A stretch of 40,856 nt of DNA, taken from a virus (taxonomy: Duplodnaviria > Caudoviricetes). The notes beneath the pieces are model-generated. The model was given only the letters and a program-made list of their open reading frames with translations. It was not told the origin of the DNA and did not search any database. The stretch spans positions 1 to 40,856 of IMG/VR virus record IMGVR_UViG_3300044840_000044; one strand, given 5' to 3'. The translations under genes and the position numbers were made by a program. Positions 1-40,856 of the stretch are shown one piece after another; the first letter of the stretch is position 1; every line of letters starts with the position of its first letter.

Positions 1-2
1 GT

Positions 3-623
3 TCTACGTTCGGCAACGTCGACACCTATGGCGATACGGTCGTCAACGGTGCCTTCAAGGCCACCATCAAGCAGGCCAAGGACGGCGAAACCAATTGGCC
101 CGCGATGCTGTTGCAGCATGGCGGTGCAAACGTTGATGACATGATGCCTATCGGCATCTGGACCGGGATGGATGAGGATTCCAACGGTCTGAATATGGAA
201 GGCAAGCTGGCGCTGGATACCCAGCGCGGCGCGACTTGCTACGCGCTGTTGAAGATGAAACCGCGCCCGGCGCTGAACGGCCTTTCGATTGGCTATCGCG
301 CGCGCGACTTCGTCATGAATGGCAAGACCGACAAGGCCCGCCGCACATTGAAGGCGGTCGACCTCGTTGAAGTGTCGCTGGTGACATTCCCGGCCGACAA
401 GCACGCCACGGTGTTGGGCGTCAAATGTTCAGACATCAAAACCATTCGAGAATTTGAAGACTTCCTACGGGATGTAGGCGGTTATTCACTCGCTGCGGCA
501 AAAGCAATCGCCAGCAGTGGCTACAAAGAAGCGACTTCGACTCTTCGGGATGAAGACGAAAACCACGACGAACTGATCGCGCTTTTGAAACGCACGACAG
601 AAATCTTTTCATCCAAGAAGTAA
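3..623 (+). CDS. HK97-family prohead maturation protease (5' end outside window)
   Basis: Frame is open from nt 3: STFGNVDTYGDTVVNGAF...PAMLLQH...PIGIW...GLSIGY...LVEVSLVTFPA. These are prohead protease motifs, and the gene directly precedes the capsid gene. Confidence 0.93.
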   Translation, partial: STFGNVDTYGDTVVNGAFKATIKQAKDGETNWPAMLLQHGGANVDDMMPIGIWTGMDEDSNGLNMEGKLALDTQRGATCYALLKMKPRPALNGLSIGYRARDFVMNGKTDKARRTLKAVDLVEVSLVTFPADKHATVLGVKCSDIKTIREFEDFLRDVGGYSLAAAKAIASSGYKEATSTLRDEDENHDELIALLKRTTEIFSSKK

Positions 624-633
624 GGAAGTTTAA

Positions 634-1920
634 GTGAGCAAAGAAGCATTGGACGCCGTCAAGGAAATCAACACGGCGTGGGAAGCATTCAAGACCACCA
701 ACGATGAGCGGCTGACTCAGATTGAGAAGCGCGGCGAAGACCCGATCACCACCGACAAGCTCGGCAAGATCGAAGCCACACTGATCCAGCATGAAACCGC
801 CAATCAGAAGATCGCTCTGGCGGATGCGGCGGCGAAGAAAGCCACCGACGAAGTCGCACAGTTGACCGAAGCACTGGCCAAGCTGGAAGCCAAGTTGGGC
901 CGTCCGGTTCATGCCAACGATGCCGACGCCAACAAGCAGCGCGCGACCGAATACAAGAACGCGTTCGACAACTATCTGCGCAAGACCGACAACGGTATCA
1001 CCGCAGAGGAACGCAAGGCGTTGCAGGAATACAAGGTACTGTTCGCGGGCAACGATACGCTCGGCGGCTATTACCTTTCGCCCGCCGAAATGGCGACGGA
1101 GATTATCAAGCAGGTTATCTTGATGTCGCCGATCCGCGCGCTCGGTCGTGTCACCACGATTGGCGTTCAGTCGCTCAAGCTGCCGAAGCGTACCGGCGTC
1201 TTCGCCGCCACCCGCGTCGGTGAATTGCAGGCGCGCAACGAAACGCTCGGTTACGCCACCGGCATGGTCGAAATCTTCGCTCCCGAAATGTATGCCGAAG
1301 TGCATCTTTCGGAACAGATGATCGAAGACTCCATGTTCGACATCGAATCCGAAATGATGCAGGAATTTTCCGAACAGTTCGCTGTGAAGGAAGGTATCGA
1401 ATTCGTCAAGGGTACCGGTGCCAACAACCAAGCCGAAGGCATCATGACTTCGTCTCAGTTGGCGACGACCAACTTCTCAGGTTCGGCCACCACGATTGCC
1501 GATGCTGGCGGTCAGGCCAACGGCCTGATTACGATGTTCTACTCTGGCTTGAAGACAGCCTACGCCAAGAACGCGTCGTGGATTCTGCGTCGTGAGACCA
1601 TCGGCTCAGTTCGCAAGATGAAGGATTTGTACGGTTCGTACATCTGGCAGATCGGCGTTGCCGCCGACAAGCCCAATACCATTCTCGGTGTGCCCTACGT
1701 CGAAGTGCCGGATATGGACCTCGAAGGCGCAGGCAACTACCCGATTGCGGTTGGTGACTTCAACAAGGGTTATCGCATCGTCGACCGGGTTCTGATTTCG
1801 GTCCTACGTGATCCCTTCACGATTGCTGGCTCCGGCCAGATTTTGTACCGCGCACGCAAGCGTGTCGGTGGTGCAGTTGTGCTTGGTGAAGCTATCGCCA
1901 AGTTGCAGTGCCACGTCTAA
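634..1920 (+). CDS. HK97-fold major capsid protein with coiled-coil N-terminal delta domain
   Basis: 428 aa, GTG start after AAGGA. Motifs GGYYLSP, FAVKEGIEFVKGTG, GDFNKGYRIVDR, LRDPFT, ARKRVGGAVV. Confidence 0.96.
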   Translation: MSKEALDAVKEINTAWEAFKTTNDERLTQIEKRGEDPITTDKLGKIEATLIQHETANQKIALADAAAKKATDEVAQLTEALAKLEAKLGRPVHANDADANKQRATEYKNAFDNYLRKTDNGITAEERKALQEYKVLFAGNDTLGGYYLSPAEMATEIIKQVILMSPIRALGRVTTIGVQSLKLPKRTGVFAATRVGELQARNETLGYATGMVEIFAPEMYAEVHLSEQMIEDSMFDIESEMMQEFSEQFAVKEGIEFVKGTGANNQAEGIMTSSQLATTNFSGSATTIADAGGQANGLITMFYSGLKTAYAKNASWILRRETIGSVRKMKDLYGSYIWQIGVAADKPNTILGVPYVEVPDMDLEGAGNYPIAVGDFNKGYRIVDRVLISVLRDPFTIAGSGQILYRARKRVGGAVVLGEAIAKLQCHV

Positions 1921-1933
1921 GCGGCACGATTTC

Positions 1934-1964
1934 ATAACCCGGCATTCTGCCGGGTTATTTTTTT
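1934..1964 (+). terminator. Intrinsic terminator after major capsid gene
   Basis: Perfect 11-bp stem ATAACCCGGCA-TTC-TGCCGGGTTAT followed by a T run. Confidence 0.85.
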
Positions 1965-1990
1965 CCCATTTGCTCGGAGCAAACATCTAA

Positions 1991-2422
1991 GTGACCATCA
2001 TCAAGGACTATCACAACAACGTTGCGGTCAAGCGGCTGATTTCACCGATTGCCATTGGCACGACAGGCACGGGCCAGACCTCGCGTTCCATCGACACCAA
2101 CGGTTTTTCCGGCGTTGAAATCCTCGTGCATTATGCCGGTGCGACCGCGACCAATGCCGTCTATACGGCGTCGGTGTTGGAAGGCGATGTCACCGGCACC
2201 ATGACGCCGGTTGCCGCTGGCGATCTGATCGGCTCGGCCGGTCTTGGCGTTCAGGCCGGTGCACGCACCTCCGGTGTCGGCAAGTTCTATGTCAAGCGCG
2301 TCGGCTATATCGGCCAGAAGCGATACATCGGCTTGAAGCTTTCCTCGACCATCACGGCCGGTACTTTGGTCAGTGCTGAACTGCTGTTGGCCCGCCCGCA
2401 GAATGCGCCGGTCGCGACCTAA
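1991..2422 (+). CDS. Putative capsid decoration or minor head protein
   Basis: 143 aa, Thr/Gly/Ala-rich and beta-type. GTG start after GGAG. Immediately follows the capsid gene. Confidence 0.6.
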   Translation: MTIIKDYHNNVAVKRLISPIAIGTTGTGQTSRSIDTNGFSGVEILVHYAGATATNAVYTASVLEGDVTGTMTPVAAGDLIGSAGLGVQAGARTSGVGKFYVKRVGYIGQKRYIGLKLSSTITAGTLVSAELLLARPQNAPVAT

Positions 2423-2485
2423 TCTCAGTATTCGGTGGTGGACGGCATCTTGCAAGGTGTCGTTCAAGCCGCACTTGCTGAAAAC

Positions 2486-2516
2486 ATGGCTGGCATTCGT
2501 GCCAGCCATTTTGTTT
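2486..2516 (+). terminator. Intrinsic terminator upstream of the methyltransferase fusion gene
   Basis: ATGGCTGGCA-TTCG-TGCCAGCCAT followed by TTTGTTT. Confidence 0.75.
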
Positions 2517-2538
2517 CCCAAACCGGTGGAGCGGTACA

Positions 2539-3888
2539 TTGAATCACGGTGAAAGACAGGTTTCGCCAACTCTGGACGGTATCCGGCCAGACCATCTTTA
2601 TCGATACAAATGGGCGGCGAAGCTGATGCCGCCGCATAGCCGCGTCATCGATGTCTGTTGCGGCGTCGGCTATGGCGCGTTCATTCTGGCGGAAGCCGGT
2701 CATACGGTGGTTGCGATTGATCGCAATGACGAAGCCGTTGCCTACGCGCGCAAGCACTACGCGCACAAGAACATCAGTCATTACGTTCTTGATGTGAACG
2801 ATTACGACATCAACGAGGTCGGCGACTTTGACTATGCGGTGATGTTCGAAGCCATTGAGCATATCGAACACCCGTTGCCGGTGTTACAGGCATTACATCG
2901 GAGGGCTAGGAATCTGCTGGCCAGTGTGCCGAATGAAGTCGGCTTTCCCTATGCCAACTACAAATACCATTTTCGCCACTACACACCGTGTGAATTCAAC
3001 GAACTGCTGATCGATGCCGGATTTACGCTCAAGGGGTGGTTCGGCCAAGCGGGTAAGGAGTCGTACATTGAACCTGACCTGTTTTCCGGCCGTACCCTGA
3101 TTGCGGTGGCTGGCAAGGCCAAAGGCGCACTCATTGCGCCGCCACCCGATGAAGAGATTAAGCCCTCTAATCTCATCACGAAACATATTGTGATCCTTGG
3201 CCTTGGTCCGTCGCTCGAGTCTTACGTCGATCTGACCAAGCGGATGGGCGGTCGTCACGCGTTCTGTGATGAAGTCTGGGGAATGAATTCGCTTGGCGAC
3301 ATCATTCAATGCGACAAGATTTTCCATATGGACGATGTCCGCGTGCAGGAAATCCGTGCCGCTGCCGAACCGGATTCCAATATTGCTGAAATGTTGAAAT
3401 GGATGCGCAAGCATCCGGGGCCGATCTTCACCAGCCGCGCCGGTCATCCCGATTATCCCGGCCTGATCGCTTTTCCGTTACAGGATGTCATCAACGATCT
3501 GGGTTACGCCTATTTCAACGGCACCGGTGCCTATGCGGTCGCCTATGCGATTCACATCGGTGCCACCAAGATCAGCATGTTCGGTTGTGACTTCACCTAT
3601 CCGAACGCACATCAAGCCGAAAAGGGCAGGGCGTGTGTCGAGTTTTGGCTTGGTGTCGCCGCCGCACGCGGGATCAAGATTGCGATGTCAGATCGCACGA
3701 CATTGATGGACACCATCGATGGTTCACAGATTCTGTACGGCTACGACATGGTCGATGTCGAGATTGCGCAAGCTATCGAGAACGGCCCGGCCGTGGTGAC
3801 GTTCACCGATACCGATGCCCCGACCGCCGAAGAAATCGAAGCGCGGTACGATCATTCGGCACACCCCAACAAACTGGTACATTCATGA
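2539..3888 (+). CDS. Two-domain protein: class I SAM-dependent methyltransferase plus Maf/DUF115/sialyltransferase-like (GT) Rossmann domain
   Basis: N-terminal GER..DHLYRY, motif I VIDVCCGVGYG, FEAIEHI, ASVPN. C-terminal IVILGLGPSL, VWGMN, IFHMDD, YAVAYAIHIGATKISMFGCDF. TTG start after GGAG. Confidence 0.75.
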   Translation: MNHGERQVSPTLDGIRPDHLYRYKWAAKLMPPHSRVIDVCCGVGYGAFILAEAGHTVVAIDRNDEAVAYARKHYAHKNISHYVLDVNDYDINEVGDFDYAVMFEAIEHIEHPLPVLQALHRRARNLLASVPNEVGFPYANYKYHFRHYTPCEFNELLIDAGFTLKGWFGQAGKESYIEPDLFSGRTLIAVAGKAKGALIAPPPDEEIKPSNLITKHIVILGLGPSLESYVDLTKRMGGRHAFCDEVWGMNSLGDIIQCDKIFHMDDVRVQEIRAAAEPDSNIAEMLKWMRKHPGPIFTSRAGHPDYPGLIAFPLQDVINDLGYAYFNGTGAYAVAYAIHIGATKISMFGCDFTYPNAHQAEKGRACVEFWLGVAAARGIKIAMSDRTTLMDTIDGSQILYGYDMVDVEIAQAIENGPAVVTFTDTDAPTAEEIEARYDHSAHPNKLVHS

Positions 3889-4046
3889 ATTTCAAAGTTC
3901 TCAAATCGTTTCTGCATCGCGCGGAATTTCTGGTGACCGGCGATCTGGTCACCATTGAACCCGATCTGGTCGACGGTCTGGTGGCCGAAGGCTGGATTGC
4001 ACCGGTCAAGCAGGTTGCTCAGACCCAGACAGTGGTGAAGAAATAA
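3885..4046 (+). CDS. Small hypothetical head-module protein (53 aa, MNFKVLKSF...)
   Basis: ATGA overlap with the upstream stop and TAATG overlap with the downstream start. Confidence 0.7.
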   Translation: MNFKVLKSFLHRAEFLVTGDLVTIEPDLVDGLVAEGWIAPVKQVAQTQTVVKK

Positions 4047-4936
4047 TGACCGGCCTTACCAACTACACCGCGAACGGTCTCTTGAACTACATCACCGGAC
4101 AGACGCCAGAACCAACGCTCCCGGCCGTATGGCTTGCCCTGTTTACAGTGGTCGGTACCGATGCGGGTACTGGCTTCACCGAAGTCTCTGGCGGTTCTTA
4201 TGCCCGCGTTCAGGTGGCTGGTGCTGTGGCAGCGACGGCGGCTTTCACGACGGCATCGCCCAACATCACCATGACGACCAATCCCGGTTGGGTTTTGCCG
4301 GGCATGAGCGTTTACGACACCACAAAGACGCCAGCGCCGGGCGCACTGGTCGGCACGGTGCTGACCTATTCCGGCACCGCGCTTGTGCTCACGGCCAACT
4401 CTCTGATTGCCAGCCAAGGCACGACAGACAACATCAGCTTTAGTGCGTTCGGTCAGAGTTCAGGCACCGGCCCGTCGACGCTGACCAATGGTGCCGCGCT
4501 CGCGTTCGTCACCTCGACGGCAAACTGGGGCACACTGATTGCGTTCGGTCTGTACGATGCCGTGACGGTTGGTAACCTTCTCTCTTGGGATTTCCTTGGC
4601 AACTTTGCATGGTTGCCATTCGAGTGTCCGACTGCATCGAGTCTATTGACTGTCAAAGGCAACGGCTATTCGAGCAATGACCCGGTTGTGCTAACCGCTG
4701 AATACGGCGGCACGTTTCCGACCTTGTCAACCGGCACGTTCACCACCTACACCGTCAACTTCGTTGCCACCCCCGCGACCGATACGGTGAACCTCGACAC
4801 CACAACCGGCCCGGCAACGCCAATCGTCACCACAGCGTCAGGTTCGGGAATGATCCGCAAGATTGTTCAACAGTCGTTGCCGTCTGGCGTCACCGCTACC
4901 TTTGCTGCTTCGACGCTGACCATTACCGCCGCGTAA
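4046..4936 (+). CDS. Virion structural protein (fibre-adaptor-like domain with two insertions); paralogue of 14702..15109
   Basis: LTNYTANGLLNY..WLALFT..TEVSGGSYAR..ANWGTLIAFGLYDA..GNLL matches the motif order of the 135-aa protein after the tape measure. Thr-rich. Confidence 0.7.
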   Translation: MTGLTNYTANGLLNYITGQTPEPTLPAVWLALFTVVGTDAGTGFTEVSGGSYARVQVAGAVAATAAFTTASPNITMTTNPGWVLPGMSVYDTTKTPAPGALVGTVLTYSGTALVLTANSLIASQGTTDNISFSAFGQSSGTGPSTLTNGAALAFVTSTANWGTLIAFGLYDAVTVGNLLSWDFLGNFAWLPFECPTASSLLTVKGNGYSSNDPVVLTAEYGGTFPTLSTGTFTTYTVNFVATPATDTVNLDTTTGPATPIVTTASGSGMIRKIVQQSLPSGVTATFAASTLTITAA

Positions 4937-4949
4937 AGTCTGGATTGCA

Positions 4950-6704
4950 ATGACCGTTACGAACCTGTTCGCCAATGGCGCTATCAACGTGCTAGGGCGA
5001 ACGGGATTTGGTGTTGGGCTAAAAGGGTCGACAAATGTAACGACTCTAGCGCGGACAGGTGCGACCAATGGAATGCGCAACAGTAACAATGCCGGGCTGA
5101 TCGCTGGCACGCCGGGAACGTTGGCAAATTTCTGGACTGATAACGCGGCCTACCCGCTTAACGGGATCAGCCGGTCTATTGCCGGGCCATTCGTTGAGAA
5201 TGGCATTCCGTACTACGAAGTGACTCATACCGGAACATGCACTGGTAGCGGCTTTGCATTGAACATGGTGTTGGACGGTAACATACCGCCATGTCTGGCA
5301 CAGGTCGGACAAACGTGGACGGCAACGATTTACGAAATGAAGTCGGCTGGGTCTTACGTTCAACTTTCGGGCGGTGCGCCGTTCCTTTTGCTCTGCGAAT
5401 GGAAAAACGGTTCGCTTCTGGCTACGTCAAATGTTGCCATGACTGACAACGGTGTATTTTCGCAGTCGCGTAACTCAGTGACTCGCACCTTTACAAATGT
5501 CGGAACCAACGCAGCAAGCATCTTGATCCAGTGGAATTTTACACTCGGTAACGTCTACAATTTTACGACGCGCATCGGTGGCGCGATGATCCAGCAAACG
5601 CCGAAAGCAACGGCGTTCTTGAATTCGCTTGGCACTGTTCCGGCCACGACTGCGATGACGCTTCTATCATCGGTTAGCTCGCGGTCTATCGCCGCGATGT
5701 TTGGCAGAACAGGATCGCAAAACCTAATCCGTAATAATTCTATGCAAGGTAATGTATCTGGCACCCCCGGCACGCTGCCGACTTTCTGGGGCATCGGAGG
5801 CAATGCGCTGGTAAGCGGATTATCTCAACAGATCGTTGGTAACGGCTCTATTGGAAATCAAGATTATATCGATCTTCGAATATTTGGTTCGACTGCGACC
5901 AGCCCGTTTCTAAATTATTTCTTGGAAGGGCTGACCCAGATACCAGCTTGTGCGGGGCAGACGTATACAACGTCAGCCTCTCTGGCTATTGTTGGCGGCA
6001 CTAGCGCAAACGCTGGACCGATAGCCGCTCCGGGAGTGCTAGGTAGAACAGCCACAGGTGGTTCTAACGAGTCGGTTATTTCCAATCCGATACTTACGTC
6101 GACGCTAACAAAATATCAAGCCACACTATTGCTTGTTAGCAATCAGAGCGCATTTGCAACGCCGTGCCTCAGTTTCAACTTCGGCGCGGCTGGTGCTGTA
6201 GACGTTACTGTTCGTATTGTATCTCCGTCGTTTGAATTGTCCGGTGCAGCAACGCCAGTTGTGAGAACGATCAACTCTTATGTTGGTAATGCGTTTGTAG
6301 CATCGTCAGCTATCACTGCGATCAGCAATGCCCATCTAAAAGCCCGCACCGGAGTCGGTGTTGGGCTTTCGTCTACTGTAAAGTATTTGACCAAGGCGGT
6401 TGCAGGACTCGGTAGTAAGACGGCTCTGGTAGCAGCGACACAATATGCCGCAAGAACGACTGCCAATGTCGGTATGCGGGCCGCACTGGCCGGTAAAGCG
6501 GCCGTGACGTTTGGTTTGCATGCGGTTCTGGTTGAACTGAACGCGGCCATCTATCTGTTCGCGCGGATGTCGATCATATCGAAGATATCAGCCAAGCTGC
6601 GCAATTTTTCATTGCCGCGCAGCACGAACACTCCTGCTGTGGATCGTTCCGGTAACACAACCGCCGCTTCACGCACCGGCAACACCCCGGCCACTCCAAG
6701 GTAA
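4950..6704 (+). CDS. Putative head fibre or adhesin with two tandem ~190-aa beta domains
   Basis: 584 aa, Ser/Thr/Gly/Asn-rich. Internal duplication RTGATNGMRN..AGTPGTLANFW versus RTGSQNLIRN..SGTPGTLPTFW. Confidence 0.65.
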   Translation: MTVTNLFANGAINVLGRTGFGVGLKGSTNVTTLARTGATNGMRNSNNAGLIAGTPGTLANFWTDNAAYPLNGISRSIAGPFVENGIPYYEVTHTGTCTGSGFALNMVLDGNIPPCLAQVGQTWTATIYEMKSAGSYVQLSGGAPFLLLCEWKNGSLLATSNVAMTDNGVFSQSRNSVTRTFTNVGTNAASILIQWNFTLGNVYNFTTRIGGAMIQQTPKATAFLNSLGTVPATTAMTLLSSVSSRSIAAMFGRTGSQNLIRNNSMQGNVSGTPGTLPTFWGIGGNALVSGLSQQIVGNGSIGNQDYIDLRIFGSTATSPFLNYFLEGLTQIPACAGQTYTTSASLAIVGGTSANAGPIAAPGVLGRTATGGSNESVISNPILTSTLTKYQATLLLVSNQSAFATPCLSFNFGAAGAVDVTVRIVSPSFELSGAATPVVRTINSYVGNAFVASSAITAISNAHLKARTGVGVGLSSTVKYLTKAVAGLGSKTALVAATQYAARTTANVGMRAALAGKAAVTFGLHAVLVELNAAIYLFARMSIISKISAKLRNFSLPRSTNTPAVDRSGNTTAASRTGNTPATPR

Positions 6705-6707
6705 TCT

Positions 6708-7364
6708 TTGATGCAATCTGTTGTTCTGACCGTCGTCACGCCAGCGCCAAGCTTTGATCTGACGACGCTGGCGACGGTCAAGGCCGAACTCGGTCTGTTG
6801 ACCACCGCAGAGGATGTCAATCTGGCGCTGTGGATCACGCAAGCCAGCGCCGCTTGTGCGGCTTATTGCAATCGGGTGTTCGCTTCCGAAACCGTGATCG
6901 AAACATTCCGCAACCGGTTTAATTTTCGCTTTCGCAACGACTCGACCAACCGCGTTGACGCGATCAGGTTGGAGCGATACCCGGTCACCTCGATTGTTTC
7001 GATGACAGAGGATGCCATTCCGCTGGTGGTGGATGTCGATTATCAGTTGGATGCATCAACCGGCATGATGTACCGGCTTGACGCCACCAACGACGCGATC
7101 ATGCAATGGGATTTCCAGAAACTGGCCGTGCAATATGCCGGTGGTTATGCGCTGCTAGGTGCGCTGCCGTACAACATCGAACGTGCCTGCATCACGGCGG
7201 TTGAAGTGTTTCGCAGTTCAGCGGCCCGCGATGCCCGCGTCAAACAGGAAAGCATCCCCGGCGTTCTTGAAACCCAATACTGGGTCGGGGCAAGCGGTGA
7301 CGATGGCGCGTTGCCGCCAGATGTCACGGCCATGCTGGACCCGTTTCGGAACGTCTGGGTATGA
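6708..7364 (+). CDS. Head-tail connector protein (HK97 gp6-like)
   Basis: DLTTLATVKAELG, QASAACAAYCNRVF, YPVTSIVS, YAGGY..LP.NIERACI, LPPDVTAMLDPFR. Position fits. Confidence 0.85.
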   Translation: MMQSVVLTVVTPAPSFDLTTLATVKAELGLLTTAEDVNLALWITQASAACAAYCNRVFASETVIETFRNRFNFRFRNDSTNRVDAIRLERYPVTSIVSMTEDAIPLVVDVDYQLDASTGMMYRLDATNDAIMQWDFQKLAVQYAGGYALLGALPYNIERACITAVEVFRSSAARDARVKQESIPGVLETQYWVGASGDDGALPPDVTAMLDPFRNVWV

Positions 7365-7726
7365 ACGAAATTGAAGCCCTTAACCGGGCATTGAAACGCG
7401 CCGGTCAGACCATCACGCTACGCAAGGTCACCGGCACCACCAGTCAGACCTTCACTGATGTGGTGTGCCGCGCCGTGGTTCGTGGCTACTCGCCGAACGA
7501 ACTGATCGGCGGCATTGTTCAAAACGATTCCTTCGTGATCCTGTCACCGACTGAAATCAACACGGCGGTGTGGCCAACGGCACAGGGCGCTGGCCCCGAT
7601 GTCCGCATTCCAAGCCGCAACCGTGGCGACCTTGTCATCATCAATGGCAGATCGCGAACGGTACAGGCTGGCATCGGTTACTATGTTCAAGACGCTCTGG
7701 TGCGGATTGAAATGCAGGTTAGGTAG
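7361..7726 (+). CDS. Head-closure (head-tail adaptor) protein
   Basis: 121 aa, GQTITLRK, GDLVIINGRSRTV. ATGA overlap and synteny. Confidence 0.7.
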   Translation: MNEIEALNRALKRAGQTITLRKVTGTTSQTFTDVVCRAVVRGYSPNELIGGIVQNDSFVILSPTEINTAVWPTAQGAGPDVRIPSRNRGDLVIINGRSRTVQAGIGYYVQDALVRIEMQVR

Positions 7727-7729
7727 TTC

Positions 7730-8449
7730 ATGGCCATCACCGTCAAGGTCGACCCTATCGACCGCGACATTCGGTTGATGATTGATCAGACCTTATCTCC
7801 AAAAGCACAAAGTGCATTCCTCGCTGAGTTCGCCCGCAACAGCGAACGGCATGTCGAAGAAAATAATGCCCGCGTCCTTGGTCGCGATCTTGAACCAAGA
7901 GTGTTTGTTGACGGCCACGAAGGTGCTGACGAAAGCGAAGTCAGGCCAAACGGTGTCATCGTTTATGAATTCCAGCTTATCACCAATGTGCTGTTGTTCA
8001 TCGGACAATGGCTCGAAAAGCATTCGCCGCATGGCGATAGCGGCGACTATGAAAAGTCTCACACGCTTTATGCCGATGGCGTTGAGGTCGAAATTAGCGA
8101 TCACATTCCGCTAGATGCCAACGAATATGTCTTTCTGAACTTGACGCCATACGCGCGCAAGATCGAAGGCGTGCGGTTCAATGGTGGCGGGCGCAAGGCT
8201 GGTGAGTCATCGCAGGCACCCGATGGTGTTTACGAACTCGGCGCTGCGGCGGCTCGCAAGGAATTCGGCAACGTCGCGACAATCTCATACGAATATCGGT
8301 CACCGACCTCTGGCGCGGTTGTCGACTATGCCAAATCGACAAGACGAACGTCGACCAAATATGCACAAGGCAATGCCGGTGCACGGCTCGATTGGCTGAC
8401 CAATCAACCTGCCATCGTTGTCTACATTGGCACAAAGAGAGTTCACTAA
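7730..8449 (+). CDS. Neck or tail-completion protein (HK97 gp10-like)
   Basis: HSP..SGDYEKSH, NLTPYARKIE, SSQAPDGVY. Synteny. Confidence 0.7.
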   Translation: MAITVKVDPIDRDIRLMIDQTLSPKAQSAFLAEFARNSERHVEENNARVLGRDLEPRVFVDGHEGADESEVRPNGVIVYEFQLITNVLLFIGQWLEKHSPHGDSGDYEKSHTLYADGVEVEISDHIPLDANEYVFLNLTPYARKIEGVRFNGGGRKAGESSQAPDGVYELGAAAARKEFGNVATISYEYRSPTSGAVVDYAKSTRRTSTKYAQGNAGARLDWLTNQPAIVVYIGTKRVH

Positions 8450-8878
8450 ATGGCATCAGGCGCAGTGTTTGACGCCATTCGCACGTTCCTTGACGGTACT
8501 GGCGGAAACGGCAGTTGGACGACAACTCCAATCCGTTGGGAGAATGAACCTTACGAACCAATCGGTGTCGAGTTCATCGACATCGAAATGACCGGCACTG
8601 CTTACGGTCAGCAATCCATCGGAGCATCGACGCAAGCCAGTAATCGTTGGGATGAGGAAGGTGTTCTATGGCTTCACGTCATGGTGCCGATCAACACAGG
8701 CGGGTCGCTTGCACGCACACATGCCAAAGCATTGGCAGATCGATTTCGCGGCTTGATGTTGTTGAGTAACAGCCTTGAATTCCGCGATGCCTTCATTGGT
8801 CGCGGTCAAACCGGATTCGAAGACGGCGCTTACTATCGTGTCTCGGTTTACATCAATTGGCGTCGGATCGACGCTTAA
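8450..8878 (+). CDS. Tail terminator protein
   Basis: 142 aa, IRWENE, EEGVLWLHVMVP.NTG, LADRFRG. Directly precedes the tail tube gene. Confidence 0.75.
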   Translation: MASGAVFDAIRTFLDGTGGNGSWTTTPIRWENEPYEPIGVEFIDIEMTGTAYGQQSIGASTQASNRWDEEGVLWLHVMVPINTGGSLARTHAKALADRFRGLMLLSNSLEFRDAFIGRGQTGFEDGAYYRVSVYINWRRIDA

Positions 8879-8903
8879 CGTTTCGATTCATTCTTGGTGT
8901 CGG

Positions 8904-8929
8904 GCCGCTCAATTCTGGGCGGCTTTTTT
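8904..8929 (+). terminator. Terminator-like hairpin before tail tube gene
   Basis: GCCGCTCA-ATTC-TGGGCGGC followed by TTTTTT. Confidence 0.65.
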
Positions 8930-8946
8930 ATTGAAGGAATACTTCC

Positions 8947-10413
8947 ATTACAGCCTCCAATCGTCTTCAAATCGCGGTGATCCGCGAAGTCACTCCCGGC
9001 ACCACTCCGACCACGCCGCGCCTTCGCGCGATGAGGATCACTGGCGAGTCCTTGGCCTTCAATCCGCAGTACGTCGAGTCCGAAGAATTGCGGGTCGACC
9101 GGATGCAGAACGACCCGATGCTGAACATGCAAAGTTCTGGCGGCGGCATCAATTTCGAATTGTCGTATCCAGATGACAACTCGCCGCTTTCTGAATTGCT
9201 GCGCTCGGCGATGTTCAACTCATGGGTCAACACGCCGACATTCTTCAACGACGGCACGGCCGACTCGGTTGTGACCGATGCGGGTACCGTGGCGTCGACC
9301 TATGCGGTGGTTTCCGGTGGTGCGGCCGTTGTCGCCGGGCACGTCGTGCGTGCCAGCGGCTTTACCAATCCGCTCAACAATCAAATCTTCAAGGTCGCCA
9401 GTTCGACCGCCACAACCATTGTAGGCACCGCGCTGACGATGACGGCCGAAGCGGTGCCGCCCGGCACTGCCAAAGTCAAGGTGGTCGGATTTCAGGGTGC
9501 GGCGGCGGACATCACCGCGACCGCGACCGGTCTTGGTGCCACGGCGCTGAACTTTACCACGCTTGGTCTTGCGGTCGGGCAATGGGTGAAGATCGGCGGT
9601 ACAGCGGCTGGCGAAAAATTCGCGACTGCCATCTTGAACGATTGGGCGCGTATTACGGCGATCACTGCCACCGCGTTGACACTCGACAATCTGCCGGTTG
9701 GCTGGGGCGTTGACACCGGTACCGGCAAGACCATCAAGGTATGGTTCGGCGATCAGATCAAAAACGGCGTGACGCCGTCGACCTTGACGATTGAGCGCGG
9801 CTTTATGGGGCAGGCGGTCCCGACCTATATCCGTAACACCGGCATGAACGTCGACAACTTCACTCTGAACATCGCCAGCAAAGCCAAGATTTCCGGCTCG
9901 GCATCGTTCATGGGCATGGGTGGTTCGGAGTCGCAGGCAACTGTTGCCTCGACCTTGACCGCTGTGACAACCGGCGCAGTGATGGCGGCTAATGCCAGTG
10001 TCGGACGGTTGGGCGTCAACGGTTCGCAGTTGATTGCGCCGAACTGGGCGAAGTCGATTACCTTTGTGATCGGCAACAATCTTCGTGAAATTGATGCCGT
10101 CGATTCACTTAGCCCGGTTGCCATTCGCGAAGGCGAGTGCGACGTGACCGGTAAGCTGGAAACCTATTTCGGCAACGACACTGAACTTGCAGCGTTCTAT
10201 GCAGGTACCACACGGCCGATCAATTGCCGGGTTGCCAAGAACTCTCAGGCAATCTTGGTTCAGGTGCCGCGCGTTACCTACAAGGGTGGCGGCAATCCGT
10301 CTGCATCGGCCAAGAACACCGATGTGATGGCCCCGTTCGATTACGCCGCCTCTATCGACCCGGTGACATCAGCACACGTGCTGCTCGACCGTGTCGAGTA
10401 TTTCGAAGTCTAA
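8947..10413 (+). CDS. Major tail tube protein with inserted Thr/Ala-rich accessory domains; probable ATT start
   Basis: (M)TASNRLQIAVIREVTPGTTP...RITGESL..SEELRVDR..GGGINFELSY. GAAGGA lies 8 nt before ATT 8947, with an in-frame TGA at 8932. The ORF-track start (GTG 8977) lacks an SD. Confidence 0.85.
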   Translation: MTASNRLQIAVIREVTPGTTPTTPRLRAMRITGESLAFNPQYVESEELRVDRMQNDPMLNMQSSGGGINFELSYPDDNSPLSELLRSAMFNSWVNTPTFFNDGTADSVVTDAGTVASTYAVVSGGAAVVAGHVVRASGFTNPLNNQIFKVASSTATTIVGTALTMTAEAVPPGTAKVKVVGFQGAAADITATATGLGATALNFTTLGLAVGQWVKIGGTAAGEKFATAILNDWARITAITATALTLDNLPVGWGVDTGTGKTIKVWFGDQIKNGVTPSTLTIERGFMGQAVPTYIRNTGMNVDNFTLNIASKAKISGSASFMGMGGSESQATVASTLTAVTTGAVMAANASVGRLGVNGSQLIAPNWAKSITFVIGNNLREIDAVDSLSPVAIREGECDVTGKLETYFGNDTELAAFYAGTTRPINCRVAKNSQAILVQVPRVTYKGGGNPSASAKNTDVMAPFDYAASIDPVTSAHVLLDRVEYFEV

Positions 10414-10564
10414 ACTCTAATCCCGCGCCGAATACGCGGGATGCCCATTGTCTAGCTGGCCGGTGTCAGCAATGCAGGTTGTGCCTGTGACTGGTTTGGG
10501 CGTGCACGAAAAGACGGCTGGTCTATCGGGGCCAGCCGTTCCCATTTCACACCGGATACCCCAC

Positions 10565-10984
10565 ATGACGATCAAGTTTTCATCGATCAAGAACAACATC
10601 GCGGCTGAACGCGAAGGCTCTTACGTCGACATCATTGACTGGCCGGGCGTTTCGCTTGGCGTTCGGTCGCTAGAACTCCCCGCCTATAAACTCGCGCTTG
10701 AACAGTTAGTGCAGAAATATGCCCGAAAATTTAAGGGCAAGGGTGCACCGCCAGAGGTGCGCGATGCCGATGTTGGCAGGTTGCTGGCCCAGCATATCCT
10801 GTATGGCTGGAAAGGTTTTGACGAGCAGTACAGCGAAGAATTTGCGATGGATATGCTGACATCGTCCGAAGGTCGCGACTTTTCAAAGCAGGTTGTCTGG
10901 GCTGCGGCGTCACTCGCCGAAACCGATGTCGAGTTCATCGCGGACACAACAAAAAACTCAGAGAAGCCTTCCGTTACGAGCTAA
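10565..10984 (+). CDS. Tail assembly chaperone (lambda gpG-like)
   Basis: 139 aa between tail tube and tape measure. ILYGWKGF motif. Slippery A AAA AAC near the 3' end. Confidence 0.85.
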   Translation: MTIKFSSIKNNIAAEREGSYVDIIDWPGVSLGVRSLELPAYKLALEQLVQKYARKFKGKGAPPEVRDADVGRLLAQHILYGWKGFDEQYSEEFAMDMLTSSEGRDFSKQVVWAAASLAETDVEFIADTTKNSEKPSVTS

Positions 10985-11304
10985 GGCGGAAGGCGGTCGA
11001 CGAATTCCTTTTGGAATTAGCCGACGATGGTGAGTCCGGCGTTCCAGAGGTCGAACAGCCGGAATACCAATGGCCGGAATGGTCGGGCTACATCCAACAC
11101 GCATGGCAGATGCTGCGCGATGATCGCCACTACGGTGCCATGGGAGGAATGGGCGCAATTTATTACACGGCGATGAGTCAGTACGCGCACGATCATCAAC
11201 TCGAAATCGAACCGTTCGCGACGTTCCTGAACGCCATGGATGAAGAATACGTTTTGTATTGTGCCGAACAAGCCAAAGAAACGACACCACCAGAACCGGA
11301 ATAA
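10951..11304 (+). CDS. Frameshifted C-terminal part of gpGT-like tail chaperone
   Basis: The -1 frame is open from the heptamer (LREAFRYELRRKAVDEFLLELADD...AWQMLRDDR...MDEEY) to TAA 11304. Confidence 0.8.
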   Translation, partial: KKLREAFRYELRRKAVDEFLLELADDGESGVPEVEQPEYQWPEWSGYIQHAWQMLRDDRHYGAMGGMGAIYYTAMSQYAHDHQLEIEPFATFLNAMDEEYVLYCAEQAKETTPPEPE

Positions 11305-11308
11305 TTAA

Positions 11309-14300
11309 TTGGCTGACGAAGAAGTTGTACGCAAACTAACGATCACTGCAACCAACAGTGGCTTTGATGATACGACCAACAAAGCGAACGCGCTTGCCGA
11401 TTCGATCAGCAACGTTGCCGAAGTCACCGATACGTCTTCAAGGAAGGCGTTGTCGGCACAGGCTGCATACGACAAACAAACCAATTCCGTAGTCGATGGT
11501 GCGGCGGCTCATGCCAAGTACACGTCAGCCGTCAAGGTTGCGACCAATGAATTGAATCAGGGCGGCATTTCGCAGGATCAATACGCAGCCCGGTTGAAGC
11601 TGCTGAAAGAAAAATACGGCGAGACCGCAGAGAAGGCGGGGACGTTCACCAAAGCCATTGATGGCATCAAGGAACGGCTCAGCGAATTCGAAAGCAAAGC
11701 CGGTGTGACCGGTCAGGTACTTTCATCTTTTGGCGCTGCCGGTGCAGCCGCTGCTATTGGTGTCGGTATTCTTTACGAAGCATTCTCGAAGCTCGGTGAA
11801 CTTGCCACGGAACAAGGTCAATGGGCGCGACAGCTAACCCAGACGGCGGAAACGCTGAACCTAACCACCACACAGCTTCAAGCGTTGAATGAAGTCGCAT
11901 CACAAACAGGCGTCTCGAATGAGACATTATCGACCAGTCTTAACCGGATGCAGGTTCAACTATCGCAGTTGACGCAAGGCGGCGGAACATTATTCGATGC
12001 TCTAAGTAAGGGCAACAAGACGCTGCGCGATCAACTTTCGGTCACCAAGGATTCGGCCGAACAGATCAACATTCTTGCGCGTGCTTATGCCAATGCCAGC
12101 ACAGAACAACAGAAGCTGATTACGCGTGGCCTTGGCCGCAATGGTCAGGGTGCACAGATCGGTCGCGTACTCACCGGTATCAATTCGGCCGGTGGTGTTG
12201 AAGGTGCAGTTGCCGCAAATGCACAAGATAACATTGCTACCGACCAGATCAAGAAATGGGATGAACTATCAAAAGCAATCGCTGGCGCAACCGAAGCGGC
12301 CAGTCATAATTTCGGGTCGATCTTCACCACTCAGATTCTGACCAGCCAAAAGGAATGGGCCGAACGCTGGCTTGAAGTATCGCGCTGGGCCAAAGAGTTT
12401 TTCCTTTCGGATGATCTGAAAAAGATTCTGGATTGGGTGCCGTCACCAGCGACTCTTCTCGGTTTGGCAAAGATGGTACCGGGGCCGGTCGGGATGGCCA
12501 CACGTCTTGGTTCCAGTGCCTATGACGCGGCGTCATCAATCAAACCCGGTTCTCTCACTCACTCGCGTGACTTCGATTCCACGTTTGCGACCAACTTCAA
12601 TCCGGGCAACCTCCAACGCACACCGGAAGGTCCGACAGCACCCGACAACATCACACCTAGTCTGGGCGTGCAGGCCGCCGATGCAGCCAAGCTGGTTACG
12701 CAACTCGGTGCCGCCGCGACTGCACAAGATAAATACACAGCGGCACGCCTAGCGGCTGTGGCAGCATCATCTGGCGGTGAAGCCACGATGACAAAAGACA
12801 TCGCCGCGCGTGTTATCGAGAATGCCGGTCTTGAGCGGTCAACGGCGTTGCACGCCGCGCATAATTCTGCACTCGGCGGGGCTGCGACTGTTGAAGACGT
12901 ACTGGCCGCAAAGCATGACCAACTCAACAAACTGCAACAACAAGGTGCCAACCTAACGCCGCGACAAATCGCGGCACAGCTTGCGCTCACGCGCGCGCAG
13001 ACAGACGGCACACAATCTATCGACGTGCAAACTGCGGCAGAGAAGGTCAAGATTGCCACGGTTGGCATGAGCGAACAGGCCGCACTTGCCTACTCGACAG
13101 CCCAGAATGAAATCAACCGGCAACTTGCGGCTGGCCGTAGTCTGGCAGACATCAACGTCGTCGGCATCATCAACTCGGCCAACGCTTATGCATCGGCGGC
13201 AACCAAGGCCAAAACGTTCAAGGAAGCGTTCGACTTTGCCAAATCGTCGGTGTCCGGGTTTGCCACTGATCTTATTCATGGTCTGACTCAAGGCAAGTCG
13301 TTGATGGAGTCGCTTTCGGCGGCGGCTACCAATCTGGCGACAAAGGTCTTGGATGCATCGATCAATAAGCTGATTGACCTTGGTGGCAATGCCCTGATGG
13401 GCGCGGCTTCCGGTGCGGGCAGCGGTGCGGCTCTAACGACTGGCGCTACGTCAGCGGCGGCGATCATGCAAGCCGGTATTGCTGCCGGTGTGACTACGCT
13501 GGTGACCGGTGCGACCACGGCGGCTGCTATTCTTGCTGGCGGTGGTGCAGAGGCTGGCGTTGGTGTCGACGTTGGCACATCGCTTGGTGGTGCTGCACTG
13601 GTCACGGCAGGTGGTGTAACAGGTACGACTCTTGTAACCGCTGGCGTAGCAACCGGTGCCGCTATCAACGGGCCGGTGTTGGCTTTGATCGGTGCCATCG
13701 TCGCCGCTACGGCGCTCGTATTCCTTGGCGGCAGTAATCACAAGCAAGACGAAGCGGACGCCAGAGCTAGACAGGCGGTCACAGATCGCAACCAACGCAT
13801 TGACGACGCCACCACACGAAGCGGGTCTTACGACCGGGACGCACTGACAGTCGGCATCGATCAGTCGACGTTGAAAGGCCAGTTGCAGGCATTCGATCAG
13901 CAAGCATCTTGGCAGCGTCTCGACGAACTGAAAAAGGGTAACGGCGCGGTACTGGCGTTAGAGCGCGACCTCGCAGCGCAACGACAGAGCATCATCGAAA
14001 AAGCCAACAAGGCGATTGAGAAATCGCTGGAAGATTTTCTGGAGTCGATCAAAACAGGATCATCGTCGATCTTGTCTCCCGGCGATCAACTTGCGTATGA
14101 ACAGTCGCTGTTCAACAAGCAATTGGCGGGCGCTCAAGGCGGCAATGAAGACGATCTGAATTCGATCACCAAAACGGCGTCGACATTGCTGGGTCTGGCA
14201 CAGGCGTATTATGCGTCTGGTGTTGGGTATGCTGACATTTACAAGAGTGTCGTCGACTCTATCACTGGCCTTGAGTCAAGTTCGCTCAATACGTCGACAC

Positions 14301-14698
14301 TGGCGGCCAACACCAACCTTACGCCGGTTAACGCCTCAGACATTGGCCATACCGCTGGCTACGCAGACGGCGGTTATGTCGGCAACGGCACGTATGGCCG
14401 TGACAGCGTGATGGCGACATATGCGGGCGGCGGCAACATCGCTCTGGCCGGTGGTGAACATGTCACGCGCGCCAATAGCGTCAACGCGGCGACACGTCCC
14501 GCGCTCGATTACATCAACCGCACCGGCAAGGCCGACAACAACGGCGAGGTCGCGCGAATTCTTACGCAGGGATTCAATGGTCAGACTCAGGTGTTGTCAG
14601 ACCGGCTTGATGAAGTGATCGCCAGCGTCAAACGATTGGAGTCCACTACGAAACAATCATCCAACCAACGGCGCGTGCCGGGTACGGACAAGGCATAA
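11309..14698 (+). CDS. Tail tape measure protein
   Basis: 1129 aa, Ala-rich and helical, with a Gly/Ala hydrophobic segment and C-terminal GYADGGYV..DSV..GGEHV. TTG start. Follows the chaperones. Confidence 0.93.
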   Translation: MADEEVVRKLTITATNSGFDDTTNKANALADSISNVAEVTDTSSRKALSAQAAYDKQTNSVVDGAAAHAKYTSAVKVATNELNQGGISQDQYAARLKLLKEKYGETAEKAGTFTKAIDGIKERLSEFESKAGVTGQVLSSFGAAGAAAAIGVGILYEAFSKLGELATEQGQWARQLTQTAETLNLTTTQLQALNEVASQTGVSNETLSTSLNRMQVQLSQLTQGGGTLFDALSKGNKTLRDQLSVTKDSAEQINILARAYANASTEQQKLITRGLGRNGQGAQIGRVLTGINSAGGVEGAVAANAQDNIATDQIKKWDELSKAIAGATEAASHNFGSIFTTQILTSQKEWAERWLEVSRWAKEFFLSDDLKKILDWVPSPATLLGLAKMVPGPVGMATRLGSSAYDAASSIKPGSLTHSRDFDSTFATNFNPGNLQRTPEGPTAPDNITPSLGVQAADAAKLVTQLGAAATAQDKYTAARLAAVAASSGGEATMTKDIAARVIENAGLERSTALHAAHNSALGGAATVEDVLAAKHDQLNKLQQQGANLTPRQIAAQLALTRAQTDGTQSIDVQTAAEKVKIATVGMSEQAALAYSTAQNEINRQLAAGRSLADINVVGIINSANAYASAATKAKTFKEAFDFAKSSVSGFATDLIHGLTQGKSLMESLSAAATNLATKVLDASINKLIDLGGNALMGAASGAGSGAALTTGATSAAAIMQAGIAAGVTTLVTGATTAAAILAGGGAEAGVGVDVGTSLGGAALVTAGGVTGTTLVTAGVATGAAINGPVLALIGAIVAATALVFLGGSNHKQDEADARARQAVTDRNQRIDDATTRSGSYDRDALTVGIDQSTLKGQLQAFDQQASWQRLDELKKGNGAVLALERDLAAQRQSIIEKANKAIEKSLEDFLESIKTGSSSILSPGDQLAYEQSLFNKQLAGAQGGNEDDLNSITKTASTLLGLAQAYYASGVGYADIYKSVVDSITGLESSSLNTSTLAANTNLTPVNASDIGHTAGYADGGYVGNGTYGRDSVMATYAGGGNIALAGGEHVTRANSVNAATRPALDYINRTGKADNNGEVARILTQGFNGQTQVLSDRLDEVIASVKRLESTTKQSSNQRRVPGTDKA

Positions 14699-14701
14699 GC
14701 C

Positions 14702-15109
14702 ATGGCATCAATGACTTCCTATCTGCAAAAGCGATTGCTGGATCACTCGCTCGGTCTGACAACGTTCACGATGCCGACGACGGTCTATCTGGGGCTTCAT
14801 ACCGCAAATCCGTCCGAGACTGGTTCGATTGTCGCCGAAGTATCAGTGACCGGCACCGGCTATGCCCGTAACGCGATCACATCAAAGATGAATGCTACCG
14901 ACTCCGTTACCGGTATTACGTCGAACAATGCAGCCATCACCTATGGCCCTGCATTGTCGGACTGGGGCACGATCACGCACATCAGTGTGAGTGACGCGCC
15001 ATCAGCGGGCAACATGCTTTTGTATGGTCCGCTAACCGTCGTGCAAACGACGCCTATCGGTGAATCGGTTCAGTTTTCTTCCGGCCAGTTCATTTCTCAA
15101 TTCGATTAA
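14702..15109 (+). CDS. Small virion protein (minimal paralogue of 4046..4936)
   Basis: TSYLQKRLLDH..VYLGLHT..EVS..GYAR..DWGTITHISVSDA..GNMLLYG. Confidence 0.75.
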   Translation: MASMTSYLQKRLLDHSLGLTTFTMPTTVYLGLHTANPSETGSIVAEVSVTGTGYARNAITSKMNATDSVTGITSNNAAITYGPALSDWGTITHISVSDAPSAGNMLLYGPLTVVQTTPIGESVQFSSGQFISQFD

Positions 15110-15130
15110 TCAACCAAAAGGAAATTCTCT

Positions 15131-15607
15131 ATGGCCGGTTTTGCGGCATCCAACGTCAATGCGACGACGCCTACACCACAGGTGATGACTACCACCTTCA
15201 AGACGTTGCTCAATCTCAACATCGGGGCAACCACATTTCGCCGTATCAAGGTGCATGAATTCGTATTCGGCACCGATGGCACCCCGGCCGACAACGCCAT
15301 GACATGGGACGTTTCGCGTTCCACCACGATTGGTACCGGTGTCGCTGGCGTCGTTGTGGCACTCGACGCGGCCGACTCCGCGTTCTTGGGAACGGCGACC
15401 ATCAACCACACGGTTGAACCGACAGTCACCGCGAATTCGAGTGCATGGGCCGCTGGCATGAACCAACGTGCCACACATCGATGGGTTGCCTATCCCGGTC
15501 AGGAACTGGTCATCCCGGCCACGACCCTGAACGGTCTGGCCTTCCGTGCCAAGTCGCCGGGCTACACCGGCACTGCGGTGACGCAAGTCGAGTTCGTCGA
15601 ACAGTAA
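15131..15607 (+). CDS. Hypothetical virion protein
   Basis: 158 aa, AAGGA SD, Thr-rich beta protein. Followed by a terminator. Confidence 0.65.
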   Translation: MAGFAASNVNATTPTPQVMTTTFKTLLNLNIGATTFRRIKVHEFVFGTDGTPADNAMTWDVSRSTTIGTGVAGVVVALDAADSAFLGTATINHTVEPTVTANSSAWAAGMNQRATHRWVAYPGQELVIPATTLNGLAFRAKSPGYTGTAVTQVEFVEQ

Positions 15608-15632
15608 AAACGTCAAGCGACGTTTGATAACC

Positions 15633-15665
15633 AGCCCGTCATGCAAACCAGCGTGGCGGGCTTTT
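15633..15665 (+). terminator. Intrinsic terminator
   Basis: AGCCCGTCATGC-AAACCA-GCGTGGCGGGCT-TTT, a 12-bp stem including G-U pairs. Confidence 0.65.
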
Positions 15666-15679
15666 CATTGGGGGAGACA

Positions 15680-15931
15680 ATGAAACTTGGCGTACTGATT
15701 ATCGCATCGGAATTCGGTTGCGAGGAAATAGCAACATTCACGTGCGCGCACTGCAACGGCATTCATTTCGTGAAGCCGACACAGCGGCCGGAAGACTCTG
15801 GCGGCATGTGCAGCGTGTGCTGGCAATTGATCTGCCCCGGCTGTGTCGGCGGCGGCTGCAATCCGTTCGAAGAAAAATTGCGAAGCGCCGAACGTCGCGC
15901 TGACACCCGTCGATCATATGGATTTGAATAA
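15680..15931 (+). CDS. Cys-rich zinc-finger-like protein (83 aa)
   Basis: GGGGAG SD before ATG 15680. CAHC, CSVC, CPGC motifs. Confidence 0.7.
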   Translation: MKLGVLIIASEFGCEEIATFTCAHCNGIHFVKPTQRPEDSGGMCSVCWQLICPGCVGGGCNPFEEKLRSAERRADTRRSYGFE

Positions 15932-15934
15932 TTT

Positions 15935-17755
15935 ATGGCTTCCTCATTTCTTACCGTTTGTCGATTCAATCCGACCACTGGCAGCACGACCGACTGGACC
16001 TTTTCGACTGCCGTGACCGGCTTTCAATCCCCCACAGCGGCTGGCGTCGTCAACGGGACAGTCTATTCCTATCGTGCTGAAAGCCTCGACTTGTCGCAAT
16101 GGGAAATCGGCATTGGAGCATACAACACCGGCACAGGTGTACTCGCTAGAACCACTGTGCTGTTCAATTCCGCTGGTGGCACCTCGAAAATCAATTTCAC
16201 GCTGACTCCACAGGTCGCCATCATCGCGACGGCGGATGATATCCGCTACATTCCGAAGGCGGTCGACTATGGCGGCCGGTTGACCTCGCTATCCGCCGCT
16301 CCGGTCCCGACCGTTGATGTCGTCGGCAGTCAGAATCTCTATTACGCGCCGTATAAACACAAGATGGTGCCGACCTATACGTCCGGGGTGTGGACGCTGC
16401 GGCAATTCACGTCAAGCAGTTCCGATCAGGTTGGCCAGACACTGGCATTGGCCGGTTCGGCGAACTGGCCCGTCGATACCCTTCACGATGTTTTCGAGGT
16501 GATGGATTCCGGTGTGGCAAAGATGGCCACCCGCCAGTGGGACGCGGGCATGCTATGGACCGAAGCCCTCATCACGCCATCGACAAGTTTAGCTTCCGGT
16601 GGCGCGGCTGGTTACATTACCACAGGCACGACCAGCGTTACATGGGGATCACCCGGAACGGCTTTCGACGGCACGCCAAACAAGGCCGCCGCTTCGTCCG
16701 CATCAAATCTTCAAACTACCAATACGTTCGCTGGTGCCAACGCGATTTGTACCTTCTTGGGGCAGGATTGGGGCAGCGGTGTTACCAACGTCGTCAGCAA
16801 GGTCGTCATCACCGCACCGAATGACGGGTTTTTCTGCGGCGGTTCGAATGCTGCCTACACGTTACAAATCGAAGTATCGAACAACGGCACTGATTGGCAC
16901 AGATCGAATATCACACGGTATGACGACACGGTTGGGGTTGGCGGTGTGTTCACGACCACCATCAGCCTGAATGAAAATCTGCCGTGTCGTATGATAAAGG
17001 TCGGCTTCGACAGTAGCGGTGCCAGCAATGTGCGAAGTGCCCAAATCCAGTTCTACAAGAAAGTTGCGCCAACCGCTGGCCGTCGTCTCACATATATTGA
17101 TGGCATTCAGGTCAACGATGCCATCATTGGATCAGGCACCTCGCCGAATAATCCGATGCGTACTGGAGCGTCGACCACGATAACGACCGCCGCGAATGAA
17201 GGCATTTTTCTCGGCACCATCCACATCAATACGTCAACCGCTGGCCAGATCACTCAGCATGTCGTCGGTGGTCCGTCGCGCGTCAGCGATGTGTGGAACG
17301 CGCAAAATCAGGTGCCATTGATATTGACCGCGTACAGTTTCGCCCCGGTCGTCGGCTACTCACCTGTGACCACACAACGATGGAATCTGATTGAAAGTGC
17401 CGTCTCTGGCGGCGGTGGCATTACCATTCAGGTCGTCATTGGATTAGCCGAAGGACCGATAAAGGCCATTCTTCGCCGCAATGTCTATCTGAACTGCGGA
17501 ACGAACGCGGCCAGTTACGAAGGCGGCATTGGTGTCGATTCGACATCGACGTTTTCCGGTATGGAAGCTTCCTGCAACACGGACTCAACCGGACAGGCGA
17601 TTGGTTATATGCCGACTGGCATGTGTACCGTACCGCCTTTGGCCGGTAACAGAAATCTGTACGGCCTCGAACGGCAAGGCAACAACGCTACCGGGGTGCA
17701 ATCGGCTTCCACCGGCCCGCGTAATTCGTATTTCACCGCTGAGTGGATGGGGTAA
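15935..17755 (+). CDS. Tail fibre or receptor-binding protein
   Basis: 606 aa, T/G/S-rich. N-terminal anchor (WEIGIG..LARTTVL.NS..SKINF) shared with 20657..21352. Central AFDG..LGQDWG..IEVSNNGTDW resembles a discoidin/F5-8-like domain. Confidence 0.75.
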   Translation: MASSFLTVCRFNPTTGSTTDWTFSTAVTGFQSPTAAGVVNGTVYSYRAESLDLSQWEIGIGAYNTGTGVLARTTVLFNSAGGTSKINFTLTPQVAIIATADDIRYIPKAVDYGGRLTSLSAAPVPTVDVVGSQNLYYAPYKHKMVPTYTSGVWTLRQFTSSSSDQVGQTLALAGSANWPVDTLHDVFEVMDSGVAKMATRQWDAGMLWTEALITPSTSLASGGAAGYITTGTTSVTWGSPGTAFDGTPNKAAASSASNLQTTNTFAGANAICTFLGQDWGSGVTNVVSKVVITAPNDGFFCGGSNAAYTLQIEVSNNGTDWHRSNITRYDDTVGVGGVFTTTISLNENLPCRMIKVGFDSSGASNVRSAQIQFYKKVAPTAGRRLTYIDGIQVNDAIIGSGTSPNNPMRTGASTTITTAANEGIFLGTIHINTSTAGQITQHVVGGPSRVSDVWNAQNQVPLILTAYSFAPVVGYSPVTTQRWNLIESAVSGGGGITIQVVIGLAEGPIKAILRRNVYLNCGTNAASYEGGIGVDSTSTFSGMEASCNTDSTGQAIGYMPTGMCTVPPLAGNRNLYGLERQGNNATGVQSASTGPRNSYFTAEWMG

Positions 17756-17758
17756 CAC

Positions 17759-18325
17759 ATGCTCGGCTTTGGTGCAGTCGGCGGACTGGCTCTTGGTCAG
17801 CTTCCACCGGCTGGTGTTGGCGGCAGCGTCAATGAAGACAGTTGGCATCAACCATTTAGCACCGACATGGTACGGCGGCTTCCGCCGTATGCAGCGGCAC
17901 GCCAACAGTTCGCGGCGTTCGTTCAGTTCTCGTTTGCCGGTGTATTCACCCCGGCACTATCGAAATGGGCACCGCAGTTTTCCGAACCGGCCCGCAGACT
18001 CAAGCCTATGCATACCGGGGCGCAACAGTTTGCGTCATTCGTTCAGTTCGCACCGTTCGCCGAATTTCCATCGGCAGACAAATGGTTCATGCCATTCAGC
18101 GAACCGGTTCGTTTCCGGCCCCGCATGACCACCGCGCATCAATGGTTCGGTCGCGGCATCGAATTCCCGTTGACGACCAGCATTGTACAATTGCGGTCAT
18201 CGCTGCTCGGAACAGCCGTGATCGGCGGTGTGCCGACATCGAATTACAAGAGCATTCTTGCATCGGGAAACAAGCGACGTTTGATCTTCGCGGCCGAATT
18301 ATCGCCGTGGACTCTATCGCAATAG
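17759..18325 (+). CDS. Hypothetical virion protein with three ~38-aa aromatic/Pro repeats
   Basis: The W..(P/Q)FS...R......QQF..FVQF unit repeats three times (third copy partial). Confidence 0.65.
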   Translation: MLGFGAVGGLALGQLPPAGVGGSVNEDSWHQPFSTDMVRRLPPYAAARQQFAAFVQFSFAGVFTPALSKWAPQFSEPARRLKPMHTGAQQFASFVQFAPFAEFPSADKWFMPFSEPVRFRPRMTTAHQWFGRGIEFPLTTSIVQLRSSLLGTAVIGGVPTSNYKSILASGNKRRLIFAAELSPWTLSQ

Positions 18326-18337
18326 AAGTGAGTCATT

Positions 18338-19909
18338 ATGTTCTCAAGTGAAACTTTTTCGGAATATTCGTTCAGTGACGTGTTTCAATCCGCAAGAGTT
18401 TCACTTTACGGTTTTGCCGCGATATCGGTGTCACGCGAATTCCGCATCTTCTCTGCCACCAGTGAGTTCGTCACCAAATCGACGGATGCACTGGTGTCAA
18501 TGCCGTTCTTCGGCACGCTGGTGCAGCCACTGAGTTTTACCCGTTCGTTGCTCGGCTCGGACATCATCGGCAACTTTTCGTCAGGCGTCGGCGAATTATC
18601 GATTGCCAACACCGATGGCGTGTATGATTTTTTGCCACAGACCTTCGCCATCGACGGCCGCGCCATTGTTGTCAAGGTTGGCCGCGAAGGCGATGCCTAC
18701 GACAATTTCTATACCATCTTCAACGGCACGGCTTCGGACTGGGTGATTCAGGAAGACAACGTCATCGTCAAGCTGGTCGATAACGGTTATCTGCTGGACG
18801 TTACCGTGCAACCAAACCTGTTTGCCGGGACCGCTGGACTCGAAGGTACGGCAGACCTCACCGGCAAGCGCAAGCCGCGCACGCTCGGTACGGTCTACAA
18901 TATCAGCCCGCCACTGGTTATCCCGTCGTCGCTGCTCTATCAAGTCAATGATGGACCGGTGTTTTCGATTGATGCAGTCTATGATCGCGGCGTTGCGCTG
19001 GTGTTCTATACCAACTATGCCAACAGTGCCTCGTTGCTGGCCGCATCAATCCCGGCCGGGCAATATGCCACGTGCGTTTCCGAAGGGTTGTTCAGACTGA
19101 ACACGGTGCCAACAGGTACCGTCTGTGCCGATGTTCACGGCGACAATACCAACGGCGTGTATGCGCGGACTTCGGCCGATATCGTTCGCCGCATTCTGCT
19201 CACGTCGAAGATCGCAGACCCGTTAGGTCTCTATCTGCCGTCGTTTGACATCGTCAATAACGTGCAACCGGCAACGGTTGGCTATTACATCGCCCCCGAC
19301 GACACCAACACCATTGCCGATGCAATTGCCAATATCATGGGTGGTGTCGGCGGCTGGGGCGGCTTCCGCCGCACCGGCCAATTCGAGGTCGGTATCTTTC
19401 TCACGCCTATTGGTGTGACGCCTAATGTTTTCATTGATCGCACCGACGTTCTGAGTATTCAGCGCGAAGCGTTGCCATCGGCGTTGACGCCGCCGCCATA
19501 CCGCTTTCGTTGCGGCTATCAACACGTCTGGACCGTGCAAACCGACGTGGCGGCCAGCGTGGGTGCGGCACGCAAGGGATTCTTGGCCGAAGCTGACCGC
19601 TATTCGAGTTCGATCAATCTGACGGTAAAGATCGATCATCCGTTTGCCCATGACCGGGACCCGATACCAAGCCGGTTTGCGACACTCGCCGATGCGCAAA
19701 CCGAGTCCGATAGGTTGCTTGCACTCTATGCCCGTTCAGCCGCGCTCTATCGTTTCACAGTCGGTGTCGAACCGTTCGCGCTCGATATTGGCGATGTCAT
19801 CAATCTGAAATATCCGCGTTGGGATTTAACGGTCGGCAAGAATCTTCGGATTGTCGAATTCACCGAAAATGCCGCATCCAACACAATTGAACTGGTAGCT
19901 TATGGCTAA
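18338..19909 (+). CDS. Tail tip (hub/baseplate) protein
   Basis: 523 aa. LSIANTDG.YD, GRAIVVKVG, GKRKPRTLGTVYNISP, AVYDRG, LDIGDVINLKYPR. Confidence 0.75.
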   Translation: MFSSETFSEYSFSDVFQSARVSLYGFAAISVSREFRIFSATSEFVTKSTDALVSMPFFGTLVQPLSFTRSLLGSDIIGNFSSGVGELSIANTDGVYDFLPQTFAIDGRAIVVKVGREGDAYDNFYTIFNGTASDWVIQEDNVIVKLVDNGYLLDVTVQPNLFAGTAGLEGTADLTGKRKPRTLGTVYNISPPLVIPSSLLYQVNDGPVFSIDAVYDRGVALVFYTNYANSASLLAASIPAGQYATCVSEGLFRLNTVPTGTVCADVHGDNTNGVYARTSADIVRRILLTSKIADPLGLYLPSFDIVNNVQPATVGYYIAPDDTNTIADAIANIMGGVGGWGGFRRTGQFEVGIFLTPIGVTPNVFIDRTDVLSIQREALPSALTPPPYRFRCGYQHVWTVQTDVAASVGAARKGFLAEADRYSSSINLTVKIDHPFAHDRDPIPSRFATLADAQTESDRLLALYARSAALYRFTVGVEPFALDIGDVINLKYPRWDLTVGKNLRIVEFTENAASNTIELVAYG

Positions 19910-20660
19910 TGCCTGCATTGCTTACACCAATCTTGTCGATACCGCGCCGGTTATCACTGCAACATCCTCCAATCTTCTGTTGCCTGTTTCCAATATCGTC
20001 AATGCCCATATCGCGCGAAAATGGCGCGGCTCAACGGCCGGTGGCGATTCCATCATCATCGATCTAGGTTCGCTCATCAGTATCGACACCATTGCGGCAT
20101 TCGGGGTCACTGGTGACACCATCACCTTCAAGGCATCGGCAATCGATCCAACCGGGTCGCTCGGTGAACTCGCCTTCGGCAGCTTCACCGTCGACCAGAA
20201 CTATCTTTCTCAGGTGATGCTGATCGGCGGGCCGATTAGCGCGCGATACATCCGTATCAGTGTCACCAATGGGGTTAGCGGTCTGGTCGAAGTCGGCCGG
20301 GCCTTTGTCGGTCTCAAAACCCAGTTCACATATAATTACGTCAAAGGCTGGCAGCGTACTTGGAACGACAGAAGCCTGCGGTCGAAAACTCGCGGTGGCC
20401 AGACCCAGATTTTTTCCGACTCGGTTTATCGCACCTATGACGTAACGTTCGATTTCCTGACCCAGTCAGATCGCGACGGTTTCATTGAAACAGTCGACCG
20501 CGTCAATGCCATGAAAACCGATGTCCTGTTCATCACCAACCCGGCCAGCGCCAATCTTTCGCGCGATTCGGTCTGGGGTTTGATGACGACGCTTTCGCCG
20601 GTCGTACAGCAATACATTTCGACTTACAGCAAACAATATTCGATTGAAGAACGCCTATGA
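19902..20660 (+). CDS. Tail tip protein (distal-tail-like, with galactose-binding-type N-terminal region)
   Basis: 252 aa. ARYIRISV, VEVGRAFVG, D.S....TRGG, IEERL C-terminus. Confidence 0.65.
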   Translation: MANACIAYTNLVDTAPVITATSSNLLLPVSNIVNAHIARKWRGSTAGGDSIIIDLGSLISIDTIAAFGVTGDTITFKASAIDPTGSLGELAFGSFTVDQNYLSQVMLIGGPISARYIRISVTNGVSGLVEVGRAFVGLKTQFTYNYVKGWQRTWNDRSLRSKTRGGQTQIFSDSVYRTYDVTFDFLTQSDRDGFIETVDRVNAMKTDVLFITNPASANLSRDSVWGLMTTLSPVVQQYISTYSKQYSIEERL

Positions 20661-21352
20661 CATTCAGACTGTATGACCGCGTTCGCGAAACAACAAATAC
20701 GGTTGGCCTACTAGATTTCTCGACCAACGGCGCAGTGAGCGGATACCGACGATTTGGTGATGTTCTCTCACTCGGTGATACTACTTGGTATGCCTGCGTG
20801 CTTCCGGGCGGTGCATGGGAAGTCGGCATCGGCACCATGTTGTCAGGCGGTTTTGGCTTGCAGCGCGGTACCATTCTTGATTCCAGTACCGGGTCTAAGA
20901 TCAATTTCGCGGCCGGGACAAAAGATATTTTCATCGCACTGCCAGCGTCTAAAGGCAACGTGATGGATAACACGTTCCCCGCTGGTACGCGCATCGTATT
21001 CCAGCAAACCAATGCGCCTTTGTACTGGACTAAGATTATCGATCTGGACAACTCGGCACTGCGCATCACCAGCGGCGCAACGGGCTTCGGCGGCAGCAAA
21101 GGATTCACCACGGCGTTTGCTGCCACCCGCCCGGTATCCAATACAACGCTGACTATCTCTCAGATGCCGTTGCATGACCACGTCTTTAATAACCCGCAAG
21201 CTGGTGGCCAAAAAGTCGGCGGCACCGGCTCGCAACCATATGACTCCGTCGTGTCGGCCAATACCGGAGGGCAGGGCGGAAGTACCTCACATAACCACAC
21301 CATAGATATTGACGTTTGGTACACGGACGTAATCACCGCTTACAAGAACTGA
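20657..21352 (+). CDS. Short tail fibre protein
   Basis: N-terminal DRVRETT..WEVGIG..KINF anchor. Collar-like FPAGTRIVFQQTNAP.YWTK. HDH and HNH metal-binding motifs typical of fibre tips. Confidence 0.75.
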   Translation: MTFRLYDRVRETTNTVGLLDFSTNGAVSGYRRFGDVLSLGDTTWYACVLPGGAWEVGIGTMLSGGFGLQRGTILDSSTGSKINFAAGTKDIFIALPASKGNVMDNTFPAGTRIVFQQTNAPLYWTKIIDLDNSALRITSGATGFGGSKGFTTAFAATRPVSNTTLTISQMPLHDHVFNNPQAGGQKVGGTGSQPYDSVVSANTGGQGGSTSHNHTIDIDVWYTDVITAYKN

Positions 21353-21359
21353 GGAACAA

Positions 21360-21608
21360 ATGAGAGTCACGATATTTACGAATGACAACAGCGTTATTGT
21401 GGAGGGTTACAAAAACGTCGTCGATTGTTCGTTGCTCGACGAACACATCAGCGTCATTCAATGGTACGGCGCATCCGGCGAAATCGAATTCCACAATAAT
21501 TCGCACATCGACAACGACGTAAAGGGTAATGAAGTCATCACTGACTTTGCGCCGTTTCAATATCTCGTTGATGCATGGGAAGTTGAGGCACGCAAAGATG
21601 CTGCCTGA
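21360..21608 (+). CDS. Probable tail fibre assembly chaperone
   Basis: 82 aa, acidic, GAGGA SD, IQWYG..GEIEF. Immediately after a fibre gene. Confidence 0.6.
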   Translation: MRVTIFTNDNSVIVEGYKNVVDCSLLDEHISVIQWYGASGEIEFHNNSHIDNDVKGNEVITDFAPFQYLVDAWEVEARKDAA

Positions 21609-21888
21609 CAAAAAAGTCAAATGCCCTTACACCGGCTTCACCAAGACGTGCTTCGACGGTGTCACCAAACACCATTGCCCGAAATGGATTCAGCTTCAAG
21701 GCAAGCACCCGCAGACCGGCGACCCGGTCAATGAATATAATTGTTCGGATGCGTGGTTGCCGATGCTGTTGATTGAGAACGCCAACGAGTCACGCAAGGC
21801 GTCGGCGTCGACCGACAGTCTTCGCAACGTGGTCGCCGATATCAACGGCTATGTGCCAACCGGTTCACCACCACTGATGCTTAGATAG
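21598..21888 (+). CDS. Cys-containing phage protein (96 aa)
   Basis: MLPDKKVKCP..C..HCPKWIQLQGKHPQTG..CSDAWLPMLLIEN. Overlaps the upstream stop. Confidence 0.7.
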   Translation: MLPDKKVKCPYTGFTKTCFDGVTKHHCPKWIQLQGKHPQTGDPVNEYNCSDAWLPMLLIENANESRKASASTDSLRNVVADINGYVPTGSPPLMLR

Positions 21889-21894
21889 GAACAG

Positions 21895-22221
21895 ATTACG
21901 AAACAACTGATCCTCGCCGCCCTTGTGGCGGCGTTTTTATTGCCCGTCGCCGCACAGGCCACAACCTGCAAAGCGTCGTTCTATTCCTCCGGCCAGATGA
22001 CCGCACAAGGTCACCGCTTCAAACCCGATGGTTTCACCGCCGCACATCGCACACTGCCGTTCGGCACGCGCTTGCATGTCACTTATCAAGGTCGTTCGGT
22101 CGACGTTGTTATCAATGACCGTGGCCCGGCCAAATGGACCGGCCGGTGTCTTGACCTCTCACGTGGTGCAGCCCGCGCGCTCGGCATGCTCGGCGCTGGC
22201 GTCGGTACCGTCACATTTTAA
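21895..22221 (+). CDS. rlpA: Secreted RlpA-like (DPBB) lytic transglycosylase-family protein; probable ATT start
   Basis: ASFY..TA.G..F....TAAHRTLPFGT.L.V..V.INDRGP..R.LDLSRGAA..LG. The signal peptide (M)TKQLILAALVAAFLLPVAAQA is complete only from ATT 21895. Confidence 0.85.
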   Translation: MTKQLILAALVAAFLLPVAAQATTCKASFYSSGQMTAQGHRFKPDGFTAAHRTLPFGTRLHVTYQGRSVDVVINDRGPAKWTGRCLDLSRGAARALGMLGAGVGTVTF

Positions 22222-22232
22222 CAGGAAAATAA

Positions 22233-23006
22233 ATGTCTCAATGGCCTCACGATGATCCGGCATCACTAGCCGCGTTCTATGGGAATCCGAATACCGGTGC
22301 ACCGGGCAAACAGTTGGTGCCAGTCGTGCCGCCGTTCAAGATGTATTATGATGGCAAGCCCATTGCTCACATCATGTTTCACAAGAAAGCCGCGTTGGCG
22401 CTCACTGCCGCGCTCAATGCGATCTGGGAACATTACGACTGCAACCAAGCAGCCATCGACAAGGCCGGTATCTCCCGATATTCCGGCGCATACAATCCCC
22501 GAAAAATTCGCGGCAGTGCCACGCGCTGGTCGAACCACGCCTATGGTGCGGCAATCGACTTCGATGCCGAACATAACGGCTTCAACACCGGTCACGGCAA
22601 GATGCCACAGGCCGTGGTCGACGCCTTCAAGGCACAGGGCGCGTTGTGGGGCGGCGACTATCATGGCCGCACCGACCCGATGCATTTCGAATTCTGTTCG
22701 CGCGGCGCGCAACCGGCTGCGTTCATGCCACAGGCTGATGCCGACACCGACGAAAACAGGCCAGAGACTGATTCCAACGGCGTCGATACCGACAACCCGA
22801 ACGTCGCCGCCAACGAAATCGGTGATGCCAATGCGGCTTGGTACGTCAAGCTATGGTCTTGGATTTCCGGTGGTGGCATTGCCACGCTCGGTGTCGGTGG
22901 ATCATTGCTCAGCGGCGTCACGCCGCAAGTGGTCCTGATCGTGCTGGCGTTTGCGCTGATCGTATTTCTGGTGGTGTGGTTCACCAAGAAAGGCAGAGGC
23001 TGGTAA
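22233..23006 (+). CDS. Endolysin, M15-family Zn peptidase, with acidic linker and C-terminal membrane anchor
   Basis: YNPRKIRG, SNHAYGAAID, WGGDY, DPMHFE. C-terminal VVLIVLAFALIVFLVVWF-KKGR. Confidence 0.9.
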   Translation: MSQWPHDDPASLAAFYGNPNTGAPGKQLVPVVPPFKMYYDGKPIAHIMFHKKAALALTAALNAIWEHYDCNQAAIDKAGISRYSGAYNPRKIRGSATRWSNHAYGAAIDFDAEHNGFNTGHGKMPQAVVDAFKAQGALWGGDYHGRTDPMHFEFCSRGAQPAAFMPQADADTDENRPETDSNGVDTDNPNVAANEIGDANAAWYVKLWSWISGGGIATLGVGGSLLSGVTPQVVLIVLAFALIVFLVVWFTKKGRGW

Positions 23007-23401
23007 TGTTCATCGCTTCACTGGGTTATTATCTGATCGCACATTGGGGACTGGTGTTGATCGCTACCGCTGTAGTGATCGGACTCGGTGCTACCGCTTG
23101 GTTCTTGAAGAACTTGAAGATCGCATTCCTTGCCATCGGCTTGGCAGTTGTCGGGTTCATGTATCAAGGCGCGGTGATGCACGGCATTCAGTTGCAGATG
23201 ACCAGAGACGCGGCAATCGAAAAAATCATTCTTCAAGGCCGCGCCGACGATCTTGAAAACCTCGCCATCAAGGATGCGGCACAGGCCAAGACCGATGCCG
23301 ACAAAATCACAAAACTGGAAAAGGATGCACGTGACACACCGAAAAACAACGGGGCTTGTTTGCCTGCTGATGCTGCTGGCCGTATTGGGCGGGTGCGTTG
23401 A
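23006..23401 (+). CDS. Rz: i-spanin (Rz-like)
   Basis: TAATG overlap. N-terminal hydrophobic segments, then a coiled periplasmic domain with a C-terminal Cys. Confidence 0.75.
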   Translation: MFIASLGYYLIAHWGLVLIATAVVIGLGATAWFLKNLKIAFLAIGLAVVGFMYQGAVMHGIQLQMTRDAAIEKIILQGRADDLENLAIKDAAQAKTDADKITKLEKDARDTPKNNGACLPADAAGRIGRVR

Positions 23402-23615
23402 TGGTGATCGCACGGTGGCAGGCAAACTGCCGACCGTGCCCGCCGACATTCAGCAATGCTTCAACAAGGGTGTCGGTGCCGTGCCTGCGCGTGCGCTCAA
23501 CATCGCCGAAGTGGAATCGCTTTGGAAGAATGACCGCGTGCGCGTGGTCGTGATGCAGACATGCGGCAAGCGCGTGTTGTCATGGTATGAGACATTGCGG
23601 GTTAACTGGAAATGA
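23325..23615 (+). CDS. Rz1: o-spanin lipoprotein (Rz1-like)
   Basis: Overlaps the Rz 3' end in another frame. Lipobox LLAVLGG-C, Pro-containing mature region with two further Cys. Confidence 0.8.
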   Translation: MHVTHRKTTGLVCLLMLLAVLGGCVDGDRTVAGKLPTVPADIQQCFNKGVGAVPARALNIAEVESLWKNDRVRVVVMQTCGKRVLSWYETLRVNWK

Positions 23616-24205
23616 CAGCCAAAACACCGGACACCGTCGCCGTCGAAGTTGAAGTTCTCAAGAACGATGTCGGTGAAATCAAATCCAGTCTCTCATCGCT
23701 CTATAGCAAGATTGACCGGTCAGTCGGCGAACTCGGCAGCGAAATGCGCCGCGCCATCGATGTCCTGAGTTCTCAGATCAATGAACGATCAAAGACGCCA
23801 TGGGCGGTGATCTGGGGTGGTCTCAGTGTCATCATTCTGTTGATGGGCTTCATTGCCAATCAGGCATTGTCACCGATAATGAGCGATATTCATTCGCTCA
23901 AGGACAACATCGTAACCCGCACCGAACATGAGACCCGTTGGGCATCGAATGAAATCCGCCTCAAGGGTGACGAACAGGCGTTGCTGCAAATTCAGGACAG
24001 GCGGTACGCCGAAGCCACCAAACAGAGCGATAGATTGGCAGAGGAAAACAAGGAAATTCGAGTCGCTCATTTGCGCGACATGCAAGACCAGATCAACAAG
24101 GTGTTTGCGCGTGATCGCGCAACGCTTGAAGCGGAAAAAGACCGGCTGGAAACAGAGGTCCGCGAACTTCGCCGCGTGCAGGATGCAGGCAAGGCGACCA
24201 AGTAA
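23612..24205 (+). CDS. Single-TM coiled-coil membrane protein, holin candidate
   Basis: 197 aa with one TM (WAVIWGGLSVIILLMGFIA) between coiled coils. Last gene of the lysis cassette. Confidence 0.5.
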   Translation: MTAKTPDTVAVEVEVLKNDVGEIKSSLSSLYSKIDRSVGELGSEMRRAIDVLSSQINERSKTPWAVIWGGLSVIILLMGFIANQALSPIMSDIHSLKDNIVTRTEHETRWASNEIRLKGDEQALLQIQDRRYAEATKQSDRLAEENKEIRVAHLRDMQDQINKVFARDRATLEAEKDRLETEVRELRRVQDAGKATK

Positions 24206-24276
24206 ATCTAACCGGTCACCTCCTATCTAAAAGTGCCGGTTTTCGGTACAAATCCAGCATACTGAAAGAGGTCATT

Positions 24277-25452
24277 TTGCCAACCAAACCCCTAGCAGAT
24301 GAAGTGATTTTAGAAGCCGTCAGGCTTCGCACAGAGCACCCCACAGCGGCCCTCGCCGCCAAGGCAGGCGGTATCACCCCCCGCGAATTAACCCAGCGGC
24401 TGGTACGCGCTGCCCAACGTGGCCTTGATGGCTCGGTACCGAAGCCCGCACCGCCCGGCTTCGTGGTCAAGGGAACCACGACGCTATACAAGCCCGATGG
24501 TTCCACCGTTCTGCAATGGGTTCGCAACACCGACGAACCGTCGCTTGAAGATATTGCGGCGGCAATGCGGACGGCGTTCGATGGTTTCAAAGGCTTCGGC
24601 AGGCCGATAGCGCGGCCCGCCCATGCCCGCGCCGATCTGTGCACGCTCACCCCGATTGGTGATCTGCACGTCGGCATGTACGCATGGGAAGGCGATAGCG
24701 GCACCAACTGGGATTTGAAGATCGCCGAAGCCGTGATCGGTGAAGCCGTCGACCAGACGGTGTTGAGTTCCGAAAAATCCGGTCTGGGGATTGTGCTGTT
24801 CGGCGGTGATTATTTTCATGCCGACAACAAGAACAATGAGACCTCGAAATCCCGCAACCCGTTGGATGTCGACGGCCGCTATGACAAGGTCATTGAAGTC
24901 GGCACAAGGCTGGCGGTGCGGATCATTGATCGGCATCTGGCGCACCATGACAAGGTGTTGGCCCGCGCGCTCAAGGGCAACCACGATGAGCATTCATCAG
25001 TCGCGCTGGCGTGGTTCCTGAAAGCGTACTACCGCAACGAACCCCGCGTCACCATCGATGTCGATGCATCGCTGTTTTTCTGGCACCGCTTCGGCGAAGT
25101 CATGATCGGTTCAACTCATGGCCATGAAACCAAGCTGGCGAAACTACCGCAAGTGATGGCGGTTCGCCGCGCGGCAGACTGGGGCGCGACAAAGTTTCGC
25201 TTCTGTCACGGCTTCCATCTGCATCACGCCGACAAGCTCGGCTTTGAAGATGGCGGCTGTATCTCGGAAGTGCATCAGACGATCACGCCGCAGGACACGT
25301 GGAATTTCGGCCGTGGCTTCCTGTCAGGCCAATCGCTCTCATCGATCACCTATCACAAGAACGCAGGCGAGGTCGGGCGCAAGCGCACGGTGATTATGGA
25401 CAATGTCGTATTGCCCGCGAACGATAACATCAAGAAACAAAAGGCCGCGTGA
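24277..25452 (+). CDS. Calcineurin-like metallophosphoesterase with N-terminal HTH-like region
   Basis: GDLHVG, GGDYFH, KGNHD, THGH, GFHLHH motifs. TTG start after GAGG. Confidence 0.85.
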   Translation: MPTKPLADEVILEAVRLRTEHPTAALAAKAGGITPRELTQRLVRAAQRGLDGSVPKPAPPGFVVKGTTTLYKPDGSTVLQWVRNTDEPSLEDIAAAMRTAFDGFKGFGRPIARPAHARADLCTLTPIGDLHVGMYAWEGDSGTNWDLKIAEAVIGEAVDQTVLSSEKSGLGIVLFGGDYFHADNKNNETSKSRNPLDVDGRYDKVIEVGTRLAVRIIDRHLAHHDKVLARALKGNHDEHSSVALAWFLKAYYRNEPRVTIDVDASLFFWHRFGEVMIGSTHGHETKLAKLPQVMAVRRAADWGATKFRFCHGFHLHHADKLGFEDGGCISEVHQTITPQDTWNFGRGFLSGQSLSSITYHKNAGEVGRKRTVIMDNVVLPANDNIKKQKAA

Positions 25453-25616
25453 TGAAAGAGACACCAAACGAACGCCGCGAACGGCTGATCAAAGAATACA
25501 ACGCCGATGCTGACAACTTCGTCAACGGCGGCGGGGCACGCAAGACGCTCGGTTTCCGTTACGATGCGAACGGGGGCAAGGTATTCGATAGCTTCGAAGA
25601 TTACCTGAACGGCTGA
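25452..25616 (+). CDS. Hypothetical protein (54 aa, MKETPNERRERL...), not in ORF track
   Basis: TGATG overlaps at both ends. Confidence 0.65.
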   Translation: MKETPNERRERLIKEYNADADNFVNGGGARKTLGFRYDANGGKVFDSFEDYLNG

Positions 25617-25819
25617 TGGCCAGCCGATACTATCACGTCACCAACGGCGAGTGGCTTGAAGTGCCGAAGCGTGGCTATCGCGAACAATGCTGCGATTGCG
25701 GGTTGGTTCATGAGCATACCTATCGCATCAACGCCAAGGGCAAGCTCGAAATCAAATCCACCAGACATGAACGCGCGACCGCTGGCGCGCGCAAGGCGTT
25801 TCGCTTTGAGAAGGATTGA
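25616..25819 (+). CDS. Small zinc-ribbon-like phage protein
   Basis: CCDCGLVH motif, translationally coupled start. Confidence 0.65.
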   Translation: MASRYYHVTNGEWLEVPKRGYREQCCDCGLVHEHTYRINAKGKLEIKSTRHERATAGARKAFRFEKD

Positions 25820-25821
25820 GG

Positions 25822-26160
25822 ATGAAGGATTTCCAACTGGCGTGCGATCAGATTCCACGACTGGCCAATAATCAACTGTCACCGTGTACGCATGGCATAA
25901 CTCCCGGCATTACCGACACCACCAAGCCGGTACGACAACAACAGATCGGCGGTTCGCATTACACCGACATGGCTATCCAGCCGATCACCTATATTTTCGC
26001 CAACAAGCTTGGCTTCGTTGAAGGCAACGTCGTCAGCTACGTTTCCAGATGGCGCGTCAAAGGCGGCATCAAAGACCTCAAGAAAGCACATCATCACCTT
26101 GCACTACTGATTGAGGAAGCCGAAGCCCAGCAAGCAACCGGAGTCAAATTCGGAATCTAG
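25822..26160 (+). CDS. DUF3310 (SaV-like) phage protein
   Basis: QIGGSHY..MAIQP..GF.EGNVV.YV.RWR.KGG..DL.KA. Confidence 0.85.
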   Translation: MKDFQLACDQIPRLANNQLSPCTHGITPGITDTTKPVRQQQIGGSHYTDMAIQPITYIFANKLGFVEGNVVSYVSRWRVKGGIKDLKKAHHHLALLIEEAEAQQATGVKFGI

Positions 26161-26240
26161 TTTCCGGTCGGGCGGCAGGCTCATGACCTTTGCCGCCTAA
26201 AGCAATAACAAGACTCATTGACACGAACTCACAATTGTTG

Positions 26241-26265
26241 CGCCGCCTACGGGCGGCGATTTTTT
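26241..26265 (+). terminator. Terminator-like hairpin just upstream of nrdJ
   Basis: CGCCGCC-TACG-GGCGGCG-ATTTTTT. Confidence 0.65.
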
Positions 26266-26286
26266 CGTTCTAGACAGGTCAAATAT

Positions 26287-27984
26287 ATGAATGGTCCGCA
26301 AACCGCTTTCGCTGAACAACTGCACGCCGAAAAATATCGAACCCATGGGGAGTCATTCAAGGAAGCGATGAACAGGATTGCCGCCGCGCTGACCGACAAG
26401 GAGGAAGATTTCAAACCGTTCCGCGATCTGCTGCTGGATATGCGGTTCCTGCCAGCCGGTAGGGTGCAGGCGGCGGTCGGGGCCACGCGACGAACCACCG
26501 CGTACAACTGCTTTGTATCGGCCGCGATTCAGGACTCGTTCGTTACCGGCAAGGATTCGATCATGGATTGCGCCGCACAGGCGGCGATGACGATGCGGAT
26601 GGGCGGCGGTATCGGTTACGATTTCTCGACACTGCGACCGCGCGGCGCGATGATCAAGAAGCTGCAATCGAAAAGCTCTGGCCCGATTTCGTTCATGGAA
26701 ATCTTCGACGCGGTCGGCCGTGCGACCTCATCGGCCGGGCACAGGCGCGGCGCACAGATGAGCGTGTTACGGGTCGATCATCCCGACATTGAAGAATTCA
26801 TTCACGCCAAGCAGACGCCGGGCTATCTGACCGGCTTCAACATGTCCATCGGGATTACCGACAAGTTCATGGAGTCGCTGGCCAGGAATCGGCCGTTCGA
26901 ACTGACATTCGACGGCGAGGTACACGGCGAGGTCGACGCGGCCCAGCTTTGGGAAATGATTATGCGCTCAACATGGGATTGGGCCGAACCCGGCGTGCTG
27001 TTCATCGACAGGATTAATGCGATGAATAATCTGTGGTACTGCGAAACGATTGCGGCGACCAACCCATGTGGCGAACAGCCGTTGCCGCCCTATGGCGCGT
27101 GCCTGCTCGGTTCGTTCAATCTGCCGAAATACATCACCGGCCGGTCGTTCGAATGGGATCAGTTCCGAAGGGACATCCACATAGCCGTTGCGGCAATGGA
27201 CCGGGTCACCGATGTGTCGCTGTATCCACTGGACGAACAGGAAGCCGAAGCCAAGAGCAAGCGCCGCATGGGGCTTGGCGTCACCGGGCTTGCCAATGCC
27301 ATCGAAGCGATTGGCCCGCGCTATGGCACGCGGGATTTCGTCATCATGGAGTCGCATATTCTTGACGTGTTGCGCGATGAAACCTATCGGGCATCGATGA
27401 TGCTGGCGCGCGAACGCGGTTCGTTCCCGCTGTTCGATGCTGACCGCTACGCGTGCGGCAACTTCATCAAGACCTTGCCGCGTGAACTGCAAAACGACAT
27501 CAGGGAATACGGCATCCGCAACTCGCATCTGACCTCGATTGCGCCAACCGGCACGATCAGCATGGCCGCTGACAATGTATCCAGCGGCATCGAACCGGTG
27601 TTCGCGTTGCGCTCCAATCGCATCGTCAACATGAGCGATGGCGTGCGTGAGGTCGTCAATGAAGATTACGGGCTGGCCCAGTTCGGCGTCGAGGGTAAAA
27701 CCTGCGACATGGTCACGGTGCAGGAACATCTTGATGTGCTGATCGCGGCGGCCTTGCGGGTCGATAGCGCGGTCAGCAAGACATGTAATGTACCGTCCGA
27801 TACACCGTGGTCCGAATTCAAGGCGGCCTATGTGCAAGCCTATGATCGCGGTGCCAAGGGCTGCACTACCTATCGCGTCGGTGGCAAGCGCGAAGGCATC
27901 CTGACCGCCGCAAACGACAACGGCCCCGGTGAAGGGGCCGCGTGTGTCTATGATCCGGCGACTGGGGCTAGGTCGTGCGAGTAG
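26287..27984 (+). CDS. nrdJ: Ribonucleotide reductase, class II (adenosylcobalamin-dependent), compact with no ATP cone
   Basis: FLPAGR, NCFV, GGGIGYDFS.LRP, RRGAQM, TNPCGEQPLPPYGACLLGS, IAPTGTIS, KGCTTYR, C-terminal Cys pair. No small-subunit gene adjacent. Confidence 0.88.
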   Translation: MNGPQTAFAEQLHAEKYRTHGESFKEAMNRIAAALTDKEEDFKPFRDLLLDMRFLPAGRVQAAVGATRRTTAYNCFVSAAIQDSFVTGKDSIMDCAAQAAMTMRMGGGIGYDFSTLRPRGAMIKKLQSKSSGPISFMEIFDAVGRATSSAGHRRGAQMSVLRVDHPDIEEFIHAKQTPGYLTGFNMSIGITDKFMESLARNRPFELTFDGEVHGEVDAAQLWEMIMRSTWDWAEPGVLFIDRINAMNNLWYCETIAATNPCGEQPLPPYGACLLGSFNLPKYITGRSFEWDQFRRDIHIAVAAMDRVTDVSLYPLDEQEAEAKSKRRMGLGVTGLANAIEAIGPRYGTRDFVIMESHILDVLRDETYRASMMLARERGSFPLFDADRYACGNFIKTLPRELQNDIREYGIRNSHLTSIAPTGTISMAADNVSSGIEPVFALRSNRIVNMSDGVREVVNEDYGLAQFGVEGKTCDMVTVQEHLDVLIAAALRVDSAVSKTCNVPSDTPWSEFKAAYVQAYDRGAKGCTTYRVGGKREGILTAANDNGPGEGAACVYDPATGARSCE

Positions 27985-28168
27985 GTTTCGGGGCACGTTC
28001 CAGATCGGCACGATTCCAATAAGTGAAACCATTGAGAGGGCGATCTAACCGTACACCACCGGGAATGTCGCTGATCCACGCCTTGATCTTTGCCGTCTTG
28101 TTTCCTGTGATTAGCATCCGCCCTCGCCGGGTACGTCTCAAACGAACAATCGTGCCTATTCTAATCAT
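27968..28168 (-). CDS. Basic hypothetical protein (66 aa)
   Basis: ATGA-coupled last gene of the leftward operon, convergent with nrdJ. Confidence 0.55.
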   Translation of the reverse strand: MIRIGTIVRLRRTRRGRMLITGNKTAKIKAWISDIPGGVRLDRPLNGFTYWNRADLERAPKPTRTT

Positions 28169-28383
28169 TCCCGCTCCTTGAATCGCACCGGGTTGATTGT
28201 CACGACCATGCCGGTGTTGACCAGCGCTTCAAGTTCGACATGGTTGCCGGTCGTCGACCAGCTTTGCACGCGGATGAAAATGCCTTCTTCGGCGTTCTCA
28301 TCATCGGTCAGTTCGACGATCATGGATTGGCCGCCGTCTTCATAGATGGTGCTGACGATCTTGGTAAAGGTGAAGACGGTCAT
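28165..28383 (-). CDS. Hypothetical protein (72 aa)
   Basis: ATGA coupling on both sides. Confidence 0.65.
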   Translation of the reverse strand: MTVFTFTKIVSTIYEDGGQSMIVELTDDENAEEGIFIRVQSWSTTGNHVELEALVNTGMVVTINPVRFKERE

Positions 28384-28973
28384 GGCTTGAATTCCCTGAG
28401 CGCTGCCGCCACCAATTGTTCGCCGACGTTCGTAGGTAGCTGCGCGCCGTGTCGCCAGTATTCGACGCGGCTATAGGGACGGCCCGGTTTGAATGCGCCG
28501 TTGCTGGCGCTGACCTCGACAATCTTGGTGGTCATCACCGCGACAAATACTTCCGGCGTGTTGACCAACCGTATCGTTTCCGGCGTGTTGAGAATTTCTT
28601 GTGGCAGCGCCTTGCGGCCGATAGCCGGGCCGTGTTGTTCGATCAATGCAGGCCCGACGCCTTGCGCGCTGTATTTCGGCAGGGCGAGATAGGGACAGAC
28701 TTGAAGCGAATAGCGCATGCACTCGGCATGCATCGCAAAGTCATGAAACGATCCGGCCGGATGAAATGCCGATAGCGGCCCGCCAACAAACCAGCGGCCA
28801 CGGAATAGGGATGTTCCGCATACCGAACATAGATTGAGTCGTGGCGCGCTCTCTTGCTTGTCTTCATCGTTGATCGAAAACAGCGGCTTGTCGCCTTTCC
28901 ACACCACCATGAATGGCACGGCAACGCCGCGCCACGTTTTCAGATGCTGCATCCGTTCCGGTATCGGGATCAT
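28380..28973 (-). CDS. Zn-binding hypothetical protein (CxxC...HxEC...CP.L)
   Basis: Start MIPIPERM overlaps the upstream TGA. LCSVCG and MHAECMRYSLQVCPYL motifs. Confidence 0.7.
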   Translation of the reverse strand: MIPIPERMQHLKTWRGVAVPFMVVWKGDKPLFSINDEDKQESAPRLNLCSVCGTSLFRGRWFVGGPLSAFHPAGSFHDFAMHAECMRYSLQVCPYLALPKYSAQGVGPALIEQHGPAIGRKALPQEILNTPETIRLVNTPEVFVAVMTTKIVEVSASNGAFKPGRPYSRVEYWRHGAQLPTNVGEQLVAAALREFKP

Positions 28974-29470
28974 TGCGCCTGTGCCCATTGCATGGCTTCG
29001 ATGACCTTCGCGATAAGGTCGCTCGTATTTGACTCCCCAAGGTACGCGGCAAACGGGTCGATTGCTTCGCGCGCCTTGTCTTCCCATAGCTTGCGCTTGG
29101 CCGCGTCGGCTTCGTCAATCTCCCGCTGCCGCTTGTCCTTGTCCTGTACCGCCGCCTTGCGCACGATATCCGGGTGCAACAGATCACCGGCTGTCACCAT
29201 CGCGATCACGGCATCGCGCAAGGCTTTGTCAATCCCGGCCTTGTTCTTGGCATAGGCGGCCCAATAGGTGCGGCGATGAACCGGACCCTTCGGCGGTGGC
29301 GTGTGCCGCACCGACACGCCAGCCGCGTTCTTGAAGCTGAACTTGCTGCCGTGGCGGCCTTCCGGCATTGCGCGGGCCTCGCCCCACACAACGCCGTCGA
29401 TCATGATCTGGCGATATATACCATAACCGGGAAATTCGATCTTGGCCTTGGTGATATCAGCGTGACTCAT
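28970..29470 (-). CDS. Hypothetical protein (166 aa)
   Basis: GGAGG SD and ATGA coupling. Confidence 0.7.
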   Translation of the reverse strand: MSHADITKAKIEFPGYGIYRQIMIDGVVWGEARAMPEGRHGSKFSFKNAAGVSVRHTPPPKGPVHRRTYWAAYAKNKAGIDKALRDAVIAMVTAGDLLHPDIVRKAAVQDKDKRQREIDEADAAKRKLWEDKAREAIDPFAAYLGESNTSDLIAKVIEAMQWAQAQ

Positions 29471-29661
29471 TCGACCTCCAATCCGTCGTTGGCAGCACCA
29501 TCCAAGATCGCGCCGACGTAGCGCGGCTCAACCGCGATGCCACCGCCCCAGTGTGCCCAGCCTTCCGCCTGAACGTTCTGTTCAAGCCATTCCTTGCCAG
29601 CCTCAGACACTCCGGCCAGAATGCCGATGGTACCGTGGTTCGTGTAAGTCAGATCAGCCAT
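29467..29661 (-). CDS. Hypothetical protein (64 aa)
   Basis: AAGGAG SD, coupled to neighbours. Confidence 0.7.
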   Translation of the reverse strand: MADLTYTNHGTIGILAGVSEAGKEWLEQNVQAEGWAHWGGGIAVEPRYVGAILDGAANDGLEVE

Positions 29662-29959
29662 TCACAATCTCCTTGTTTGCACAACGCTGCCGCGACAGTT
29701 CATCGCGGATGGCTTCGGTCGTCTTGCGAAGCTCGCCATACCACGGTGCATCAGCAACAATGGCATCGCCTTCGAAACGATAGCGGCCGGTCTGATACAT
29801 GGCTGCATCGAGGGCGTTCAAGACGCTGACCAGACGGTTGCCTGAAATTGACAGAACAATCGTGCGGTCGGCGGGATTGTCGGGCGCGGCGAGATTCATA
29901 AGCGATGCCTCCGGTGGTGGCGACATCGAAAAGATGTCGCCGATTTCATACTTAGTCAT
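29654..29959 (-). CDS. Hypothetical protein (101 aa)
   Basis: ATGA coupling within the operon. Confidence 0.65.
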   Translation of the reverse strand: MTKYEIGDIFSMSPPPEASLMNLAAPDNPADRTIVLSISGNRLVSVLNALDAAMYQTGRYRFEGDAIVADAPWYGELRKTTEAIRDELSRQRCANKEIVNG

Positions 29960-30141
29960 TTGGTAACGGCCCTCAGTTCGGCCGCGATCTGTTGCAAGCG
30001 CGACAGTCGCGTGCCTTGTTGCGTGGTCGGCTTGCCAGCGATGATCGCTTCGGCATCCGCGACCAGATCGGTGGCGCGTGTTTTCCGCGCGGCTGGCAAC
30101 AGCGCGCGGATTTCGTTTTCTAGTGCGATGACTTCCTGCAT
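29956..30141 (-). CDS. Hypothetical protein (61 aa, MQEVIALE...)
   Basis: GAGGA SD and TAATG overlap. Confidence 0.65.
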   Translation of the reverse strand: MQEVIALENEIRALLPAARKTRATDLVADAEAIIAGKPTTQQGTRLSRLQQIAAELRAVTK

Positions 30142-30524
30142 TACGCGTTCCTCAATTCTGCCTTGTCGGCGATTTCGCTGGCACCCTTCAACACGGCTTC
30201 GATGTTGACCGTCCAATCGGCCATGACATCCCAACCTTCGTTGCCGTAAACGAACCGCACCCAGCCGACCCGCTTGCCGTCCTTGTAGAACAACAAGTAT
30301 TCATCATCGGTCGCGAACATTTCGTCGACCACCTTTTTGAACTCGGAACAGTTTTCCAGTTCGGCTTCATCGCCGCCGTTATCGATGCCCAGCGCGTACC
30401 CTGCCGCCAGTGCATCCTTAACCACGGCGCGTGCGATCTGCTTTTCCAGCGCGATACGCCGCTTGTTGGCACGTTCGGCTTTCGCCTTCCGGGCTTCGGC
30501 GAGGGCTTCTAAACTGTTCGTCAT
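30141..30524 (-). CDS. Hypothetical protein (127 aa), first gene of leftward operon
   Basis: GAGGA SD before ATG 30524. GWVRFVYGNEGWDVMADW. Confidence 0.75.
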   Translation of the reverse strand: MTNSLEALAEARKAKAERANKRRIALEKQIARAVVKDALAAGYALGIDNGGDEAELENCSEFKKVVDEMFATDDEYLLFYKDGKRVGWVRFVYGNEGWDVMADWTVNIEAVLKGASEIADKAELRNA

Positions 30525-30649
30525 GGCGTGATCCTCGTAGTTGTTTCGTGAACGGCTTGATTGCCAAACCTCCAAAGCCAACCCCGTTGCCGGTGCCTAG
30601 TGGCAGTGGAACTTCCAAGCCGTCTTCGGAACCAACCTCCTACCCAACC

Positions 30650-30678
30650 TATATAGGGCATGGTGCCCTAGTATGCAA
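30650..30678 (-). promoter_or_regulatory. Leftward sigma70-like promoter with an inverted repeat in the spacer
   Basis: Minus strand TTGCAT-17 nt-TATATA. TAGGGCA-TGG-TGCCCTA palindrome at 30654-30670. Confidence 0.7.
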
Positions 30679-30708
30679 GGGTTTTCTTCGGCCTGAGTTA
30701 TCCCCAAT

Positions 30709-30755
30709 GTGAGCAAAATTGCTCACCTTGACGCCACCCCTGAAAGTTGTATGCT
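30709..30755 (+). promoter_or_regulatory. Motif site 1 plus rightward promoter
   Basis: GTGAGCAA-AA-TTGCTCAC (30709-30726), then TTGACG-16 nt-TATGCT. Confidence 0.75.
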
Positions 30756-30786
30756 TCGACACTCAACCGTAAAAAGAAGGGGACAC

Positions 30787-31206
30787 ATGGCAAAACCACC
30801 GCCTATCCTAGTCGAATATGAAATCCAGCCGGAAGCATGGGCCGCTTTCCTGATGACCGGCGCGTCACGCATGACGATCAAGATACCGGAACCGAAACAA
30901 CCGAAACCAAGTTTGACCAATGGCTCGGCCCATACCGCGCCATTGCTGTTGGCAGGTCCGAAAGGCCAGAAGAAAAAACTAACCGGGTCAGCGATGACGC
31001 TGGCTTATCTGGCCGCACACAAAAATCGCGCCGTGACCAATGCAGAGTTGAACAAGAACGTTACCGATCAGGGCATGAACAAAAACGTGGTGTCGGTTGC
31101 CATGAACGGCTTTCTAAAAAAGGGCTATGTCGAACGCGTCGGACTCGGCCTTTACAAAATCCTCAAGGAAGGAATCGAACACCACAAGGGCAAGCAACAT
31201 GGTTAG
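30787..31206 (+). CDS. Putative winged-helix DNA-binding protein
   Basis: AAGGGGA SD. Basic C-terminal domain VTNAEL..VSVAM..L.KGYVERVGLGLYK. Confidence 0.65.
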   Translation: MAKPPPILVEYEIQPEAWAAFLMTGASRMTIKIPEPKQPKPSLTNGSAHTAPLLLAGPKGQKKKLTGSAMTLAYLAAHKNRAVTNAELNKNVTDQGMNKNVVSVAMNGFLKKGYVERVGLGLYKILKEGIEHHKGKQHG

Positions 31207-31567
31207 GTCATCCCGAAAAAATGGATATCGGTTTTATCCAATCGTCAAGCAAGACCCGATCTGCGACAAGATGAAAACCGTCATTCAGGATGAGGGGTTT
31301 GATCCTCGAAGCAGCAAGGACATGCAACGCCTTTCCTATCTGACAGGCGTTTCGAGTTCGACTTACGGCAACATCTTCGATCACGTCACCCGAATGCCAC
31401 GGCATTCGACCATTGGCGCGACGATTAGCGGACTTGGTTATCGCGAAGTGTTCGTCAAGGACACCAAGAAAAAAATCGACCGTGAAAAAGCAATCGAACA
31501 AGGCATTGCTGAAATCAAGGCACAGCGAAAACGATTGGAACGGCATCGCAACAACGGCAAGGGGTAA
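31199..31567 (+). CDS. XRE/Cro-like HTH protein
   Basis: MQRLSYLTGVSSSTYGNIFD..TRMPRHSTI..ISGLGY. Confidence 0.7.
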   Translation: MVRSSRKNGYRFYPIVKQDPICDKMKTVIQDEGFDPRSSKDMQRLSYLTGVSSSTYGNIFDHVTRMPRHSTIGATISGLGYREVFVKDTKKKIDREKAIEQGIAEIKAQRKRLERHRNNGKG

Positions 31568-31574
31568 ACCGACC

Positions 31575-31958
31575 ATGGTGAAGATAGTCAAAAAGATGAA
31601 GCAACGCAGTGCCGGGAAACCTGATATTGAACTCGGCAAGCGGATCAGACTGCGCCGAACCGAAATGAAAATCTCGCAAGCCGAACTCGGCGAAAAGCTC
31701 GGCGTCTCTTTCCAGCAAGTGCAGAAGTACGAAAAGGGCGTCAACCGGGTCGGTGCATCGCGGTTGACGCAGATCGCCACGGCGCTGAACGTGCCGATTA
31801 CGTTTTTCTACGACGGCGACGGCAAGCAGCGTGAGGTCGAAAGTCTGCTGTTCTTGGATTCGAGTTTCAGCCTGCGATTGTTGCGGGCTTACGCCAAGGT
31901 CAAGGATCAGGCCGTGCAACGTCAGTTCGTATCCTTGATCGAAAGCATCGCAGGATGA
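31575..31958 (+). CDS. Host-like XRE-family transcriptional regulator (PraR-like rhizobial group)
   Basis: DIELGKRIRLRR..SQAELGEKLGVSFQQVQKYEKGVNRVGASRL..TFFYDG. Confidence 0.9.
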   Translation: MVKIVKKMKQRSAGKPDIELGKRIRLRRTEMKISQAELGEKLGVSFQQVQKYEKGVNRVGASRLTQIATALNVPITFFYDGDGKQREVESLLFLDSSFSLRLLRAYAKVKDQAVQRQFVSLIESIAG

Positions 31959-32185
31959 GCAACCATCTGCCGCGTATCGATGAGGTTTCGGTCGACGAAG
32001 GCGGCGATGGCGTCATGTCCGTGCAGCTTGGCAACACCCATTTCCCATTGATCGCGGCAGACCCGGCACGACTTGCCAGTCTGATCCCGATGGCCAAAGA
32101 TGCGGCTGCCGCTGGTCGCACGGTGGTGCGGCTGGTCAAGTTCACCACGCGTGAAGAAATCGACGTGTACGGCCATGCCAACTGA
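31955..32185 (+). CDS. Hypothetical protein (76 aa)
   Basis: ATGA coupling. Confidence 0.65.
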   Translation: MSNHLPRIDEVSVDEGGDGVMSVQLGNTHFPLIAADPARLASLIPMAKDAAAAGRTVVRLVKFTTREEIDVYGHAN

Positions 32186-32438
32186 TCTGCCTGACCTTAG
32201 ACAGAAGATTAAGCGTTCGTCAGACTTCACGTCTGACGAACGTGAGTTGTTACTGAGTCGGCTGGCGGATCATAACTATCCGTCACGGTATCCCCCCGGT
32301 ACGCATTGGGCCACTGATGAAGCGTGGCGCATACTCGATTATTTGCCAGCCAATGCCATGAACGAAGATCACCGCGCCTTGTTAGGTGGTATGATCGCTG
32401 GCGCATTGATGAGAATTAAACCAGATGCCACCAACTGA
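32175..32438 (+). CDS. Hypothetical protein (87 aa, MPTDLPD...)
   Basis: Overlaps both neighbours and is flanked by 14-bp direct repeats. Confidence 0.6.
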   Translation: MPTDLPDLRQKIKRSSDFTSDERELLLSRLADHNYPSRYPPGTHWATDEAWRILDYLPANAMNEDHRALLGGMIAGALMRIKPDATN

Positions 32439-33297
32439 TCTGCCGCCAGACCCCAGCCGACGTAATCAGCCGGTTTCTAAAGAGATATGGGACAAGCGCC
32501 ACCAGCTAGAGCGCGAACTCAAGGAATTCGAAAGCGCCAAGGCGCTGGTCATGACCACGATGTTTGCGTGGCTTGATGGCCATGAACCGGTGTGGCCCTA
32601 CGCGCGCATCCTGCACGACTGGGGACCGGACTTCGAAATGTATCGCAGAAACTGGAATAAGCCGCTGCCAGATTTTGCGCGTACCATTGCCATGCATCAG
32701 TTGCGCGACCTCTGGATTCAGGAATTCGGTTTCTCGATTCCGTGTGCCGAACTACTCGACGAACTCGCCACATCCAAGTTTGTCGTCGAGGTCGGCGCGG
32801 GGACCGGATTCATGACGCGGCTGATGAAGCATCGCGGGATCAAGGTCATCGGTACCGATATCGAATGGCGCGGACCTAACCATTACCGGTTTGAGACTGG
32901 CCGGTATGATTCAGAACAGATCGGCGGCTTACAGGGCAAGACCGCCGTGCGACGTTTCCGCGATGCCGACACGATTTTCTGTTCGTGGCCAACCTATGAC
33001 CACACATGGTTTCGTCAGATGCTGAAAGCCATGCGGATCGGTCAGCGGCTGATCGTGATCCGCGAAGACGCGACCGGCGACGACACGGCTTGGCAGTATT
33101 ACGATGCCTGCTTTGAGCGGATCAAGGATATCGACATCCCGGCGTTCTATCATCTGAACGATTACGCCGATGTCGCGATCAAGAAAAAGCAGAACGGCAA
33201 GCACGACAAGTACGAGCCAAGGCCGTCGTTCAAGGAGTCGATGGCACTGTTGAGGGAAGCGACGGCGAAGTTGAAGGATGCAGCCGTCCCCAAGTGA
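32425..33297 (+). CDS. Class I SAM-dependent methyltransferase-like protein, substrate unknown
   Basis: Motif I VVEVGAGTGF, IGTD, and IFCSWPTY at the motif IV position. Confidence 0.75.
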   Translation: MPPTDLPPDPSRRNQPVSKEIWDKRHQLERELKEFESAKALVMTTMFAWLDGHEPVWPYARILHDWGPDFEMYRRNWNKPLPDFARTIAMHQLRDLWIQEFGFSIPCAELLDELATSKFVVEVGAGTGFMTRLMKHRGIKVIGTDIEWRGPNHYRFETGRYDSEQIGGLQGKTAVRRFRDADTIFCSWPTYDHTWFRQMLKAMRIGQRLIVIREDATGDDTAWQYYDACFERIKDIDIPAFYHLNDYADVAIKKKQNGKHDKYEPRPSFKESMALLREATAKLKDAAVPK

Positions 33298-33499
33298 TCG
33301 CTATCCAGCCTTTTTCAACACCGCTGACGAAGGCCAATGCTTCCGACTTCGTATAAAATTCCCCGGTGATATCGCCACCACCACCGCTCCAAAGTATTTC
33401 AACCTGCCATCGGCCGATATGCTGAATCGATCCGACCACGCGATCATTCTCTTGAATCAATGTCGTGTCCGGTGCCACATCAACGGCTTGCCATGTCAT
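33230..33499 (-). CDS. Hypothetical protein (89 aa)
   Basis: ATGA-coupled start. 3' end overlaps the convergent methyltransferase gene. Confidence 0.55.
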   Translation of the reverse strand: MTWQAVDVAPDTTLIQENDRVVGSIQHIGRWQVEILWSGGGGDITGEFYTKSEALAFVSGVEKGWIAITWGRLHPSTSPSLPSTVPSTP

Positions 33500-33705
33500 G
33501 TGTGCGACACCGCGATGTGGACGTGTGCTTCGTCCATAGTTGACCACTGGTGCGGGCTATCGATGTTCAAGCCATGGTTGGCAATACAAACCCGGCAGGC
33601 CCATGTCACTTTTTTACCGGGCCAGCTAACCGGCACCGGCACTCGCCATTTGATGATCGAAGTCATCACATTGTTTTCGAGGTCGTCTAGGGTATAGCGG
33701 GTCAT
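33496..33705 (-). CDS. Small C2H2-like zinc-finger protein (69 aa)
   Basis: WACRVC...AHVHIAVSH. Coupled to neighbours. Confidence 0.6.
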   Translation of the reverse strand: MTRYTLDDLENNVMTSIIKWRVPVPVSWPGKKVTWACRVCIANHGLNIDSPHQWSTMDEAHVHIAVSHT

Positions 33706-33986
33706 GGTTTTGTTCGGTTCAACAACACGTGTGATCTGGCTTTCTGAATTTGCCAAATGCGCTTGTCACCAGCGATTTGATACATTTCATCAGAGGTCAA
33801 TTCGCGCACGGTCATGTCGGCATTGAATCCCATAAGGTGACCGCACATCAAACACACCGACACGTCGCCGGGCTTCGGCTGGCGACCTCCCATGGTCGTT
33901 GAAGCGGAGTCAATCCGATAGCGGCAAGCCAGACACCTATTGACCTTCGTTCGGAACGTCTTGATGCTACTGCCGCGTTTGGTCAT
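33702..33986 (-). CDS. Zinc-ribbon protein (94 aa)
   Basis: CLAC...PKPGDVSVCLMCG. Confidence 0.65.
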   Translation of the reverse strand: MTKRGSSIKTFRTKVNRCLACRYRIDSASTTMGGRQPKPGDVSVCLMCGHLMGFNADMTVRELTSDEMYQIAGDKRIWQIQKARSHVLLNRTKP

Positions 33987-34206
33987 GATCGCGCTGCCGT
34001 TGAATTTCATCGAACAGGTCCGTGACCGACTGATGTAATCGGGCAGCGGCACTGTGCATCCAAATCCCCGCACCGACAGCACCGACTCCAATCCACAACA
34101 TTGGCGCGAACGGTTCATCGCGCAACGCATAGGCGTTTGCTACGAGGAAGAACAGTACAAGGCACATCTGCACCAGTCGCCAGTCAGTGCCGGGTCGGTT
34201 TGTCAT
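33967..34206 (-). CDS. Small two-TM membrane protein
   Basis: LVQMCLVLFFLVANAYAL and MLWIGVGAVGAGIWM. Confidence 0.6.
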   Translation of the reverse strand: MTNRPGTDWRLVQMCLVLFFLVANAYALRDEPFAPMLWIGVGAVGAGIWMHSAAARLHQSVTDLFDEIQRQRDHDQTRQ

Positions 34207-34510
34207 TGTCGTCACCGGGTTGCATGGGGATGAATTCGATACGGCCTTGGTTGATGGCCTTTTGCAGTTCGGCAGCGGCGAGGTTCGCAAGGTCTCTGGC
34301 GATTTCCATTTCTTTCATCACGGCATGCATGCGCTGTGTTTGGCTGGCGATGATGGGACGCATCGCAAGGCTGAACGCGACGAAGCCAAGACAGAAACAA
34401 TTGATGGCCATTTGGAAGCCGTGATTGGTCAGGCTGTTGTGGCCAGCTTCAAGCGTTAGAAATGTGATGATGATCCATTGACCTACAGTGAGCCACCACG
34501 GTTGTTTCAT
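34184..34510 (-). CDS. Two-TM membrane protein with C-terminal coiled coil
   Basis: WWLTVGQWIIITFLTL and MAINCFCLGFVAFSLAM. ATGA coupling. Confidence 0.65.
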   Translation of the reverse strand: MKQPWWLTVGQWIIITFLTLEAGHNSLTNHGFQMAINCFCLGFVAFSLAMRPIIASQTQRMHAVMKEMEIARDLANLAAAELQKAINQGRIEFIPMQPGDDNDKPTRH

Positions 34511-35028
34511 TCGGTCCAATGCCCCAGTTCGCGCAACTTCGCTTCCCATGCCTTGCGGGTCGGCTCATCGCAATGGGCCATGGCGTCTTTCCACGTTGGC
34601 CATCGGTGACCGTTGGCATAGTAGAACACATACTTGTAATGCAGGGTTTGCAGATTGTGCGGCTGGCTCGGTTCATGATGCCAGTTGCAGGTTTGGCACA
34701 CCGTAGGGTCTAACGGCGGCAGCACTTGGAAATCTTTGACTTCGTCGGTCATTTCGAGTTTCCCCCGTCTAGCAAGTCGCTGTGTCTCACGCCTGTTTTT
34801 GCATTCAGTGCAATATCGATGTTGGCGATATGTCGCCACCAAACAAAACTCAGCACCGCAACCGCTACATACTCCAACTTGTTGAACGCGACGGATCACA
34901 TGCCCGTTCTGCCCCACAAGGAAGTCTGGATTATTTCGCGCCAGTTTCAGGCGAGCGATGCGTCGAACGATACGCTTCTCCTTTGCGACCTCGTATGCGG
35001 CCTGACGATATCGAACCTCGCTTGGCAT
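34507..35028 (-). CDS. Cys/His-rich protein, possibly two fused Zn-binding modules
   Basis: CSGC..YCTEC, then an internal GGGGA SD-like site before MTDEV..CQTC..H..PH..RWPTWKDAMAHC. Confidence 0.6.
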   Translation of the reverse strand: MPSEVRYRQAAYEVAKEKRIVRRIARLKLARNNPDFLVGQNGHVIRRVQQVGVCSGCGAEFCLVATYRQHRYCTECKNRRETQRLARRGKLEMTDEVKDFQVLPPLDPTVCQTCNWHHEPSQPHNLQTLHYKYVFYYANGHRWPTWKDAMAHCDEPTRKAWEAKLRELGHWTE

Positions 35029-35472
35029 TTACAGATCACATTCCCATTTGAAATGATTCCAGCCTTCGTCATTGCGATGCGTAGTTCGACCGCACTGTTT
35101 GCAGACAAAGCGTTCGCTGCCGACCATATGGGTTTCGGCAATGCCGTGCGCGGTGTCGTGCCAGTGTTCGTGTGGCGTGAGGTCTTCGCACATCAGGCAA
35201 TAGAACCGATTGTCGGGATTGTCTGGCGGCTTGTAGCCGCCGTCATAGTCGGGATCACCGGGATACGGAATCGTGCACTTGCCGATGCGTTGCGCCAGCC
35301 TCATCAGCGGCATGATGTTGAAGCCCGACCGGCACTCTGGATTGCGGCAGAACACGTTGATGGCGGCACCACCACGCGGGCCGTTGTAATAGCCGAAATT
35401 CTGATAACAGTCAGGACACGTCACCGCCATGGTGTCGTACAGGGCTTGGCTCAGTTCGCCGATGTCGCTCAT
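35029..35472 (-). CDS. Double zinc-ribbon protein (147 aa)
   Basis: CPDC, CRNPEC, CLMC, CKQC. Confidence 0.7.
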   Translation of the reverse strand: MSDIGELSQALYDTMAVTCPDCYQNFGYYNGPRGGAAINVFCRNPECRSGFNIMPLMRLAQRIGKCTIPYPGDPDYDGGYKPPDNPDNRFYCLMCEDLTPHEHWHDTAHGIAETHMVGSERFVCKQCGRTTHRNDEGWNHFKWECDL

Positions 35473-35675
35473 GGGATGTTCTTAATGGACGATGCCGCAA
35501 GAGTCATTTTGATCGCCAGTAGTTCATCATAGGTCAGCGTGGCCCGCCACAGTGTGCGGCGCATGAATGTTTCGCGGGTGTCGTCGTTCGGCAGGGGACA
35601 TGATCCGGCGATACGGATCAACTCATCAATTTTTTCCATCGCAGTTCTAGCGGCGGTCGGGATGTTGCTGTTCAC
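35469..35675 (-). CDS. Hypothetical protein
   Basis: GTGA and ATGA coupling at the two ends. Confidence 0.55.
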   Translation of the reverse strand: MNSNIPTAARTAMEKIDELIRIAGSCPLPNDDTRETFMRRTLWRATLTYDELLAIKMTLAASSIKNIP

Positions 35676-35887
35676 CAAAATTGCTCCGGTACGCGTTTGC
35701 CGATGACCCATGCGCCATGACCCAGTGTCGCGGTGAAGAATGCGTGTGCATCGCCCTTCATCGCGTCACTGGTGCGCTGATTGATCGCCTGTTCAATGAC
35801 GATTTTGTTTTCCTTGTCACAGACCAGAGCAAGCCCGTCCCCGGTGGTGGATACCTTGACGATGATGGGCTGGCTTGCGGTGTTCAT
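35672..35887 (-). CDS. Hypothetical protein (71 aa)
   Basis: TGATG coupling. Confidence 0.6.
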   Translation of the reverse strand: MNTASQPIIVKVSTTGDGLALVCDKENKIVIEQAINQRTSDAMKGDAHAFFTATLGHGAWVIGKRVPEQFW

Positions 35888-36171
35888 CAGTTCATTCGTT
35901 TCCTGACCAAGTAGCGGGCCAATTCATTGATGTGTTGTGAGGTCACGCGAAACGCGGCTTGCTCGAATGCCGGGTCTTTGCTGGCGCATTCCCAACAGAT
36001 GATTTTCAGGTGCTTGGCGACATCGGGGCGGTGCTGCACCCATGTGTGGCACCGGCTGCACGCCGATACCAGATTGTCGGGCAGGTACATCGGATAAGAC
36101 AAACGAACACCGACAAAGATTTGCGCTTCGTCGGTGTTATCGTTGATTTCGATTTTCAGCTTTTTCGGCAT
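35887..36171 (-). CDS. Zn-finger-like protein (94 aa)
   Basis: CSRC...ICWEC. Confidence 0.65.
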   Translation of the reverse strand: MPKKLKIEINDNTDEAQIFVGVRLSYPMYLPDNLVSACSRCHTWVQHRPDVAKHLKIICWECASKDPAFEQAAFRVTSQHINELARYLVRKRMN

Positions 36172-36172
36172 G

Positions 36173-36670
36173 TCATCCAGCGCGACGAAGAACCCGGCTG
36201 ATGCCTTGACTCATTTGTTCCACGAAACTTCGCGTCCTGACTTCGTCGACCATCACCAATTCGATGGTGCTATAGCCGATACGTCCGTGGTGCGACACGA
36301 ACTTCCCATGGGCAATCGCGGTGATGCGCGAAGCGACAACCTCGTTGGACATCTCGCCGTGGCAATCGCAAGAGAACGCATGCAGTTCGTCGCCGGTTAA
36401 TTCGAAGAACCGCTTGCCATCGCCGATGCTACCACCGGCCAGACCGGCATCGCGCAAGATCGGGTCTTCATAGGCCAGCGCGAACACGGTACCACTGTGT
36501 TTCATGGCGTCGAGTTCCGAGGGGTGCATGTATTCGATATCGGAATACATCCGAAGCCGGGTCGGGCAATCACGGATCAACTGTGCCCAGTACATCAGCT
36601 TGTCGGCTTTGGTCATGGTGACGGCGACGGATGAGGATTTCAGTTCGGCGGCCGATAGTGTCTTGTTCAT
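36173..36670 (-). CDS. Hypothetical protein (165 aa)
   Basis: TAAGGA SD before ATG 36670. LHAFSCDCHG. Confidence 0.75.
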   Translation of the reverse strand: MNKTLSAAELKSSSVAVTMTKADKLMYWAQLIRDCPTRLRMYSDIEYMHPSELDAMKHSGTVFALAYEDPILRDAGLAGGSIGDGKRFFELTGDELHAFSCDCHGEMSNEVVASRITAIAHGKFVSHHGRIGYSTIELVMVDEVRTRSFVEQMSQGISRVLRRAG

Positions 36671-36730
36671 GACATCGTCCTTATGGTGAATGCCCCAAAG
36701 CCATCCTGACACGTTGCTAAGGTGATGCCG

Positions 36731-36749
36731 TGGTCAATATTGCTCACTT
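36731..36749 (-). promoter_or_regulatory. Motif site 2
   Basis: Minus strand AAGTGAGCAATATTGACCA, an identical 19-mer to site 3. Confidence 0.75.
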
Positions 36750-36973
36750 CATTGACCGGTGCCCAAATATTGAGTCATCAGCCGTTGCCACATCGATGGC
36801 GGTGCTGCGGGTCGATCAGTCCCGATCATTTCCGCCGACATCGCCCAATCGGTGCTTTCGCACACCGGACAGGCATGGAATTTCACGGTCGGCATTTGCG
36901 TGACGTTGTCACGCCTGATCGCCAACATATGTTCCGTCCGCGCGCACCATGGCCGACAATTTGAACAGGTCAT
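36749..36973 (-). CDS. Small zinc-ribbon protein (74 aa)
   Basis: GGGAGG SD. CSNC...CPVC. Confidence 0.7.
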   Translation of the reverse strand: MTCSNCRPWCARTEHMLAIRRDNVTQMPTVKFHACPVCESTDWAMSAEMIGTDRPAAPPSMWQRLMTQYLGTGQ

Positions 36974-37028
36974 TGGTTTCACCTCCCGTTATTTGCAACC
37001 ACATTACCAAAAGACCGCCTAGGCGTCA

Positions 37029-37047
37029 TGGTCAATATTGCTCACTT
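37029..37047 (-). promoter_or_regulatory. Motif site 3
   Basis: Minus strand AAGTGAGCAATATTGACC, then ATGACG-17 nt-TAATGT with TGn before the -10. Confidence 0.75.
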
Positions 37048-37053
37048 TCAAAC

Positions 37054-37082
37054 GAAAAACGCCGCCCCAACCGGGACGGCGC
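37054..37082 (-). terminator. Intrinsic terminator (minus strand)
   Basis: GCGCCGTCCC-GGTT-GGGGCGGCGT-TTTT. Confidence 0.75.
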
Positions 37083-37115
37083 TTGTCAAGGAAACAACAA
37101 TGGGAACCGGATGGT

Positions 37116-37358
37116 CTAGCCGGTGCCGGTTTTGCGAAGCATCGGGATCAGGCCGGGGGTGACCACGGTCAAAAGATTGCCTTCGATCAATTGGGCCTTC
37201 ATCCGGTTGCCGTTGGCCTTGAGGGTCTGCGGCTGCACGCCGTAACGCGTGATGCCGTCGCCGCTCTGATGCTGACTGGTGACAACGCCTTGGAAGCCGG
37301 TCACTGCGTCTTGGCAGAGGTCGCCCATGTTGATGGTCTGGTTTGTGTTGTTCGTCAT
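37116..37358 (-). CDS. Hypothetical protein (80 aa; LGD..D.VTGF.GVVT..Y.VQP type)
   Basis: AAAGGA SD. Has its own motif site and terminator. Confidence 0.7.
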   Translation of the reverse strand: MTNNTNQTINMGDLCQDAVTGFQGVVTSQHQSGDGITRYGVQPQTLKANGNRMKAQLIEGNLLTVVTPGLIPMLRKTGTG

Positions 37359-37421
37359 CTGGTTTCGTCCTTTGAGTGATGCCTGCCCCGCGCTCGGTAT
37401 CGCAGACACCAACCCGCAAGT

Positions 37422-37440
37422 CTGAGCAATAAAGCTCACA
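37422..37440 (-). promoter_or_regulatory. Motif site 4 (degenerate)
   Basis: Minus strand TGTGAGCTTTATTGCTCAG. Confidence 0.6.
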
Positions 37441-37449
37441 ATGACAAAA

Positions 37450-37752
37450 TTATTTCAGCCATTCGGGCAACGTTTTTACAATGACGCCATCATAAACCAC
37501 CGTTGCGGCGGTCGGTGTCAGACTGACGGTGTACCGATAGGCGCGTGTTCCTTCGCCCATACAGGCCACAATCGTTCGCTTACCATGGGCGTCTTCACCT
37601 TCCGCGCGCCACGACACCAGCCGTGCACAGTTGAAGCCTTGATCTTGGATGATCCTCTCGACGGCTTGTCGACTCTCTGGCGTCCCTAACTGGGGTTCGG
37701 CGGCATAGGCTGACGTGGCGAACAGGATGATGGCCGCGATGATCTTGAGCAT
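37450..37752 (-). CDS. Secreted or periplasmic protein (100 aa)
   Basis: GGAG SD. Signal peptide MLKIIAAIILFATSAYA-A. Two Cys. Confidence 0.75.
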   Translation of the reverse strand: MLKIIAAIILFATSAYAAEPQLGTPESRQAVERIIQDQGFNCARLVSWRAEGEDAHGKRTIVACMGEGTRAYRYTVSLTPTAATVVYDGVIVKTLPEWLK

Positions 37753-37767
37753 TGGTGGACTCCATTA

Positions 37768-38193
37768 TCAGGGCTGCAATTGATTCAGATCGGTCAGGCG
37801 GAAGTCTTGCTCAAACCAGACGCCGATCAGTTGGTTGTTTTTGGGGGCGGTACGGCGGAAGGTATAGAGGGTTTTGCCGACCGGGCGCACCACATAGGCG
37901 CGTAGCTCGGCCGGGTACCAGCCAACGATTACGTCGCAATCCTTGGCGGTGATGACCGGCCATTGCTTGCCGCCCTTACGGTCGACGGTGGACGAACCGG
38001 CCATGATGATCGACCCGTTGTCGCCGTCTCGCATGGTCTTGATCTGGATACGTGACAGCTTGCCATCCCAGTACGCAATCAGATCGAAAGAGTGATCGTG
38101 ACCGATGGCCGGGGTGAAGACGCTGGCCCCAAGGCGGGCGAGGGTCAGCATGACTTCGGCTTCCGACAGCGACCCGCGCGCCGTGGTCTTCAT
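37768..38193 (-). CDS. PD-(D/E)XK endonuclease (group I intron-associated, I-Ssp6803I-like family), freestanding
   Basis: MKTTARGSLSE..L...G..VF.P...FDLI......RIQIKT...CDVIVGW. Confidence 0.82.
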   Translation of the reverse strand: MKTTARGSLSEAEVMLTLARLGASVFTPAIGHDHSFDLIAYWDGKLSRIQIKTMRDGDNGSIIMAGSSTVDRKGGKQWPVITAKDCDVIVGWYPAELRAYVVRPVGKTLYTFRRTAPKNNQLIGVWFEQDFRLTDLNQLQP

Positions 38194-38198
38194 AGGGA

Positions 38199-38273
38199 TG
38201 GTGCCCGGCAGCGGGATTGAACCGCTGGCCTCGTCATTACCAATGACGCGCTCTACCACTGAGCTAGCCGGGC
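38199..38273 (-). tRNA. tRNA-Thr(GGT), complete, CCA encoded
   Basis: GCCCGGC TA GCTC AGTGGTA GAGC G CGTCA TTGGTAA TGACG AGGCC AGCGG TTCAATC CCGCT GCCGGGC A CCA. All four stems pair. Confidence 0.96.
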
Positions 38274-38290
38274 TAATGGGGGGTGATTCT

Positions 38291-38538
38291 AGAGAACCGA
38301 CAGAGAACGGATTCCCCGGATTTCCCCCGGATCGGTAGGTTTTTTCATGTTCTGTTCTGCGGTTTCGTGCAGTTTGGCGTCTGGAGCATTTTGCAGGAAG
38401 TGCCTCTGTAGCAAGGGTTTCTGCGATTTCAGTCATACCAGTCGAACCCTTACCAATGGTAAGGACTAAAGTTAGAAGTGCCTGCGCCGCAATGGTTTCT
38501 TGAATTTGTTATTTGCGCTCCCCGGATTTTCCCCGGAT
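38291..38538. other. Putative intact attP: arm-type repeats flanking a core
   Basis: TCCCCGGATTT(C/T)CCCCGGAT at 38313-38332 and 38519-38538 (19/20 identical). Core ACCCTTACCAATGGT at 38446-38460 overlapping palindrome CCTTACCA-A-TGGTAAGG. Adjacent to the int 3' end. Confidence 0.7.
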
Positions 38539-38541
38539 ACG

Positions 38542-38571
38542 AAAAAGCCCCGCCTCCTTTGGAGACAGGGC
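38542..38571 (-). terminator. Intrinsic terminator after int
   Basis: Minus strand GCCCTGTCTCC-AAA-GGAGGCGGGGC-TTTTT. Confidence 0.7.
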
Positions 38572-38610
38572 CATTCCGGTGAGCCGCACTTCAATATGGC
38601 GCGATCTATA

Positions 38611-39861
38611 TCACGCCGCCGCCTTCCTCGCCAGTCGTTTTGTACGCAACGCCGTGGCTGCCGCCGCCTTGGCCTTTACAGCGGCCCGCTTCGCATTGCG
38701 GACCTTATTCGCGGCGAGGTCATTCCGCGAACCCTGTTCGCCCGCCAGCTTGCTGGCATGGGCGAGAGGGTCAAGCATCCAAGGCGCATTGGCCCATGCC
38801 TTGATGACCGGCAGCTTGTTGATGGCTTCGATCTGTGCCCGCTGTGGCACGTGGGTGTAGTTGTGACTCATGTCGTCAACGACGTGGCCCATGATCTGAT
38901 CCTTGACGTAAGGATTCACGCCAGCAACGATCAATCCGGTGGAACAGGAATGCCGCCCGGTGTACGGCGCGATATCCATGATCTTAGACCGCTGCCGCGC
39001 GCCGTTGATCGCGGATTTCATCTGGCCGGAAACCTTGTCGTCTTCTGCCACCGGGTATGGCTGGCCACGCGGAGTCCGAAACAGGATACCGCCGCGCTTG
39101 ACCAGCGCCGTGAACATCGGCACCAAGACTTCCGCCAGTGGAACGCCGCGCGGTTCTTCCGTCTTGGTGTTCCAATCGAGATTGATCCACCGCCCCTTGA
39201 TGTTGACTGCCGGGGCTTCAAGTTTGAACACTTCGCTGGGTCGCATGCCACTATAGAAAATCGTGGTCAGTACCATGGCCGGTGCCGGTGACATCGCCAA
39301 CACGAACGGCGCGGCATGTTCGAACTCGACTGCGAAGCTACCGACACGCCGCTTCATTTCAGCCTTGACGAGTCCGTTATATCTTCCGTTCTTCCATTTC
39401 GGGCGAGTCCAATCACGCGGATCGGCAAAGCCATCGCTCTTTGCGAGATTATAAACCGCAATGAACGGCGCGTGACACTGCCGGTTGACCGTGTCGGGCT
39501 GGCAATTCGGATAGAGTTTACGACCGGCCGCATCCAACTCGGATTGCGTGATAGATCGCAGCGTGCGTTCACCGAATTCGCCAAGCAGCAACGTGCCCTT
39601 GTTGGTGGCTGCATTCCATTCTCCCAGATAGATGGCCTCACCTTCGTTGTTGAGATAAGCCAAGGCGGCTTCCATGAACGTGCAGTTCTTGACCTCGCCG
39701 TGAACGCTTTCGTTCAGCCATTTAGCTTCCGTCCTGATGCGGATGCCTTCTGCCGCTTTCTTGTTGTTAGTTTTTGTAGAGAAATTGAGTTCGCCGCTAT
39801 TTCCGATGGTACCACGGACATAGTAGTTCTTACCGTCGGGTTGATAGAGCTTGAGTGACAT
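38611..39861 (-). CDS. int: Tyrosine integrase
   Basis: SGMRPSE (R), NTKT (K), YTGRHS (Y in place of H in HxxR), MGH, HNYTH (catalytic Y). N-terminal arm-binding-like YYVRGT. Confidence 0.93.
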   Translation of the reverse strand: MSLKLYQPDGKNYYVRGTIGNSGELNFSTKTNNKKAAEGIRIRTEAKWLNESVHGEVKNCTFMEAALAYLNNEGEAIYLGEWNAATNKGTLLLGEFGERTLRSITQSELDAAGRKLYPNCQPDTVNRQCHAPFIAVYNLAKSDGFADPRDWTRPKWKNGRYNGLVKAEMKRRVGSFAVEFEHAAPFVLAMSPAPAMVLTTIFYSGMRPSEVFKLEAPAVNIKGRWINLDWNTKTEEPRGVPLAEVLVPMFTALVKRGGILFRTPRGQPYPVAEDDKVSGQMKSAINGARQRSKIMDIAPYTGRHSCSTGLIVAGVNPYVKDQIMGHVVDDMSHNYTHVPQRAQIEAINKLPVIKAWANAPWMLDPLAHASKLAGEQGSRNDLAANKVRNAKRAAVKAKAAAATALRTKRLARKAAA

Positions 39862-40019
39862 CGTTGCACCTTCCATAGCTCGATCAGGTCGTCATCCGAA
39901 AATCTGATCGAACGACCGAACACTGAACACAGACCGTGGCGCTTGGCGATTTTTGCGGTGAGCCGGGGGGTAATCTTTAACTCGGCTGCGGCCTCATTGA
40001 GGCTATAGACTGGAATCAC
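39714..40019 (-). CDS. xis: Excisionase-like HTH protein overlapping the int 5' end
   Basis: YSLNEAAAELKIT..GRSIRFSDDDL (MerR/HTH_17-like). GGGAG SD and GTG start. Confidence 0.78.
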   Translation of the reverse strand: MIPVYSLNEAAAELKITPRLTAKIAKRHGLCSVFGRSIRFSDDDLIELWKVQRCHSSSINPTVRTTMSVVPSEIAANSISLQKLTTRKRQKASASGRKLNG

Positions 40020-40033
40020 TTATGACCACTCCC

Positions 40034-40064
40034 TATATATCGGGGATTTTTTCGAATAATGCAA
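40034..40064 (-). promoter_or_regulatory. Leftward promoter for xis-int
   Basis: Minus strand TTGCAT-17 nt-GATATATA, the same design as the 30650-30678 promoter. Confidence 0.6.
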
Positions 40065-40085
40065 GCCCTCATTTGCCCCAAAAAA

Positions 40086-40130
40086 GTGAGCAATATTGAA
40101 CATGCCATAGCCGCCAAGGCGTGCAATAAT
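40086..40130 (+). promoter_or_regulatory. Motif site 5 plus rightward promoter of the Crp/Fnr gene
   Basis: GTGAGCAATATTGAAC-ATGCCA-17 nt-AATAAT with TGn before the -10. Confidence 0.7.
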
Positions 40131-40160
40131 CCCCATGACAACCATTCATCCGGGGACACC

Positions 40161-40835
40161 ATGCCGAAAGATTTCAATGTTTCCGCCTTCCTCGAAAAAG
40201 TATCGGCGGAAAAAAACGTCATCACCTATAAAAAAGGTGAGACGATTTACAAGCAGGGTGAGTATGCGAGCGCGGTCTATTACATTCTGAGCGGCAGGGT
40301 CAAAATCACGGTGGTGTCGGAGCAAGGCAAGGAAGCGGTTGTTGGCATGCTTGAGCAGGGCCAGTTTTTTGGCGAAGGCGCTTTCATCAGGGGTCACGTT
40401 ATACGTGTTGCTACCACCACGGCCATGATGCCAGCCAAAATCATCTGTGTCGAAATCGACAAGATGAAAGAACTGATGCTCAAGGAACCGGCGCTTACCA
40501 ATCTGTTCGTCATGCATCTGGTCAAGCGCAACATGCGGATTGAAGAAGACCTCACCGACCAGTTATTCAATCAGAGTGAAAGGCGGCTGGCCCGGTTGCT
40601 GCTAATCTTGGCTAACGTCGGGACCGATAACAAACCAACGCCTATCGATGGCAAGATCAGTCAGGAAACCTTGGCGGAAATGATCGGCACCACGCGATCA
40701 CGCGTCAGCCATTTCATGAACAAGTTTCGCAAGCTCGGCTTCATCAAATACAACGGGCAGATTGAAGTGCGGCGGTCGTTGCTTGATGCCGTGTTGCATG
40801 AACGGCCGGAAATTGATTCAAAGAAAAAGAATTAG
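40161..40835 (+). CDS. Crp/Fnr-family transcriptional regulator
   Basis: cNMP-binding domain (IYKQGE..VYYILSGRVK..GQFFGE..RVAT) plus HTH SQETLAEMIGTTRSRVS. GGGGA SD before ATG 40161. Confidence 0.93.
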   Translation: MPKDFNVSAFLEKVSAEKNVITYKKGETIYKQGEYASAVYYILSGRVKITVVSEQGKEAVVGMLEQGQFFGEGAFIRGHVIRVATTTAMMPAKIICVEIDKMKELMLKEPALTNLFVMHLVKRNMRIEEDLTDQLFNQSERRLARLLLILANVGTDNKPTPIDGKISQETLAEMIGTTRSRVSHFMNKFRKLGFIKYNGQIEVRRSLLDAVLHERPEIDSKKKN

Positions 40836-40856
40836 GACGATCAACAGAATCGAAGC

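Follow-up and report, generated by a model that had tools for sequence, protein, structure and literature searches.

The window analysed here is the whole of a 40,856-bp virus record. Its genes are those of a temperate tailed phage, among them genes for head and tail proteins, lysis, a repressor and an integrase. On the minus strand, a gene resembling xis, int, a terminator-like hairpin, a tandem repeat, a recombination core, a second tandem repeat, a tRNA-Thr(GGT) gene and a PD-(D/E)XK_5 nuclease follow one another in that order (Table 1). Many members of this integrase family occupy attachment sites in tRNA-Thr(GGT) genes, as judged from the family loci. A similar hairpin followed by a run of T was recognized by eye in two related loci, L001 and L173.

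Table 1. Features of the integration module, listed in minus-strand order
Feature	Position	Strand	Basis or remark
Small HTH_17 gene, likely excisionase (xis)	39858..40007	-	Pfam PF12728, E 6e-4, under the curated cutoff; role inferred from position
Tyrosine integrase (int)	38611..39861	-	PF00589, E 3e-13; phrog_1
Intrinsic-terminator-like hairpin between int and attP	38546..38572	-	Sequence scan
Tandem repeat in the P arm with predicted arm-type sites for Int	38519..38538		Offsets -89/-79, as in relatives
Imperfect direct repeat, P-side copy, predicted accessory-factor site (function inferred)	38475..38507		76% identical to 38397-38429
attP core CC-A / TTGGTAA / G-GG	38447..38459	-	Stretches of 10, 13 and 13 bp about the core are common to attL and attR in relatives
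TTGGTAA, the anticodon loop and predicted 7-bp overlap	38456-38450	-	Within the core
222-codon open frame: P' arm, whole tRNA and nuclease domain	37768..38436	-	Starts 13 nt past the core
Imperfect direct repeat, P'-side copy, predicted accessory-factor site	38397..38429		Pair of 38475-38507
AGAACA-type repeat of the P' arm	38348..38359	-	Likely DNA site overlaid by the nuclease frame
Tandem repeat in the P' arm with predicted arm-type sites for Int	38313..38332		Offsets +117/+127-128, as in relatives
Complete tRNA-Thr(GGT) with encoded CCA and stem CGTCA/TGACG; the replacement tRNA, lying inside the nuclease frame	38199..38273	-	ARAGORN
PD-(D/E)XK nuclease domain, I-Ssp6803I family	37768..38193	-	PF11645, E 1e-14; own ATG at 38193

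The first-pass annotation of this DNA had described a minus-strand core reading ACCA (38460-38457), TTGGTAA (38456-38450) and GGGT (38449-38446), flanked by two near-identical 20-bp repeats, with no tRNA 3' half after it and with a complete tRNA-Thr(GGT) of different anticodon stem downstream. We found that all of its coordinates were right. The two repeats (38313-38332 and 38519-38538) are 95% identical, no 3' half was found downstream of the window core, and ARAGORN placed the sole tRNA of the window at 38273-38199, 176 nt past the core, with the stem CGTCA/TGACG. The annotation had also likened the flanks of the core to the stem of an E. coli-type tRNA-Thr(GGT), and here it needs correcting. 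The flanks are instead core half-sites for Int, of the form CC-N / N-GG; the anticodon stem in the closest hosts is CTCCA/TGGAG or CTCCC/GGGAG. Among the P flanks compared, C was present at -2 in 60/60 and at -3 in 46/60, with T at -3 in 5/60. All of the free P' flanks (12/12) had G at +2 and +3.

The tandem repeats are not a product of chance, because in the window, L001, L173 and L166 they stand at corresponding distances from the core (-79/-78, +117 and +127/128, with -89 in the window and L001), as expected of arm-type sites. These distances correspond despite the fact that the repeat sequence of the window is unlike that of the other three. On the plus strand, all 4 copies of the octamer CCCCGGAT in the 40.9-kb window fall inside the 20-bp repeats, and 2 more on the minus strand lie elsewhere. 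The AGAACA repeat is also present in the P' arms of classic elements (L004, L085, L089, L180 and L225), and it is therefore likely to be a DNA site. A scan of viral contigs for the arm motif gave 22 stretches, including one on the L001 contig and one that is a classic attP. RNA folding of the stretch between core and tRNA was unremarkable (z -0.97). As a separate observation, the core in the window lies within a near-perfect palindrome (38463-38447, minus strand) with 8-bp arms around one base, and the same is true of L162; the palindrome yields an inverted, one-mismatch copy of the overlap.

We looked at related elements to see what becomes of the host gene. With an alignment of 78 integrases we collected the best 80 loci from each of three sources: genomes (of 86), viruses (of 83) and metagenomes (of 84). 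Sixteen distant loci (L066-L081; 24-27% identity) were excluded from the att analysis and the tree, and the check for both halves of the host gene covered 55/64 genome loci (L041, L046 and L059-L065 were left out). In many family members, TTGGTAA is followed by the 3' half of tRNA-Thr, the classic pattern of a restoring attP or of its junctions. Members that match the window are a minority. Of these, L001, L173, L162 and L166/167 are free attPs. Integrated forms were present on 11 contigs, namely L002 and ten metagenomic contigs (L163-165, L169, L172, L175, L179, L181, L214 and L230). On these contigs a 5' half of the host tRNA-Thr leads into TTGGTAA, and the P' arm comes next, followed by element tRNA and nuclease. 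Several of them are near-identical, so they represent approximately six elements. In the modules of three phages (the window, L001 and L173) and of G002, int lies upstream on the same strand; in the others compared (L162, L166 and L002) it lies downstream and is convergent.

The host gene was split in 3/55 genomes with a family integrase (G001, G002 and G003). Its 5' and 3' halves were separated by 15.6 kb, 11.7 kb and 71 kb, and the core shared by attL and attR was 10, 13 and 13 bp, respectively. ARAGORN called no tRNA in the 6 junctions and 3 tRNA-Thr(GGT) in the 3 sites rejoined in silico. The earlier expectation that the host tRNA would be split at the anticodon loop and not restored thus held in these lysogens. 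With a lenient pattern, no complete Thr(GGT) gene other than the element's own was found in the three genomes, which are MAGs in which a second host copy could be missing. The elements in G001 and G002 carry window-type modules, and we call them satellite-like because they encode primase/helicase-type genes, or a small terminase and a prohead protease. The G003 element carries a complete tRNA behind int at its attR end. In the other 52/55 genomes the host gene was intact, and 49 of 50 of them had a single complete copy. A gapped pattern joining a 5' half to a second tRNA at 120-180 nt, a range too short for most spacers, gave one match in 401 genomes, in which the gene is intact. Two candidates were set aside: a match to the TGACG stem in G010 proved to be an attR-type 3' half and not a module, and the lack of a 5' match in G020 was a fault of the pattern, the gene there being intact.

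The disruption and replacement proposed by the first-pass annotation is therefore supported by the junctions of relatives, whose integrases are ~51-62% identical to that of the window; lysogens of the window phage itself were looked for and not found. Annotated phages had distant integrases only (22.7-29.9%), and one DNA sequencing run, possibly the source of the window, contained no joint at the core. These relatives also bear on the possibility that integration takes place at another site or leaves the host gene restored, and that the tRNA is an ordinary supplement for lytic growth, ACC accounting for 299/687 Thr codons in 20 phage genes. The window attP has no 3' half, 200 positions of a 276-nt alignment are identical between it and the attP rebuilt from the ends of the G001 element, and the window falls in a clade with split lysogens (see below). 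We regard this possibility as largely refuted and very improbable, even granting that the junctions seen are all from relatives, that most family members restore the gene or occupy other sites, and that the gene was intact in nearly all of the genomes checked.

We found that the elements with both a tRNA and a nuclease form one clade on the integrase tree (146 tips, integrases of <300 aa, including L179, L214 and L230, being left out). The clade has a support of 0.95, is nested among classic elements, contains the window integrase and holds both phages and satellite-like elements of 12-16 kb. L006, L187 and L146 were placed outside it. Because the clade is nested among classic elements and these three lie elsewhere, breaking and replacing the host gene is likely to be a derived trait that arose at least three times. 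L146 has a bare attP-like core (G455:C1:7436-7446) that lacks a 3' half; a search of its contig, which is 81% complete, found no tRNA-Thr(GGT). L006 and L187, and the unrelated modules L281/L346/L351/L270, replace the tRNA; no such nuclease was found in them. With unrelated integrases the layout is the same, and the distance from core to tRNA is 22-27 nt (L281/285/305, L346 and L351) or ~90 nt (L270).

Several other loci deserve mention. L281, L285, L305, L346 and L351, which belong to a second integrase clade and have a bare core, carry TGTGCCA-type repeats on both sides, such that the tRNA seems to lie inside attP. Phages at L268, L289, L293, L324 and L344 have a single tRNA-Thr(GGT) ~0.8 kb before the integrase, preceded in the first three by AT-rich, promoter-like sequence. 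A low-GC provirus record (L303; G458:C1:37577-37688) has a tRNA-Thr 5' half with its loop and a complete tRNA 63 nt further on. Ten loci (L269, L273, L279, L287, L311, L322, L330, L339, L342 and L280) contain central or 3' fragments of tRNA-Thr that are not preceded by their own 5' half. These are on records of ~75 kb and two shorter ones, mostly with no tRNA called, and are possibly archaeal-type att sites.

We found that an open nuclease frame runs through the whole tRNA gene. The frame, overlooked by the first-pass annotation, begins at 38436 and crosses the P' arm repeats and the entire tRNA. The tRNA is contiguous (75 nt); there is no group I intron, and the frame passes through the tRNA itself. 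We compared 18 contigs that had been reached through either the integrase or a split gene. In 17/18 the frame was open from core to nuclease. The phase of the tRNA was constant, with core-to-tRNA spacers of seven lengths (156, 165, 176, 177, 191, 192 and 241 nt). In 15/17 open frames a start codon lay no more than 17 nt from the core (starts 11-17 nt behind it), and in 15/17 there was no start codon between the end of the tRNA and the first helix. A 39-codon block of the leader was free of stops in nine modules, as against 4/1000 column shuffles. The pN/pS of the leader was 0.64, within the shuffled range of 0.86 +/- 0.19 and hence no sign of significant selection on its amino acids; pN/pS was 1.07 for the tRNA part and 0.31 for the nuclease domain. 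Given the lack of stops and a leader pN/pS no different from shuffles, it is likely the openness of the frame, and not the peptide, that selection maintains. A tRNA-derived peptide was recognized by eye in 38/54 homologous proteins, a set that depends on gene callers. The window and L162 have an ATG directly behind the tRNA, and other members have GTG starts within the tRNA or ATG starts downstream, which indicates that read-through is not strictly required.

The domain at the end of this frame is predicted to be a nuclease of the I-Ssp6803I type. The PF11645 match is above the cutoff, and the domain agrees with PDDEXK_5 in both sequence and fold. The best Foldseek match of the predicted structure was I-Ssp6803I (2OST; E 4e-9, TMt 0.70); a PDB match by sequence alone was weak (E 0.17). 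Most of residues 86-222, the domain, was modelled with confidence, and the leader mostly with low confidence. Among 52 sequences, D118, Q131 and K133 are invariant and E92 is present in at least 90%; we take these to be the catalytic residues. Distant homologues of the nuclease were at tRNA genes in 4/5 viral loci, and in some distant proteins, such as P0208 and P0236, a tRNA-like peptide is joined to the domain with no Met between them.

The tRNA-nuclease module is rare in the genomes searched. In the family of G001, 1/401 genomes had the nuclease (G001 itself); another genome sample had 1/173, a distant nuclease without an adjoining tRNA; and a sample of the class had 0/401. Annotated phages yielded distant nucleases only, and plasmids yielded none. 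Distant members of the PD-(D/E)XK_5 family are often encoded directly behind a tRNA, and the N-termini of P0195, P0199, P0208, P0236, P0247, P0268 and P0288 resemble translated tRNA genes of several isotypes. In the homologues P0169, P0170 and P0329 (the last from Rhizobium laguerreae), an embedded peptide, IGSEE, implies a loop that differs from TTGGTAA at its last base.

The first-pass annotation had inferred that integration places the phage tRNA under the host promoter, and our results support this indirectly. The host tRNA-Thr(GGT) gene is preceded by a motif, TTGCGC-N12-TGTGGCA, that lies upstream of attL. We built a weight matrix from part of 19 host upstream regions; it models one promoter type and scored 16-24.6 in all 19 regions, its own source set. 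The 14 P' spacers scored -1.3 to 6.1, and 22-95 of 100 shuffles did as well. A scan of 37600-38800 for the sigma-70 consensus found none. Because the motif is absent from the P' spacers and a terminator stands behind int, capture of the host promoter is favoured, with the reservation that the phage arm could hold a promoter of another type. We consider it unlikely that a promoter within the P' arm drives the element tRNA independently of integration, as for Fionnbharth, with its place behind attP a matter of history. The 60 nt ahead of the tRNA vary freely in length, and in an unrelated clade just 22-27 nt separate core and tRNA. Such a promoter nevertheless has a precedent in the Fionnbharth tRNA, which has its own (PMC10865867), and the matrix is limited to one promoter type. 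Promoter-like sequence does precede the element tRNA of L187, which faces away from the host promoter (score 18.9; 0/100 shuffles as good), and, weakly, that of L006 (7.3; 7/100 shuffles as good).

The variant anticodon stem of the element tRNA had been explained earlier as a change that stops Int from using the phage's own tRNA as attB. In partial support of this, all of the element-type stems seen as DNA (6/6) depart from the consensus of the Int half-sites, with T or G at -3, where C predominates, and A or C at +3, where G is invariant in the free P' flanks. These six include the stems of L006 and L187, which arose separately. However, this stem is a common natural variant. It matched 86 viral stretches, mostly ordinary tRNA clusters or chromosomal tRNAs, and it is present in the attR-type remnant of G010. 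Natural P flanks themselves sometimes have T at -3, five protein-only homologues (P0135, P0137, P0139, P0147 and P0149) appear to embed host-like stems that keep the consensus, and in L303 one stem is common to the broken and the complete tRNA. An account in which the stem was altered specifically to escape Int, and nothing else in the module matters, also leaves the conserved nuclease frame unexplained, and we think it rather unlikely. The variant stem probably serves both purposes, making the tRNA a poor substrate for Int and sparing it from the nuclease.

Based on these results, we interpret the locus as the attachment site of a temperate phage. Its Int is predicted to cross over in the anticodon loop of the host tRNA-Thr(GGT) without rebuilding the gene, the spare tRNA likely takes the place of the broken one, and this spare tRNA lies in a predicted nuclease frame. 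The exchange between attP and attB would very probably take place at TTGGTAA, so that attL receives the 5' half of the host gene and attR its 3' half, as seen in the relatives. The element tRNA, which lies ~160-240 nt behind the core, would then probably be transcribed from the host promoter; in the free phage, the terminator would separate it from int. The same transcript would carry the nuclease frame. Excision of the tRNA would destroy this message, and nuclease levels may well be low and mainly confined to the time after integration.

The target of the nuclease is predicted to be the empty host gene. I-Ssp6803I recognises a 23-bp pseudo-palindrome (PMC3384342); the anticodon arm is such a sequence, and both host-type halves occur together only there, hence the prediction. 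The intact host arm would be absent from attP, attL, attR and the variant tRNA of the element. By analogy with its family, the nuclease might cut the intact host anticodon arm, and so penalise cells that lose the element and convert sister sites that are still empty. This scheme is consistent in itself: the nuclease would be switched on only after its target had disappeared, and its substrates would be sister chromosomes or those cured of the element. As a whole, we tentatively suggest a homing and anti-curing device that is armed by integration, in which a 430-bp stretch is at once attP arm, replacement tRNA and nuclease leader and element-free copies of the chromosome are cut; this fuller reading is somewhat doubtful.

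The main alternative is that lysogeny is plainly tRNA-dependent and the nuclease is a passenger. A selfish homing endonuclease of tRNA clusters, moving among phages and elements, would have brought the tRNA with it and would have no role in maintenance, and read-through would be a matter of supplying a start codon. In favour of this account, phage tRNA genes contain or adjoin distant homologues that are free-standing, and several homologues have tRNA-derived N-termini of other isotypes. Damaged nuclease frames were present in L162 (a stop), L179/L214 (no in-frame start) and G002 (frameshifts), and the independent break-and-replace modules do without a nuclease. T4 SegB offers a precedent, including a proposed damping of expression by tRNA processing (PMC2330249). 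We consider the passenger account quite possible, but it does not readily explain why the nuclease is kept across the whole integrase clade, in phages and 12-16 kb elements alike and under the constraint given above, or why its frame starts so close behind the core (11-17 nt), a place that comes under a promoter on integration. If the device suggested above is real, maturation of an essential tRNA would keep the nuclease scarce, and the module would act much as a homing tRNA intron does, but by way of a protein, and would be common to phages and satellites.

A Salmonella threonine tRNA with a modified U34 reportedly could not cover its whole codon box. The need for Thr(GGT) is unproven, because for other amino acids, namely Pro, Val and Ala, a tRNA with a cmo5U-modified U34 can read the entire codon box (PMC6103715).

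The module is a variant of a known form of lysogeny. tRNA-dependent lysogeny was described in 2024 for actinobacteriophages (Fionnbharth of cluster K4, cluster L, Cain, Gaia and Gordonia clusters CQ2/DL; PMC10865867). There, as here, a tyrosine integrase uses an attB in a tRNA gene, the gene is not rebuilt and a same-isotype tRNA replaces it; the trait also had repeated origins among classic relatives. The common core is 8-17 bp in the actinobacteriophages (PMC10865867) and 10-13 bp in the relatives of the window. In contrast to those phages, the elements studied here have alphaproteobacterial hosts, use Thr(GGT) and include satellite-like elements of 12-16 kb as well as phages. The window tRNA lies directly behind attP, within reach of the host promoter, whereas the Fionnbharth tRNA overlaps a gene on the opposite strand (PMC10865867). 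The window tRNA is nested in a nuclease frame on the same strand; the accessible part of the actinobacteriophage account describes no nuclease (PMC10865867).

Within Alphaproteobacteria, two Lo5R7ANS-like prophages of Sinorhizobium meliloti disrupt tRNA-Leu(UAG) centrally, and the prophage copy replaces it (PMC11476347). The window module resembles these cases in that an alphaproteobacterial tRNA gene is broken in the middle and replaced by a prophage copy. It differs in isotype, and the accessible part of that report gives no attP anatomy, promoter capture or nuclease (PMC11476347). The same source has tRNA-Thr(GGU) as an integration hot spot at which the gene is kept (PMC11476347). tRNA-dependent lysogeny in S. 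meliloti and actinobacteriophages is cited by PMC12429752. A literature search of main texts, thin in subscription journals, found no relevant report of tRNA-dependent lysogeny combined with a nuclease.

The nuclease and its nesting have separate counterparts. Like I-Ssp6803I, the window nuclease belongs to the same Pfam family, shares the fold and the conserved acidic and Q-x-K residues, and is associated with a tRNA anticodon arm, here as a predicted target. Unlike I-Ssp6803I, it is not part of a group I intron; a site-specific integrase inserts the element, and the spare tRNA stands in for splicing. In Alphaproteobacteria, selC (tRNA-Sec) is nested in the selB frame, and tRNA processing was proposed to repress the protein (PMC8124441). 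Both arrangements have a whole tRNA in a conserved open frame on the same strand. However, selB and selC are housekeeping genes of the chromosome, and the tRNA there lies at the C-terminal end, whereas the window tRNA is part of a mobile element, lies upstream of the catalytic domain and shares its frame with recombination sites. T4 SegB also has tRNA genes as DNA targets (predicted in our case), and maturation of the tRNA has been proposed to limit its expression (PMC2330249), as we propose here. SegB is a GIY-YIG enzyme with a T-arm target in a lytic tRNA cluster without integration; in the window, a PD-(D/E)XK nuclease accompanies a single tRNA beside attP.

It is well supported that this variant of tRNA-dependent lysogeny is real and that the nesting of tRNA in nuclease frame is conserved; its purpose is proposed only. 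The split genes document tRNA-dependent lysogeny in Alphaproteobacteria directly, at the level of genomic junctions. The trait arose at least three times within one classic integrase family and extends to small satellite-like elements, and our analysis suggests a role for the tRNA-linked PD-(D/E)XK nuclease. If the model is correct, it would represent a new self-locking route for mobile elements, and the module would be a compact, marker-free and self-maintaining integration module for rhizobia-like hosts.

The window has other features of note. For a 41-kb temperate phage, it encodes a ribonucleotide reductase large subunit (26218-27984) and a DNA repair exonuclease (24277-25452). A Crp/Fnr-family regulator (cNMP_binding and HTH_Crp_2; 40059-40835, plus strand), divergent from xis-int at the end of the contig, could be phage cargo. 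A 22-nt sequence occurs at 37027-37048 and, inverted and 95% identical, at 40083-40104, with a similar copy at ~36733-36752; together these resemble a set of repressor operators.
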